This document shows, one piece after another, positions 1 to 64,000 of a stretch of DNA of 64,000 nucleotides. Both the position numbers and the translations under genes were made by a program. Source of the stretch: Ruditapes philippinarum (taxonomy: Eukaryota); contig NW_026856168.1 of the NCBI RefSeq assembly GCF_026571515.1, forward strand, positions 310,001 to 374,000, given 5' to 3'. The notes beneath the pieces are model-generated. The model saw only the letters and a program-made list of their open reading frames with translations. It was not told where the DNA came from and did not search any database. Position 1 is the first letter of the stretch, and every line of letters starts with the position of its first letter.

Positions 1-94
1 TTTAACTTAGGATATAGATATATTTAGAGCTATTTATTAACAAAATCACAATACTTATAATTATATGCCTAATTAATTGGAAAAATCAAAGACT

Positions 95-285
95 ATATTC
101 TTGAATTGGTCAAATCCCGGGATCCCTATATACGATCCCAGCTTTTCTGAAAACAATATTCTTGAACTGTCCAATTCCTTGGATCTCTTAATTTTTTAAT
201 ATGATCCCGGCTTTTCTGAAAACTATATTCTTGAACTGGTCAATTTCCGGGATCCTATTTTTTTAATAGGATCCCGGCTTTTCTG
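95..285. repeat. Short tandem repeat, about 3 copies of a 60-70 bp unit with an internal GGATCC/GATCCC inverted motif
   Basis: TATTCTTGAAyTGkyCAA..GGATC..GATCCCrGCTTTTCTG recurs at about 96, 157 and 225. Confidence 0.7.
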
Positions 286-1311
286 GCTGAATTGATAGAC
301 AACTTGTGTTTACTTTAGGACTTGTATCTGTCACTTATTCCAATACTAAATAACATATTACAACTTAACTTCGTATAAAGAGACATTTTTATGAATTCTA
401 CTTATCTATTTTTTTCTGGTCAAGGTCAACAGGCCATATAGTAAATGTGCATAGACACAGGGACTTCATTCTATCTGTTTACATCTTCATATATACTCAT
501 ATTCCTCTTTGTTAAACTGAGAGAACTGGCTTCCTTAACTTTATATGTCACTTTTATTTTGATGTTCGCTGAAGTCTTTTCAGCTAACAGAACTGTCATT
601 TTTACTTTTAAACACGCCCCTGGAAAGAAATTACGAAGCGAGTCGCTACTAGCTTTTTTAAAAGCTAACCTTGTTATGATTTATCATAGAACTTTCCTCA
701 TAGTTTAAGGGAGATAACTCGTATCATCCTATTTTCAATCATGAAATGAAATCAGAGTTGTCACCCTTTATCGTTTCATTTAATGGAACAAAGTACATGA
801 GTGCATTATTAGACAAAACATCTAAATCTACAACATTAAAGATTCTGGCACTCTTGAACTAAACGACGAATGAAATGTAATTTTGCATCATTATATTCAT
901 AATTGTTAAATGACTTTTGAAATTCCTGTGAAAATAATTTGTCATTTAATTTAGTTCAACTTGTGGTAGGAAAAGTTTTTTTATGAATAAATTTAACAAA
1001 GTTATTTGAAGTTCCTAAATAACCAACGCGTTGTTGAATCTTATCATTTTTGCAATGCAAATAAGCAGTTTGTGAACATGCACGACGGGACCCTGTCATA
1101 CGAACTATCTTTGTACCATGCGTCGTTCTTGAGATAAAGTTATCATTTATTGTGTTCTATCTAATCTGAAAACACAACGACTATACAAGCAATTTATGGT
1201 GTACTTACTGGGCAAAAGACTTACTTCGGAAATAAGAATATTTTGGGGTTTTCCCAGCTAATACGCGGGTACTAACAAACTTTTACAAATAAATTAATCT
1301 ATTGTGACCGG

Positions 1312-1943
1312 TAATGCTATGTTCTCACCGCCGATCAGATCAACTCGATCGTCCCGATCACATTAATTCCCCGATGAAGCCCGACCAAGCTGCATTAAAT
1401 GCACATTCACGACTCCTACACGACCTGAAGTCAGTAAGTCTAGTTATGGTCGATGTTTAACGACTTCTTCTCGACGACAACCCGACCAACATCCCGACTT
1501 CTTCTCGATCACCCAGACCCATACACGATATCAACTAGACTAACTGGACCTCTGCTCGATCGTTGCCAGATTTCCACCCGACCAGATCGTAATGATCGTA
1601 ATCGAGTCGTGAATAATGCTCGAGTAGAAGTCGAGATGATCGTGTACAGATCGGGTAAGAGATGTATACCCGACCAAACTTGATCGTTACACGATTTATT
1701 CTCGATCAACTAGATCTTCTACTGGATCACTATACGATCGCTTTTCAACCGCTTATCTACTCGATCGCTACTCGAACTTTTTTAGGATTTAAAAAAAATC
1801 GGGTAGGAAGCCCGAGCCATGCCGACCAAGGTAGACCGCTCCGACCACCCCCGATCACGCATGCAGACCGAGCTAGACCGGTACCCGATCGCTTGATCGT
1901 GCTTGATCGAGTTGATCTGATCGGCGGTAAGAACACAGCATTA
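1312..1943. mobile_element. Non-autonomous DNA transposon (MITE), PIF/Harbinger-like
   Basis: Terminal inverted repeats TGCTATGTTCTCACCGCCGATCAGATCAACTCGATC / GATCGAGTTGATCTGATCGGCGGTAAGAACACAGCA flanked by TAA/TTA (TWA-type target site); non-coding interior. Confidence 0.75.
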
Positions 1944-1978
1944 TAATGTACGGTAAAAGTTTGTTTGTACAGGGGATT

Positions 1979-2507
1979 CACCGTGCATATCCAGTAACGC
2001 ATGAATGTGCAAGTAGCGTAAAAGTAACGCCGAATATGTGCAACGCTTTTGCCAAAACCAGTAACACAGTAAGTAAATGAACCAAAATATTTTATTCTAA
2101 ATAAAATTTAAAGAAATGAATTAGCGCACACGGCTGCTACGACATTATACTTTAACCAGCATTACAATTATTTTCAGCAATATGTTTACTTTGTTAGATC
2201 ATTCGTGAGAAAGGCAACCTGGTTACAGTTTTTACTTTATTCTGATGGGAGATATCAACGAAACTAAAATCGCAATCAATACGCTAGTCAGGTTGTCATT
2301 TTCAAGAATGATCTTGAAAAATAAACATTTTTATGGAAATATTTCTGATGAGGTTTTAGGTATAATGTCTTAGCAACCGTATACGCTAATTCATTTCTTC
2401 CAATTTGGGGTACAATCCATTTACTTATCGCGGTGCTCGTTTTAGCAACTATTTGGCACAATTCTTGTGTTATTTGCACAATACTGCGTTACTGGATATA
2501 CACGGTG
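1979..2507. mobile_element. MITE-like element
   Basis: Inverted repeats CACCGTGCATATCCAGTAACGCA (about 1979) and TGCGTTACTGGATATACACGGTG (about 2485). Confidence 0.5.
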
Positions 2508-4849
2508 GGATAAGCTTGGGGAAAAATACACATTTGCCGGGTCCTGAATAACATCTATTCACATCCATTCAGTAACTCACACCGTACAGTCAAATGTGCA
2601 GACAACAGTTTAACCGTCGACAGCCGTACTGGTATCTACATACATGATTGTCGCTGTAAAAACACACACAATTGACGGACGAGTTTTAACATATCCCAAC
2701 TGTGTTCGAGTAAATCAATGTCGACAAAATTTGTGCATTCAAAGTATACATTATTTAATGGCACCCTTTTCTGTCCTGTTAGCGGGCTATTATTTGTTGT
2801 ATGTTAGCTGAGAGACCTTTTTTCCATTTACCGCACTGTCTTTCAATATAAAAAGGATTTATAAATAATTTCTCTGAAATGCTTAATTAATTCTTTTAAA
2901 TTCAGTGAAGGGTAAGGCAAGATTTAACGTTAAATACTAATATTCAGTCTTATAAATAAAGGCATCCATTCAGTTTAATTATAATTAATAGCATATAATG
3001 TCCAATGCAGTGAATTACTCTGTTACCCGAGATATGAAAGTGTATGAATAAATAATTCGGAGCCATGTTTTCATTTCCGAAGAGTTGTTACATTTTATGG
3101 GGTATACAGACTATGATGGTAGAAGAGAGAACGGACATCAAACCACTATTTGATTTTTATACGCGGGAAATATGCAAATCAGATAACTGTGTTTCGATGT
3201 TTATTCTATCACTTAGAAAATCAAATAGACACTAATTAACAATTAAATAAGTATTACAATCAGATCGCGCTGCAAAATTGTATAGGTTTTAGTAAATCAA
3301 AGTGACTTTTTTTTTCTTTTTATTGATATTTCTAGATATATATTGTTAACCATTAAAAACTTATGTAAATTCAGTTACCAAGGCTTTTCTCGTGTAAGCA
3401 CTGAGAGTGATCTGAAACATAGAATCTTTAAAACATTCATATGAAAATAATTATTTTTTTCCGTTTATACCGTGAAGAGCGGAAATGCATATTAAACAAC
3501 GACATACACAGTCTTTGCATGCTTTTACGATGGATTTCGTAAGCGTGAGGTCCATAAGAAAGTACCATTAATTAATATATATTCTAAATGAACAAAGACG
3601 TTTTACTCTTTCCTAGATACTATAGCACAAAAAGCAGTTGAACGGTTTTCAGCGTTATTCAATCCTGCTGATGAGTGGATGTCGATGTAATCATTAAATA
3701 GAGGCGAACGGTTGATGACGTTACTCAGATTTTTAAGACATTCACACTCAAATACACCAAATACACCATGTATTTTTTAGAGTGAAAAGTATTTTTACTT
3801 TGTCCGTCTTTTGTATGATCATTTGAATATATTTTGTTCTTCTAAATTTCTATTTCTATTTTTTTTTTCATGTCGTGTATTTTTTTTTAATTTTAAAACA
3901 TTTTAACAATCAAACCCACAACGATTTCGAAATATTAAAAATTGAATGTATAAATCAATATATAACTCACTTCATTTCATTTTTTTTTTTTTTTTTTACA
4001 TTTCTGATAATGTTTTTTTCTGATGTTTGACGTTTTCCCCAAACTAAACACACTTGCATATCAAACTGTGTACAAAAACATTCTATCTCATGCATTTGTA
4101 ACTATTTGAAACAAAACTGGTAAATTAAGAAAAAGATACATAAAACACTCAAATGCAATGGTACTTTACATGTTACGAGCCTTTTAAGGCATGAAACAAC
4201 ACTGACCAGGACTGTGTACTGCGCTATCAAGGCACATGAAAATATGATGTTTTACTTTAGGCTTCAGTCTGCCTTACCTATTCTTCGCTTTATGCGAACA
4301 AAGGCTCAAGTTATCGTCCTGGGACAGTACGCTGGCAAAAATGCCCCCAGGTTAATATTTGAAACAAAGTGTGAAATATATATCTCCAATATGTAACGCA
4401 TATAAAACGTTTTTGAAACGTTCATGTTTTGCAAATTTAATATAATTCTGTTATATACATAAAATGAAAAGTAGAAAAAAACTTTGAAGTCAAAATTTTC
4501 CAAGAAGTTATATATGATCCATTTAAAATTTCATAGCAGACTTAAAAAGACGTTAACTGATAAACCGCTCGGTTTGCATAAATATTGTTGTATATAAACC
4601 AATTCAAGATATGTCTGTGAAAATTAGCCGCCTTATCAATAAGGTAATGGCATATTTTTTTAAGTCTGCCCTTCAATAAAAGGGCGGACAACTCTTTGTC
4701 CCTTTCTCGTAAGAGAAGGGGAATCCTATGATGCGTGTATGTGGTCGCACGGTCACTTTCCATAAAATATGTCCTCGATGCATGAATGTGGTCGCATGGT
4801 CGAACATTTCTAATATAAGGTGTTTTGGTATCGAACAGTCTCGAAAACT

Positions 4850-5770
4850 AATCTCCCTTTGAACCATTACTCCATTTGCAATTTATATCAGGGGAAGTCA
4901 CTCTAATCTACTCGATTTAGAGCGCAACATAAAGCTTCCCTTGAACTCTTGCTCAATTTGCAATGTTATAAGGGGATTTCACTCTAACCGACTCTATTTT
5001 TAGCGATACAGTAAGATGTCTTGAACCCTTACGCCATTTGCAAAGCTATAAGGAAAGATCACTCTAACCGAGTCGATTCTGAGCGTAACAGTAACCTCCT
5101 TTTGAACCCATACCCCATTTGCAATGTATCAGGGGAGGTCACTCTAACCGGTTCTATTTTGAGCGACACAGTAACCCACTTTCAACCAGTACGCCATTTG
5201 CAATGTATCAGGGGAGGTCTCTCCTACCGACTACTCGATTCTGAGCGCAGCATAATAATATCTGTCATATGTTGCGGTTCGGACCGGAATATCCCCGAGG
5301 TGACCGCCATGGCGAACAAGGCTTGCGATTACCGCCCATGGGCGGTTACGAGCGTATGAACGAATTACCTTTTGATACTCCGATGCAATCATTATTAGAA
5401 GTCATTTTTGAGCGCAACACTAACCTTTTTTGAACCCTTACGTCGTTTGCAGTGTTATTAGGGGAAGTCACTCTAACCGACTCTATTTTAAGCGCAACAG
5501 TTATGTCCCTTTGAACCCTTACACCATTTGCAATTTTATCAGGGGAAGTCGTTCTAACTCACTCGGACTTGAGCGCAAAATTAACCTCCCTTTTAAACCC
5601 ATACACCATTTGCAATGTTATCAGGAGAGGTGACATTACCCATTAGTAATGTTTTCAGGGGAGGTAACTCTAACCGACTCGATAATGAGCGCAACAGAAA
5701 CCTCCCTTTGAAACCTACGCCATTTGCAATGTTATCAGGAAAGATCATACCGACTTTCTTTTTTTTGAGC
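4850..5770. repeat. Degenerate ~80 bp tandem repeat (about 9 copies) interrupted by a ~150 bp insert at about 5255-5405
   Basis: Recurring GAGCGCAACAG..TTGAACCC..CCATTTGCAATGTTATCAGGGGAGGTCACTCTAACCGACTC; period 80 between 5081 and 5161. Confidence 0.85.
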
Positions 5771-7302
5771 TACAAGTACTTAATAAATTCATTCTTCATT
5801 ATGTACTTAAAAAGGCCCCAAAAGGTCTGTAAGCTTATATATTCCTGCAGACAAGAGGTTATAGTAGATTTATCTTGAGGATATTAATCAATTACCATAT
5901 TTTGTCCAGTATAAAATTTGGACGTGGGGTAGGTGACACCAGTCTTCAAACTCCTTACAGTGATTACCTCCCTTGGCATATTTACTGATCAGGGGAAATC
6001 GCTGCTATTGTAGGGACTTTTAATACAGAATATACATGTAGCTCTGTCATTCACTATTTTATTATTTGGTTAAAACTTACTTTATTCAACAATGCTTACA
6101 ATTTACATAGTTAATGAAACAACATTACCATAAGTTTAATAATTTTACTTGAAGCTATCATCTTACAACATCAGCGTCGATGAGTGGTGGTAAATACAGT
6201 TTAGAATACTTAACTCTAGATACTAAAATATTGTTTTGTCAAAATATGGACCGAATGATCGGAATCAATCCATTAATAATAAGGTAATTGTGACCTGGAT
6301 GTCGATGTTATCATTATATAGAGTCGAACACATTACGTTGGTTTTGTCGTGACGCGGCTCATATGATCTTTGTAAGAATTTGAACTTTAAAGATTTTTTT
6401 TCTGCATGTTGTCCATAGTGGAGCAATAGAAAATAAGAACGTACTTGAAAATGCATTCGAACAAATATTGACAAATGTTTTATTAATACATCTTTGAGGA
6501 AGGCGGAAGTAAATGATGTGAGTGTTCTGTTAGAACTAGCTGGATTGGCAATGGATACAGCACGATTCTGATTCCAGTAACGCCGGAATGTGAAAATAAC
6601 GCACGATTCGTGCAACAAGTAACGCATAATTGTGCAATAAAATGCGGATACTGGACAGGATTTCCAACGCGGTAAGTAAACTTGCCATTATAGTTTTTAT
6701 TTAACCGGACTGAAAAAAAGAAAAGCCGCATACGGCTACGAAGATATTACTCTCAAGATAATTTCTATTGTGGTACATAGATGATCAACTTGTTCGCGTA
6801 AAAATATCGGTTAATGATACTTTAAACAGAGGACTTTTATGTGCGCTTTTTGGATCATTGAATTATTGAATACGTTAGTCCTGCCTATTTTCTGATATCA
6901 ATTACAAATATCAAATTACCTTTAACGTAATAACCACTTTAAGTCATGCCAAAATTATTGTTTTCCGGGTTACTTAACTTGAAATCACGTTCGTAAAAGC
7001 CTATAAAAGTATTAGAATAGGAAAAGACTATTAACCATATAATCCGCATTCACGAGTTCAGTGCTTTAATAATTACATGCGCGAAATGATACTTCCGTTT
7101 CTATGGAAATATCGTATCGTAAATTTTTTTTATTTTATTATTTGAAAATCGTAGTAAATTTAAAATTGAAAACAGGTCTATCTATAGAAATGTTGGTCCA
7201 GACGGCACTCCATACTTTTTTTCTGATTGCGATAACGGCTAATCAAATGTCATATTTGGAATGTTCTGATAGCAACCGGATAGTAGGAGTTAGTTGTCAG
7301 AA

Positions 7303-7354
7303 ATGGATTTGCTGCGAACAGTTCTGCTGTGTTTTGGATTTATTACATTTGCAG
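7303..7354 (+). CDS. Candidate alternative (or orphan) signal-peptide first exon, MDLLRTVLLCFGFITFA
   Basis: AAATG start, 17 mostly hydrophobic codons, CAG|GTAACC donor in phase 1, compatible with the Ly6 exon-2 acceptor at 10422. Confidence 0.4.
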
Positions 7355-7504
7355 GTAACCCATTTAATTCTGGCAATGTTATATCAAACGCGAGTCTGTT
7401 ATATGAATAGTAACAGGCGATATTTATTTTTAGTGGGTCTTTGTTTCATTCAGTAACACATCAGAAACAATTTCTATTAATTAAAGTGTCAAAGAATTGT
7501 TATC

Positions 7505-8490
7505 AAACGAAAGAGAATTGTTCATAACTAGTCATAACAAAGTGGTGTTTAGAAAACGAGAGGGAATTGTTCATAACTAGTCATAACAGAGTGGTGTTAG
7601 AAAACGAGAGGGGAGAGGGATTTGTTCATAACTAGTCATAACAGAGTGGTGTTAGAAAACGAGAGGGATTTGTTCATAATTAGTCATAACAGAGTGGTGT
7701 TAGAAAACGAGAGGGAATTGTTCATAACTAGTCATAACAGAGTGGTGTTTAGAAAACGAGAGGGATTTGTTCATAACTAGTCATAACAAAGTGGTGTTTA
7801 GAAAACGAGAGGGAATTGTTCATAACTAGTCATAACAGAGTGGTGTTAGAAAACGAGAGGGATTTGTTCATAACAGTGTGGGGTAACGAAACGAAAGGAA
7901 ATTGTTCGAAACGCTGTGGTATTCATAAAACGAAAGGTAACCACAATAATAGCGTGGTGTACGGAAACGAAAGGGAATTGTTAATAACAAGTCATAACAG
8001 AGTGATGTTTAGAAATGAGAGCGAATTGTTCATAACAGTGTGGTGTAACGAAACGAAAGGAATTTGTTCGAAACGTTGTGGTATAACCATCATAATTGCG
8101 TGGCGTACGGAAACGAAAGGGAATTGTTCATAACTAGTCATAACAGTGTGGTGTTTAGAAAACGAGAGGGAACTGTCTATAATAGCGTGGTGTGCCGAAA
8201 AGAAAAGGAATTGTACGAAACGGCGTGGTGTTCAAAAAACGAGAGGGAATTCTTTATAACTGAGTGGTGCACTGAAACTAAAAAGCATTCTTCATTACAG
8301 TGTGGTGCATAGAAAACGAGAGGGAACTGTTCATAACAGTGTGTTTTTCTGGAACGAGAAGGAAATGTTTAGTAACAGTGTGATCTTCCGAAATGAGAGA
8401 GAATTGTTCATAAGAGTGTGGTGTTCCGAAACGAGAGAGAATTGTTCATAATAGTGTGGTGTTCCGAAACGAGAGTGTATTGTTCAAACA
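7505..8490. repeat. Minisatellite: 48-49 bp units (about 7 near-perfect copies to about 7870) decaying into shorter related units
   Basis: GGGAATTGTTCATAACTAGTCATAACAGAGTGGTGTTAGAAAACGAGA repeated. Confidence 0.9.
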
Positions 8491-9209
8491 ATGGAAAAAT
8501 AAAGTTAATTTATATCAAATGCAGACAAAAAAGCAACGGAATAAAAAACACTATTAGATAAGAAATAATAAAATATGGAAAGGTGGATATCAGTGTTTGA
8601 ACTTATGTCAACCACGATTAGAACATCTCCCCATGAACCAGACGTTATCTTGGATTTAAAATATTATATTGTAGCCTTTTAACAGGTTTCAATTCTAAGA
8701 TTAAGCGACTGAGAACAAATATTTTTTTGTCTTCAAAAAACAGTATTAAGAGACACATAAAAGTGTGTCTCTTACGGAAGCGTCCAGATGCAAAATATTG
8801 ATGTTTTATTTTAAAAAAATAATTTCCGGGACTAGAACTAATAATCCAAAAAATAATTCGCAAACTTATTGTTCTTTTCATCTAAGCTATTTAGGCGTGG
8901 TCATGGACAACTGTAATATATATTGCTAATCGCATCTTCTCGGTCCTTACCTATAAGGACATTATTTTTAATAATAACCGAGGTATACCGGTTGATATAT
9001 GGCACGTGCAGTAAGATAGAGCTTAGCGTTCGATACCAAACTGGATAATAAAGCTTGGATGTATCAAATTATTTAAATTGTCAAGTGCTCTTAAATCATA
9101 CCCTATGTACACACCCTTTGTTGGTTACTCTGATAAAATGTAATGAACATCATTTTAAGGCCAAGGTACTCTAAATATTTGCTTCAATTAACATTTCATG
9201 GCAATTTTA

Positions 9210-9565
9210 TTAAAGCAGCATGCCTCCAGATTCATGCTTATATTCATGAAAAGTTTGACAATGTATTTAAAAGTTAGATAAGTTTTGAACTGAACAAAGA
9301 GAGTATTTTTACACATTGCAAATGGCACTTACAGATCAAGTAAATTACCCCAAAAAGGCCAAAACATGCAAAATAGCCCTTACTGCGTTAGTCACACAGT
9401 AGATCTAGATATAAGTGATAAAAACTGCACAATCAGTCATCACTCGCTCATAACATGTAAATAATTTCTTGAATCTCGGATCTTAAAATCTTAGAACATT
9501 TTAACCCCATATTTTTTTATATTTTATTGAAACAGTTTGACTCATCTGGAGGCATGCATCTTTAA
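9210..9565. mobile_element. TTAA-flanked MITE (Kolobok-like, AG termini)
   Basis: TTAA-AGCAGCATGCCTCCAGAT ... ATCTGGAGGCATGCATCT-TTAA; a second, 3'-truncated copy lies at about 54624-54948. Confidence 0.75.
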
Positions 9566-9867
9566 AAATTAAATGGCAATTAAGTATCGTCTTTTTTAAC
9601 AAAGACCACACTTTTTTATAGATCGAATTATATATATTATATACAAAAATAAAAACATATTTGTTAAAAAATTGTTTCAAAATAAAATCGAAATGCGAAA
9701 ACTTTCTGATATCGACAATTGAAAAAGGGGGTAGGTTGGGAGTCCCGAAACGGAACTGACTTTTTTCATTATTTCTTATTAATCCTGATTAAGGGTCCTT
9801 TATTTGAAACCTTGTTTAGAAACTAGCGATTGAATTCGTTCAGCCTTAACTTGCAACAGAGATAGGT

Positions 9868-9890
9868 GGGTGTACATGAGTACCATAAAA
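9868..9890 (+). promoter_or_regulatory. Putative core-promoter element conserved between Ly6 paralogs A and B
   Basis: GGGTGT.C..GAGT.CCATAAA about 80-100 bp upstream of the ATG in both A (9868) and B (about 20456); CATAAA is a TATA-like variant. Confidence 0.35.
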
Positions 9891-9969
9891 TATGATGACA
9901 TTTATTCTAAACTTTATTGTTTTTGATTTTCAAGAGTTAATTCATAAGTAGAAGAAAAACTAAGTAAAA

Positions 9970-12900
9970 ATGAGGGCTTTTACTTTAGTTTATATCATTT
10001 CCGGATATTTTGCTTATTTCACATGTAAGTTTGTTGTAAAATAAAATTGAAACATAAATTGAAATTGTATAATGGATGTTAAGTGTTAACAAGATCATTT
10101 ATTTATTTAAATAATATATAAATTACAAGTTGCTTCGAATATTGGTAACCTTAACCACTTTTAAGTTATTAATGTGTCGTTTTCCAGATAAGACCATGCA
10201 TATTATCTTATCAAGACTTTCTAAAAAGTGCGATTCGTTTAGATTAAACAGAAAAATACCAGATCAAGATAAATTAACAATGACCCGTTTTATTATATAA
10301 CGTTCTGTGCTAGGCTACGTCACTATGCTTTGAATATATATGAAATTTCTAATAGTGGGTATTCGAAAGAAAAGGAAAAATATCATTGCATTATTCAGTC
10401 ATGACGAATTTTCTATTACAGCCGCACAAAATGATGCCAATGAAACCGAGGGGCTCCGATGTTACGCATGCGCATCAACAGGTGGGAACAACAAATGCGA
10501 AGATTTTAATACGTATAAAATAGCAATGGACGGTAAAGGCAACGAAAAAGTGAAGAAAACGTGCACACCTCCATACAATAAAACATGCATAATGGAAACT
10601 TACGAAATACTTGGTAAGTTTAATTGTCGCCTGCCCTGAGCCAATCAGAGAGGAGAATTTAATACCTCATGACAACAAATGGACGACAAAATATATGAAA
10701 AGTTGGCGCCTGCGAGACACGCCGCCCAACATCATTTGTCGGGTTACTTGAATATACATTTGAAATACTATCTTCATGTACGAATCTCGAAACCTGTGCA
10801 TGGTATTCCAAGGGGTACACAATATTCGGAATATTTCTCTTGAATATATACTATGCCCATTCTTGAGTAAAGCACTTTTTCATAGTAATTTATTGAAATC
10901 TATGAAATTCTTACTGAATATGTCTAATTTGAATAATAGAGTAAAAAAACTATTTATGGGAAGCCGTGTTAGCTATTACAGGTCAAGAAAAGTTGGTCTG
11001 TCAGTTTTTTTATTGACACAATATATTCATATTGTGACCACCTATGATGGGTAGAATTTTAAACATAACATATCTACTTTGTGTGAAGTTAAAACATGTT
11101 CGTTTTATATTTACAAAGAGACTGTGTAGCAATTATCCATATTTTCTAATATAAAATATAAGCATAGTATATCTTTAAAAGAAACATAAGCTGTATTGTT
11201 CAGGGAAGAGTTTATTACACAAAATAGATTTTCGAATACCCCCGGCTGAACGGCGATTCCTAGCATTTTGGTAATACGAATACTTTAATGTAGCTATTCT
11301 TAAGCTCACAAGAAAACTACAACTGCATATTCTCCAATGATATTTTGAGGGTTCAGATTCTATCTATCTCTTTATAAAGGCGATCCCTCGCGGGGACGTA
11401 GACATTCGGATTTCAAATTCAATCTTTTGTGCCCAGTATGGGCCACTGTAACGATTGATTTCACGATTAAAATGTATCGGAAGACGGATGCATACAATTT
11501 TAATCTGTTTGATAATAAAACACACGTTTTTGGGATATTTTATACAACATAAAAATTGACTATCTTTACATGTTCAAATAATCATCACCTATTTTCGAGA
11601 TAACATAGCTTCTAACAAAGGGAAATAACTTTGATAGCTCTGTAGGGTGTCGCTGAAGGTGTAACAATATGTTTTATAACGCAGCTTTCTTGATAAGCTC
11701 CCATGGATGTAGCCAGAAGTAACAAAACAAAATTGAGTCAGACTAATATACGAAATGAATGGAAAAAAATCGGCGAAAAAATGATATTTTTCTATCTTGT
11801 GACCATGATTTCCTGCAAGCGTCTAGTGGTACTGCTCCAACACTGTAATGCGTTAAACCCCAGTCACACTAGAGCTTACGATTACTTGCGACTACCGGCG
11901 ACGTGTAAAACCGACGATCATCGGCGATTGTTTGCGACCAAGCCCTCTTTGATCAAGTAAATGTACTTCTGCGATCATAGTACGACCAATCATCATTGAC
12001 AATCGCACGACAGGTCATCAGCAAACGTACGATGGTCTTAAGATTGCCTGGGATTACTTACGACTACCCGTGACCTGTCATGCGATCACCTACAACTTGT
12101 CGTACGACCATCACACGATTACTAAAGACTACTCAGGATTATCAGTGACTAGTGGCAATTTGTAAAGACTGTCGTAAGATTGTCGCACTTTCGAGCGACG
12201 ATCGTGCGACAGACTAAGACCTTATAAGATCACTAGCAACCTGTTTGATCGCAGGGAGGTTTTTGTGCAAGCTCAAAAACCTCTCTACGACTGAATTTGG
12301 TCGTAGGACGTAAATAAGATAACCTGCGACTATCGAAGATCACCGATGACCGTCGTAAAACGTTTTAAAGATTATCCGCGACCAGTGGTCAATGGTGATC
12401 GTGAACTGGTCTTTACTTGTCGTAAACTCTAATGTGACTGGGGATTAATAAATACAAAAAGTCATGTTAAAGCGCTGCTTTCTTGATATAGATAGAAGTA
12501 GTTACGGAAAGCAACGAAGTTGTCCGAGTTCTCAAAGTTGTTTACTTCAATGAGCTTTTTGAAATAAAATAACAATCATGACAGTCATACATTGTAGATA
12601 GGAAATTATCAGTCCGACATGTCACATATCATATGGTTAAAATCTAATTTTTTCAAGTATTATCAGTAGATATCAGATAAGTCGCATGTTTACTCAGTGA
12701 TTTATTGAAACAGATTGCATGGTATGCGCCTTTCGGCATATCGATTTAGATATGTTGAAAGTTGTTACCAATCCTTTCCCTTCCTTTAAAATTGTCACAA
12801 AAATGGTCTTTAAAAAAACCTTGTTTCCTGCAGTGCAGACCTTGTTCAAAACCTTAGATATGTCAAAACGATACCGATAGAGGTTTTATTTATTTATTAA

Positions 12901-13788
12901 TTATTATTTTTCAAACAAAATTAACAAACGTGCATGTTTTCCATATCCATAATTTTTGTACATTTCTGAATGAAATATGGTGCATTTTTGGCTATATGGG
13001 TGGAAATTTCTCTTTTTTACTGGTATTGCTAAGCGTAGAACAGTAGTCCACTAGGACCAAACTCACTAGGACAATACCCCCAATGGACAAATCCCACACT
13101 AACAATAGACCGCTAGGTCAATCTCTTACTGGAGAAAAACCCACTAGGACTAGTGGGCTATTGTCCGTTCCCTAAAATTGCTGTACACAGTGGAAATTTA
13201 TAGCAAATATTTACTTTTGCTGAAAAAAGTGTTGTTTTTTTTGTTCTGTATATAAACATGTATACTGTTTCGACATGGAAAAGAAACATTTTTAAGGACG
13301 CTTCATTGATTGAGATTTCCATAATTAAATAGTACAATTAACTAGCCACTAGCCAAATAGGCCTGGCTAAGCTAAGTTTCGTATTAAAAGATTAATAAGT
13401 TTAAATACATGTATAATTCACACTCGAAAACATAGACGATAAGTACTGAAATACATGTAGATTCTCGTTACATTATATTACACGTGGCATATTTTCAGGG
13501 AACACCGTGTCACATATCAGAGGTTGCAGTGACAATGAACACTTTTCTTTCTCTTCAAGTCTTCAATCAAACAGAAGCGCATACAAGCGTTTGGAGGATC
13601 TCCAACCGAACAACGAGACCGCGTGCGTCTGGGACGGTCAACATCTCGTCTGCTTAACCAAATGTAATACAAACTTTTGTAACGGCCCTCATCTTAAGGA
13701 AGTTATAAATGGGGCCACTGTGATCAAACTGTCTTCAATTTTAATGTTTGTTATAGTTCTAGCAAATAAAATGATAGAACGGCAGTGA
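9970..13788 (+). CDS. Ly6/uPAR (three-finger, quiver/sleepless-like) protein with GPI-type tail, paralog A, 178 aa; exons 9970-10024, 10422-10613, 13499-13788
   Basis: Signal exon MRAFTLVYIISGYFAYFT with T|GTAAGT donor; phase-1 GT-AG introns; LRCYAC start, 10 Cys ending CxxxxCN; hydrophobic C-terminus; AATAAA at about 13859; exon structure conserved in two paralogs. Confidence 0.9.
10840..11178. mobile_element. Kolobok-like MITE in intron 2 of paralog A (same family as 20711-21066)
   Basis: Colinear similarity to 20711-21066; ends GCATAGTATATCT-TTAA with a degenerate inverted copy at the start. Confidence 0.65.
11854..12446. mobile_element. PIF/Harbinger-like MITE in intron 2 of paralog A
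   Basis: TIRs CCCAGTCACACTAGAGCTTACGA / TCGTAAACTCTAATGTGACTGGG with TAA/TTA flanks. Confidence 0.7.
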
Positions 13789-15048
13789 TAGAAGAAGAAA
13801 AAAAGAACCATGATCAAAACGCTATACAACAAGTTAATTTAATTCTATTTATTCTTAAAATAAACCATGTTAGACATTATTTATGCATATAAAGAAATGT
13901 GATAAATCTATAATTCTAAAAAAGTTAGGGATCATTCGGAAAAGCAAAGAAAACAATATAAGCAATGACAACAAATTAAAAAAAAAGATATAACCGATGT
14001 GCAAGGTACATTTATATTGAAACAGAATTGCTAAAGTGTTAAGAATTCATTTACAAAATACATGCAAGATGTCACTAAACGGTGCATAAAATCATTTACG
14101 TTTGCTGTTAATAATACACCGCTCTTAACATGTTTTGCGATTAATCATAATAAATTTTTAAAGATAGTGTGTCGGAATATATAAAGATATTATTTTATAA
14201 TCACGTGTTACATGTCCTACATTTTCAGTTGTATATTTGGATAAAGATTAAATCACTGTAAAAATACATGTAATATAATTGTTTCCCCTTTGTATATAAC
14301 AACTTAATACAAAGAAATGGTCGATTATTGGTCTGTTATTCAAAATTGAAAACGTTTTCTGTTAACTTAAGTCATTACATTGTATTGTTTTTGTTTGTTA
14401 TTTCGCATGCATAATGCAACGAAAATAGATTTTCAATACAATCTTCACCCGCTATGAAATTCTTTCAAAATGAATCATTTGTTTTAAACTAATCTTTACA
14501 GTTCTATATATACATGTATCACTATTTTTGTACCTGATTCTTGTGACATTTTTGTATTTAATGTATTTAATAGTATGTTTGTTATTAAATGAAATACTTT
14601 TATGTAAATCTTTTATTCATTTATTGTGATCATTGTTAGTCATGTTATTAGCTTGTTAGCCATTACTTTATATATCTTGATTTATAAATAATTCGTCTTC
14701 TTAGGAACTCCACCTAGATTCAAAAGCCGAAAAACTTAAAATTGAATTTTTACTCATTTCAGCTGGGGCACGTAAAGCAGGAAGACATGCAAAAAATAAT
14801 TCAGAAATATACTCAGAAATGAATTGAAAAGCATACTTTTGTGCTATTTTTGATATGATTTGAGTGAAAAGTGTTTAAACGCTTTTCAATTTTAGGTCAT
14901 TTTTCACAATATGAATAATAATCCTGGATAAATCGCAATAGCAAATGATCTAAAATTTTGCACACAAGTTACTGATCTAGACCTACATCAATTAAAATCG
15001 AAAAATTATTTCCAGGTTCGTCATGTCAAAAAACCTCAATGGAGTCCC

Positions 15049-17540
15049 TTTAAAGCTCACCTGAGCCTTACCTCAAGTGTACTATTAACATAGGTCTTTT
15101 GCTTTGACGTCCGTCCTCCACCGTCAACAGTTAACTTTTCGGAGGTCATAATTTTGATCGGATTTTCATTAAACTGAGTCAGAATGATTGTATAAGTGGT
15201 TTCTCGGATGGAGTAATCTAAGGTCCAGAACTTCGTCGACAGATAAAACCAAAGAAAACTTTTGTTAACACTCTACACGTAACAGTCATCTTGAATCATG
15301 ATGACTTGTTGGCGTTAAGCATTGCCTCCTGGACATAAAGCCCCCCTCCTGACGATCACTAGTTGGCATAGACTTGTATTGTAAACGTGCCTTTTAAGAC
15401 CCCTTCTCCAAAACTATAATGATAAAGGCTTAGTTATTTGGTATGTAACATCACCTTGTGATTGTCCTCTAAAACGGTGTCTCGGTATTGAACTTTTCAC
15501 TAAAACTTACCCGTCCTTGGGGATCTCTTACTTTTCATAGACGTCTATTGGAAAACACAATAAAATCTTCTTTAGAAATGCCCAGCGCTTATACATTATA
15601 ATTGACATGTAGCATTCCCTAGCGGATCTTTGTAACATTTTTATATAAATCATGACCCGCTGGTTAAAAAATGGCCCACGTATATAACATACGTTAAATA
15701 CAAAGCATAATAGATCATTCAGAAAAAACTTCAATAAGGTTTCTAGATTTGTCAAGGTATTTGTGTAGAATAGAATTTCTTAATTTATGTACTTAAACAA
15801 TTTGGTTTTAAATCGAATTTTATAATCTGGGTCGAAATATTTTATAATGATATTAAATCATGTATCTTCAACAATGGACATAAATCAGAGATATTTAATT
15901 TAAACCGAGGGATCAAACAAGGATGTCCATTATCTGCTCTATTATTAGTCTTAGCTGCTGAAATAATTGCTAATCCGGAACTCGAATAATATATAAGAAA
16001 TTAATTGTAATAAACCAATTAAAAAAACACAACTTCCTGATGACACTACATTTTTTTTTGAAATCTGAAGCAATAAATCTGGTAGAGCACTTCGGGAAAT
16101 ACACGGGGTTACAAATCAATATCAAGCGAACTGAAGTTATGTGGATTGGATGTAGTAAATCACGAACTGATAAAGTAGGAAATATAACATGGCCAAATAA
16201 AACAATTTTAGCACTATGAGTCTATTTTGTCATACATTTATCTTAAATGGTAATCTTAAATAACTGAATGTCACGGTCTAATAAAAAAAATGGTTGAAAG
16301 TTAAATTAACGATTTATGGAAAAGTTCAAGTTAGAAAATCTTTATTGATACCTACATTTACTTATCTGTTTCATTCTTTAGTTGTGCCAAATGAGATCAT
16401 GAAACAAGATGATGCTATTCAATTTTTTATTGGGCAATAAACAGGAAAAAGTAAAACGTGCAACTTTAGTAGGCAATAAATTACAAAGAGGAATAGGCAT
16501 GTTAGAATCATATATAACTTCTTTAAAACTTTAGTAAAAACAAAGTAAAAGCTTTAACTGATGCGTCAGAAGCAAACTGGAAAATTACTCCAAAATGCCT
16601 TCCATATTTTAATACTTTATTGTAACACAGACACCTTAAAAAGTCTCAGATGTGACTGAATTATATCAATAGCTTATACACATATGGATAAACACACGCA
16701 ATTGACAAAAAGAAGAACAAAATTTGATATTTTAGTAAATAAGAAAACACATAAGTTTGGGCAATAGATTCATTAAAATAAATAACAAATGTTTGTTTTT
16801 TTAAAACATGGAATAAATCGAATATATTTTTTTAAATGGTTTTCTTAAAAATCAGGGTGTAATATATCAAAATGTTATTTTAAATAAGCTAGTAGATAAA
16901 CGCAAAATTTCCACGAAAATAATAAAAGTAATATCCCTGCGGTCAACTATAGACCCCGGGTCACTTAGTTCATATGGACTTAAAATATAAGAGTAGGAGA
17001 TATAAATTAATTTTGTCCATAGCTTAGATATGTGGCAGATATAATTGCCTAGTGAACATCTATAAAATTTACAAACTAAAACGTTCCCCTGGGTTAAAGT
17101 TGGTCCTACCCTGGGGTTACTTAATGTATTTTAGACTTGTGTAGTAAGCATGTCTTAAACTTATTGAACGCCGCCTTTCCTTGTTGATCTTGTTTATCAT
17201 ATGTTAGATATTTGAAAATTAGTGTCACCCTGTCTCCATAACTTATATAAAATATGTCTCAGGGGTTAAAATTAGTCATCCCCGGGGTCACTTAGTTTTT
17301 ATAAACTCATGTAGTAAAACACAAATTAAGCTTTGTTTGTGATGATCTTAGATATTTGGGATACAGATATTCCAAGCAGACATCTACAAATATTTTATAG
17401 GTTATGCAATTTGGCTCAAAATGACAAACCCAATGTGACCTTTATTTACATGGTTTTTTTCCTGCATAGAAAATGGTGATCTTTCCTAGTATTGTATCTC
17501 GGATGAGTGATCTACGGCCATCATGGTCATGTGGTTTCTT
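15049..17540 (+). mobile_element. Degenerate HINE/Helentron-like non-autonomous element split by a LINE fragment
   Basis: 5' TTTAAAGCTCACCTGAGC plus GTCCGTCC motif; decayed internal repeats (CCCGGGGTCAC); 3' end GATGAGTGATCTACGGCCATCATGGTC, resembling the usual GGTGAGCGATCTAGGGCCATCATGGCC terminus. Confidence 0.5.
15735..16915 (+). mobile_element. Decayed non-LTR retrotransposon reverse transcriptase fragment (L1/Tx1-like)
   Basis: Translates to KQFGFKSNFIIWVEIFYNDIKSCIFNNGHKSEIFNLNRGIKQGCPLSALLLVLAAEII (QGCPLS motif), then QLPDDTTF (decayed F/YADD); many stops and frameshifts. Confidence 0.85.
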
Positions 17541-17714
17541 CTTTTCTTGTTCTTGTCTTCTTCTTTCTACATGCCTTTGCATTCTGACCGACTGCAAAGC
17601 TTTAGCTTATCTCTTGTTCACGACTTGATTTCTGTGCGACCAGTGTATGTCTATATATAGCAGCGGTCATTTTAACAAGATCATTTATATGCCTTTAAGA
17701 TTTTACTTTGGGCA

Positions 17715-17955
17715 TTTGTAGCCGAGTGTTTACAGTTGTTAAATTGTTTTGAAACCACTAGGCCCTTATGTATGAATCCTGCCCGGGACTTTGGATTATT
17801 TCAAGTGCGGAAGCAATCCGACTAGCTTACGGAATGCAAAGGCCCTCAAGGGAAACAGCGCGTGAACAGGATCCTGAGGTCTTCCAATACCATCAAAGAT
17901 ACAAGTATGATCTTGACAATGCCAATGTTAATTTAAACATTACCAGTCTTTAAAC
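17715..17955 (+). mobile_element. Degenerate tRNA-derived SINE-like fragment
   Basis: A-box-like GTAGCCGAGTG and B-box-like GAATCC followed by a body similar to antisense fragments elsewhere (about 20215-20430). Confidence 0.4.
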
Positions 17956-20552
17956 CTTTGATAGTAAAAGAATATTTATTATAACTATGAAAATATAATC
18001 GTTGAATTCATTTGTGTTGTTTCCTTTATTAACTGACACATTCATTAAGAGTTAACTTTAGTACGTTCACAGATCTTTTTGTCATACAAAATATTAGACT
18101 TATTTATGAGCTATGATTGCACATATCTTTATTATATACATGTTTACACCTAAATTTCGTTAGATTATAATGCATTTTCTAAAGAGAACAAGTTTAAGTA
18201 AATATTCGCTTTGATTTAATTTTGAATCGATATTAATACCAGTTTATAATAATGCTATTTACAATGTAGGCAAATTTAATTAAATGTTCTGAACTATTGA
18301 AGTAAATTAATAGATGGTAAAAAAAGACAAATATGTTCAGCACTTTATTTTATTTCAAAGAAATTGTACTCTGGCTTAATCGAAATGTTCCCTTGTTGAA
18401 ATGAGTAATAGCAATTGACTTGGGAGGGTCTGCAAAGCTGTCATTATCTCGGTTCTAACTAAGTTTCCTTGAGAGTCTGAAACTGTGCAAGGAAAACAAT
18501 CACATATTAGTGAAATGTTCTCGTAAGGGTCCCCAGATGTCAACATTATTCTTATCTCAATTGGAACCAAAATAATTGGAAGTCTCCGAGCGTAAAAACA
18601 AATAGCTGCAGATCGGTGCAATGGGCTTCGGACTGCTTCTAGATGTTAAAACCAATGTCAAAGAACGATGTAATAGATTAAACGAAGAATAGTGTTATCA
18701 TCTAGTGACCCTTATCAGTCCATTTCACAGGTATGTGACTGTTTTATTTACACAGTTGCAGACTTTTCAGGAATCTTGGTTCCAATGATTGAAGAACGAC
18801 GCAATAGGTTTTCGGAAGCTCCTAGATGTCAAATCTTGTTTAAACCCAAACTGCACTAGAACTCCGGAACGTTTGTTGCACGTAATTATGCATAAACGTT
18901 TCAAAAGTAAGACAAAGTATCATAATTGCCATGTTAAATTCTCCAACGCTTTATTTTATAGAAAAGTTTCATATCTTTACACGTATTTTAAAATGTTATA
19001 ACTCTAGATCGTTTACATTTACAACTTATGCCCGTCTGTCTCGATTTATGTTAAAAAAATTGACGAACACTCACAATCCTTTATCTTATCGCATTCAAAA
19101 GGTTATACCCCAAATTACCCGCAGTTGTTCTATAGCAACCGTAACCATCGGTACAAAGTTTTAAACCAGCATTCCGATTATTCTTCTCGTTCCATGGGAT
19201 CTTTCCTTACAACCTATGGAACTTGGCAAGTAATAAGAATTTTGTCAGACAAAAGCTCCGCCCGCCCGATTAGTTCAAAAGTGAGAGCATCGGATAAGTA
19301 ATGCAGGGGTCTTTGCTTTAATCCTTGGGCGACAGACATTGAGTCTAATGGTCAATTGTCTCTCAACGCTAATTCAAAAGCAGACGTGAGATTAGTATAC
19401 GGTCAGAGGCTAAGAAATAGATCATTACTGGTTCATTTGTAGTTATCCAGGAAGCTGGTTGGATGGATCGACCGTTGAGACATTACATGAGTTAATCTTG
19501 GTGTAAAAAAAAAACAGAAACAAACAAACAAATAGAAACGTCCGTTTGAGTATGCCATATTTGAAAGTACACTCATTATCATATCTCTATAGAGCAGCTG
19601 CCGAATGACTCCTCCTTTAAGATTTACATAATTATATAGGATTCCTTTTTATTACATCAAACCCCACAATTTTATTGCCAAAAGCTGTTCATCGCTGCGT
19701 TCTTGTAGGTGTTTTTCATATTCCTGAAAACCTTTTCTTTAGTTTCTTATTCATGATGCCGGATTGTTTCTCCTTAAGACCGATGCTTAATGCGACTGCT
19801 ACTTTAAAAAAAGCTTCATCTACAATTCAACTCCAATGATTGATCTCAAAAGGCTCCTCTTCGGGTTATCGTATTCACCCTCTCTGGACACGTCCTCTAT
19901 GTGCCTAAAATATCCTCTTTTACGTCTGACATCGCGTCTCCGTCCAAGTCTTTGTCTAAGTGCACTGTTTTTTGTGTGTGTCGTATCTAAAATTTTCAAA
20001 ATTTCAAACTGAAACATCTTCCTCAATGTTTTAAAAGGAATGAGGAGTGAGGGAAGCGCTCATTTAGGCAATTTTATTCTTGTTGCTTTCAGTTTTCTTC
20101 CAGTAGATGGTAGATTTCTGTTAAAATTTGATAACACGCTATACAACAAGCGCATTATAAAAATCATTTCATATTCCTGATTAAGCAGCCTATATCTTAG
20201 ATCAGATTCAGAAAACTTTTTTCGATTGGGTTATACGTCGCACAAACACAGAAGAGGACATATGGCGACTTTCTAGCTTTAATGATAGAGGAAGATCCGA
20301 GGTGTGTTTTCATGCATAATTTCAGACACGAGCGGAATAAAGTCACCGTCGTTCCGTAAGTTAGCTGGATAGAGCCCCCAAACCCAAACCTAGACCTCCA
20401 TGTTCAGAAACCAGTGCATTTTACCATTCAGCCTTGACATGTAATAAGGAAAGACGGGTGTTCGAGAGTGCCATAAATTGAGACGACATTTTATATTTAT
20501 TGGTTTGCATTTTCAAGTGCGCATTTACAAGTAAACGAAACGTTCGATGAAA

Positions 20553-23500
20553 ATGAGGGTGTTTGTAATAGTTTATATCATATATGGATATTTTGCCTAT
20601 TTTACATGTGAGTTTTTCATGTTTAGATTTATCAGAAGTTTCATATATTTGTTAAAATACACAACAAATCACGGAAATATCGTCGTGAGGAATGGTAAAG
20701 TAAATGTTATTTAAAGACATTCTTTGCTCACCCTTGAATAAATATTTTAGTCAAAGAAATTTATTAAAATCTATGAAATTCTTACTGAATATGTCTAACT
20801 TTAATAAAGAATGAATAATGTATGTATGGGAAGCTGCGTTCCCCAATACAGGTCAAGTAAAATTGGGTTTTTTTTTCTTTAAAAAAACTGTCAGTTTTTT
20901 AACGCCACTATATACTTATATTATGACCACCTTTAGTGTGTAGAATTTGAGCATAACATATCTACTTTGTGTTAAGTAAAAACATGCTTATTTTATATTT
21001 ACAAAGAGACTGTGTAGCAATTATCAATATTTTCTTATATCACGTTTGAGCAGAGTATATCTTTAACGACTTTTTTGAAAAAATAAAAACAAATTAAACA
21101 TTGGAATTGTATTTCTGAAAATGGTACGAGTTTTTGTTCATTACATTCATTCAAAACAAGCCCCAAAAAAGTTGTTTCTGGATATGATAAAGCTATTAAT
21201 TGAGGAACAATTTTAGCTACGCAGCCAGTTAATTATTGAAGTGTCTACTCATGTCTGAAATAACGTCTGGAGTCTTCCTAGAAATAAGGCACAATACAAG
21301 TGCCGATGTGACTTTAAACCCAACAAAAAATAATAGATAGATAGGGATAAAAACAATCCAAAACAAAACAAAAATATATAAAAATAATACTTAAAATGGT
21401 GTCAACCAGTGTTTGTACGCGCGTTCGATTGATCACGTCATGGAACTTAAAATTCAGACCGCGTATAGTACCGTTTAGTTATAAAAAGACTTTTTTTCTC
21501 TTATTCGCTTCCCTTTAACGAAAATAAATCATTTTTCAATTAATAAGATTTATAAAACCTTTAAAGCATGTGACAGAATGAACAACAACAATGAAAAAGG
21601 ATGAAGGCAACCGCATTGTTTCAATATCATTTAAACGGAATCATTTAATACGCATCAATACAAAATAACTCTATATGTCTTCCGAAGCTGAATCTCTAAA
21701 CTAATAATTTTGAAAGCTCACAGTCTGTAAAATAAACCATTATCTTGATTAATAACATGTCGATATCTATAAAGTTTTAAAAAAGCTTTTCCTAATTCAC
21801 TGACTACAGTTATACTCTAATATTTGGCTTATCTTTATGTAAGTAAATAAAATAATGGCTATTTTAAGTCAGAAAAAATTGTCTAAAGCCTCTAACACAT
21901 CAGCCGCACGTAATTTGGCTTGTAGATTTGTAGAGAAACCTGTGCCGTAGAAAAATCGCAGGAAATTTTGCAGTCTATCTAGACAGATTTGTATATCTGT
22001 CGTGTGACATCATTTGATGTCGGTCCGCGGTAGCCACAATATGCTTTTGCGAAAAACCTGTGGTCCTCGCAAGACAAAGTACGCAAACATTTTACTAGAG
22101 AACCTCTAGAAATCGTGACTCCGCCGTACGATTGTCTTACGACAGTCTTGAGACGCCCAAAATAGGTAAAAAAATCGCAAAAATAATGTGCATGTTGAGA
22201 AATCAGTCTGCGACGTTGCGGCAACATTGCGACCTTAAAGAATTCGTACGAATGTCTAGCGGATCCCGCACGAAACACAGCGATCTTTGTCAAAATTCGT
22301 TCGTACGCCTACCGTAGGGCTGATGTGAAAGAGGCTTCAGACTAACAACGGTTAAAGGGGTGGGTGGGTGATCAATTCGACCTGTACAATACAAGGCAAA
22401 GTCCTCGACACCTGTCAATTACATATGCACTTCAAGTTCAGTGAGCACGAAATAATCGTGCTAAACTATGACACAACTAATTAAACCGTACATCTATAAC
22501 TCTTAAACTGCAAAAAATGCATTTGATCTTGAAGTGTACAATGTATTTTACTTGAACGGATTTGGCTTGGCCGTTATTACACCAGGCACGTAGGTAGAGA
22601 TGAATGTCATTTATTTTTACACCATATAAACGATTTTCTGAACATTACAGTCGCACAAAATGGGACAAATGAGACAGAGGGGCTCCGATGTTACTATTGC
22701 GCATCAACGGGTGGGAACAACAAATGCGAAGACTTTGATACGTACAAAAAAGCGATGGAAGGTAAAGGCAACGAAAGAGTGAAGAAAACGTGCACACCTC
22801 CATACAATAAAACATGCATAATGGAAACTTATGAAATACTTGGTAAGTTGAATATATGCCCCTATTCTAAGGTTCTTTAGCAAAATGTTTCAATCACTTC
22901 ATTTTCTAAAATGTTTACAAAGTTGACATAAATATGTTTTATTTTGATATATTTCTATAACAGTTGATACAATGAAAGGTCTGTAAATTAAGTATATTAT
23001 TATTTAACATAAAGCTGGACGCTTTTTGCTTCCACGTAACAAATACATATACCATTCGTGAGAAGTCGGTATATTTCGTCGCTTTCTGAGATTGAAATGT
23101 AAACGTGAGCGTCTGTTTGACCAGGAGCAACGAAACCTGTTAAAACGCAGCTGTCTTGATAGTCTCCAACAAAATGTGTTTTAACGCCGCTATCCCGATA
23201 TAGTATGACAAGGTACAATGATACGTGTTTTAACGCCGCCATTTGATAAGCTCCTGTATTGTACAATGATACGTGTTTAAACGCCGCTATTTGATAAGCT
23301 CCTGTATGACAAGGTACAATGATACGTGTTTAAACGCCTTCTATTTGATAAGCTCCTGTATAACAAGGTACAATGATACGTGTTTACACGCCTTCTATTT
23401 GATAAGCTCCTGTATGACAAGGTGCAATTATACGTGTTTAAACGCCGCCATTTGATAAGCTCCTGAATGACAAGGTACAATGATACGTGTTTAAACGCCG

Positions 23501-26500
23501 CCATTTGATAAGCTCCTGTATGACAAGGTACAATGATACGTGTTTAAACGCCGCTATTTGATAAGCTCCTGTATGACAAGGTACAATGATACGTGTTTTA
23601 ACGCCGCTATTTGATAAGCTCCTGTATGACAAGGTACAATGATACGTGTTTAAACGCCGCTATTTGATAAGCTCCTGTATGACAAGGTACAATGATACGT
23701 GTTTAAACGCCGCTATTTGATAAGCTCCTGTATGACAAGGTACAATGATACGTGTTTTAAACACCGCTATTTGATAAGCTCCTGTATGACAAGGTACAAT
23801 GATACATATTTTAACGTCGCTATTTGATAAGCTCCTGTATGACAAGGTACAATGATACGTGTTTTAAAACGCCGCTATTTGATAAGCTCCTGTATGACAA
23901 GGTACAATGATACGTGTTTAAACGCCGCTATTTGATAAGCTTCTGTATGACAAGGTACAATGATACGTGTTTAAACGCCGCTATTTGATAAGCTTCTGTA
24001 TGACAAGGTACAATGATACGTGTTTAAACGCCGCTATTTGATAAGCTTCTGTATGACAAGGTACAATGATACGTGTTTAAACGCCGCTATTTGATAATCT
24101 TCTGTATAACAAGGTACAATGATACGTGTTATAACGCCGCTATTTGATAAGCTCCTGTATGACAAGGTACAATGATACGTGTTTAAACGTCGCTATTTGA
24201 TAATCTTCTGTATGACAAGGTACAATGATACATATTTTAATACCGCCATTTGATAAGCTCCTGTATGTTAAGGTACAATGATACGTGTTTTAAACGCCTC
24301 TATTTGATAAGCTCCTGTATGACAAGGTACAATGATACGTTTTTTAACGTCGCTAATTGATGAGCTCCTGAATGACAAGGTACAATGATACGTGTTTAAA
24401 CGCCGCTATTTGATAAGCTCCTGTATGACAAGGTACAATGATACGTGTTTAAACGCCGCCATTTGATAAGCTCCTGTATTACAAGGTACAATGATACGTG
24501 TTTTAACACCGCTATTTGATAAGCTCCTGTATGACAAGGTACAATGATACGTATTTTAACGTCGCTATTTGATAAGCTCCTGTATGACAAGGTACAATGA
24601 TACGTGTTTTAACGCCGCTATTTGATAAGCTTCTTATGACAAGGTACAATGATACGTGTTTAAACGCCGCTATTTGATAAGCTCCTATATGACAAGGTAC
24701 AATAATACGTGTTATAACGCCGCTTTTTCATAAGCTCATGTATGACAAGGTACAATAATACGTGTTATAACGCCGCTATTTGATAAGCTCCTGTATGACA
24801 AGGTACAATAATACGTGTTATAATGCCCTTTTTTCATAAGCTCCTGTATGACAACATACAATAATACGTGTCATAACGCCGCTTTTTCATAAGCTCCTGT
24901 ATGACAAGTTACAATGATACGTGTTTAAACGCCGCTATTTGATAAGCTTCTGTATGACAAGGTACAATGATACGTGTTTAAACGCCGCCATTTGATAAGC
25001 TCCTGTATGACAAGGTACAATGATACGTGTTTAAACGCCGCCATTTGATAAGCTCCTGTATGACAAGGTACAATGATCGTGTTTAACACCGCTATTTGAT
25101 AAGCTCTGTATGACAAGGTACAATGATACGTGTTTAAACGCCGCTATTTGATAAGCTCCTGTATGACAAGGTACAATGATACGTGTTTTAAACGCCGCTA
25201 TTTGATAAGCTCCTGTATGACAAGGTACAATGATACGTGTTTTAACACCCGCTATTTGATAAGCTTCTGTATGACAAGGTACAATGATACGTGTTTTTAA
25301 CGCCGCTATTTGATAAGCTTCTGTATGACAAGGTACAATGATACGTGTTTAAACGCCGCTATTTGATAAGCTCCTGTATGACAAGGTACAATGATACGTG
25401 TTTAAACGCCGCCATTTGATAAGCTCCTGTATGACAAGGTACAATGATACGTGTTTAAAACGCCGCTATTTGATAAGCTTCTGTATGACAAGGTACAATG
25501 ATACGTGTTTAAACGCCGCTATTTGATAAGCTCCTGTATGACAAGGTACAATGATACGTGTTTAAACGCCGCCATTTGATAAGCTCCTGTATGACAAGGT
25601 ACAATGATACGTGTTTAAACGCCGCTATTTGATAAGCTCCTGTATGACAAGGTACAATGATACGTGTTTTTAACACCGCTATTTGATAAGCTTCTGTATG
25701 ACAAGGTACAATGATACGTGTTTTAAACGCCGCTATTTGATAAGCTTCTGTATGACAAAGTACAATGATACGTGTTTAAACGCCGCCATTTGATAAGCTC
25801 CTGTATGACAAGGTACAATGATACGTGTTTTAACACCGCCATTTCATACGCTCCTGTATGACAAGGTACAATGATACGTATTTTAATACTGCCCATTTCA
25901 TAAGCTCCTGTATGACAAGGTACAATGATACGTGTTTTAACACCGCCATTTGATAAGCTTCTGTATGACAAGGTACAATGATACGTGTTTTAACGCCGCT
26001 ATTTGATAAGCTCCTGTATGACAAGGTACAATGATACGTGTTTTAACGCCGCTATTTGATAAGGCGCTATTTGATAAGCTTCTGTATGACAAGGTACAAT
26101 GATACGTGTTTTAACACCGCTATTTGATAAGCTCCTGTATGACAAGGTACAATGATACGTGTTTTAACACCGCTATTTGATAAGCTCCTGTATGACAAGG
26201 TACAATGATACGTGTTTTAACACCGCTATTTGATAAGCTTCTGTATGACAAGGTACAATGATACGTGTTTAACGCCGCTATTTGATAAGCTTCTGTATGA
26301 CAAGGTACAATAATACGTGTTATAACGCCGCTACTTGATAAGCTCCTGTATGACAAGGTACAATAAAACGTGTTATTACGTCACTATCTTCACAAGTCCT
26401 GTTTGACCAGGAGCAACAACGTGAATGTTATGCCATCCGGTAGACATTTTGTACTTTCAGTTTCTGCAACCATAATAATCAGTATATAGGTAATGTAGTG

Positions 26501-27213
26501 TATACTTATATATCTATAAATTCACCTAATTTAGGTGGCCATTTACTAGATATATTGGAATGAACATAATCAACAACTGCAAGTATTATATCACGATTTC
26601 TTTACATGTTTAGTTTCTTAGCCTAGGTTACACAGAAATACCGTATTCGTTCCGTGTATTCTTATTTTTGTGTTCGAAGACTGACGGAAATGGCTGATTT
26701 CAGACTGACTAGTCTAGAGTTCCTTCCCCTTACACTACTTTCCATAGTAAATGTAGGCAGGGAACCAGACTATAGACTGACGTCCTTTGATTTTTGAGCA
26801 ATTCATATGAATGATTTCAATATGAAAATTTAAATGTAGATTTGTAGCCAAAAATATAGAACCTGCTCAAACTGGTAAGCAAAGAATTTATACATAATCA
26901 AATGCAGTCCATTATATTTTCAGGGAACACCGTGTCACATATCAGAGGTTGCAGCGACAATGAACACTTCTCCTTCCTTTCAAGTCTTTCATATAACAGA
27001 AGCGCATACCAGCGTCTGGAGGATCTCAAGATAAACAACGAGACCGCGTGCGTATGGGACGGTCAACATCTCGTCTGCTTAACCAAATGTGATACAAATT
27101 TTTGTAACGGCCCTCAACTTAAGGAAGTAATAAATAGTGCCACTGTGATCAACCTGTCTTCAATTTTAATGTTTGTTATAGTTTTAGCAAGCAACATATT
27201 TCACCGAAAGTAA
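20553..27213 (+). CDS. Ly6/uPAR (quiver-like) protein with GPI-type tail, paralog B, 178 aa; exons 20553-20607, 22651-22842, 26924-27213
   Basis: Signal exon MRVFVIVYIIYGYFAYFT with T|GTGAGT donor (in-frame upstream ATG at 20547); exon sizes 55/192/290 identical to paralog A; 10 Cys, CN motif, hydrophobic tail. Confidence 0.9.
20711..21066. mobile_element. TTAA-flanked Kolobok-like MITE in intron 1 of paralog B
   Basis: TTAA-AGACATTCTTTGCTCA ... TGAGCAGAGTATATCT-TTAA imperfect TIRs. Confidence 0.7.
21884..22339. mobile_element. PIF/Harbinger-like MITE in intron 1 of paralog B
   Basis: TIRs AAGCCTCTAACACATCAGCC / GGCTGATGTGAAAGAGGCTT. Confidence 0.6.
23180..26420. repeat. 53-bp satellite array, about 60 copies, in intron 2 of paralog B
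   Basis: TTTGATAAGCTCCTGTATGACAAGGTACAATGATACGTGTTTAAACGCCGCTA repeated with very high homogeneity. Confidence 0.97.
26710..26772. mobile_element. Tiny hairpin element with an 8-9 bp target-site duplication
   Basis: TAGTCTAGAGTTCC...GGAACCAGACTA flanked by CAGACTGAC / TAGACTGAC. Confidence 0.5.
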
Positions 27214-29062
27214 AAAAGGAGAAAATCAGTGATTTCCATATAAAGTAAAAGAAAAAATTCAAGATAAAATGAGTGTATGCATTTTAAAAATAGGGATGTA
27301 AAACTTCATTTAAACATTTAAGAGTTTATGTTAAGTACTTAAAAACGTAAATCTAATAACAATAGCATCAACCATAAAAATACTGTACTTATTTATAAAT
27401 AAGATATGTTAAGCATTGTTATATGTCTTATATTTTCCATTTCATATTTAGCCAAAAGACATTCTTTCTATATCTCTATTTACCTAAGTGTTTCATCTTT
27501 TTATATGATACAATGAAGAAATTAATGGTTCGAATTTTCAATATGTGTTGACTATTATCTAAAATAATATTGCATGTCTATATTCAAAGATAAAAACGTT
27601 TTCTGTTGACTTTGGTCAATTTTATTGCTATTTATTATTCTAAAGCCCCAAACATAATACAGAAAAGTTTCGTTTTTTCTCCACGATTCTTTCAATCCTT
27701 TACAAAAATCACTTTGGTATAAAAATGCATCATTGTTTGTTTGTTTATGTATTTGTTTGTTGTTTTTTGTTGTCTTCCCTTTTCTATTCTACTCGAGCTC
27801 TGTGACAATTGTATTATAATAAATACATGTAGTATGTTCACCATTGAACTAATTGTTATTGTTGTTATTTTCAGCTTGGTCATTTTGATCATTTTTATAG
27901 TTATTTTGCCAGACTGCTACAATTTATTTCATTTATTTAGATTAATAAATAACTCGTCCCCATTTTGCTTCTACTTACTGCTTTTATGCACAGGCAGAAT
28001 GAAACGCCTCAGTTTGTCTCGTTGTTTATGACTTGACTGTGTTGACCTTAAGTTCTTTATAAACGGTAGTGGTCATTTTTACATTATGTCTTTAAGTCAT
28101 CATTTATCAACATCTCTGACCATGTGTCTAGAGCAGCTTATTTTACATTTCTTGTCCCTTATGTTCCTATCCTATAGTATATGTTCGAATCCCATCAGGG
28201 AGTTTGAACTCTCTCCTGTGAAGTAACTATCCAGAAAGCCTATGGAATGTAATGTAAAGGGAAAAAAAGCTTGGAGAGGTGCCCGAAAAAATTCTTTTAA
28301 AATGTTGTTATGATTAAAACCTAACCAGTCTTTAAACCTTTGTAAGTAAGTACGAAAATCGGTTCGTTAAATGCATTTGCTTTTCTTCATGAACAGTCAC
28401 ATTCACCAAAATTTCTTTTTGAGTACGTTAATAGATTAGATTTTGTCATACCAAATGTTCGATCTATGACTGCATATACTTCGATTTCTTTATACATGTA
28501 GCACTTATGTTATTTTTGTTAGATTGCTATATATGTGCACATGTTATCAGCAAACCATACAAAAAACACGATCAATAGAGATAAGAGAACAGGTTTAAGT
28601 AAATATTCGATTTCAGTTAAATTTGATTGGTTATCTAACGGGTCCGATTGAAATAGGTTATAGATAAAAATATATACGTCATTGGTAACTTCCTTGTTCG
28701 TTTTATTATTACATTTTATTGGTTATTGCTCTTTTCAATGAGTTTTGATAATGATAATTCGATAAGTTATCTTTGATGACACCATGTTTATGAACATGCA
28801 AAAACGGTTTTTTTTTTTGTTTTTTTTTTCTCCAATCATTTTATTATTATTTTTTTTTATTATTTCTTTTTTAATATTATCTTTAAAACTGACCAAAGTC
28901 TTTGTAGATGCTTCAAACATATTTCTAATCAATCCCAACTTTTCGACCGTTTCCGTCAGTCTCCGAATATTATTTATAATAACCGAGATGTTTCGATTGA
29001 CTTTGTCAATTGTATATTCATTTTTCTCTCTAAAACAAACAGGTAGCTAAACTGTAATGATC

Positions 29063-29230
29063 NNNNNNNNNNNNNNNNNNNNNNNNNNNNNNNNNNNNNN
29101 NNNNNNNNNNNNNNNNNNNNNNNNNNNNNNNNNNNNNNNNNNNNNNNNNNNNNNNNNNNNNNNNNNNNNNNNNNNNNNNNNNNNNNNNNNNNNNNNNNNN
29201 NNNNNNNNNNNNNNNNNNNNNNNNNNNNNN
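29063..29230. other. Assembly gap (168 N)
   Basis: Run of N. Confidence 1.
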
Positions 29231-29974
29231 AATGAAAACGTGAAGCTACTCATTGCAAAAAAGAAATATCTGAGAAAGTAGTCTCAAAAATAAATATGAG
29301 TCATGATTTCGCCAACTTTCATATTTATTTTTCATATTTGCTTTTCACAAATATGATATATATTTGGCTGATATAGCATCATATTTCATGGGTAAAATTT
29401 TCTTTAACTCATTATAAATTACACTCACTGATTATAATTACCAAGATACTTTGTTTTTCTCATTATTGTTATGATTTTATACCATTTTGTAAAACTTTAT
29501 TATCCCTAATAAGCACCCCAGATTCGTCTAAACCACATGTAGTAGATATGGTTATAGGTACACCTATGTGGAATAATTATATGTACGATATGCAATGTAT
29601 GTAATGTACGTTGATATGTGATATATGTGCGATGATATATTATTAATACATGCACATTTAAATTTGGTAAATGTACACTCTAAATGATATTTATAACTAT
29701 TTATATGTGACATATGTGTACAATGATATGAGGTGTACGTGTAACCTAATATGCTAGCGTGTTAGGTCATATTTATAGATCTGTACATATTTCTTTTATC
29801 AGTGTGCAAACATAATTATTAAAAAAAAAATTATCACATACTCGTACCGATTTAGCGTTATACAAACATAATGTAAAGACGCGCTAAATGTTAGCGTTAT
29901 ACTATAGGCGCGTCAATGTAAAATGACTCTTATTTCATTTTAAACGGTCTTTATTTTTTGTATGTGATAAATAG

Positions 29975-30116
29975 AATATTAAATTCGTGTAAGTTCATTA
30001 CAGAATTTATTGCACTCGTTGAATAAAATAATATAATGCTCGCCAGAGGCTCGCATAATATAATTTTATTCAACTCGTGCAATAAATTCAGTATTGAACT
30101 TACACTCTTTCAATAT
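29975..30116. repeat. Palindromic hairpin element (MITE-like)
   Basis: GAATTTATTGCACTCGTTGAATAAAAT..loop..ATTTTATTCAACTCGTGCAATAAATTC; a structurally similar palindrome occurs at about 49024-49136. Confidence 0.65.
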
Positions 30117-30709
30117 CCTCTATGTATGGTATACGTTGACTAACATCCGGCATATTTGCACTGATATAAATGTTACATCGCTACTTCTTTACCGATGTAC
30201 ATATATCATTAAGCAGTGTACATACATATACATGTTCATATACCGGTACATTAATATATGGTATACGTTCACCAATATGCGCTACATACATGTGTACTTA
30301 TATCAATATATCATGTATATATAGTGTAAGTGTACTGATATATGGTATATTAAACCAGACAGTTAAATTACAGTCAAAATTTATGATAATGAATAAACTA
30401 ACCTAGCTTTATTTTAACATATATAAAATAACTGTTAGCATTTGATTATTATACGATGAAAAATTAAAATTAAAAAAAAATTACTTTGATATAAGCTGTT
30501 AGTCATTCAACATTTTTGCGAATGTATGCACATTTGTTCTGTTTCTTTAGTAGCGAGCTATGTTAATATTCATTTTTATATTTGTTTATCATTCTTATCC
30601 TATATTTTAAATGAATTTCAGGCATTCAATCATCAAGTGTTCTGGTAAATTACCGATATTCCATATGCTTTTGGACCCATGGCTAAAATTTATTAAGATT
30701 AAGAGAGTC

Positions 30710-32170
30710 TTTTTATACCCCCGCACAACAAAGTTGTAAGGGGATATACTGGAATCAGCTTGTCCGTCTGTCTGGCCGTCAGGACGTCTCCCCCCCAGCC
30801 GGCCGTCCGTCGGTTTTCCTTGTCCGCGCAATAACTTAAGATTCCTTTGACCCACAGTCTTCAGTTTTCATATATTTGACTATTGATTTTGAGGTCACTG
30901 GGTCAAAGGTCAAAGTCACAGGGGCTTTGACTAAAAAAGCTTGTCCGCCCAATAACTTAAGATTCCTTTAACCCACAGTCTTCATATTTAATATCTAGAT
31001 TGTTCATGATTAGTAAATGATCCCTATAGATTTTGAGATTACCAGGTCAAAGGTCAAGGTCACAGGGGCCTTGACTAATAAAAAGCTTGTCCGTCCAATA
31101 ACTTAAGATTCCTTTAACCCACAGTCTTCATATTTGGCATGGATATTAGTCATGATTAGAAGATGATCCCTATTGATTTTGAGGTCACTGGGTTAAAGGT
31201 CAAGGTCACAGGGACTTTGACTAAAAAAGCTTGTCCTCCCAATAAGTTAAGATTCCTTTGAACCATAGTGTTCATATTTGGCATGGAGGTAAGTCATCAT
31301 TAGTAGATGACCCCTATTGATTTTAAGGTCACCAGGTCAAAGGTCAAGGTCACAGGGACTTTGACTAAAAAAAAACTTGTCCGCCCAATAACTTAAGATT
31401 CCTTTGACCCACAGTCTTCATATTTTGCATGGAGGTTAGTCATGATTAGTAGATGACCCCTATTGATTTTAAGGTCACCAGGTAAAAAAAGGTCAAGGTC
31501 ACAGGGGCTTTGACTAAAAAAGCTTCTCCGCCCATTAACTTAAGATTCCTTTGACCCACAGTCTTCATATTTTTCATGGAGGTTAGTCATGATTAGTAAA
31601 AGACCCCTATTGATTTTAAGGTCACCAGGTCAAAGGTCAAGGTCACAGGGACTTTGACTTCAAAAAATGTGTCCGCCTAATAACTTAAGAAACCTTTGAC
31701 CCACAGTCTTGATATTTAGCACTGAGGTTGATCATGACCATTAGGTGACCCTTATTGTTTTTGAGGTCACTTGGTCAAAGGTCAAGGTCACTAAAAAGGT
31801 TTTTCCGCTCAATTGCTTAAGAATGCTTTGGTCAACAGTCTTCATATTTGGTATTGACTATTGAGGTAGTTTATGACTAATGGATGTCCCCTATTGATTT
31901 TTAGGTGACTGTGTCAAATGTCAAGGTCACAGGGATTTTTACTATAATAAGCTTGTCTGCTCAAATGCTTTAGAATGCCTGTCCGCCGTGAATTGATTTT
32001 GACATTTTCACATTTGAAGCATGTAGAATACATAAATTAGCAATGCACTGGCTTAGTTACCTCAAATTTGGAAGGGAGGTTATCCTTGAGCTCTAAATGG
32101 CCACTGTTGATTCTGACAAAGTGGTAGGCGGGGTATTCTATTCACGCCATGACAGTGGCAGTTCTAGTTT
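30710..32170 (+). mobile_element. HINE/Helentron-like non-autonomous element carrying about 8 copies of a ~145 bp satellite
   Basis: 5' TTTTATACCCCCGC..GGGGATATA hairpin, (GTCC/GTCT)n microsatellite, central tandem units with GGTCAAAGGTCAAGGTCAC, 3' inverted GCGGGGTAT followed by CTAGTTTT. Confidence 0.8.
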
Positions 32171-32497
32171 TAAATTGACCGCTACACCAGAAAAGTAGCA
32201 TGTTGCTTTTACATATTAAAGTTGAATCATTTTATTCATAGGGGACGATGCTCTTAGTCTGTTTTTGTTGTTCTATTTTGTTTTGAAAAAAAAAAATATT
32301 TTGAAAATTGAGAGAAATGAAATATCAAGTAAAGGTATGTCCCCATGTCGTTTTCTTTGCGTGTCTGAATTAAATGTGAACGTTAAAATGCTTGTAATGT
32401 AACGAAGATAACTTAATCTGTTGATATTGATTAAGATAAGAGGAAATTGATAAGTGTTTTTATTAGATTTGTGTAAGCACAAAAGAAACAAGTGAAA

Positions 32498-35400
32498 ATG
32501 AGAATCGAGATTTTAATTTTGATCATTTGCGGATATTTTGTCTGTATGATATGTAAGTGTTTCATAATTTTTAAAATAAAAGATGGAGATCTTTTTAATT
32601 TAAGACTAATGAATTCATTTTTATTGTTCAATCAGTTTTTCGATTCTTTGAGTGAAATAAGGTTATTTCCGAAAGAAAATAGTCTCTTTTTTGTCAAAGA
32701 ATTGGTTGTTTATACATATTTTAGCACTGTATCAGTCCAAATTTGATCAAGTTTTAAATGTTTCTTTTTGTAAATTTTTCTTGTCAAATTATGTGTCTGT
32801 GTTGACATCAACTGAGTCAAAATAAGAAGTACTAGGTTGGTCATACTGAAAATAATACTGGCTGTTCATAAATACTGAATACTAGAACATTGTTGACCAT
32901 GGCTGTTTGCATTGAATACGGTAACTTTGATAAATAATGCTTCCTTGTCAGACATACTGAATAATGGTTCTTTGTCAATCATCCTAAATAATGGTTCTAT
33001 CCCAGACATATTAAATAATGGTTCAATGTCGGACATACTGAATAATGGGTCTTTGTCGGACACACTGAATAATGGGTCTATCTCGGACATACTGAATAAT
33101 GGGTCTTTGTCGGGCATATTGAATAATGGGTCTTTGTCGGGCATATTGAATAATGGTTCTTTGTCGGGCATACTGAATAATGGTTCTATGTCGGGCATAC
33201 TGAATAATGGGTCATTGTCAGACATACTGAAAAATGGTTCTATGTCGGGCATATTGAATAATGGTTCTATGTCGGGCATACTGAATAATGGTTCTATGTC
33301 TGGCATACTGAATAATGGTTCTTTGTCGGGCATATTGAATAATGGTTCTATGTCGGGCATACTGAATAATGGTTCTTTGTCGGGCATATTGAATAATGGT
33401 TCTTTGTCGGGCATACTGAATAATGGTTCTTTGTCGGGCATACTGAATAATGGTTCTATGTCGGGCATACTGAATAATGGTTCTTTGTCGGGCATATTGA
33501 ATAATGGTTCTTTGTCGGGCATATTGAATAATGGTTCTTTGTCGGGCATACTGAATAATGGTTCTATGTCGGGCATACTGAATAATGGTTCTATGTAGGG
33601 CATACTGAATAATGGTTCTATGTCAAACATACTGAATAATGGGTCTTTGTCAGACATACTGAATAATGGTTCTATGTCGGACATACTGAATAATGGGTCT
33701 TTGTCAGACATACTGAAAAATGGTTCTATATCAAACATACTGAATAATGATTCTTTGTCAGACATATTGAATAATGATTCTTCTCCAGAATACTGAATAA
33801 TGGTTCTTTTTCGGACATACTGAATAATGGTTCTTTTTCGGACATGCTGAATAATGGTTCTTTTTCGGACATACTGAATAATGATTCTTTGTCGGACATA
33901 CTGAATAATGATTCTTTTTCGGACATACTAAATAATGGTTCTATGTTGGACATACTAAATAAATGTTGTTTTTTTGTTGGTTTTTTTTGTCAGACATACT
34001 AGATAACGGGTCTGTATCAGACATACTGAATTATGGTTTTATTTAGGGCATACTGAATAATGGATATTTGTCAGACATACTGGAAAAAGGTAGTTTGTAT
34101 GACATACTGAATAATGCACATTAACATAATAAGTATTCTTCCATAGCTCACATGAATGTGAGAAATTTTGGACTATACTGAAAAACGTTGATTAGCCGCC
34201 ACTTAGACAATCTTATCAGAAAACAGTATATTGGGGGATAGGAGGGACGCAAAATCGCGCCTTTAAAGCCATTCTGAAATCTTTTAAACTAATAATATAT
34301 CTAACAAAGAAAAAGTAGGAAGAATATTTGATATTTCAAAGCGATACTTATTTTCAAAGTACACAAAATGAAGATAACATTATGAATAATGATAGGCCTC
34401 ATGCATGTGTTCCACCATATTGTTAACCAAGACCTTAAAACAAGGACATCTATACTACTGTCTTAACCCATTACTTCATGAGCATTTTGTGAAAAATGGC
34501 TGTTTTCATTGAAAAGTCTCCCGTTACAAGTTCAAATTGCTATAATACTATAAAAACTGCTTCAACACTAATCAAACTTGGCACAAATGTTGACTGGACC
34601 ATTGCACTTGCAACAACATGCTCAGGCTTAAATTTTCTGTTACCATGGCAACGAGGGGACATCTCAAAATTGCCAAAAATCACTATTTTGCGTTGATTTT
34701 TTCCATCAAAATTGATTTCGAAGTGCTGCACTTTCTCAATGGATTGAGATAGAGTCAAAAGCTTTTCAGCGTTGGTTACACGTTACCTTATGATCAATCT
34801 GGGGTCATTTACAGCCTCTCACAAGTCCAAAATTTTTCTTGGCGATGAGGGGGACTCCGCCCCCCTTCAAACCCCCCAAACAGAAGGGGGCACATCCCCC
34901 TTCTGGCAACCCCCTGATGTATCTCTTTTGGTTGGGGGCCGCGCCGAAAAAGAGGTCACTTTTTTTAACAACATTTCTCAAACAAAAACAAGTGTTGGGG
35001 GCCTAAATAAGGCATTTTTTCATCATTTGAGACAACAAAATGGGGGGGGGGGTGAAAAAGGCGTTAAAAGGCGTGTATATGAAGTAATGGGTTAATAACG
35101 CGGGAATTGTACACTACTGTGTCAATGTGACCTTGACCTTTGCACTAGTGGCATCGAAAGCAATAGGATTTAAAAGTTACATGCACAGGAAATATAGATT
35201 AATTTCTTCTGGACAAGGGTCTCCCATTAAGTGTCACTACGACCTTGACCCTTTACATCATTGATCCCAAGACAACTGACAGTCATTTAATGACCAAAGA
35301 CAATAGTCCTAAGAAGTTTCACAAACCAAGTCCTATTCCTTCTCAAGTTATTGTGTAGACAAAAATTTTATGCTAAGTGTCGCTGTGACAAACCTGTAAG

Positions 35401-38357
35401 GAAATGGACCTTTTGAAGTGAATGTTCCGTAAGAAGGTTAGTATAAAACATGATTGCATGGGCGAAATTTACTTGGACATTGGTATTATAAAATTTGCGT
35501 CCGAAAAAATATCAAACTCATCTAATATTCAAAGACTAGCTCTATAGCATTTAACGCTTACAACTATGTGTTAAAATCTGAAAATTCATGGTTAATTGCA
35601 GCATCGAGGACTTTAAATTGTGTACATGAAAATGCATCAGACACCTCTATGTCATTGTATTTTCATATATTTTTTGTTTGCAAAGAATGACTTGAATTTA
35701 AAATCCCAGCTTGCATGTTTTTAAATCTGAAAATATAAAGACACTTTAAAATGTGCATCTAAATTGCACAAGAAGCCATCATTTAAAGTGTGAATTTCAA
35801 AATGTTTGTCCTGTACGAAAAGTTAGTTTGGTTATTTCAAACTACACCCCCACCCCTCACAACCCAATCCTAGTCAAAAACTTCTGGATCCGTGCCATTA
35901 AATATATCTAAAGTATGTATTTCAATTTCAGCCGCTGAAAATAATACGCCTCAAATAGGCCAACCAAATGGTACAACGGTACACAATGGTACGAATATGA
36001 CACCAAAACCAAATGGTACAACGGTACACAATGGTATGAATATGACACCAAAACAAAACGGTACAACGGTACACAATGGTACGAATATGACACCAAAACA
36101 AAATGGTACAACGGTACACAATGGTACGAATATGACACCAAAACAAAATGGTACAACGGTACACAATGGTACGAATAAGACACACAAACATCATAGTAAA
36201 AATAAGACCGGACTCCGGTGTTACGCATGCGCATCAACAGGCGGAAACAACGAATGTGAAGATTACAACACATACAAAAAAGCGATGGAAGGCAAAGGCA
36301 ACGAAAGAATAAAGAAAAATTGTAGCGAAAAATACAGCGTTGCATGTTTTATAGAAACATACGAGATTCATGGTAAGATTTTACAAGACTTGAGCATAAA
36401 ACTTCATTCTGGTAGTTAGAAATTATACGTTGTACTTTAATAAAGGGAACCATGTAAATGCAATAAAGTAACTAGATTAACATATGTATAGGGCGTTGTT
36501 CGGACATATTTCTCTCGAAAAAAAGATATACAAATGATGTTCAATGTTACAGGCGTATTGTAAACTGTTACAAACATTGCTTCAAGATTTAAGGGTTTTT
36601 TTTTCAGTGGAAATAATTCATTCAGCAGATGTACCTTTTGATTTAATGAGAGTAAATTTCATTTCATTAATCATCTTTGTTTATATTTTTCTTTGTATTT
36701 ATTTTATTTTATTTATAATATTTTTTTGCAAGTGGGATTTTTCGTTACCACTGCCCCATTGGAGCCTCTGTAAAAAAACTACATTGATATATATAGGGTG
36801 CGAAAAAACCTCAACCGCTATATAGCAGTCGAGTTTTTTCCTAGATGAATCAATGAAAACACTGTACTGCTATATATCAATACAGTTTTTAAATGCTCAT
36901 TGAAGTGTACTGAGTATAATGGGTTAGAAACAACAAAAGAAAAGTTCCAAACCATGCGATAAAACTTGTTATAATCCAGTAAGGGTAGATCACTGCGTGG
37001 CCCTTATTACCGTCTATGTAATACACTTTTTTATCAACAACCTCAAACCCAGCAGGGGCTGCCAACCCGTTGTTGCTTGAGACAACGCTCTCAGTACTCA
37101 CCCTGGATGAACAAGTTTAGGGTTAGGGTTAGCCCTACTGGTTGGTTCCAGGGACGCATTCGAGCTTATAAACATTTTGCGTAGCTTCCTACACATTAGA
37201 ACTAAACCAATTCAGTAAAAACAATAATCAAAGCACAGAAAGCGCTGAATTTGTTTGGGTCTCAGAATGTCAGAAAGGTGAAGGTTGTAAGATTTTAAAC
37301 CAATTTGTTTGTACATGTATAGTATCACCAATGCTGTTTCCAGTGTTATAACTATAGTAAATTGGCTATAAGACTAACTGCAACACTGATATTTAATTCA
37401 ATGTTTATTTGGCTTAAATAATTAAAAAAAAACAAAACAAAAACATGGCATTGAGATGAGTTGCATTAACTGGGATTTGAATTCTAGACCTCTCGCTTTC
37501 AAAGGGAGCGTGTAAACCCCTCGACTACGGGGAAATTATAATAGCAGTCTGAAGAAACCCATATTATTCTCATTTAGGGTTTATAACCCCTTATTAATGT
37601 CGATATATTTTGTTCTTGGTAAACCTGTTGTTTAACACTGATGTAAATAATCATGGAGCTTAATATAAACATGTATATATACATGTATAAGAATAACACA
37701 ATATTAGTAATCTTCAGCCAATCGGGAACTATTTTTTCTTTACGAAAATAAATGCGCCTGTCATTTGAAAAACTTTACGCACTGATCTCCCTTTATTTTT
37801 TCGGCGTTAGTGTACATATAAAGGGAAGTAACCGCTTCGAGGAGTTTGGACTACTTTCGGTATTTGCAGATAAGCCAATGAGAGTCTGAAATTTCGCTAC
37901 AATTATTTGTTTGGTCTGACGACCCAAACAAATAAAAACGATTGAAACAAATTTATAATGGTTATCAGCGTCAAAACCTCATGTAAATGTATCATTATTA
38001 TGGGCTACGTTCATATGTAGAGAAGTAAAGGGAGACCACTGTGTAGAAACTTGTTGTACAATCTATATGTTTTCAGGGGCCACCGTTTCCCACATAAGAG
38101 GCTGCAGTGACGATATACACTACTCCTTCTTCGCAAATCTTCATCAAAACAAAACCAGCCCATATGAGCGTTTTAATGATCTTAAGCCAGACAACGAGAC
38201 CGCGTGCGTCTGGGATAACCTGCATCTCGTCTGCTTAACCAAATGTAATAACAACTTCTGTAATGGCCCTATTCTTGAGGAAGTAAATGCATCCACGGTG
38301 ATCAAACTATCTTCAATTTTAATGTTTGCGGCAGTCCTTTTATACAAAATATTCTAG
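32498..38357 (+). CDS. Ly6/uPAR (quiver-like) protein with GPI-type tail, paralog C, with N-terminal glycosylation repeat, 258 aa; exons 32498-32552, 35932-36372, 38077-38357
   Basis: 55-nt signal exon MRIEILILIICGYFVCMI with T|GTAAGT donor; phase-1 introns; same 10-Cys pattern; hydrophobic tail; AATAAA at about 38735. Confidence 0.9.
32930..34120. repeat. 27-bp minisatellite (about 44 copies) in intron 1 of paralog C
   Basis: AATAATGGTTCTTTGTCGGGCATACTG repeated; gives 9-aa periodic ORFs on both strands. Confidence 0.95.
34463..35095. mobile_element. piggyBac-like MITE
   Basis: TTAA-CCCATTACTTCAT ... ATGAAGTAATGGG-TTAA; a related 3' fragment lies at about 42060-42208. Confidence 0.75.
35964..36190 (+). 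repeat. Coding tandem repeat, 5 x 45 bp, (P/Q)NGTTVHNGTNMTPK
   Basis: Seen directly in exon 2 of paralog C. Confidence 0.95.
37226..37937. mobile_element. Interspersed repeat with TIRs; second copy at about 63332-63957
   Basis: ATTTGTTTGGGTCTCAGA ... TCTGACGACCCAAACAAAT; colinear with the 63.3-64.0 kb copy in the same orientation. Confidence 0.75.
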
Positions 38358-39208
38358 AAGAAGGAGCTACAAAATACCAAATAGCGTTAACATTCTTAGT
38401 GTGATATTTTGACACAATGAAAACCATTTCCATTGATGAAAACCTCATAAAAATAATTTCAACTCTTTATTATCTAAGTCAAGGACGTGCATTCAGTTTA
38501 AAATGTGCGAGACACATCATGTATATGTCTATTTATAATGCATATTTGTCATGCTCTTGCATAACAATGCGCAGCAGTTTCAGCCATTTTCAATATCAGC
38601 ATGTTCTTTGTAACGGGTATATCTGTGGCTTTAAATTTGTGTATACAATTTTAAGCAACATGATTGTGAAATTGAAATTTGAACTAGAAGTCAACTACTA
38701 CCTAGAAGTGACCTACTTTTGCAGCCTTTAACTCAATAAATTGTCTGAATATTGTTACTAATTTTTACGAAATATATTATTTTAGCATCCATTCATGACG
38801 ATATTTTTTCTAAATTGTCATTTTATACTCTTTCCAAAACACATGATCGTTGTTTATTCATATGGAATAATGACAAAGAATAGTTCATCCGATTTTGTTT
38901 AAATTTTCCATTATGCATTATACAGAATTGTACATGTATTCTAAAGAAGAAAACACAACAGCTTCATATTTCATTTTCTGTTTGTTTGTAGCGATCTAGT
39001 TCATTGCGTAAGGATTTATGTCAATTCTTACAGTATCACAACAGCACCTTATGTATATTCTCTTACATGACCTTAGGTGTTATCTATGACACGAACATCT
39101 AATCTGGTTTAATTAAAAGCACAAAATCTACAATATATATGAAACAGAACTTTCTTGGACTAAGTTAGTTAAATAAACATAAATGAATTTATGCACTACG
39201 TACATGTA

Positions 39209-40054
39209 TACTGAAAGAAAAAAGTTTAGCAAGCTTTTCACACCTATTATTTTTTCTTTTTGAGCTTTCGAATGAATACGTTTTTATATGTAAATGATGT
39301 ACTTATCGATGCTCTTTACACATCTATTGTGTTTGTTCGAAAACCGTGTATTTTATCAGCGAAGCGTAAGAAACTCGAAAATCACGTGCAACGTAAGCAC
39401 GGCAATTTCGGTAGCGTGTAGAGTCGAGTAATGTACCTTATTGTTTTGAGCTGTTACCACAAACAAAATAACCAGTTTAAAAATCGAAGAAATTCCAATG
39501 GGGAGTCGCCAAGGAATGACGTTAGAAGAACGTCAAAGAGCTGTAGGTATGCTCCACGCTGGTATGACGGCAAGAGCTGTCGCTCGGCATTTCAATCGCC
39601 ATGAGTCTACAATTAGTTGCCTTAGAAACCGTCTGAGACAAACAGGACGAGTCAACGACAGACCCAGATCAGGCAGACCACGGAAAACAACGCCACGCGA
39701 AGACCGTCACATCACGACGCTTTCTCGACGTAACCGGTTTATGTCCAGTGGGAAGATAGCCCGAGATCTCATGAATACTACTGGGACAAGGGTGTGCCTC
39801 AGAACTGTGAGAAATAGGCTTCGCGCGGCAAGGCACACTAGATACTGAACTCCTTGTGAATTTTGACGCCTTACCCCTAACGTCTTTCAGGCTGTACAGT
39901 GAGCTAAGGCAACAGGGTTTTAACAATTTATTGTTACAAACTAATTGAAAACTAAATGCTTTATTCAATTATGTACTTGGTTTAATTCAAATTGGTATAG
40001 TTTAAATAAACCAGTGAAATATTTCCGAACTTGCTAAACTTTTTTCTCTCAGTA
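39209..40054 (+). mobile_element. Internally deleted Tc1/mariner element (846 bp)
   Basis: TA-flanked 25-bp TIRs TACTGArAGAAAAAAGTTTAGCAAG; contains ORF 39498-39848. Confidence 0.92.
39498..39848 (+). CDS. Truncated Tc1 transposase: paired-like HTH DNA-binding region only, no DDE domain
   Basis: RAVGML..MTARAVARHF..HESTIS.L..R...TG.V.DRPRSGRPRKTTPREDR..I...RRNRF, a typical Tc1 N-terminus, ending HTRY*. Confidence 0.8.
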   Translation: MGSRQGMTLEERQRAVGMLHAGMTARAVARHFNRHESTISCLRNRLRQTGRVNDRPRSGRPRKTTPREDRHITTLSRRNRFMSSGKIARDLMNTTGTRVCLRTVRNRLRAARHTRY

Positions 40055-41111
40055 TATTTAGTAAAGTTTTTACCAATATAAATAATTTGATGGTGCTCAA
40101 CCTAGCGGCGAAGTGTTCCGAGTTATTCCGTCATATTTGTTTGTACCAAACATGATCATTGTGAAAGTGCATTTTAAATCAGTGATTTATAAATATGCTT
40201 AGAATCGCGATTTATCAATAAAATTATATATAGTTATACATGTATTTGTCATAAGCGTTGTGATAACTAAAGGCCCGAAGATGGCCGAGGTCAAACGAAT
40301 GTTTACGGCACATGATTAAACGAACGACTTGTTATTTTCCGGACTATTTCACGACTTTTCACTTTTGTAGAACTCGGTGTAATTCTTTTTGAAATACCCT
40401 GAAACAACTGATTGCTGGATTTTACTCACAAAGTGCAAACCCTTTTAAAAATAGCCAACATCTGTAATATAAATATTGGTTTACGGGTCTGAACAAGCCG
40501 CGGTGTGAGCAAAGAATGCAGTGCTCTATGCAGAAACAGTTGCAAACAAAATCTATGTAGTCGCCACAATGGAACATCATGCAAGCTCTGTAGTGAAGCC
40601 TTTGGTCGCTGTGTGGTTGTTGTAAAAACGCCATCAATTCGAAAGATATACATGTATATATTTCTTGTGATTTCACGACGCTACACTGTGAACGCAGACA
40701 AAAAAAGGACGCCAGCGGCTAGCTTCCCCCCTTTGTTTTTCTTTCATTTCAAGTCCTAATTGTTTCATAAATTGGGTATTAAAAATTTTCCTCAACTGGG
40801 GTTTCCCAGAAAAAAATTTCACAAGAAAGGGTTTGTAGAAAAAGTTTCCCTCTACATAATCAAGAAGGGGCAATCGCCTGTGGTTAGTACAATTTACACA
40901 TATGTATAAAGTTTTTTATATTCCAAAAAGAAAATGTTTTAGTGCCCTTTAAGTCTAAAAAATCAATAATTTTTATTTCTCAAATTCTTTTTTATTGTTT
41001 TTTTACATCATAGTCATCTTTTTCTTCTTTTGCGTTTTGCAATTGGTGTAGTAATAGTGATTTTACGTGACAGTCAAACATACCACTGTACTTCCATTTC
41101 GTTTCCTATAT

Positions 41112-43314
41112 CACTGCGGTATACCGCACCCCGGATATTGCATGATATTATGAGGACTTTCATCCCATTTCGCGACTTTGAACGGGGAACGAAGGTAAGT
41201 TCAGCGACGATATTTTCCAAACTAATGGCTATTTCATTTATCTCAACGGGTTTTATATATCTAGAGGTATTTTTGTAGCTCTAAAAGACGTAAAAGTATT
41301 ACAGGTATTTGTAAAATTGATTTAAACTACCCCTAAACGATCCGCTGCTCACTAGAAAATACTGACCGCGATATGTTAGAATCGTTAGAAATTATTATAT
41401 TACCAATATTGAAAAAAAAATTGAATCGAGCAATTTTTTTTATTCACAATCCAAGTATGCCTTGTCCAAATTTTAGGCAAAAAGTGTGAAAGTACAAAAA
41501 GATACAGGCCAAAAAAGATACAAGAAAGTGTACCGAGTATTGATTTTAAGTTGTACAGAGTATTTGCAAAATAGCCCAACTTTAGTGTACAGGAGTATTG
41601 CAAAACAGAATGAGCACATTAGTATGGAAAATCGATATTTTTTTTCTAATTTTTTTCACGTCTGTTTATCGATTCATTTCATTTTTTTCTGGATAATTGT
41701 ACTGTTTATTATGGATATTTATTCAAATATTCAGATTCAACAATGCATTTTCAGTTTATTACTGTTTTTTCCTTTACCGTCAAAATACAGAGATTTAATT
41801 TCCCATTTGATTGAAAATCACCTATGGATATGAAATTAAAGTGTGTGCAGGGTCGGAAGCAGGGTACAACCATCAAAATTGCCGACGATAAAAAACCCTT
41901 TAAAGAAACTTTGTCAAGGAGACCTTTCTCTGAAAGGACAAGAATTTAAAAAAACATATTTAGATGGACATTAATTTAATAGGTTTTTACAGGGCAAGTT
42001 TGCCTTAAAGAAACATATCGAACACGCATATAGGCCGCACTTCATAAAATACAAAGTAATTACTCTTTTTGAACAACATTTCTCAAACGAAAAAAAACCA
42101 GTGTTTGGGCCTAAATAGCGCCCATGTTTTACACTAATTTGAGGCCCTCAAAAGGGGTGGGGTTGTAAAGCCTTCAAAACAGGCATTTATGAGGTAAAAA
42201 GGTTATAAGGAACATAACCTTTTTATAAATTTTTTTATTGCATCTGCTGCTGCCCTTTATCATAATTCTTATCAAAATCCATTATTTTCGGTTTTTTAGC
42301 TGTACCCGCTTCGGCAGTCATACGGTAACTCATTGCTAAGGCGTAACAAAATTTCACGTGCAGACGGTCTGCCGTTGCTATCTAGAGTGCAGTTGCAAAA
42401 TGTCCGAAAAGTTACCTTTATATATGGATAATTTTTTGGCATAGTAGGGAAGTCGGTTGATATGAGATTTTGGGTACACTTGCTTCAATACCGTTCTAAT
42501 ATTGACAATCTTGAGGCAGTATTAATGCACTTTGGGTGCATTATTTTTTTACTTATTTAAAGTAAGATATGCAATTTAATTATTAACAAATTCTGGATAA
42601 GGTTGATCCTTCCGATATCAACGAGAACATTTTAACACAGAAAACTGAGATTTTTTCACGAGCAGGAATGAAAATCTGGATTATTTCGCAGATGTTTCCA
42701 GTAAAGTAACTCCGAATTCTGCATATTCTGCAACATATACTAGTAGTGTAAATAAGTATACACAGTAAGAAATATTTAAAATTAAATGTGGTAAATACTT
42801 TGTGTTTTACTCTTTATTGATAACCAATACTCGTTACACTAAAAAGCAATACTCGTGACACCGGCGGGCAACTCCAAAGCAATACTCGGTACACTGAAAT
42901 GTGTATTTATTCTCAAAATGCACTGTCATCTGACGGTTCTATTGTTGATTGAACATTTACAACATAAACATTATCATCATTATCACATTTCACTCGATTC
43001 AAGTTTTTTTCTTTTAAGGAAGTATATGCACAAAAACATCAAATTTGACTGATCCGAGCTCATTTATCACGTGAGCCAAAGAGACGAATTTTACCTCTCC
43101 TAATTACATTTCAAAGCTATTTCTCAACATTTTTGGGGTTCAGTAACTAGAGAAATTATCGAAGCATTTGTTTTTCTACAAAATTTATATCAAACCAATT
43201 CAAAATGACTAAATATCGTCACTAAACATACCTTCTTTCCTCGTTCGAAGTCGCGAAATGGGATGAAAGTCCTCATAATATCGAGCAATATCCGGGGTAC
43301 GGTATACCGCAGTG
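41112..43314. mobile_element. 2.2-kb non-autonomous DNA transposon with ~105 bp TIRs and nested repeat fragments
   Basis: CACTGCGGTATACCGCACCCCGGATATTGC..GAGGACTTTCATCCCATTTCGCGAC is inverted at about 43210-43314. Confidence 0.75.
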
Positions 43315-43510
43315 TATATATGTCATCTTCAACTATAAGCAGCTCGCATGTTCTACATACATTATACGGGTTTTTTCTGTCTGTAGAATGAAAAAGTACT
43401 CATTTTTTTACATAATGTGCCCTTAAAGACTGATAAAATGGCAAAAGGTGACTATGGCGTTGGTTGAGCTTCAGAGCTTGCGAAAGTTCTCACAATAAAA
43501 CACGGCATAT

Positions 43511-43730
43511 TATGGTGGCTTATTTGTGCCATTCGTGTTTTCGCTCCGCGCTCCCGCCATTTTATTTCTTAAATCTGACCCCGCCACCCCGTGGGCGAAG
43601 TTTTATTTATTAAACTTCGTCCCGCGCGTGTTTTCGTTCTGTGACCCCGCCATTTTAATTTGTTAATTCTCGACTTTTCGCTTGGCGGGGTCGCGGGTGG
43701 AAATACGTATGGCACAAATTAGCCACCATA
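43511..43730. mobile_element. IS3EU-like MITE
   Basis: TATGGTGGCT..TTTGTGCCAT TIRs with a perfect 6-bp TSD GCATAT. Confidence 0.7.
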
Positions 43731-43799
43731 GCATATAGAAGACGAACACCTAATTTGTCGTGTTTGTTCGTTTTTTGTTGTTGTTGTTGGGATTTTTTT

Positions 43800-46700
43800 G
43801 CAATAACTAAGCGGTTGGTCTTTTTACCTCAAGACACGCCTAGACTACCCTAGACTACCCCAAGATACGCCAAGACTACCCCAAGACACTCAAAAACACG
43901 TTTACCTAAATGTTAATACGGTCTTAATTTTACATTGTTTACAGGAGGTAACTATACGACATTGAATTATCTCCCTTCATTTATTTACTTGTACATTTTG
44001 TAATGTAATATTATAAATTATCTTTGTGCAAAATAGTTTACAATATTGAAACAATGCCAAGGTTACCGGGTTTTGGCGAAGTGCAAGTTTAATATTGCGA
44101 CAATGTCATTTTATGAGTAAAGTATTTTTGATGCCTTACATATTAAACGCATAATTTTTTTTTCTGTAAAGTTGATTTAAAAAAATATTCACGGAGAGAG
44201 TTTTCAAAAAAGCTTTACAAGCTTCCTACTCAATCCGTAAATTTTATTTTATGTAATTTATTATGTAAATGTGTGGATTATTAATAAGATATTGTTTAAA
44301 CTAAAAAAATATTCATAAAGAGCATAAAATAAATATTTTACTAATGAAAAAAAGTTCATACATAATTGACCATATTTGTATGGAGGGCGATCGTTTGCCA
44401 AAATTCAGACATGTAATGTGTTCCTTTTTGAAAAAACTACTTTTGAAAATGCGAACATTGTATGTCTAGCATTTTTTATTACATTCGTGCACAGGCAAAT
44501 GATATGCCTCTTAATCCATATTATTAATTGAAGGCACCAGCTTTTAAATAACAAGTTTTACATGTAAATCTTAACAACCGACCTAACATGGGGAACACAA
44601 CAACTTTTACAAGTTCGTATTTACCATTGGCATTTTAATAATACATAAGCATGTTTTACCACACTTGTAGATATATATCTGTACCTGAAAACACAAATGA
44701 AATGTAAAACTCGAATGCAGAAAATATAATTTAATAAAACATGTTCCAGTCGTAGAAACTACAACAGTACGTTTACACAGTCTACATGTTTAAAATGACA
44801 AAAGTAGATTCACAAAGTTTAAACGATTCTAAGTCATGCATGACGCCCCGCCTCTCTCTGAGTATTTACGATCTTCTATCACGGAAATGTACGGACAGGT
44901 ATAATACCCGTCGCCTCTCTCCTATTTCTCAAATAAAGTGAAGGAAAACACGGCGTCCATTCTAACTTTTTTTTATTTCTATAAAAGTCCAATCAAGTAT
45001 TGGTATCAAAATGAAAGATTACTCCATAAGCTTTCTATGAGTGCCTTCGGAAATAAAAATGAATTAAATAGATGTATTGAATTTTAGGGTTTTTTTACTC
45101 TGAAAATAACAACTATCGAATTGGTAAGAAAAACACGGCGTTCCCTCCAACTTTTTTTTAAGTTTGTAATATATTTTTGATAATTTTGGATTAAAATAAA
45201 AAGTGTGCTTCATACGATTTATGATATATTATTATATAATGCCTAAAAACAAAAAATGAATTAAATCAAACTGAATTAACTTTTCGTTAAAAAGTTTATC
45301 ATGTTACTTTCTGTAAAATAGAGAAAATAAGAATCCCTAAAGAACGCTCAAAACGAAAAAATTGAGAATGTTGCAGGCCGGTTTGATTGAGCCTGCTCAT
45401 GGACGGTAATGGAAAGAGCAAGTTATCGTCCACGCCCCCTAGCACCGGGCTTAAGCAAAATTCAACATGAACTGGTACAATTTTGAAACATTCGCAGATG
45501 TGTTAATATGGCGATTATATGGAACCTTCAATGTGTGACACGTAAGTGCCATACCATGAAAAACGGCATATGATACACAAGTAAAAAAAAAAACACACTC
45601 TGAAATTCAGTAAGAAAAAACATGGCGCCCCCTACTTACTTTTTTTATTTCTTGGTCAATTTTGATAATAACCAGATCATCAAGGAAAGGCGGCGTTGAT
45701 AATTTTAGATTTCAAGTAAAAGAATCCTTTATGAACTTTCTAGTGATGCCTTAAAATGAAAATTAATTATGTAGAGGTATTAAAAAAAATTTGTTTCTAA
45801 CTTATCGTTGTTTATTTTTTTTTCTCTTAAATCAACACTCATATATTCGGAAAAAATAACGTCGCTTCCTTTAGATTACTTTATTCAAAAGGAAATTGAA
45901 TATTGAATGAAATTTAAGACCATAAGCTTGAACAAGTATATTAAAAATCTGGAACAAAGTGATCCCTCGGAAGCATTAAACACAACAAAAATAACATAAG
46001 GATTGCAGATTTCGGTTTTGATTGAGTCTGCACATGAGGGATAATGAACAAGTGCAACATCCCTCATGCCCCCTAGCCACCGGCTTGAACCGGTACTCAA
46101 TTCTCAACACTTAATAGCGCTGGCATCAATGATCCCGAAGGACCAGAAAAAACACTGAAGTGAAGTACGGGGCAACTTTTTACAGCTGCCACACGGCACT
46201 TGACACCTGCTGTTGTGAAGTATTAAAATCTGGAAACAAAGTGATCCCTCGGAAGCATTACTTCACTACAAATTACATAAGATTGCAGACTCGGTTTGAT
46301 TGAGTCTGTACATGAGGGATAATGAACAAGTGCAAAAGTTTTATTCATACTGAAAATACCTTTTTAAAGATTGTATATTATGTGCTACGGATAAGTATTT
46401 TCTTGATTTCGGAAAGGAAATCTCGATGGCCGCTTTAAAATCCTATTTTTGCAAATACTTGCATAGTTTTTTGTTGAAAATGAAATTTGTGCCAATACAT
46501 TTTTCAATGATACCAATAAGATATATTGGATGGTTATCAATGAAATTACTCCCTTGAAGTTGGGCATTGTTTCCCCTAAAAAATTTCCAAATTCGCCGAT
46601 GTTTCTCAGGAATATATGATAACAAGATCAACAAGGAAAGGCGGCGCTCAATGAACGCACCCTACATGACCAGCCAGCAACAAGAACAAGTGGCAGGAAG

Positions 46701-47650
46701 CCAGGCGGACCCAAACAAAACACAGGACAGGGGCACTAGGCATAGCACGGACAGGCTAATACACTAAAATGATAAATAATTTGTAACTGATAAGAAACAC
46801 GATGTTAAATTATAAGGTAATGCACAAGTTATCTTCATCATAAATTGGTAAAATCAGCAATTTTCAAGTGATGTTGCTAGTGACAAACTTTTGTAACAAA
46901 TGTAACATATATATATGTTATGAAAAGTGCCGTATGTTGTCCTTCAGTTTATTTAAAAATATGGGAGAGGCGCCGTTTTATACCTGTCCGCAATAGAAGT
47001 TCGTAAATACTCCGAGAGGGGCGGGGCGTTATGCTTGACTTGAAATCGTTTTAACTTTGTGAATCTACTTTTGTCATTTTTTAAACATGTTACTGTGTTA
47101 ACGTACTCTTGTAGTTCTACAACTGGTAACACGTTTTCTTAAACTCTATTTTCCGTATTTCGAGTTTTACATTTCATTTGTATATTAACAGATCTATAAG
47201 TGTGCAAACATGCGTATGTATTGCATGCAATGGAAGATACGAACTTGTAAATTTGTTGTCGTTTTTAGATGTTAGGTCAGTTGTTACGATATATATGTAA
47301 ACTTGTTATATAAAGGCCGTAACCTTCAATTAAAAGATTGAATTAAGAGGCATACAATAAAAATGGTAGGCATACAAGTTTGCATTTTCAAAAGTCATTT
47401 TAAAAAGGAACACTTTACATGTCTGGAATTTTGGCAACGAACGCCCTCCATATATTTGATGTATTGATGACATGTAAATAATCAGTCGTCGTATATAATA
47501 AAACTTACGCAATATATAAGTTTCTTGGGGTGTCTTGGGGTAGTCCTGGGACTGAAAATGTGTATGTTTCTGTCCCAGGGTAGTCTTGGGGTGTCTTGGG
47601 TTGTCTTTAGGTAAATAGACCGACCCATTACTTAGTCGTATTTTGCGGAA
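43800..47650. repeat. Large diverged inverted repeat (arms about 44370-44930 / 46950-47460, plus about 43800-43895 / 47520-47650)
   Basis: For example ATGACAAAAGTAGATTCACAAAGTT at about 44795 vs AACTTTGTGAATCTACTTTTGTCAT at about 47053; colinear in reverse for more than 500 bp. Confidence 0.85.
45938..46336. repeat. ~120 bp direct repeat pair (about 45938-46057 and 46221-46336)
   Basis: AATCTGGAACAAAGTGATCCCTCGGAAGCATTA...CATGAGGGATAATGAACAAGTGCAA present twice. Confidence 0.8.
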
Positions 47651-47847
47651 CAGAAGACACGAACAAGCATTCTTTCGCTCCGGCACATGAAAAAACGGCA
47701 TGGCACAAATAAAGATCCATAACCTTCACGAACTAAAAAAGGAAAGCAAAATACATTCTTGTCCTATAAACTTTATTTTTGATAAATATATTTACAAACA
47801 AGAGCTATTGCATTACACGAATAATGCGTCTTCTTAACGTACGTCGT

Positions 47848-49345
47848 TTACAAGGGACACTGTCTGTTGCATTCATAAAGCTGGAGACATGCGCATTCAT
47901 CCAGTTGTTCGGCGCACGCGGAACACAGGCCAGATAATATAAATCCTACAATAGAGCCAGTTTGAGCTGGGTCGGTGTAATCTATCTCTGAAAAAGGTAA
48001 AAGTTACGTTTATTCAAAGTTGATAGTTAGCGACAGTGAAAAGGTACAGTATAATTCAGTTCAGTCAAAAATATTCCAAAATAAAATGTTTTGTGTGAGG
48101 AAGTAGATCTATTGTTAAACAGAACTTAAATATCTGAGTAATTTCACTAGAAAAGTAAAGAACTATCCTGTATATTTTACTTTAGAACTTTATAATGGCA
48201 AGAACTATCTTTTATATGTTTTGGCCAATGAGATTCCCAAATTTCTTTATTTTTTTTTTGTTTAAAATGACTAATGAAAACTCTTCATATATTCAGTACT
48301 TCCCTGTAAAATTTTCAGGAAGTCAGACTGATTTTAAGGGGAAAAGGTTTAAAAATGGAAAAAAAGTAGTTCCAACATGGCATATAAAAACGATATATAC
48401 ATAAATTTACTTACTTATACCCTTGGCAACGATTTCCTTGTTAAACATATCTTGGACTTCTTTCCTGGCCAACAAGGTTTCGCTTATTTGTTTTGATTTA
48501 CGCACGTGCTCTTTAAATGTTTTATAATCATTGCGCGTGACTGCTGATGATTCAACTGCAGACACCTTAAAGAAATATAAAAAAGTCTTAATATCATAGT
48601 CATATCTTTAGAAAATATATACACGAACTTCCCTACATTTCAAATACATGTATTTATTTTGCACGGAACAAAAAGAAAAGAAAAAAAATTTCGTACAAAA
48701 TAAATGTTGTCAGAGGAATGTTTGTAGTTTAAACATTTATTTCACGAGGCCGCAATTCAACAATTTTATGTTACAACATAATTATATTATCAACGTGAAA
48801 TGTTTGGTCTAATTACAAGACAAAAAATAACAACAAGTAAACAAAGACGAAGCACGTTTAAGCTAGAAAAACCAAAACAAGCGAATTTTAGAAATCTATG
48901 ATGACAAAAATTAAGGTGAAGTATTTCAAGTATTTCAAGTGTAATGCCAAAAAAAAAAAAAAAAAAAAAAAAAGAAGAGAAAAAATGTATATAATGAACA
49001 GAAAATTCAAGTCTTTTCTATTAATACAGGGTTTATTTTCATCTTGTGGTATGAAAATTATCATATTTCACTCGTGGCTACCGCCACTCATAAAATATTT
49101 ATTTTCATACCACTCGATGAAAATAGACCCTGTATTTATAGGAAAAAAGCTTAAATATCCTCTATATATTATTGAACAGTTTCTAAAACAATAAAACATA
49201 AACACTTTGATAAATGATTTATAAATAAAGTAAATAAAAGTTAGCTTACCTGTTCTAAATTTTTCTTTACAGCCTTTGCCGACGAATAGTTTCCCGTCCA
49301 TCCCCATAACATAAAAATAGTGAATAGAATATATGATAAACACAT
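47848..49345 (-). CDS. Small secreted Cys-rich protein of unknown function (gene D), 128 aa; exons 49345-49250, 48565-48415, 47987-47848
   Basis: Signal-like MCLSYILFTIFMLWGWTGNYSSAKA; junctions CAG|GTAAGC, TTTAAG|, A|GTAAGT, TTTTCAG| with matching phases 0 and 1; C-terminus LCSACAEQLDECACLQLYECNRQCPL*; TATAAATA about 75 bp upstream; AATAAA about 70 bp downstream. Confidence 0.8.
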
Positions 49346-49419
49346 TGCTTTAACAGTGTACATTCTGACTCCTCAGCAAAAACTCACAAAAAATAATATT
49401 TACTTTGTACAGTATTGTA

Positions 49420-49427
49420 TATTTATA
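49420..49427 (-). promoter_or_regulatory. TATA box of gene D
   Basis: TATAAATA on the minus strand about 75 bp upstream of ATG 49345; the same motif occupies a similar position for gene E. Confidence 0.5.
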
Positions 49428-49827
49428 ACTTAGCTTGTTGTCACGTTAACGTACATTAGTTCGTGTCATATTACGTCAACGTTGGACACGCAACAACATA
49501 GATTGTATATTTTCCGTTTTGACAAATGAATAGATAATGTTTACATCTTACGTAAAAAAACGCTCTGTATCTTGGGCGCAAAAATGTAACTATATAGTTT
49601 AATTAATTAAACGCTCCTCTTTCAGTTATGTGTCAAACAATAACGTCAATGCCGTTAACGTCATTAGTCAATACGGTCATCTTTACGTCTAATTACATGT
49701 GGAGCCATCCTACGCGATTTTATAGGGTTTTAATTGGCTTCCTCTTTCTCTTTAATCCACGAATGAGAATTTTCTAGGTACGCACGAGAAACAGAGTAAA
49801 TAGCATCAATGAAGTTGAACTGTTACA

Positions 49828-50183
49828 TATGGTGGCTGATTTGGTACACTTTGCACGTTGCGTTATCGAAAGCGACAACACAACCTATATCGTTATCGCC
49901 TTTCGTCTTGTCGTCCTGTTGCTAGTGAAGCACGCCAAACGGCGCGTTGTCGTGTGGCGCGATGTCGCCCTGTCGCTTGGTTTATTGGTTTATATTTATA
50001 CAAGTCGCAAATCCTTCGATTTGAGCCAAGCGACAAGGAGACATCGCGACAACATGTCACAAGACAACGGGCCTTTTGGCATGTTTCGTTAGCGACAGGA
50101 CGACATGACGAAAGTTCGACAATGCGCCAGTTGGCGCTTTGTCGTGCTGTCGCTAGCAGAAGTGTACCAAATCAGCCACCATA
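49828..50183. mobile_element. IS3EU-like MITE
   Basis: Perfect 24-bp TIRs TATGGTGGCTGATTTGGTACACTT; near-TSD GTTACA/GTTAAA. Confidence 0.8.
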
Positions 50184-50475
50184 GTTAAACTTTGTTTCAA
50201 GAGCCACTTAAGTACTTACTTTTTTGCGCCAAGGTAGATATGAGTTAAACTTCAAACTTAAAGAAGACACCCTACCTTTTTAAGAAATGGAATTAAGTGC
50301 GTACGCATTTAGCGATTGATCGAAAGTAAAAAATAAATAAAGAACTTTGAGCAGCCAATTTGGCATGGACAAATATTTACAAATACCATTTTCCTTTCAA
50401 ACAGACATTTTCAATCAGAAGAAAAATCATTTAAAATAAACGCCCATTTAATTTGATCATTAAGAGTTTGAGACA

Positions 50476-51952
50476 TTGGTGTTTGAATAATGACTTTATA
50501 TATTAAGCACCACCTCATTATACACATACTGTCACGTTGGTGTTTGAATAATGACTTTATATATTAAGCACCACCTCATTATACACATACTGTCTCGTTG
50601 GTGTTTGAATAATGACTTTATATATTAAGCACCACCTCATTATACACATACTGTCACGTTTAGTGTTGAAATAATGACTTTATATATTAAAACACAACCT
50701 CATTATACACATACTATCACGTTTAGTGTTGAAATAATGACTTTATATATTAAAACACAACCTCATTATACACATACTGTCACGTTGGTGTTTGAATAAT
50801 GACTTTATATATTAAAACACCACCTCATTATACACATACTGTCACGTTTAGTGTTTAAATAATGACTTTATATATTAAAACACCACCTCATTATACACAT
50901 ACTGTCACGTAAGTGTTTAAATAATGACTTTATATATTAAAACACCACCTCATTATACACATACTGTCACGTTAGTGTTTAAATAATGACTTTATATATT
51001 AAAACACCACCTCATTATACACATACTGTCACGTTGGTGTTTGAATAATGACTTTATATATTAAGCACCACCTCATTATACACATACTGTCTCGTTGGTG
51101 TTTGAATAATGACTTTATGTATTAAAACACCATCTCATTATACACATACTGTCTCGTTGGTGTTTGAATAATGACTTTATATATTAAGCACCACCTCATT
51201 ATACACATACTGTCTCGTTGGTGTTTGAATAATGACTTTATGTATTAAGCACCACCTCATTATACACATACTGTCTCGTTGGTGTTTGAATAATGACTTT
51301 AATATGGTGGCTAATTTGGTACGCTTTTGTGCGTCTACTTGGCGCTAAGGACAACACAACAAAGCGCCAAAGGGCGCGTTGTCGGATTTTCGTCTTGTCG
51401 TCCTGTCACTAGCGACAACACGACTAAGCACCAAACAGCGCGTTGTCGCGCTGTCGTCTTGTCGTCCTGTCTCTAGCGCGACACGCCAAACGTCGCGATG
51501 TCGTGAGGCGCGATGTCGAACTGTCGCTTGGCTTATAGGCCAATTCCTCAATTTGAATCAAGCGCCAATGTGACATCGTGACAACACGCAGCACGACAAC
51601 GCACCGTTTGGCGTGCCGCGCTAGAGACGGGACGACAAGACGACAGCGCGACAACGCGCCGTTTGGCGCTTTGTCGTGTTGTCGCTAGCGCCAACGCAAC
51701 ACACAAAAGCGTACCAAATAAGCCACCACACTTTATATATTGAAATACTCATACTGTCACGTTGGTGTTTGAATAATGACTTTATACATATAAACACCAC
51801 CTCATTATACACACACTGTCTCGTTGTTTTTTGAATAATTACTTTATATATTCAAACACCATCTCACTATACACATACTGTCACGTTGGTGTTTAAATAA
51901 TGACTTTATTTATTAAAACACCACCTCATTATACACATACTGTCATGTTGGT
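50476..51952. repeat. 61-63 bp tandem repeat (about 17 copies) interrupted by a MITE; the last unit overlaps the 3' coding end of gene E
   Basis: TTGGTGTTTGAATAATGACTTTATATATTAAGCACCACCTCATTATACACATACTGTCACG repeated. Confidence 0.95.
51303..51730. mobile_element. IS3EU-like MITE inserted in the tandem array
   Basis: TIRs TATGGTGGCTAATTTGGTACGCTTTTGTG / CACAAAAGCGTACCAAATAAGCCACCACA; near-TSD CTTTAA/CTTTAT; similar to 49828-50183. Confidence 0.8.
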
Positions 51953-53070
51953 GCTGACACAATGAGCACAGCATATCACTTGCAATGTCTACAATTTTTG
52001 GGTCGGTATCTTCACTGAAACCAAGCTCATCTGAAATTCGATGTGAAATAAGATGGTTTTAACAACGGTCAATAAATAAAAGCTGTGTATTATAATTTCA
52101 TATTTTTTCCGTTTTAAGAGTCTCATTTGAACTACCGGTATGTAAGATTTTAAATTTCTATATTTCTAGGCTTTTGAAACCCAGCGGAGTTTCTTTTAGT
52201 CGGTCAGCATACCCATGTAGTCTGACAAGTTCTTAAACTGTCGGCTGCATTTTTCAAACAAAAATTGGTATCAGATATCTTCAAACAACAATGGTTTGAT
52301 CTTAATGGAGACCAGGAACAGTCTATACACATATGGTGGTGTTAATGTTTATACATGTACCAGTATGGAATAAAAAACATACCTCTTCGACAAGTTACTG
52401 GTTGTATTCTCTCATCATTAACGAAGCTTGTTGTGTCTGCATCTTGAATAACGGACATGATTATTTTCGGGTCACCGGGTACAATCAGAAATGCAGAAGA
52501 TATTAAAATCTCCCCCGTCTTTTCAAGTTTCCGTGTTGTCTGTTTTCTTTTTTGAGCATGCCTTGTGTCACAGTTGGTGTTTGATGTTCCTGTTGACGGT
52601 ACAGTAGATATTGGCGAAGAAGTTGCTTTAGAAGAGTGAGCTGATGGTGAAGTATTAGTTGCAGACGACTCTTTGCTTGTCTCAGGTGGCATCAATGTAA
52701 CTGTAGTTTTTTGTTTATTGTCCGCTGAGTTTTCGACATCTTTTTCCCATCTAAAACTATCTGGGTACAAGTCCCTGATATAAGCTGCCACGCATCTTGT
52801 TCTCTGAGAACCTTTTGTGCGTTTACATTTTGCTAAAAGTTCATCATTAGCAGACGACTTTTTAACTTCTGCGGAGGAAAATGTTTTGTCGAAAAAGAGG
52901 CTCAGAAATGAGCTCTGTCCGGATTGTTCCAAATCACCTATTGTCTGAAGATTTTCAGATTTATTGTTTTTAGTCTTTTTAGGATATCCACTTATGAAGA
53001 ATAATAGTTCAGCACTAAAAAGAAAGAACAGAACATGACTTGTGTTCGTTTTCATTACTGATTTAACCAT
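51906..53070 (-). CDS. Secreted protein of unknown function (gene E): signal peptide, Ser/Thr-rich linker, Cys-rich C-terminus; exons 53070-52383, (52322-52213, 1 nt short of frame), 52030-51906
   Basis: 229-codon first exon with hydrophobic N-terminus, AG|GTATGT phase-1 donor, TTTCAG acceptor, last exon DELGFSEDTDPKIVDIASDMLCSLCQHQHDSMCIMRWCFNK* aligning with gene D; TATAAATA about 90 bp upstream. Confidence 0.75.
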
Positions 53071-53159
53071 TTATACACCGTGCAGTTGTTTGCATGCATC
53101 TTATAAACATGTAATGAACACTTAATAGTGTACAAGTAAAGCATTTAAGGCTGTCGCAC

Positions 53160-53167
53160 TATTTATA
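53160..53167 (-). promoter_or_regulatory. TATA box of gene E
   Basis: TATAAATA on the minus strand about 90 bp upstream of ATG 53070. Confidence 0.5.
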
Positions 53168-54623
53168 CAAAATATTAAAGTCTTCGATGTGTGCACACTC
53201 AATCGAAAAAAAATCCCCCCAGCTTCTCAGCATTCTCAGTTAAACGGCTTTGAATAAGGCAACTTAATTAAAGGCACATTATGCCTCAGACACAACATTA
53301 GAAAGGTCAAACATGAGTTTGATATCGTTTAAATAATGGTGTCAGAGCATTTTAGATGCTTATCAACCGAAGAAAGAAGTGTTGAATGTGACACTGTTTG
53401 TCATAAAAGTAGCAATATGTAAACTAAGTAGTATTTTAGCTTCCATGCATATAAATACTAAATCTCTGTACATGTATTTAATGCTAAAAAGCAAACGATG
53501 CAAAAGATTGTACTTATAATTAGAAAGTGAGTAACTGTTTGGAAACTACAACTGAATAGAAAGCTTTTGATAATAGAAAATTAAAATATTTAAGGAGTAA
53601 TGGACCTTTAATGTTAATTAGATTAAGCGGGAAACAACTCTTTAAAAATTCATGAAACGTAATAGGAGACTTCAAAAAAATACTGTTGGTTAATTACCAT
53701 TAGGAAATAATCTCAAATCACAATCTCTCTCATACCATTATTCACCCGATCTCAAACCCGTAGTTAACAAGTTCTTTACCAGATCTCTAAATTGTCCCAA
53801 AGTTATTTTGATTACCCCGAAAATTTGAAAACATGAACTATTTTTTACTTCAAAGAATTTCCATATGGTCCATTTAGTTATGATGTTTTTATAAAGTTTA
53901 ACACAAAAAACGAACCTCATATCTTGGGAATTTGTGTATGTTTCATAAAACATTCGAAAGCTTTCGCAAAAGCCATGATCTTCTTTATTTTTATCAGGAT
54001 AACTCACAATTCAATCGCAAATTGTCGGTGTTATCCGTAAGTCTCAAACTGTCCAATCAGATTCGTTTAACGCATATTTTCGGTCTTAACCGTCCAACTC
54101 CAGATAAGGACTGTTGGTTATCGGCGAATTGTTCCGAACGTTTTTTCTCTCCATATTTTCCAGAATTCTTTAAATCATTATTTTAAAAGATAAAAGAAGA
54201 CTGTCGTTTTAGGCTAAATCGTGATGAAACCGAACGATTTTACATTTGCACAATGAAGAAGAGGTTAGCTACAACCTTAACCAGCGACACGTTACCGAGG
54301 TTACACTAAATAATCATTATATAGAATGTTATCATTAATCACCTCTGCCTTAAAGCATGTTGTCTAGATGTTACAGGCTAAAATTGTGTACTTTACCACG
54401 CGTTTCGCCTAATTTATTCTTACATTTGTTTTATGCGTCTGAATTCAACCAAATAAATTCACACACACAAAAAAACAGCAACAACAAAAAAAAAACAGTT
54501 ATTTTGACAAGTAATCGTTTTCTTGAAATAAATAGTGTACCGAGAACTAGGGACTATTTAAGTATGAATAAAAATTTATGAAAGTATTTTCTAACCAAAT
54601 AAACTTTAGTTTACACTTTATGT

Positions 54624-54948
54624 TTAAAGCAGCACGCCTCCAGATTCATGCTAATTTTCATAAAAATTTAGGAAATGTATTTAAATGTGTAATATTGTGA
54701 ATTTACACATTATCAATGGCACTTTCAAACCACGCAAATTACAAAAAGTGGTCACAATATGCATAAATAGCCTTTACTGCGTTATAGTAAGGCAGTAGAA
54801 ATATAATTGTAAATACTGAAAAATCAGTCATTAATTGCACATAATATGAAAAATATTACTTGGAGCTTGGAACTTTTTACATTTCCTTACATCCCGTACA
54901 TTTTTCTCCAGTTTGATTTTATTGAAATATTTTGACTCATCTGGAGGT
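54624..54948. mobile_element. Kolobok-like MITE, second copy of 9210-9565, 3' TIR truncated
   Basis: TTAAAGCAGCACGCCTCCAGATTCATGCT ... TTTGACTCATCTGGAGG; colinear with the first copy. Confidence 0.7.
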
Positions 54949-55431
54949 CAATCCGCCCGTTATGGTACAAAAAGCAGCATTCGCTGCCAAGTACGGACCC
55001 GAACATGTCACAAGACATGCCTTCTTTCGAATCCCCTATAACTTTACCAGGTATTTATACTATCAAGTGGTTCTTAACCAATATAACGAAGATAACCTAG
55101 CAGGAACGATTAACCATTCGCACATTGCAGGCCGGTTTTCGTACATATGTCATCTAGAGTTATTTCTTATCTCTGACCCTATACAATATGTTACAGATAG
55201 ACATGTTTTATTTGAATGGTAAACATCCGTAACGTACGTACTTTTTATTTTAGAGCATTTAAGAAACAAGTTTTTTGTCTTTTAAATGCAGTTAAATGTT
55301 TATTTGTTTATATTGTATCGTAATAATATAATTGTGTAAGCGTCAGTCAATTGCGACACCGGATTGAAATAGCTGATTATACCAGATTAATCTCCCCTGT
55401 CGTATACGAACATTAAAGTGTCGTCCTATTT

Positions 55432-55666
55432 GAGCCGCTTCACGACAAAACCAACATAATGTGTTTGCGACTAGCATGGATCCAGACCAGCCTGCGCATC
55501 CGCGCAGTCTGATCAGGATCCATGCTGTTCGCTTACAAACCCTAATACAAGTAGAGAAACTGATAGCGAACAGCATGGATCCTGATCAGGCTGCGCGGAT
55601 GCGCAGGCTGGTCTGGATCCATGCTTGTCGCAAACCCATTATGTTGGTTTTGTCATGAAACGACTC
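55432..55666. mobile_element. Near-perfect hairpin MITE (Sola-like GAG termini, 4-bp TSD)
   Basis: About 100-bp inverted arms; ATTT duplicated on both sides; a terminal fragment of the same family lies at about 6330-6362. Confidence 0.8.
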
Positions 55667-55898
55667 ATTTTATGTTTGTTTATAAAAATTGTGTTTTTTC
55701 ACTTATCTCCAAAAAGTGATCAAGTACAATGTAATTTTTAAAATAAATCATAATGGGCTGGGGTGGAGTGTGTGATAAATTGGCATAACCACCATCTGCA
55801 ATATACAAATATATATAAAAAGTACCGTTTTCCGTGTAGGTTATATTGGAACAGCTTTCACTGAAAACAACATTTATTTGATTTCTTTTGCATCCAGC

Positions 55899-58800
55899 AT
55901 GTTGATAAAGCGTCTATTCGTACCGGTTTTGCTCTTCATGACGTCACTGGTGATTTCATCCGCCGAATACAACTGTTTGTGTGTTTTTGACAATCGTGCG
56001 CATCCGATATACCGGGAACCAAACGTTTCATCACAAGTGATCGGTTTCCTTCCGCCTAACCAATGCAAGTACTTCCTGTTTCCGGTAAACGCAGATTTTG
56101 GGGCTATAATGGTTTATCATCAGGTTGGTTGTTTTAATTTTCAGAAAAAAGTAAATTATCATTACTTACATCAATTCTTTGACCAATTATCGGATTAGTA
56201 ATGGGGTGGGGCTGGTGCGAGCCTCGGGTGAGGCGTACGTGAGAATTTATCTCGGACATTAAGTCTAATGGCCATTTGTCTCTCACTGGTGATTCAGAAA
56301 CCATGTGGTCGGTTACTTGCGGAGAAATTGGTAATTTCTGTTTAGTTACCCAGGAAAGCAAGCCGCCGAGATACGAACAAGTAATAATCTAAAATCGTAA
56401 TTAAAAACAACACATAGAAAAGCAACCAAATTTAATACCAACACATTTTAGTTCTATCTTCAACCGTAAGATATTTATCCAAATGAGCTTCTGAAAATGT
56501 TTTAAATTTTGCAGACGATTTGTTACTGTACAAAAAGGGTTAATATTGCAGCCAAAATGAAAATGTTGGTCAAACTGGCCGAATTATTTTTTTATTAATA
56601 AACAGTTACTACTTTGCTACATACGCATGATAAAGTCTTCCTCATACTGTCAGACCAGCTGATTTTGCTCTTAATCTAATTGAATAAAGAAGTTAACATT
56701 ACAGAAGAATGAGGTAGACTGGTTGAGTTGGCTATATAATTTATTGCTTTTATATAATGTGATTAGCTTTGATACAAATCAAGAATATTAAAATTGGGTC
56801 AGATTTGGTGACAAGGCTCTATTCTGGTTGCAAAAAGGGGTAAGTGTTGCAAATGTAGTATAGACCTTAGCAGACAATATTCTCTGTTCTGGTTGTGAAA
56901 ATGACCTATTAGCGCTGCGGTAAAATATGATAGGATAAGGACTATTCTGGTTGAAAAGTGGGTTAGCTCTGCAGTAAAAGTATAGACTCTTTTTAAGACT
57001 TGCTAGTTTGTTTTTGGTTTCAGAAGAGGTGTAACAGGATGGCATGGTTCTAAACCTGTGATAAAAGGGCAAAAACTAGGATTATCTACTAGTATTGTTC
57101 TATCCAAATCATGATATATTTTATTGTAGAAAGGCTTTATTCACCTGACCATCCCTGGTATGAAACAGGTTTGTGAAGGCAATCCGTCCATCGACGATAT
57201 TTGTAAGTATACTCATTTAGATGTAGTTGAATGGATATTGCAATTATTCTCTGTTTTGCACAAATTATATGATGCCAACAAGACTTTTTCAAAGAATAGC
57301 TCTAGACGTTATTATTAAAGCTTACATTTTCCCCCGTAGACAGACTCTTGCATATTCCAAAGAAATTGGTACAGAAGTAAAATACTTACGGCCAATTTCT
57401 TATTCGGATCGAGCAATATTTGTCGTGGAAATGGTGCCGAAAATGACGTCATGGTCACGTGGTATTGCTACACTGTATTTTAAGTTCCGATATGTAACAA
57501 TGCCATAGAATTGACCGCTATCAAGTCAATCAAAGCAGTCCTCTTAAGCTTATACTCACCATTTTTTCTCAGGTATAGGTCGTTAAATCTTAACAAATAA
57601 AACACATTGAACGAATTACTTGAGATCTAAAAATCTAGCTACAATTTTCATTGATTATGGAAATTATTTCGTCGTTGTCGGCCAAACTTAGGTCTGACAA
57701 TTTAGTTCTTTACCACTTGAGCTAAAAGGTTCAAGATTTTTGATTTTTGTTTATATATTCAGTATTAAGATTTATATTTTCAAGAATTCTTTTATCATTC
57801 GTATTCTTGCAATTTTCTACATGCAGTAACTACATCAAAGCCACCCACAAGCCCTACTCCTACAATACCATGGACCACTTCAGGTACAAAACTGTCTTCG
57901 TCAAAGTTCTCATCAACAACATTAAAACCATCTACAAGTTTTACTTCTTCGAAAGTAAAGTCCTCTACAGAGATAAACCCTTCTACTGCAAAGTTATCAT
58001 CAATCACTTTAACACCATCTACAAGTTTTACTTCTACGACATTGAAGTCCTCTTCAGAGATAAAACCTTGTACTGCAAAGTTATCATCAAACTCTTTAAA
58101 ACCATCTACCAACATTACTTCTTCGACAGTAAAGTCTTCTTCAGAGATAAACCCTTCTACTGCAAACTTATCATCAATTACTTTAAAACCATCTACCAGC
58201 ATTACTTCTTCGACAGTAAAGTCCTCATTAGAGATAAACCCTTCTACTGCAAACTTATCATCAACCACTTTAAAACCATCTACCAGTATAACTTCTACGA
58301 CAGTAAAGTCCTCATTAGAGATAAAACCTTCTACTTCAAAATTATCATCAATCACTTTAACACCATCTACAAGTTTTACTTCTACAAAGTCCTCATTAGA
58401 GATAAACCCTTCTACAGCAATCTTATTATCAACCACTTTAAAAACATCTACCAGTTTTACTTCTTCGACAGTAAAGTCCTCATCAGAGATAAAACCTTCT
58501 ACTGCAATCTTATTATCAACGACTTTTAAACCATCAACCAGTTTTACTTCTACGACAGTTAAATCCTCATCAGAGATAAACCCTTCTACTGCAAAGTTAT
58601 TTTCAACCACTTTTAAACCATCTACCAGTATTACTTCTACGACAGTAAAGTCCTCTTCAGAGATAAAACCTTTTACTGCAAAGTTATCATCAACCACTTT
58701 AAAACCATCTACCAGTATTACTTCAACGACAGTAAAGTCTTCTTCAGAGATAAACCCTTCTACTGCAAAGTTATCATCAACCACTTTAAAACCATCTACC

Positions 58801-61800
58801 AGTATTACTTCTACAACAGTAATGTCCAGTTCAGAGACACAACTTTCTACTGCAAAGTTATCATCAACCACTTTAAAACCATCTACCAGTATTACTTTTA
58901 CAACAGTAATGTCTAGTTCAGAGACACAACTTTCTACTGCAAAGTTATCATCAACCACTTTAAAACCATCTACCAGTATTACTTTTACAACAGTAATGTC
59001 CAATTTAGAAACACAACTTTCCACTGCAAACTTATCATCAACTACTTTAAAACCATCTGCCAGTATTACTTTTACAACAGTAATGTCCAGTTCAGAGACA
59101 CAACTTTCTACAGCTACATCATTGCCTTCAACTATTATTGCTCCTACACAAGTCAGGACAACCACAGATGGAAAACCCTCTACAACAATATCAGCAACAT
59201 CTCTTCCAACATCATCGACTCTGGAATCTGCCTTTAAGACTTCCCCTGCATCGTCAACCGTAGCCACACCAGGAAGCTCAAATCCATCCGGAATTGTTGA
59301 AGGTCTGTACAAAAATTATCAATTTATTTTACGACCCTTAAGTTGCCAAAATTATATTTGATTCAAGATGTAAGGCTATATGCTCCATTATTATATATCA
59401 TATAGGATCATGTATATCACACTTGCCAACATGAACAATAAATAATGAATTCAATGGGATGTTGCTATGACTGATACTAAATACTATCAAGGCAATTATT
59501 TACATGTATTGTATTACAGACATTTCATTATAGATTCATTTACTTTAAACAACCGCATATTCAGATATTACAGTTTTAAAACTCTTAAAGTGTTATAATT
59601 CAATGCGTATATATTTCATTTTTGTTATTTTTATATTAGGTCATATAGAAATTTGTCCAAAATATGTGAAAGACACGGATGTCAACCGCTTCAATGGTTT
59701 CCTCGGACAATTTGGTGATTTCTGTTACGAACTAGTAAATCAAGCAACACAATATGTAAATGCGGAGCGTCATTGTGCCATTGTTTCAACGGGCCATCTT
59801 GTGCACGTGCTAAACCAAGACGTGCAAGATTATCTTGTCAGGTTTTTAAACAAACATAATTATGTGCAAAGTATTTGGCTCGGACTGACGGACAGTGGCA
59901 ATGCGAATGAAGGAACGTTCAGGTGGAGCACAGGTAATTATAATAATTGTGTCAGCACACTCCAAATATCTCCCTGCATTTCATCAACACTTTGCAAGTC
60001 AATAAAGCCCGAAATATGATACATGAAAATAGCAATCTAACTATAATTTATTAAATCACACGTGTGCTGACATGTACTCCATGTTCACGTAGATATGCGA
60101 ACAATTAGTTCTTTCTTTCAAAACTTCATAAGCCGCTTTTTTACATTTTTGTTTTTCATCTGAGGCGGCTCACGTCATGTCATAGTATATAAACGGGTAC
60201 ACTGAAGACCTTAAACTAGCGAACAATAGGATATTCATATTTATTTGTTACAGCGAACAATGCTATGCATTATCAGGGGGTCGAACGTTTAGCGATGCGA
60301 TACTCCATTAAGCGAGGTGAATTCATGCGATACGCCCTTATGGCTGACGGGAGCGAAAACGAAAGTGGGTATGAGCATGTTTTTTTTTTCAAATATTTGT
60401 TGTCTTTTGTAATTTTTTGAAGAATAGCATTGTGCATGCTGATCAGAACTTATAATTGTGCATGATTGTCAAGATAAAATACTAAATTTTATAGAATTGA
60501 GGAAGTTATTGAGGTATTTGTTGCTACAAATTCAACCGTCAACCTGATATGCACATGCAAACGAATAATGTATCAGTCGTTTTAAAACGAGATATTCGAT
60601 TAGTTTAAGTCCCAACATGTTTATTTTTGAAAACAAAACGATATACAAGAGTAGTTTTCCATATCTATCCGAAAATATATAAAATATTTCCAGTTTTCTT
60701 ACTGTACGCCTAATATTTGGTCCGATAAACCAACTGTACGCACAAATGTTGGTATGTTTTTATGTAGCAACTTCCTCATTACAGTACATCATATTCAATT
60801 TTGATGAAATATCAAGTTTTGAGTTTGTACGTTAATCATATTTGTACTTGTGGTACTTTACCTATCTGACAGTAGTTTTGTTTGTTAATCAATTTGTTTT
60901 AATTGCTCTGCGACATTTACAACTGTGTATTTGCACATGTGAGCATCAGCTGTTCCTAAGAAAGACACTGAGCTGTTTGGTGTCCAATGACTGACTGAAT
61001 TTTGAAATTGTAGTTTTGTGTTTTTTCCTGACAGGCCACAATTATGTGCACTACAAAAATAGCCTGTTCCAAACAACATTTTAGAAAAGAATTTCACCAC
61101 CTAAAGATTTTTACCAGCTGGTTCTCAGTCTCTATCTCAAGAACAGCAGTGAAATGTACTTTCACTGTATTTTATAGGTTGTTTGAAATGTTCAATTCTA
61201 TTTATAATATGGAAAAAAAAATCAGATTGACAGCAGCATGTACAAAAGATCTTAGAACCTCATGAAGTAAAACAGCCCATATATCACATATTAACTGCTA
61301 TTTTTCTGAAATGTTCTGCTTTGAAAGTGAGTTAATTTATACAAGATTTCTTAATTGGTTTCTTAAATTCATCTTACATATTTTGGTCAAATTCCTACGT
61401 TTTATCTAAAATCTTAGAGTAAAGGTTACTTTTTTCCAACTCCTAATTATCACAGGATAATTATTATTAATTATTCAAATTAAGTTCAAAAACTTATATA
61501 GATGGTTATACAAAACTTTTATTTCAAGTAAATCTTTAAGGAAAGAAGAAGATTTCAGAATTCCGGAAACGGGCAAATATATGGTAGATATCTTAGTACA
61601 ATCATAGGAAAACATGTACAGCAGATGTGATAATGAAAAATATCGAACCTTTAACAGCGTACAGTTATTTTATCGCACCAAAATTCAGCGTACACTTAAA
61701 TATTTTGACCAGTAAGCGTCTATGTATATCGGAGCACAGAGGTACTTGCTATGCAACTCAATTATGATTACTCTTATTGAATAAAGAAGAAAAAGAAATT

Positions 61801-63221
61801 AACTATATTAATATAAGCTTGCATTAAGCGATTTTATCACCGACCTTAAATTAGTTGCCGTCAGTTTACCTTCAATAACTTTTTTAGTTATGAATTAAGG
61901 CCTCTGTAATTTTGACGAAATGTGTGTCGGTCCTATCTCCACATCCTCAATACAAAATATGCAATTGTAGTCGAAGATTTATGAAATACTTAATAAAATA
62001 CACTTACTCTGACGTGTGTTTACACGGGTAAATCCGCCATTAGGGCGTATCGCATGAAATCACCTCGCTTAAAGGAGTATCGCACCGCTATACGTTCGAC
62101 CCCCTGATTATGTCTTCTATGTTTTGTATACTTCGAAACAAAAGAAATACACCGAAACTAATCATTAATGAGCCCGTTCTATATGAATAACAATATAGAC
62201 AAAATATGGCGTATGTATACGTTATTTTATTTTAATGTCACAGGGGCACCATACATATATAACAACTTCAAGGGGGATTATGCAAAACATACTTCTACAG
62301 ACCATAAATTGAATGATTGTGTAATAATGAAACAAGGCGGAGAATGGACAGATGTTCATTGTGGAGTGAAATTTTTTTTAGGAACGGGTTTTGGAGAAAA
62401 ACATCCGTACATATGCCAGTATAGTTAGTATCGTATGATTTCATTATATAATATCTAATATTCGCTTAAACCATGCCATATAAAGCTTTTGTACATACAT
62501 GTACATCTTAATCACCTGAAGTTCGAATTTCTTGCAAATAGTTTATTTGGTACAGGTGGTTTCTTAGATTTTCTTTTTTTTTTAAATATAATACCGATAG
62601 ACATGTATTTAATTGACTTTTCCTAACCATACTAGTATATGATTTAAGTACGTAATTGATTTTTGTTTGTTTGTTTGTTTGTTTGTTTCATTTTACGCCT
62701 TTTCTCAACAATATTTCAGTCATATAGGCGGGTAGTTTACTAACCATCGTTCCTGGAGAGTTACACCAGTACTAGACTACCTTCCTCCGCGCTAAACTAC
62801 TAAAGCATCTCCCGGGGATCGAACCCACGCCAGAGCGTAATTGATTTGGAAATACGATAGAATCGAATCAAAAAAGAACGGAATACGCTTTAAGTAGTCA
62901 ATTGAAGAAGGTTAAATAATTTGATAAACTTTAATATCAATAATAAGTTTCTGTTTACATCCAAGTCTCTTAATTAACTCATACAAATAAATTTATTTCG
63001 TTTTCCCCTAATTGTGTGGCATTTCACCATTCAAAAATTGCGATTCAAGAATTTAATAATTTCCCTTAGGTTTGTTTAGACAATTACCCTAACTAAATAA
63101 CTGTTTTTGATGAATGTTTTTTTCCGGATATCTTAAAGGAGATTCTTTACACTGCATTTCAGATGTGTCAACTGCATTACCGGATATTGATAAGAATCTT
63201 CCAGGCTTTCTTGTCGGCTGA
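55899..63221 (+). CDS. Secreted mucin-like C-type lectin (gene F), 768 aa; exons 55899-56123, 57130-57202, 57827-59302, 59640-59933, 62244-62423, 63163-63221
   Basis: Signal peptide MLIKRLFVPVLLFMTSLVISSA; all junctions GT-AG with matching phase; CTLD motifs FGDFCY, AERHC, GHLVHV, IWLGLTD, EGTFRW, DCV, WTDVHC, YICQY; ends FLVG*. Confidence 0.88.
57885..59115 (+). repeat. Coding 87-bp (29-aa) tandem repeat, about 14 copies, Ser/Thr-rich mucin stalk
   Basis: KSSSEINPSTAKLSSTTLKPSTSITSTTV units; period 87 (58045 to 58132). Confidence 0.95.
60274..62106. mobile_element. 1.8-kb non-autonomous DNA transposon in intron 4 of gene F
   Basis: About 70-bp TIRs CAGGGGGTCGAACGT.TAGCG.TGCGATACTCC.TTAAGCGAGGTGA.TTCATGCGATACGCCCT; ATTAT on both flanks. 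Confidence 0.8.
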
Positions 63222-63331
63222 CGTCATTTCCGTTCAATACACAATTTTATGTATCTAGATAGACTAGTACTATGTATTATTCTTTACAATTATTGAAGTG
63301 TCAATGATTACCTCCCTAATCACGATTTGAA

Positions 63332-63957
63332 AATCAAAGCACAGAAGGCGCTGAATTTGTTTGGGTCTCAGAATGTCAGAAAGGTGAAGGTTGTGAGATT
63401 ATAAACCAATTTGTTTTTGTATAGTGACACCAATGCTTTCCAGCGTTTCAATTGTAGTTAATTGGCTTTAAGACTAATTGCAACACTGATATTCAATTCA
63501 ATGTTTATTTGATTTAAACAATTTGAAAAAAAAAGTTGCCTTCCTGGATTTGAACTCCAGACCCCTCGGTCACGGTGAAGTTATATGTAAAAGGCCTGAA
63601 GAAAACCATATTATTCTAAATTAGGGTTTGTAACCCTTATTATTTCGACGCTAACTGTTGTTTAACACAGATGTTAATAATCATGGAGCTTATTATAAGC
63701 ATGTATATCTATAAAGGATAAAACAATATTAGAAATATTCGACCATTCGGGAATTATTTTGCTTGAAAATTAATGCGCCTGTCATTTGACCATCTTTACG
63801 CAGTGATCTCCCCTGAATTTTTTCGTCGTAGTGTACATATAAAGGGAAGTAACCGCTTCAAAAAAGCGGCCTACTTTCGGCTTTTGCAATTAACAGCATC
63901 AGACTCTGAAATTTCGCTACCATTACTTGTTTGGTCTGACGACCCAAACAAATAAAA
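63332..63957. mobile_element. Second copy of the 37226-37937 interspersed repeat
   Basis: Colinear high similarity, including both TIRs. Confidence 0.75.
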
Positions 63958-64000
63958 ATGAATATATATCTGCATTGTCTATGTAAATTATGGTATTGAT

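What the first reader, a model, noticed from the sequence alone, without database searches (positions are those of the whole stretch)
47848..53070. Hidden pair of related secreted Cys-motif genes (D and E): a candidate undescribed small family
Seen: two adjacent minus-strand spliced genes, each with a TATAAATA box, a signal peptide and a phase-1 last exon. Their last exons align without gaps up to the CxxC: KIDYTDPAQTGSIVGFILSGLCSACAEQLDECAC.. vs DELGFSEDTDPKIVDIASDMLCSLCQHQHDSMC... Both have exactly 21 residues before the first Cys, IV at positions 13-14 and LCSxCxxQxD. Everything upstream differs: D is 128 aa with a short charged region, while E is about 270-307 aa with a Ser/Thr linker and dibasic sites. 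Gene D is not shown as such in the ORF track. I do not recognise the domain. Inference: an exon-sized helical disulfide module reused in different secreted proteins, possibly a processed defence or mucus peptide.
Basis: partly seen in the sequence, partly recalled or inferred. Interest (0 to 1): 0.8.

Follow-up and report, generated by a model that had tools for sequence, protein, structure and literature searches.

The report
Two neighbouring orphan secreted-protein genes in clam
Two adjacent, expressed, spliced genes of the Manila clam encode small secreted-type cysteine-containing proteins with no detectable relatives anywhere, and their resemblance to each other is suggestive but not proven, so this is an ordinary pair of lineage-restricted genes rather than a demonstrated new family.

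Summary
Both genes are real. Gene D has exons 49363-49250, 48565-48415 and 47987-47848. Gene E has exons 53055-52383 and 52030-51906. Both last exons follow a phase-1 intron. Gene D is not hidden: it equals RefSeq XP_060590596.1, "uncharacterized protein LOC132745663" of Ruditapes philippinarum, 134 aa. Gene E reads 265 aa. The contigs skip the proposed middle exon, and the searches returned no spliced E protein. Neither gene has a relative in 1.84 billion representatives (D's last exon only), 5.8 billion proteins, Pfam, PDB sequences or the clam's own genome. The quoted motif is exactly as described. Its weight is borderline: 12 of 2000 shuffles reach the gapped score, and the two exons are near-reciprocal best among 2051 open segments of the window, yet one non-coding segment scores higher and BLASTP does not report the match. 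I put true homology at about 0.55. One new point: E's last 16 codons, its stop and its AATAAA are the first unit of a 61-63-bp satellite found only at this locus. Function stays inferred: secreted proteins with a basic N-terminal part and an acidic, probably helical, disulfide-bonded C-terminus. The scan's earlier notes on this window list no duplicate of this finding.

The parts
49250..49363 (-). Gene D exon 1, coding part (38 codons, signal-peptide-like N-terminus). The transcript contigs continue upstream to at least 49467.
   Evidence: Joint 48563(+2)|49248(+2) in X1. Contigs 49248-49467 (X1) and 49248-49454 (X3). Translation equals P0002 residues 1-38.
48415..48565 (-). Gene D exon 2 (151 nt, Lys/Glu-rich, ends in phase 1)
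   Evidence: Joints on both sides in X1. P0002 residues 39-89.
47848..47987 (-). Gene D exon 3. It codes 45 residues plus the split Lys codon, with six Cys spaced CxxC-x6-CxC-x5-C-x4-C, then the stop at 47850-47848.
   Evidence: Joint 47987|48415 in X1. phmmer hit P0002 at 90-134, 100% identical.
52383..53055 (-). Gene E exon 1, coding part (224 codons + 1 nt): hydrophobic N-terminus, basic region, S/T-rich stretch, 7 dibasic sites, ending in RR
   Evidence: 242-aa open frame. Contigs 52383-53028 (X1) and 52383-53004 (X3). P0001 is 99% identical. Chance of such an open frame is about 2e-9.
51906..52030 (-). Gene E last exon, coding part (2 nt + 40 codons + stop), with four Cys. Its last 16 codons lie in the satellite.
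   Evidence: Joint 52030|52383 in X1 and X3. An X3 contig of 740 nt covers 51916-52030 joined to 52383-53004.
51745..51953 (-). Satellite, first block (3.4 units of 62 bp). The first unit holds E's C-terminal codons, its stop and the only AATAAA.
   Evidence: Sequence read.
50476..51305 (-). Satellite, second block (13.5 units of 61-63 bp, 95% matches)
   Evidence: Found only at this locus in the own genome.
51305..51728 (.). Foldback, MITE-like insert that splits the satellite
   Evidence: Inverted repeats I1 and I2 (110-114-nt arms, 85-88% complementary).
49823..50188 (.). Related MITE-like element between genes E and D
   Evidence: Inverted repeat I6 and its pairings I3-I5 with the 51305-51728 element.
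49421..49427 (-). TATAAAT motif upstream of D's ATG. Promoter role is unverified.
   Evidence: The contigs extend upstream of it.
53069..53075 (-). TATAAAT motif overlapping the first in-frame ATG of E's open frame. Promoter role is unverified. A second copy lies at 53161-53167.

Best explanation
The region holds two genuine, neighbouring, same-strand genes of the Manila clam Ruditapes philippinarum. Both encode lineage-restricted proteins of the secreted type.

Gene D (RefSeq LOC132745663, 134 aa, three exons) has a cleavable-looking signal peptide, then a basic Lys/Glu-rich part of about 60 residues (pI 9.9) that is probably helical. It ends in an acidic 45-residue last exon (pI 4.1): a hydrophobic helix that ends in CxxC, a short loop, and a second helix carrying CxC, C and C. 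The most likely reading is a helical hairpin locked by three disulfides.

Gene E (265 aa, two exons) has the same layout on a larger scale. It has a signal peptide, a basic region (pI 9.4) with an S/T-rich and probably O-glycosylated stretch and several dibasic sites, and an acidic 41-residue last exon (pI 4.6) with four Cys.

Shown: the exon structure, the transcription, and the lack of any detectable relative.

Inferred:
- Secretion and disulfide bonding.
- That D and E are old tandem duplicates which kept only the C-terminal helix-CxxC module (probability about 0.55).
- That the 61-63-bp satellite downstream of E arose by tandem duplication of E's own 3' end, which is 16 codons, the stop and the start of the 3' UTR.

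The biological role is unknown. My best guess is extracellular structural or defence-type proteins made in a restricted tissue.
For: Splicing:
- All three introns have GT..AG ends in the contigs of X1 (D and E) and X3 (E).
- Every exon is single-copy in the 1.41-Gb assembly, so the joined forms are not retrocopies in the assembly.

Identity and coding:
- D equals XP_060590596.1.
- E's open frame has a chance probability of about 2e-9.
- It is kept open, with 2 amino-acid changes, in an independent JGI contig (P0001).
- Variants in the E contigs are 2 synonymous, 2 conservative and one in-frame 3-nt insertion.

Layout:
- Both have a hydrophobic N-terminus, a basic body and an acidic Cys-bearing tail.

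Expression:
- Contigs of both genes are present in X1 and X3.
- Both are absent from the raw-read RNA runs X21 and X23.

Similarity of the last exons:
- Same intron phase and same 21-residue distance to the first Cys.
- 2 of 3000 shuffles (anchored), 53 of 3000 (ungapped) and 12 of 2000 (gapped) reach the observed scores.
- With the 25 non-satellite residues of E's exon as query, D's exon is the best non-self hit of 2051 segments.

Satellite:
- It starts at 51953 inside E's exon.
- It is found only at this locus.
- The exon part upstream of 51953 is not satellite-like.

Fold:
- D's last exon is predicted as helix 6-25 and helix 33-42.
Against: - The D-E similarity is within the range of chance on score alone. 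A non-coding segment of the window scores 39 against 38.
- BLASTP gives no alignment of the two last exons.
- DNA of the two loci shows no similarity (best E 0.085). The two exons as DNA are not significant either.
- Everything upstream is unrelated (153 of 2000 and 562 of 2000 shuffles reach the scores; BLASTP E 0.44).
- D has an extra intron after the signal peptide that E lacks.
- No spliced E protein exists in the collections searched.
- E's start codon lies 27 nt beyond the end of the longest contig and only 14 nt from the nearer TATA motif.
- X1 and X3 are only guessed to be RNA.
- The structure models have low confidence (pLDDT 40.8 and 52.1).
- No signal-peptide predictor was run.
Confidence: 0.6

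Rival explanations
1. D and E are two unrelated orphan genes that happen to be neighbours. The shared TDP / IV / LCSxC..Q.D pattern is a coincidence between two short Cys-containing acidic peptides.
For: - A non-coding open segment at + 46133-46300 aligns to D's exon with a higher score, 39 against 38.
- BLASTP reports nothing.
- There is no DNA similarity.
- There is no third member that could bridge the two.
- Q.D and the later Cys of E lie in a satellite unit.
Against: - The chance hit would have to fall on the last exon of the adjacent, same-strand, co-occurring gene, in the same intron phase and the same register. The anchored score is reached by 2 of 3000 shuffles.
- The two exons rank 1st and 3rd of 2051 segments in the two directions.
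- The two proteins share the basic-body, acidic-tail layout.
Confidence: 0.4
2. Gene E is transcribed and spliced but is not, or is no longer, translated as the 265-aa secreted protein. It would be a decaying gene or a non-coding transcript whose 3' end has been overrun by a satellite.
For: - The only protein found for it is an unspliced ORF call from a JGI contig.
- The contigs do not reach ATG 53055.
- The nearer TATA motif would place the transcription start downstream of that ATG.
- An upstream start would add several upstream ATGs.
- The C-terminus is coded by a satellite.
Against: - A 265-codon open frame in 34% G+C DNA has a chance of about 2e-9.
- The frame is open in a second individual (P0001).
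- The indel seen in the contigs is in frame.
- Splicing continues the frame in the only one of three phases that stays open for 41 codons (sequence).
Confidence: 0.15
3. The last exons are released as free peptides: D and E would be precursors of processed bioactive peptides (hormone, pheromone or antimicrobial).
For: - E has RR at residues 223-224, exactly at the exon junction. Cleavage there would free a 41-residue peptide with four Cys.
- E has six further dibasic sites.
- Both proteins have signal-peptide-like N-termini.
Against: - D has no dibasic pair before its last exon. The junction reads KGIK|I.
- No relatives exist among known peptide precursors.
- No peptide data were available.
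Confidence: 0.15
4. D is not secreted. It would be a small type I membrane protein: residues 100-114 form a membrane anchor and the Cys-rich end is a cytoplasmic tail, possibly lipid-modified.
For: Residues 100-114 have a 15-residue hydropathy mean of 1.93, close to the 2.03 of the signal peptide.
Against: - No 19-residue window outside the N-terminus is among the three highest.
- The stretch is flanked by charges within 17 residues.
- The aligned stretch in E carries Asp residues and has a mean hydropathy of at most 1.03.
Confidence: 0.08

Closest known systems
Lineage-restricted (orphan) small secreted cysteine-rich proteins of bivalves, as a general class. The class is recalled from general knowledge, not from a call.
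   Same: Signal peptide, few short exons, an even number of Cys in a compact C-terminal part, neighbouring genes on one strand, expression that seems restricted to some samples, and no relatives outside the lineage.
   Different: No membership in any named family of that class could be shown. Function, tissue and disulfide map are unknown.
   Same: Predicted to be helical, with six Cys and a likely secreted location.
   Different: Pfam gave no match for either last exon even at E <= 10. All six Cys of D sit within 23 residues of a 45-residue exon. From recall, saposin domains are about 80 residues with Cys spread over four or five helices.
Helical-hairpin disulfide peptides (CS-alpha/alpha toxins, plant alpha-hairpinins), recalled and not tested by sequence
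   Same: Two short helices joined by a loop and cross-linked by disulfides. This is the shape that the low-confidence model gives D's last exon.
   Different: From recall, those families use twin CxxxC motifs and two disulfides. D has CxxC, CxC, C and C. No sequence relation was found.
Satellites born from gene ends (local tandem duplication of a 3' exon and UTR segment), a general mechanism that is recalled
   Same: The array starts inside E's last exon, is confined to this locus, and its first unit is the one with the working stop and AATAAA.
   Different: The direction of events, exon first or satellite first, is not shown.

Membership tests
Any curated protein domain (Pfam-A) | Score above the family's gathering threshold | tested here: not met
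   One search scanned five exon peptides. There were 0 families for D exons 1-3 and for E's last exon at E <= 10. E exon 1 gave only DUF5811 (13.7 bits against a cut-off of 25) and Mucin (12.7 against 34.7).
Saposin-like domain | Match to the SapB profiles, and six Cys spread over about 80 residues | tested here: not met
   No Pfam hit. The Cys span only 23 residues. The spacing rule is recalled.
Saposin-like domain | Four- or five-helix bundle fold | tested here: inconclusive
   The models have pLDDT 40.8 and 52.1, too poor for a fold search. The Atlas's own model has its best TM at 0.38.
Conotoxin-type C-C-CC-C-C framework | Vicinal CC as the third and fourth cysteines | tested here: not met
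   D's last exon has CxxC-x6-CxC-x5-C-x4-C with no vicinal CC. E's has CxxC-x7-C-x4-C. The framework definition is recalled.
D/E as one paralogous family (tandem duplicates) | Statistically significant sequence similarity | tested here: inconclusive
   12 of 2000 (gapped), 53 of 3000 (ungapped) and 2 of 3000 (anchored) shuffles reach the scores. But the rank is 3 of 2051 behind a non-coding segment, BLASTP is silent and the DNA comparison is not significant.
D/E as one paralogous family (tandem duplicates) | Adjacent, same strand, same intron phase before the shared exon | tested here: met
   Both are on the minus strand, 4 kb apart, and both have a phase-1 intron (junctions).
D/E as one paralogous family (tandem duplicates) | Further members or bridging sequences | tested here: not met
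   In the own genome each exon finds only itself. In 1.84 billion representatives there was 1 true hit of 4 listed. In the 5.8 billion collection each query found only itself or its own unspliced ORF.
Neuropeptide / prohormone precursor | Signal peptide plus dibasic sites that flank the candidate peptide | tested here: inconclusive
   E has RR directly before its last exon. D does not. Signal peptides were judged from hydropathy only.
Neuropeptide / prohormone precursor | Conservation of the peptide across species | tested here: not met
   No relatives were found in any collection searched. Genomes of other molluscs could not be searched directly.

The most novel reading that the evidence does not exclude
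The acidic helix-CxxC last exon is a previously undescribed disulfide module specific to venerid clams. It would be shared by two otherwise unrelated secreted proteins and, in E, set free by cleavage at the RR pair on the exon junction as a bioactive peptide. E's own coding 3' end would then have seeded a satellite, a caught-in-the-act case of a repeat family born from an exon.
Probability: 0.12. Interest if true: 0.5.

Novelty: new member of a known kind. Interest (0 to 1): 0.25.

Why it matters
If D and E share a true module, they would define a tiny clam-specific family of secreted disulfide proteins. That would be worth a tissue-expression and proteomics check, because such orphan secreted genes often underlie shell, mucus or immune traits of bivalves. 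As it stands, the practical value is in annotation. Gene E seems to lack a spliced protein model in the collections searched, and the junctions given here define one. The proposed middle exon is not used in the two runs examined. The satellite that begins inside E's last exon is a small, clean example for the study of how local repeats arise from gene ends.

Tried and rejected
- Known domain: rejected. Pfam found nothing for the last exons. PDB sequence searches found nothing better than E about 1, only coiled-coil noise from release factor 2 and ovotransferrin.
- Relatives elsewhere: none.
  - phmmer of D's last exon against 1.84 billion representatives gave 4 hits at E <= 0.001. One is D itself. 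The other three (P0003-P0005) are translated tandem repeats, and one of them looks like a translated CRISPR array. I dropped all three as spurious after reading them.
  - Word-based searches with E exon 1 (1 hit among 153 candidates, its own unspliced ORF) and with P0002 (1 hit among 4 candidates, itself) added nothing.
  - ESM Atlas gave no usable hit for D. For E exon 1 the best score was 0.78, a lead only.
  - A JGI metagenome scan with E exon 1 gave 265 pattern matches, none confirmed.
- 'E's exon is just a degenerate satellite copy': rejected for the part upstream of 51953. Its score of 10 is below the shuffle mean of 13.5.
- Duplication traces in the non-coding DNA of the two loci: none.
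- Structure: two single-sequence AlphaFold runs gave pLDDT 40.8 and 52.1. I ran no fold search, because matches of such models are meaningless.
- Papers: a full-text search for LOC132745663 found 0 papers. Two broader searches gave listings and abstracts only, none bearing on these genes. I read no paper further.
- The joined (spliced) protein of E was never built, searched or folded. E was handled exon by exon. For D, full-length steps used the database protein P0002 by its id.

Full report
WHAT IS THERE

The window is AT-rich eukaryotic DNA (34% G+C). It lies on contig C4655 of a 1.41-Gb assembly. The organism is the Manila clam, Ruditapes philippinarum. I know this because the protein found with gene D's last exon carries that source name.

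GENE D

Reading the minus strand and laying public runs on 47700-53200 gives three exons:
- 49363-49250: the ATG and 38 codons.
- 48565-48415: 151 nt.
- 47987-47848: 2 nt, 45 codons and the stop.

Run X1 holds contigs with the joints 48563(+2)|49248(+2) and 47987|48415. Both have CT..AC ends on the + strand, which is GT..AG on the gene's strand. The second donor lies 6 nt further on than a first reading by eye suggests.

phmmer with the 45-residue last exon against 1.84 billion representatives returned P0002, 134 aa, 100% identical over residues 90-134. Its sequence equals the three exons translated. It is XP_060590596.1, "uncharacterized protein LOC132745663". Gene D is therefore annotated but uncharacterised.

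GENE E

A 242-codon open frame lies at 53070-52342. It has a hydrophobic N-terminus when read from ATG 53055. Contigs of X1 and X3, from two studies, join 52383 directly to 52030, again with GT..AG ends. One 740-nt X3 contig covers 51916-52030 plus 52383-53004.

The intron is in phase 1, and the frame continues for 40 codons to a stop at 51908-51906. That gives 265 aa from ATG 53055. The 'middle exon' noted separately on this window (s1-793160, 52213-52322) is skipped by both contigs.

Several points support coding:
- An open frame of this length has a chance of about 2e-9 at this base composition.
- An independent JGI contig keeps it open, with two amino-acid changes (P0001).
- The differences seen in the contigs are two synonymous changes, Pro>Thr, Lys>Arg and one in-frame 3-nt insertion.

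Three things remain open:
- The contigs end at 53028 and 53004, so the start codon is not shown to be in the RNA.
- X1 and X3 are only guessed to be RNA. The intron-less joints argue that they are. Every exon is single-copy in the assembly, so no retrocopy explains the joints.
- The two raw-read RNA runs, X21 and X23, had no depth on any exon of either gene.

I did not build or search the joined E protein. E was treated exon by exon throughout.

PROMOTER MOTIFS

TATAAAT occurs 49 times in the window, against 41.5 ± 6.4 expected. One copy lies 58 nt upstream of D's ATG, but the D contigs extend 27-40 nt further upstream than that copy. The tool warns that contigs cannot show a transcript start. 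For E, the nearer copy overlaps the first in-frame ATG and ends 14 nt before ATG 53055. A second copy lies about 105 nt upstream. The motifs are there. Their role as promoters is untested.

THE SHARED MOTIF

Counting the split codon, both last exons have 21 residues before the first Cys, IV at positions 13-14 and LCSxCxxQxD. That is 8 of 40 identical residues.

How much does this weigh? Shuffling E's exon gives:

| Score tested | Shuffles that reach it |
|---|---|
| Junction-anchored | 2 of 3000 |
| Best ungapped local | 53 of 3000 |
| Gapped Smith-Waterman (38) | 12 of 2000 |

I also used a null made of real sequence: all 2051 stop-free segments of at least 20 aa in the six frames of the window.
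- With D's exon as query, E's exon ranks third. Self is first, and a non-coding segment at + 46133-46300 scores 39.
- With E's exon as query, D's exon is first after self and 13 satellite copies.
- With only the 25 non-satellite residues of E as query, D's exon is the best non-self hit, 32 against 30 for the next.

Against the relationship:
- BLASTP with composition correction does not report the alignment.
- The two exons share only the 9-nt ACCGACCCA as DNA, offset by four codons (66 of 500 shuffles reach the score).
- The two loci show no DNA similarity.
- Upstream of the last exon nothing is significant.

For it:
- The genes are adjacent, on the same strand and have the same intron phase.
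- Contigs of both are present in X1 and X3, and both are absent from X21 and X23.
- Both have a basic body and an acidic tail: pI 9.9 and 4.1 for D, 9.4 and 4.6 for E.

I put true homology at about 0.55.

THE SATELLITE, A NEW POINT

A satellite of 61-63-bp units fills 51745-51953 and 50476-51305, about 17 units in all. A 424-bp foldback, MITE-like element at 51305-51728 splits it. In the own genome the satellite matches only this locus.

Its first unit starts at 51953, inside E's last exon. So E's last 16 codons (with two of its four Cys, and the Q.D of the motif), its stop and the only intact AATAAA all belong to that unit. The exon upstream of 51953 is not satellite-like.

The simplest history is that E's 3' end was duplicated in tandem. 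The reverse order, an exon that ran into an older array, is not excluded. Either way, part of the 'shared motif' in E is satellite-coded.

IS IT A KNOWN THING?

No.
- Pfam gave no family for the last exons at E <= 10.
- PDB sequences gave nothing below E about 1.
- The protein collections hold only D itself and E's unspliced ORF.
- The other three hits are translated repeats, which I dropped after reading them.
- The Atlas gave no usable lead.
- A metagenome scan found nothing.
- A full-text search for the locus name found 0 papers.
- Single-sequence AlphaFold models are all-helical but poor: pLDDT 40.8 for P0002, and 52.1 for the last exon alone, with helices 6-25 and 33-42. I ran no fold search.

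HOW IT MOST LIKELY WORKS

This section is inference. Both products enter the secretory pathway. D would mature to about 105 residues: a basic helical part followed by an acidic helical hairpin held by three disulfides. E would carry a glycosylated S/T-rich stretch and end in a related four-Cys piece. That piece could be cut off at the RR pair on the exon junction. D has no such site.

The tissue and the role are unknown. The rivals are:
- chance resemblance (0.4);
- E not being translated (0.15);
- processed peptides (0.15);
- D being membrane-anchored through residues 100-114 (0.08).

VERDICT

This is a correct and careful observation of two real genes. One is already annotated. The other seems to lack a spliced protein model in the collections searched. 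The 'family' is at most two members in one species and is statistically borderline.

Orphan secreted Cys-containing genes are common in bivalves, a point I state from general knowledge. Interest is therefore modest, at 0.25. The scan's other notes on this window concern other features, and none duplicates this finding.

Noticed in passing
window 50476-51305 and 51745-51953: A 61-63-bp satellite of about 17 units, found only at this locus in the 1.41-Gb assembly. Its first unit is the coding 3' end, stop and AATAAA of gene E. The later units have AATATA or AATACA in place of AATAAA.
   Followed up: partly
window 51305-51728 and 49823-50188: Two related foldback, MITE-like elements with long inverted arms. 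The first one splits the satellite. Both draw many partly fitting RNA reads, so the element is probably high-copy in the genome.
   Followed up: partly
window 48988-49171 (intron 1 of gene D): A short inverted-repeat element with very high summed contig depth (1455 in X1, 8925 in X3) and many loose ends. It is a high-copy transcribed repeat, not part of gene D's mRNA.
   Followed up: no
A few X21 reads lie on 52116-52483 in one direction only, at depth about 1.
   Followed up: partly
window about 47813 (3' UTR of gene D): The X1 contig that carries D's last exon leaves the window sequence at 47813 and runs on for 38 unlike letters. It may be an allelic variant, a further splice or a chimeric contig.
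   Followed up: no
window 46133-46300 (+): An open segment of 56 codons with four Cys aligns to D's last exon slightly better than E's exon does (39 against 38). I take it for chance, and it sets the scale for what chance gives in this window.
   Followed up: partly
proteins P0003-P0005: The representative library holds translated repeat DNA as 'proteins'. One of them looks like a translated CRISPR array. Such entries give misleadingly good E-values (down to 2e-10) to short Cys-containing queries.
   Followed up: partly
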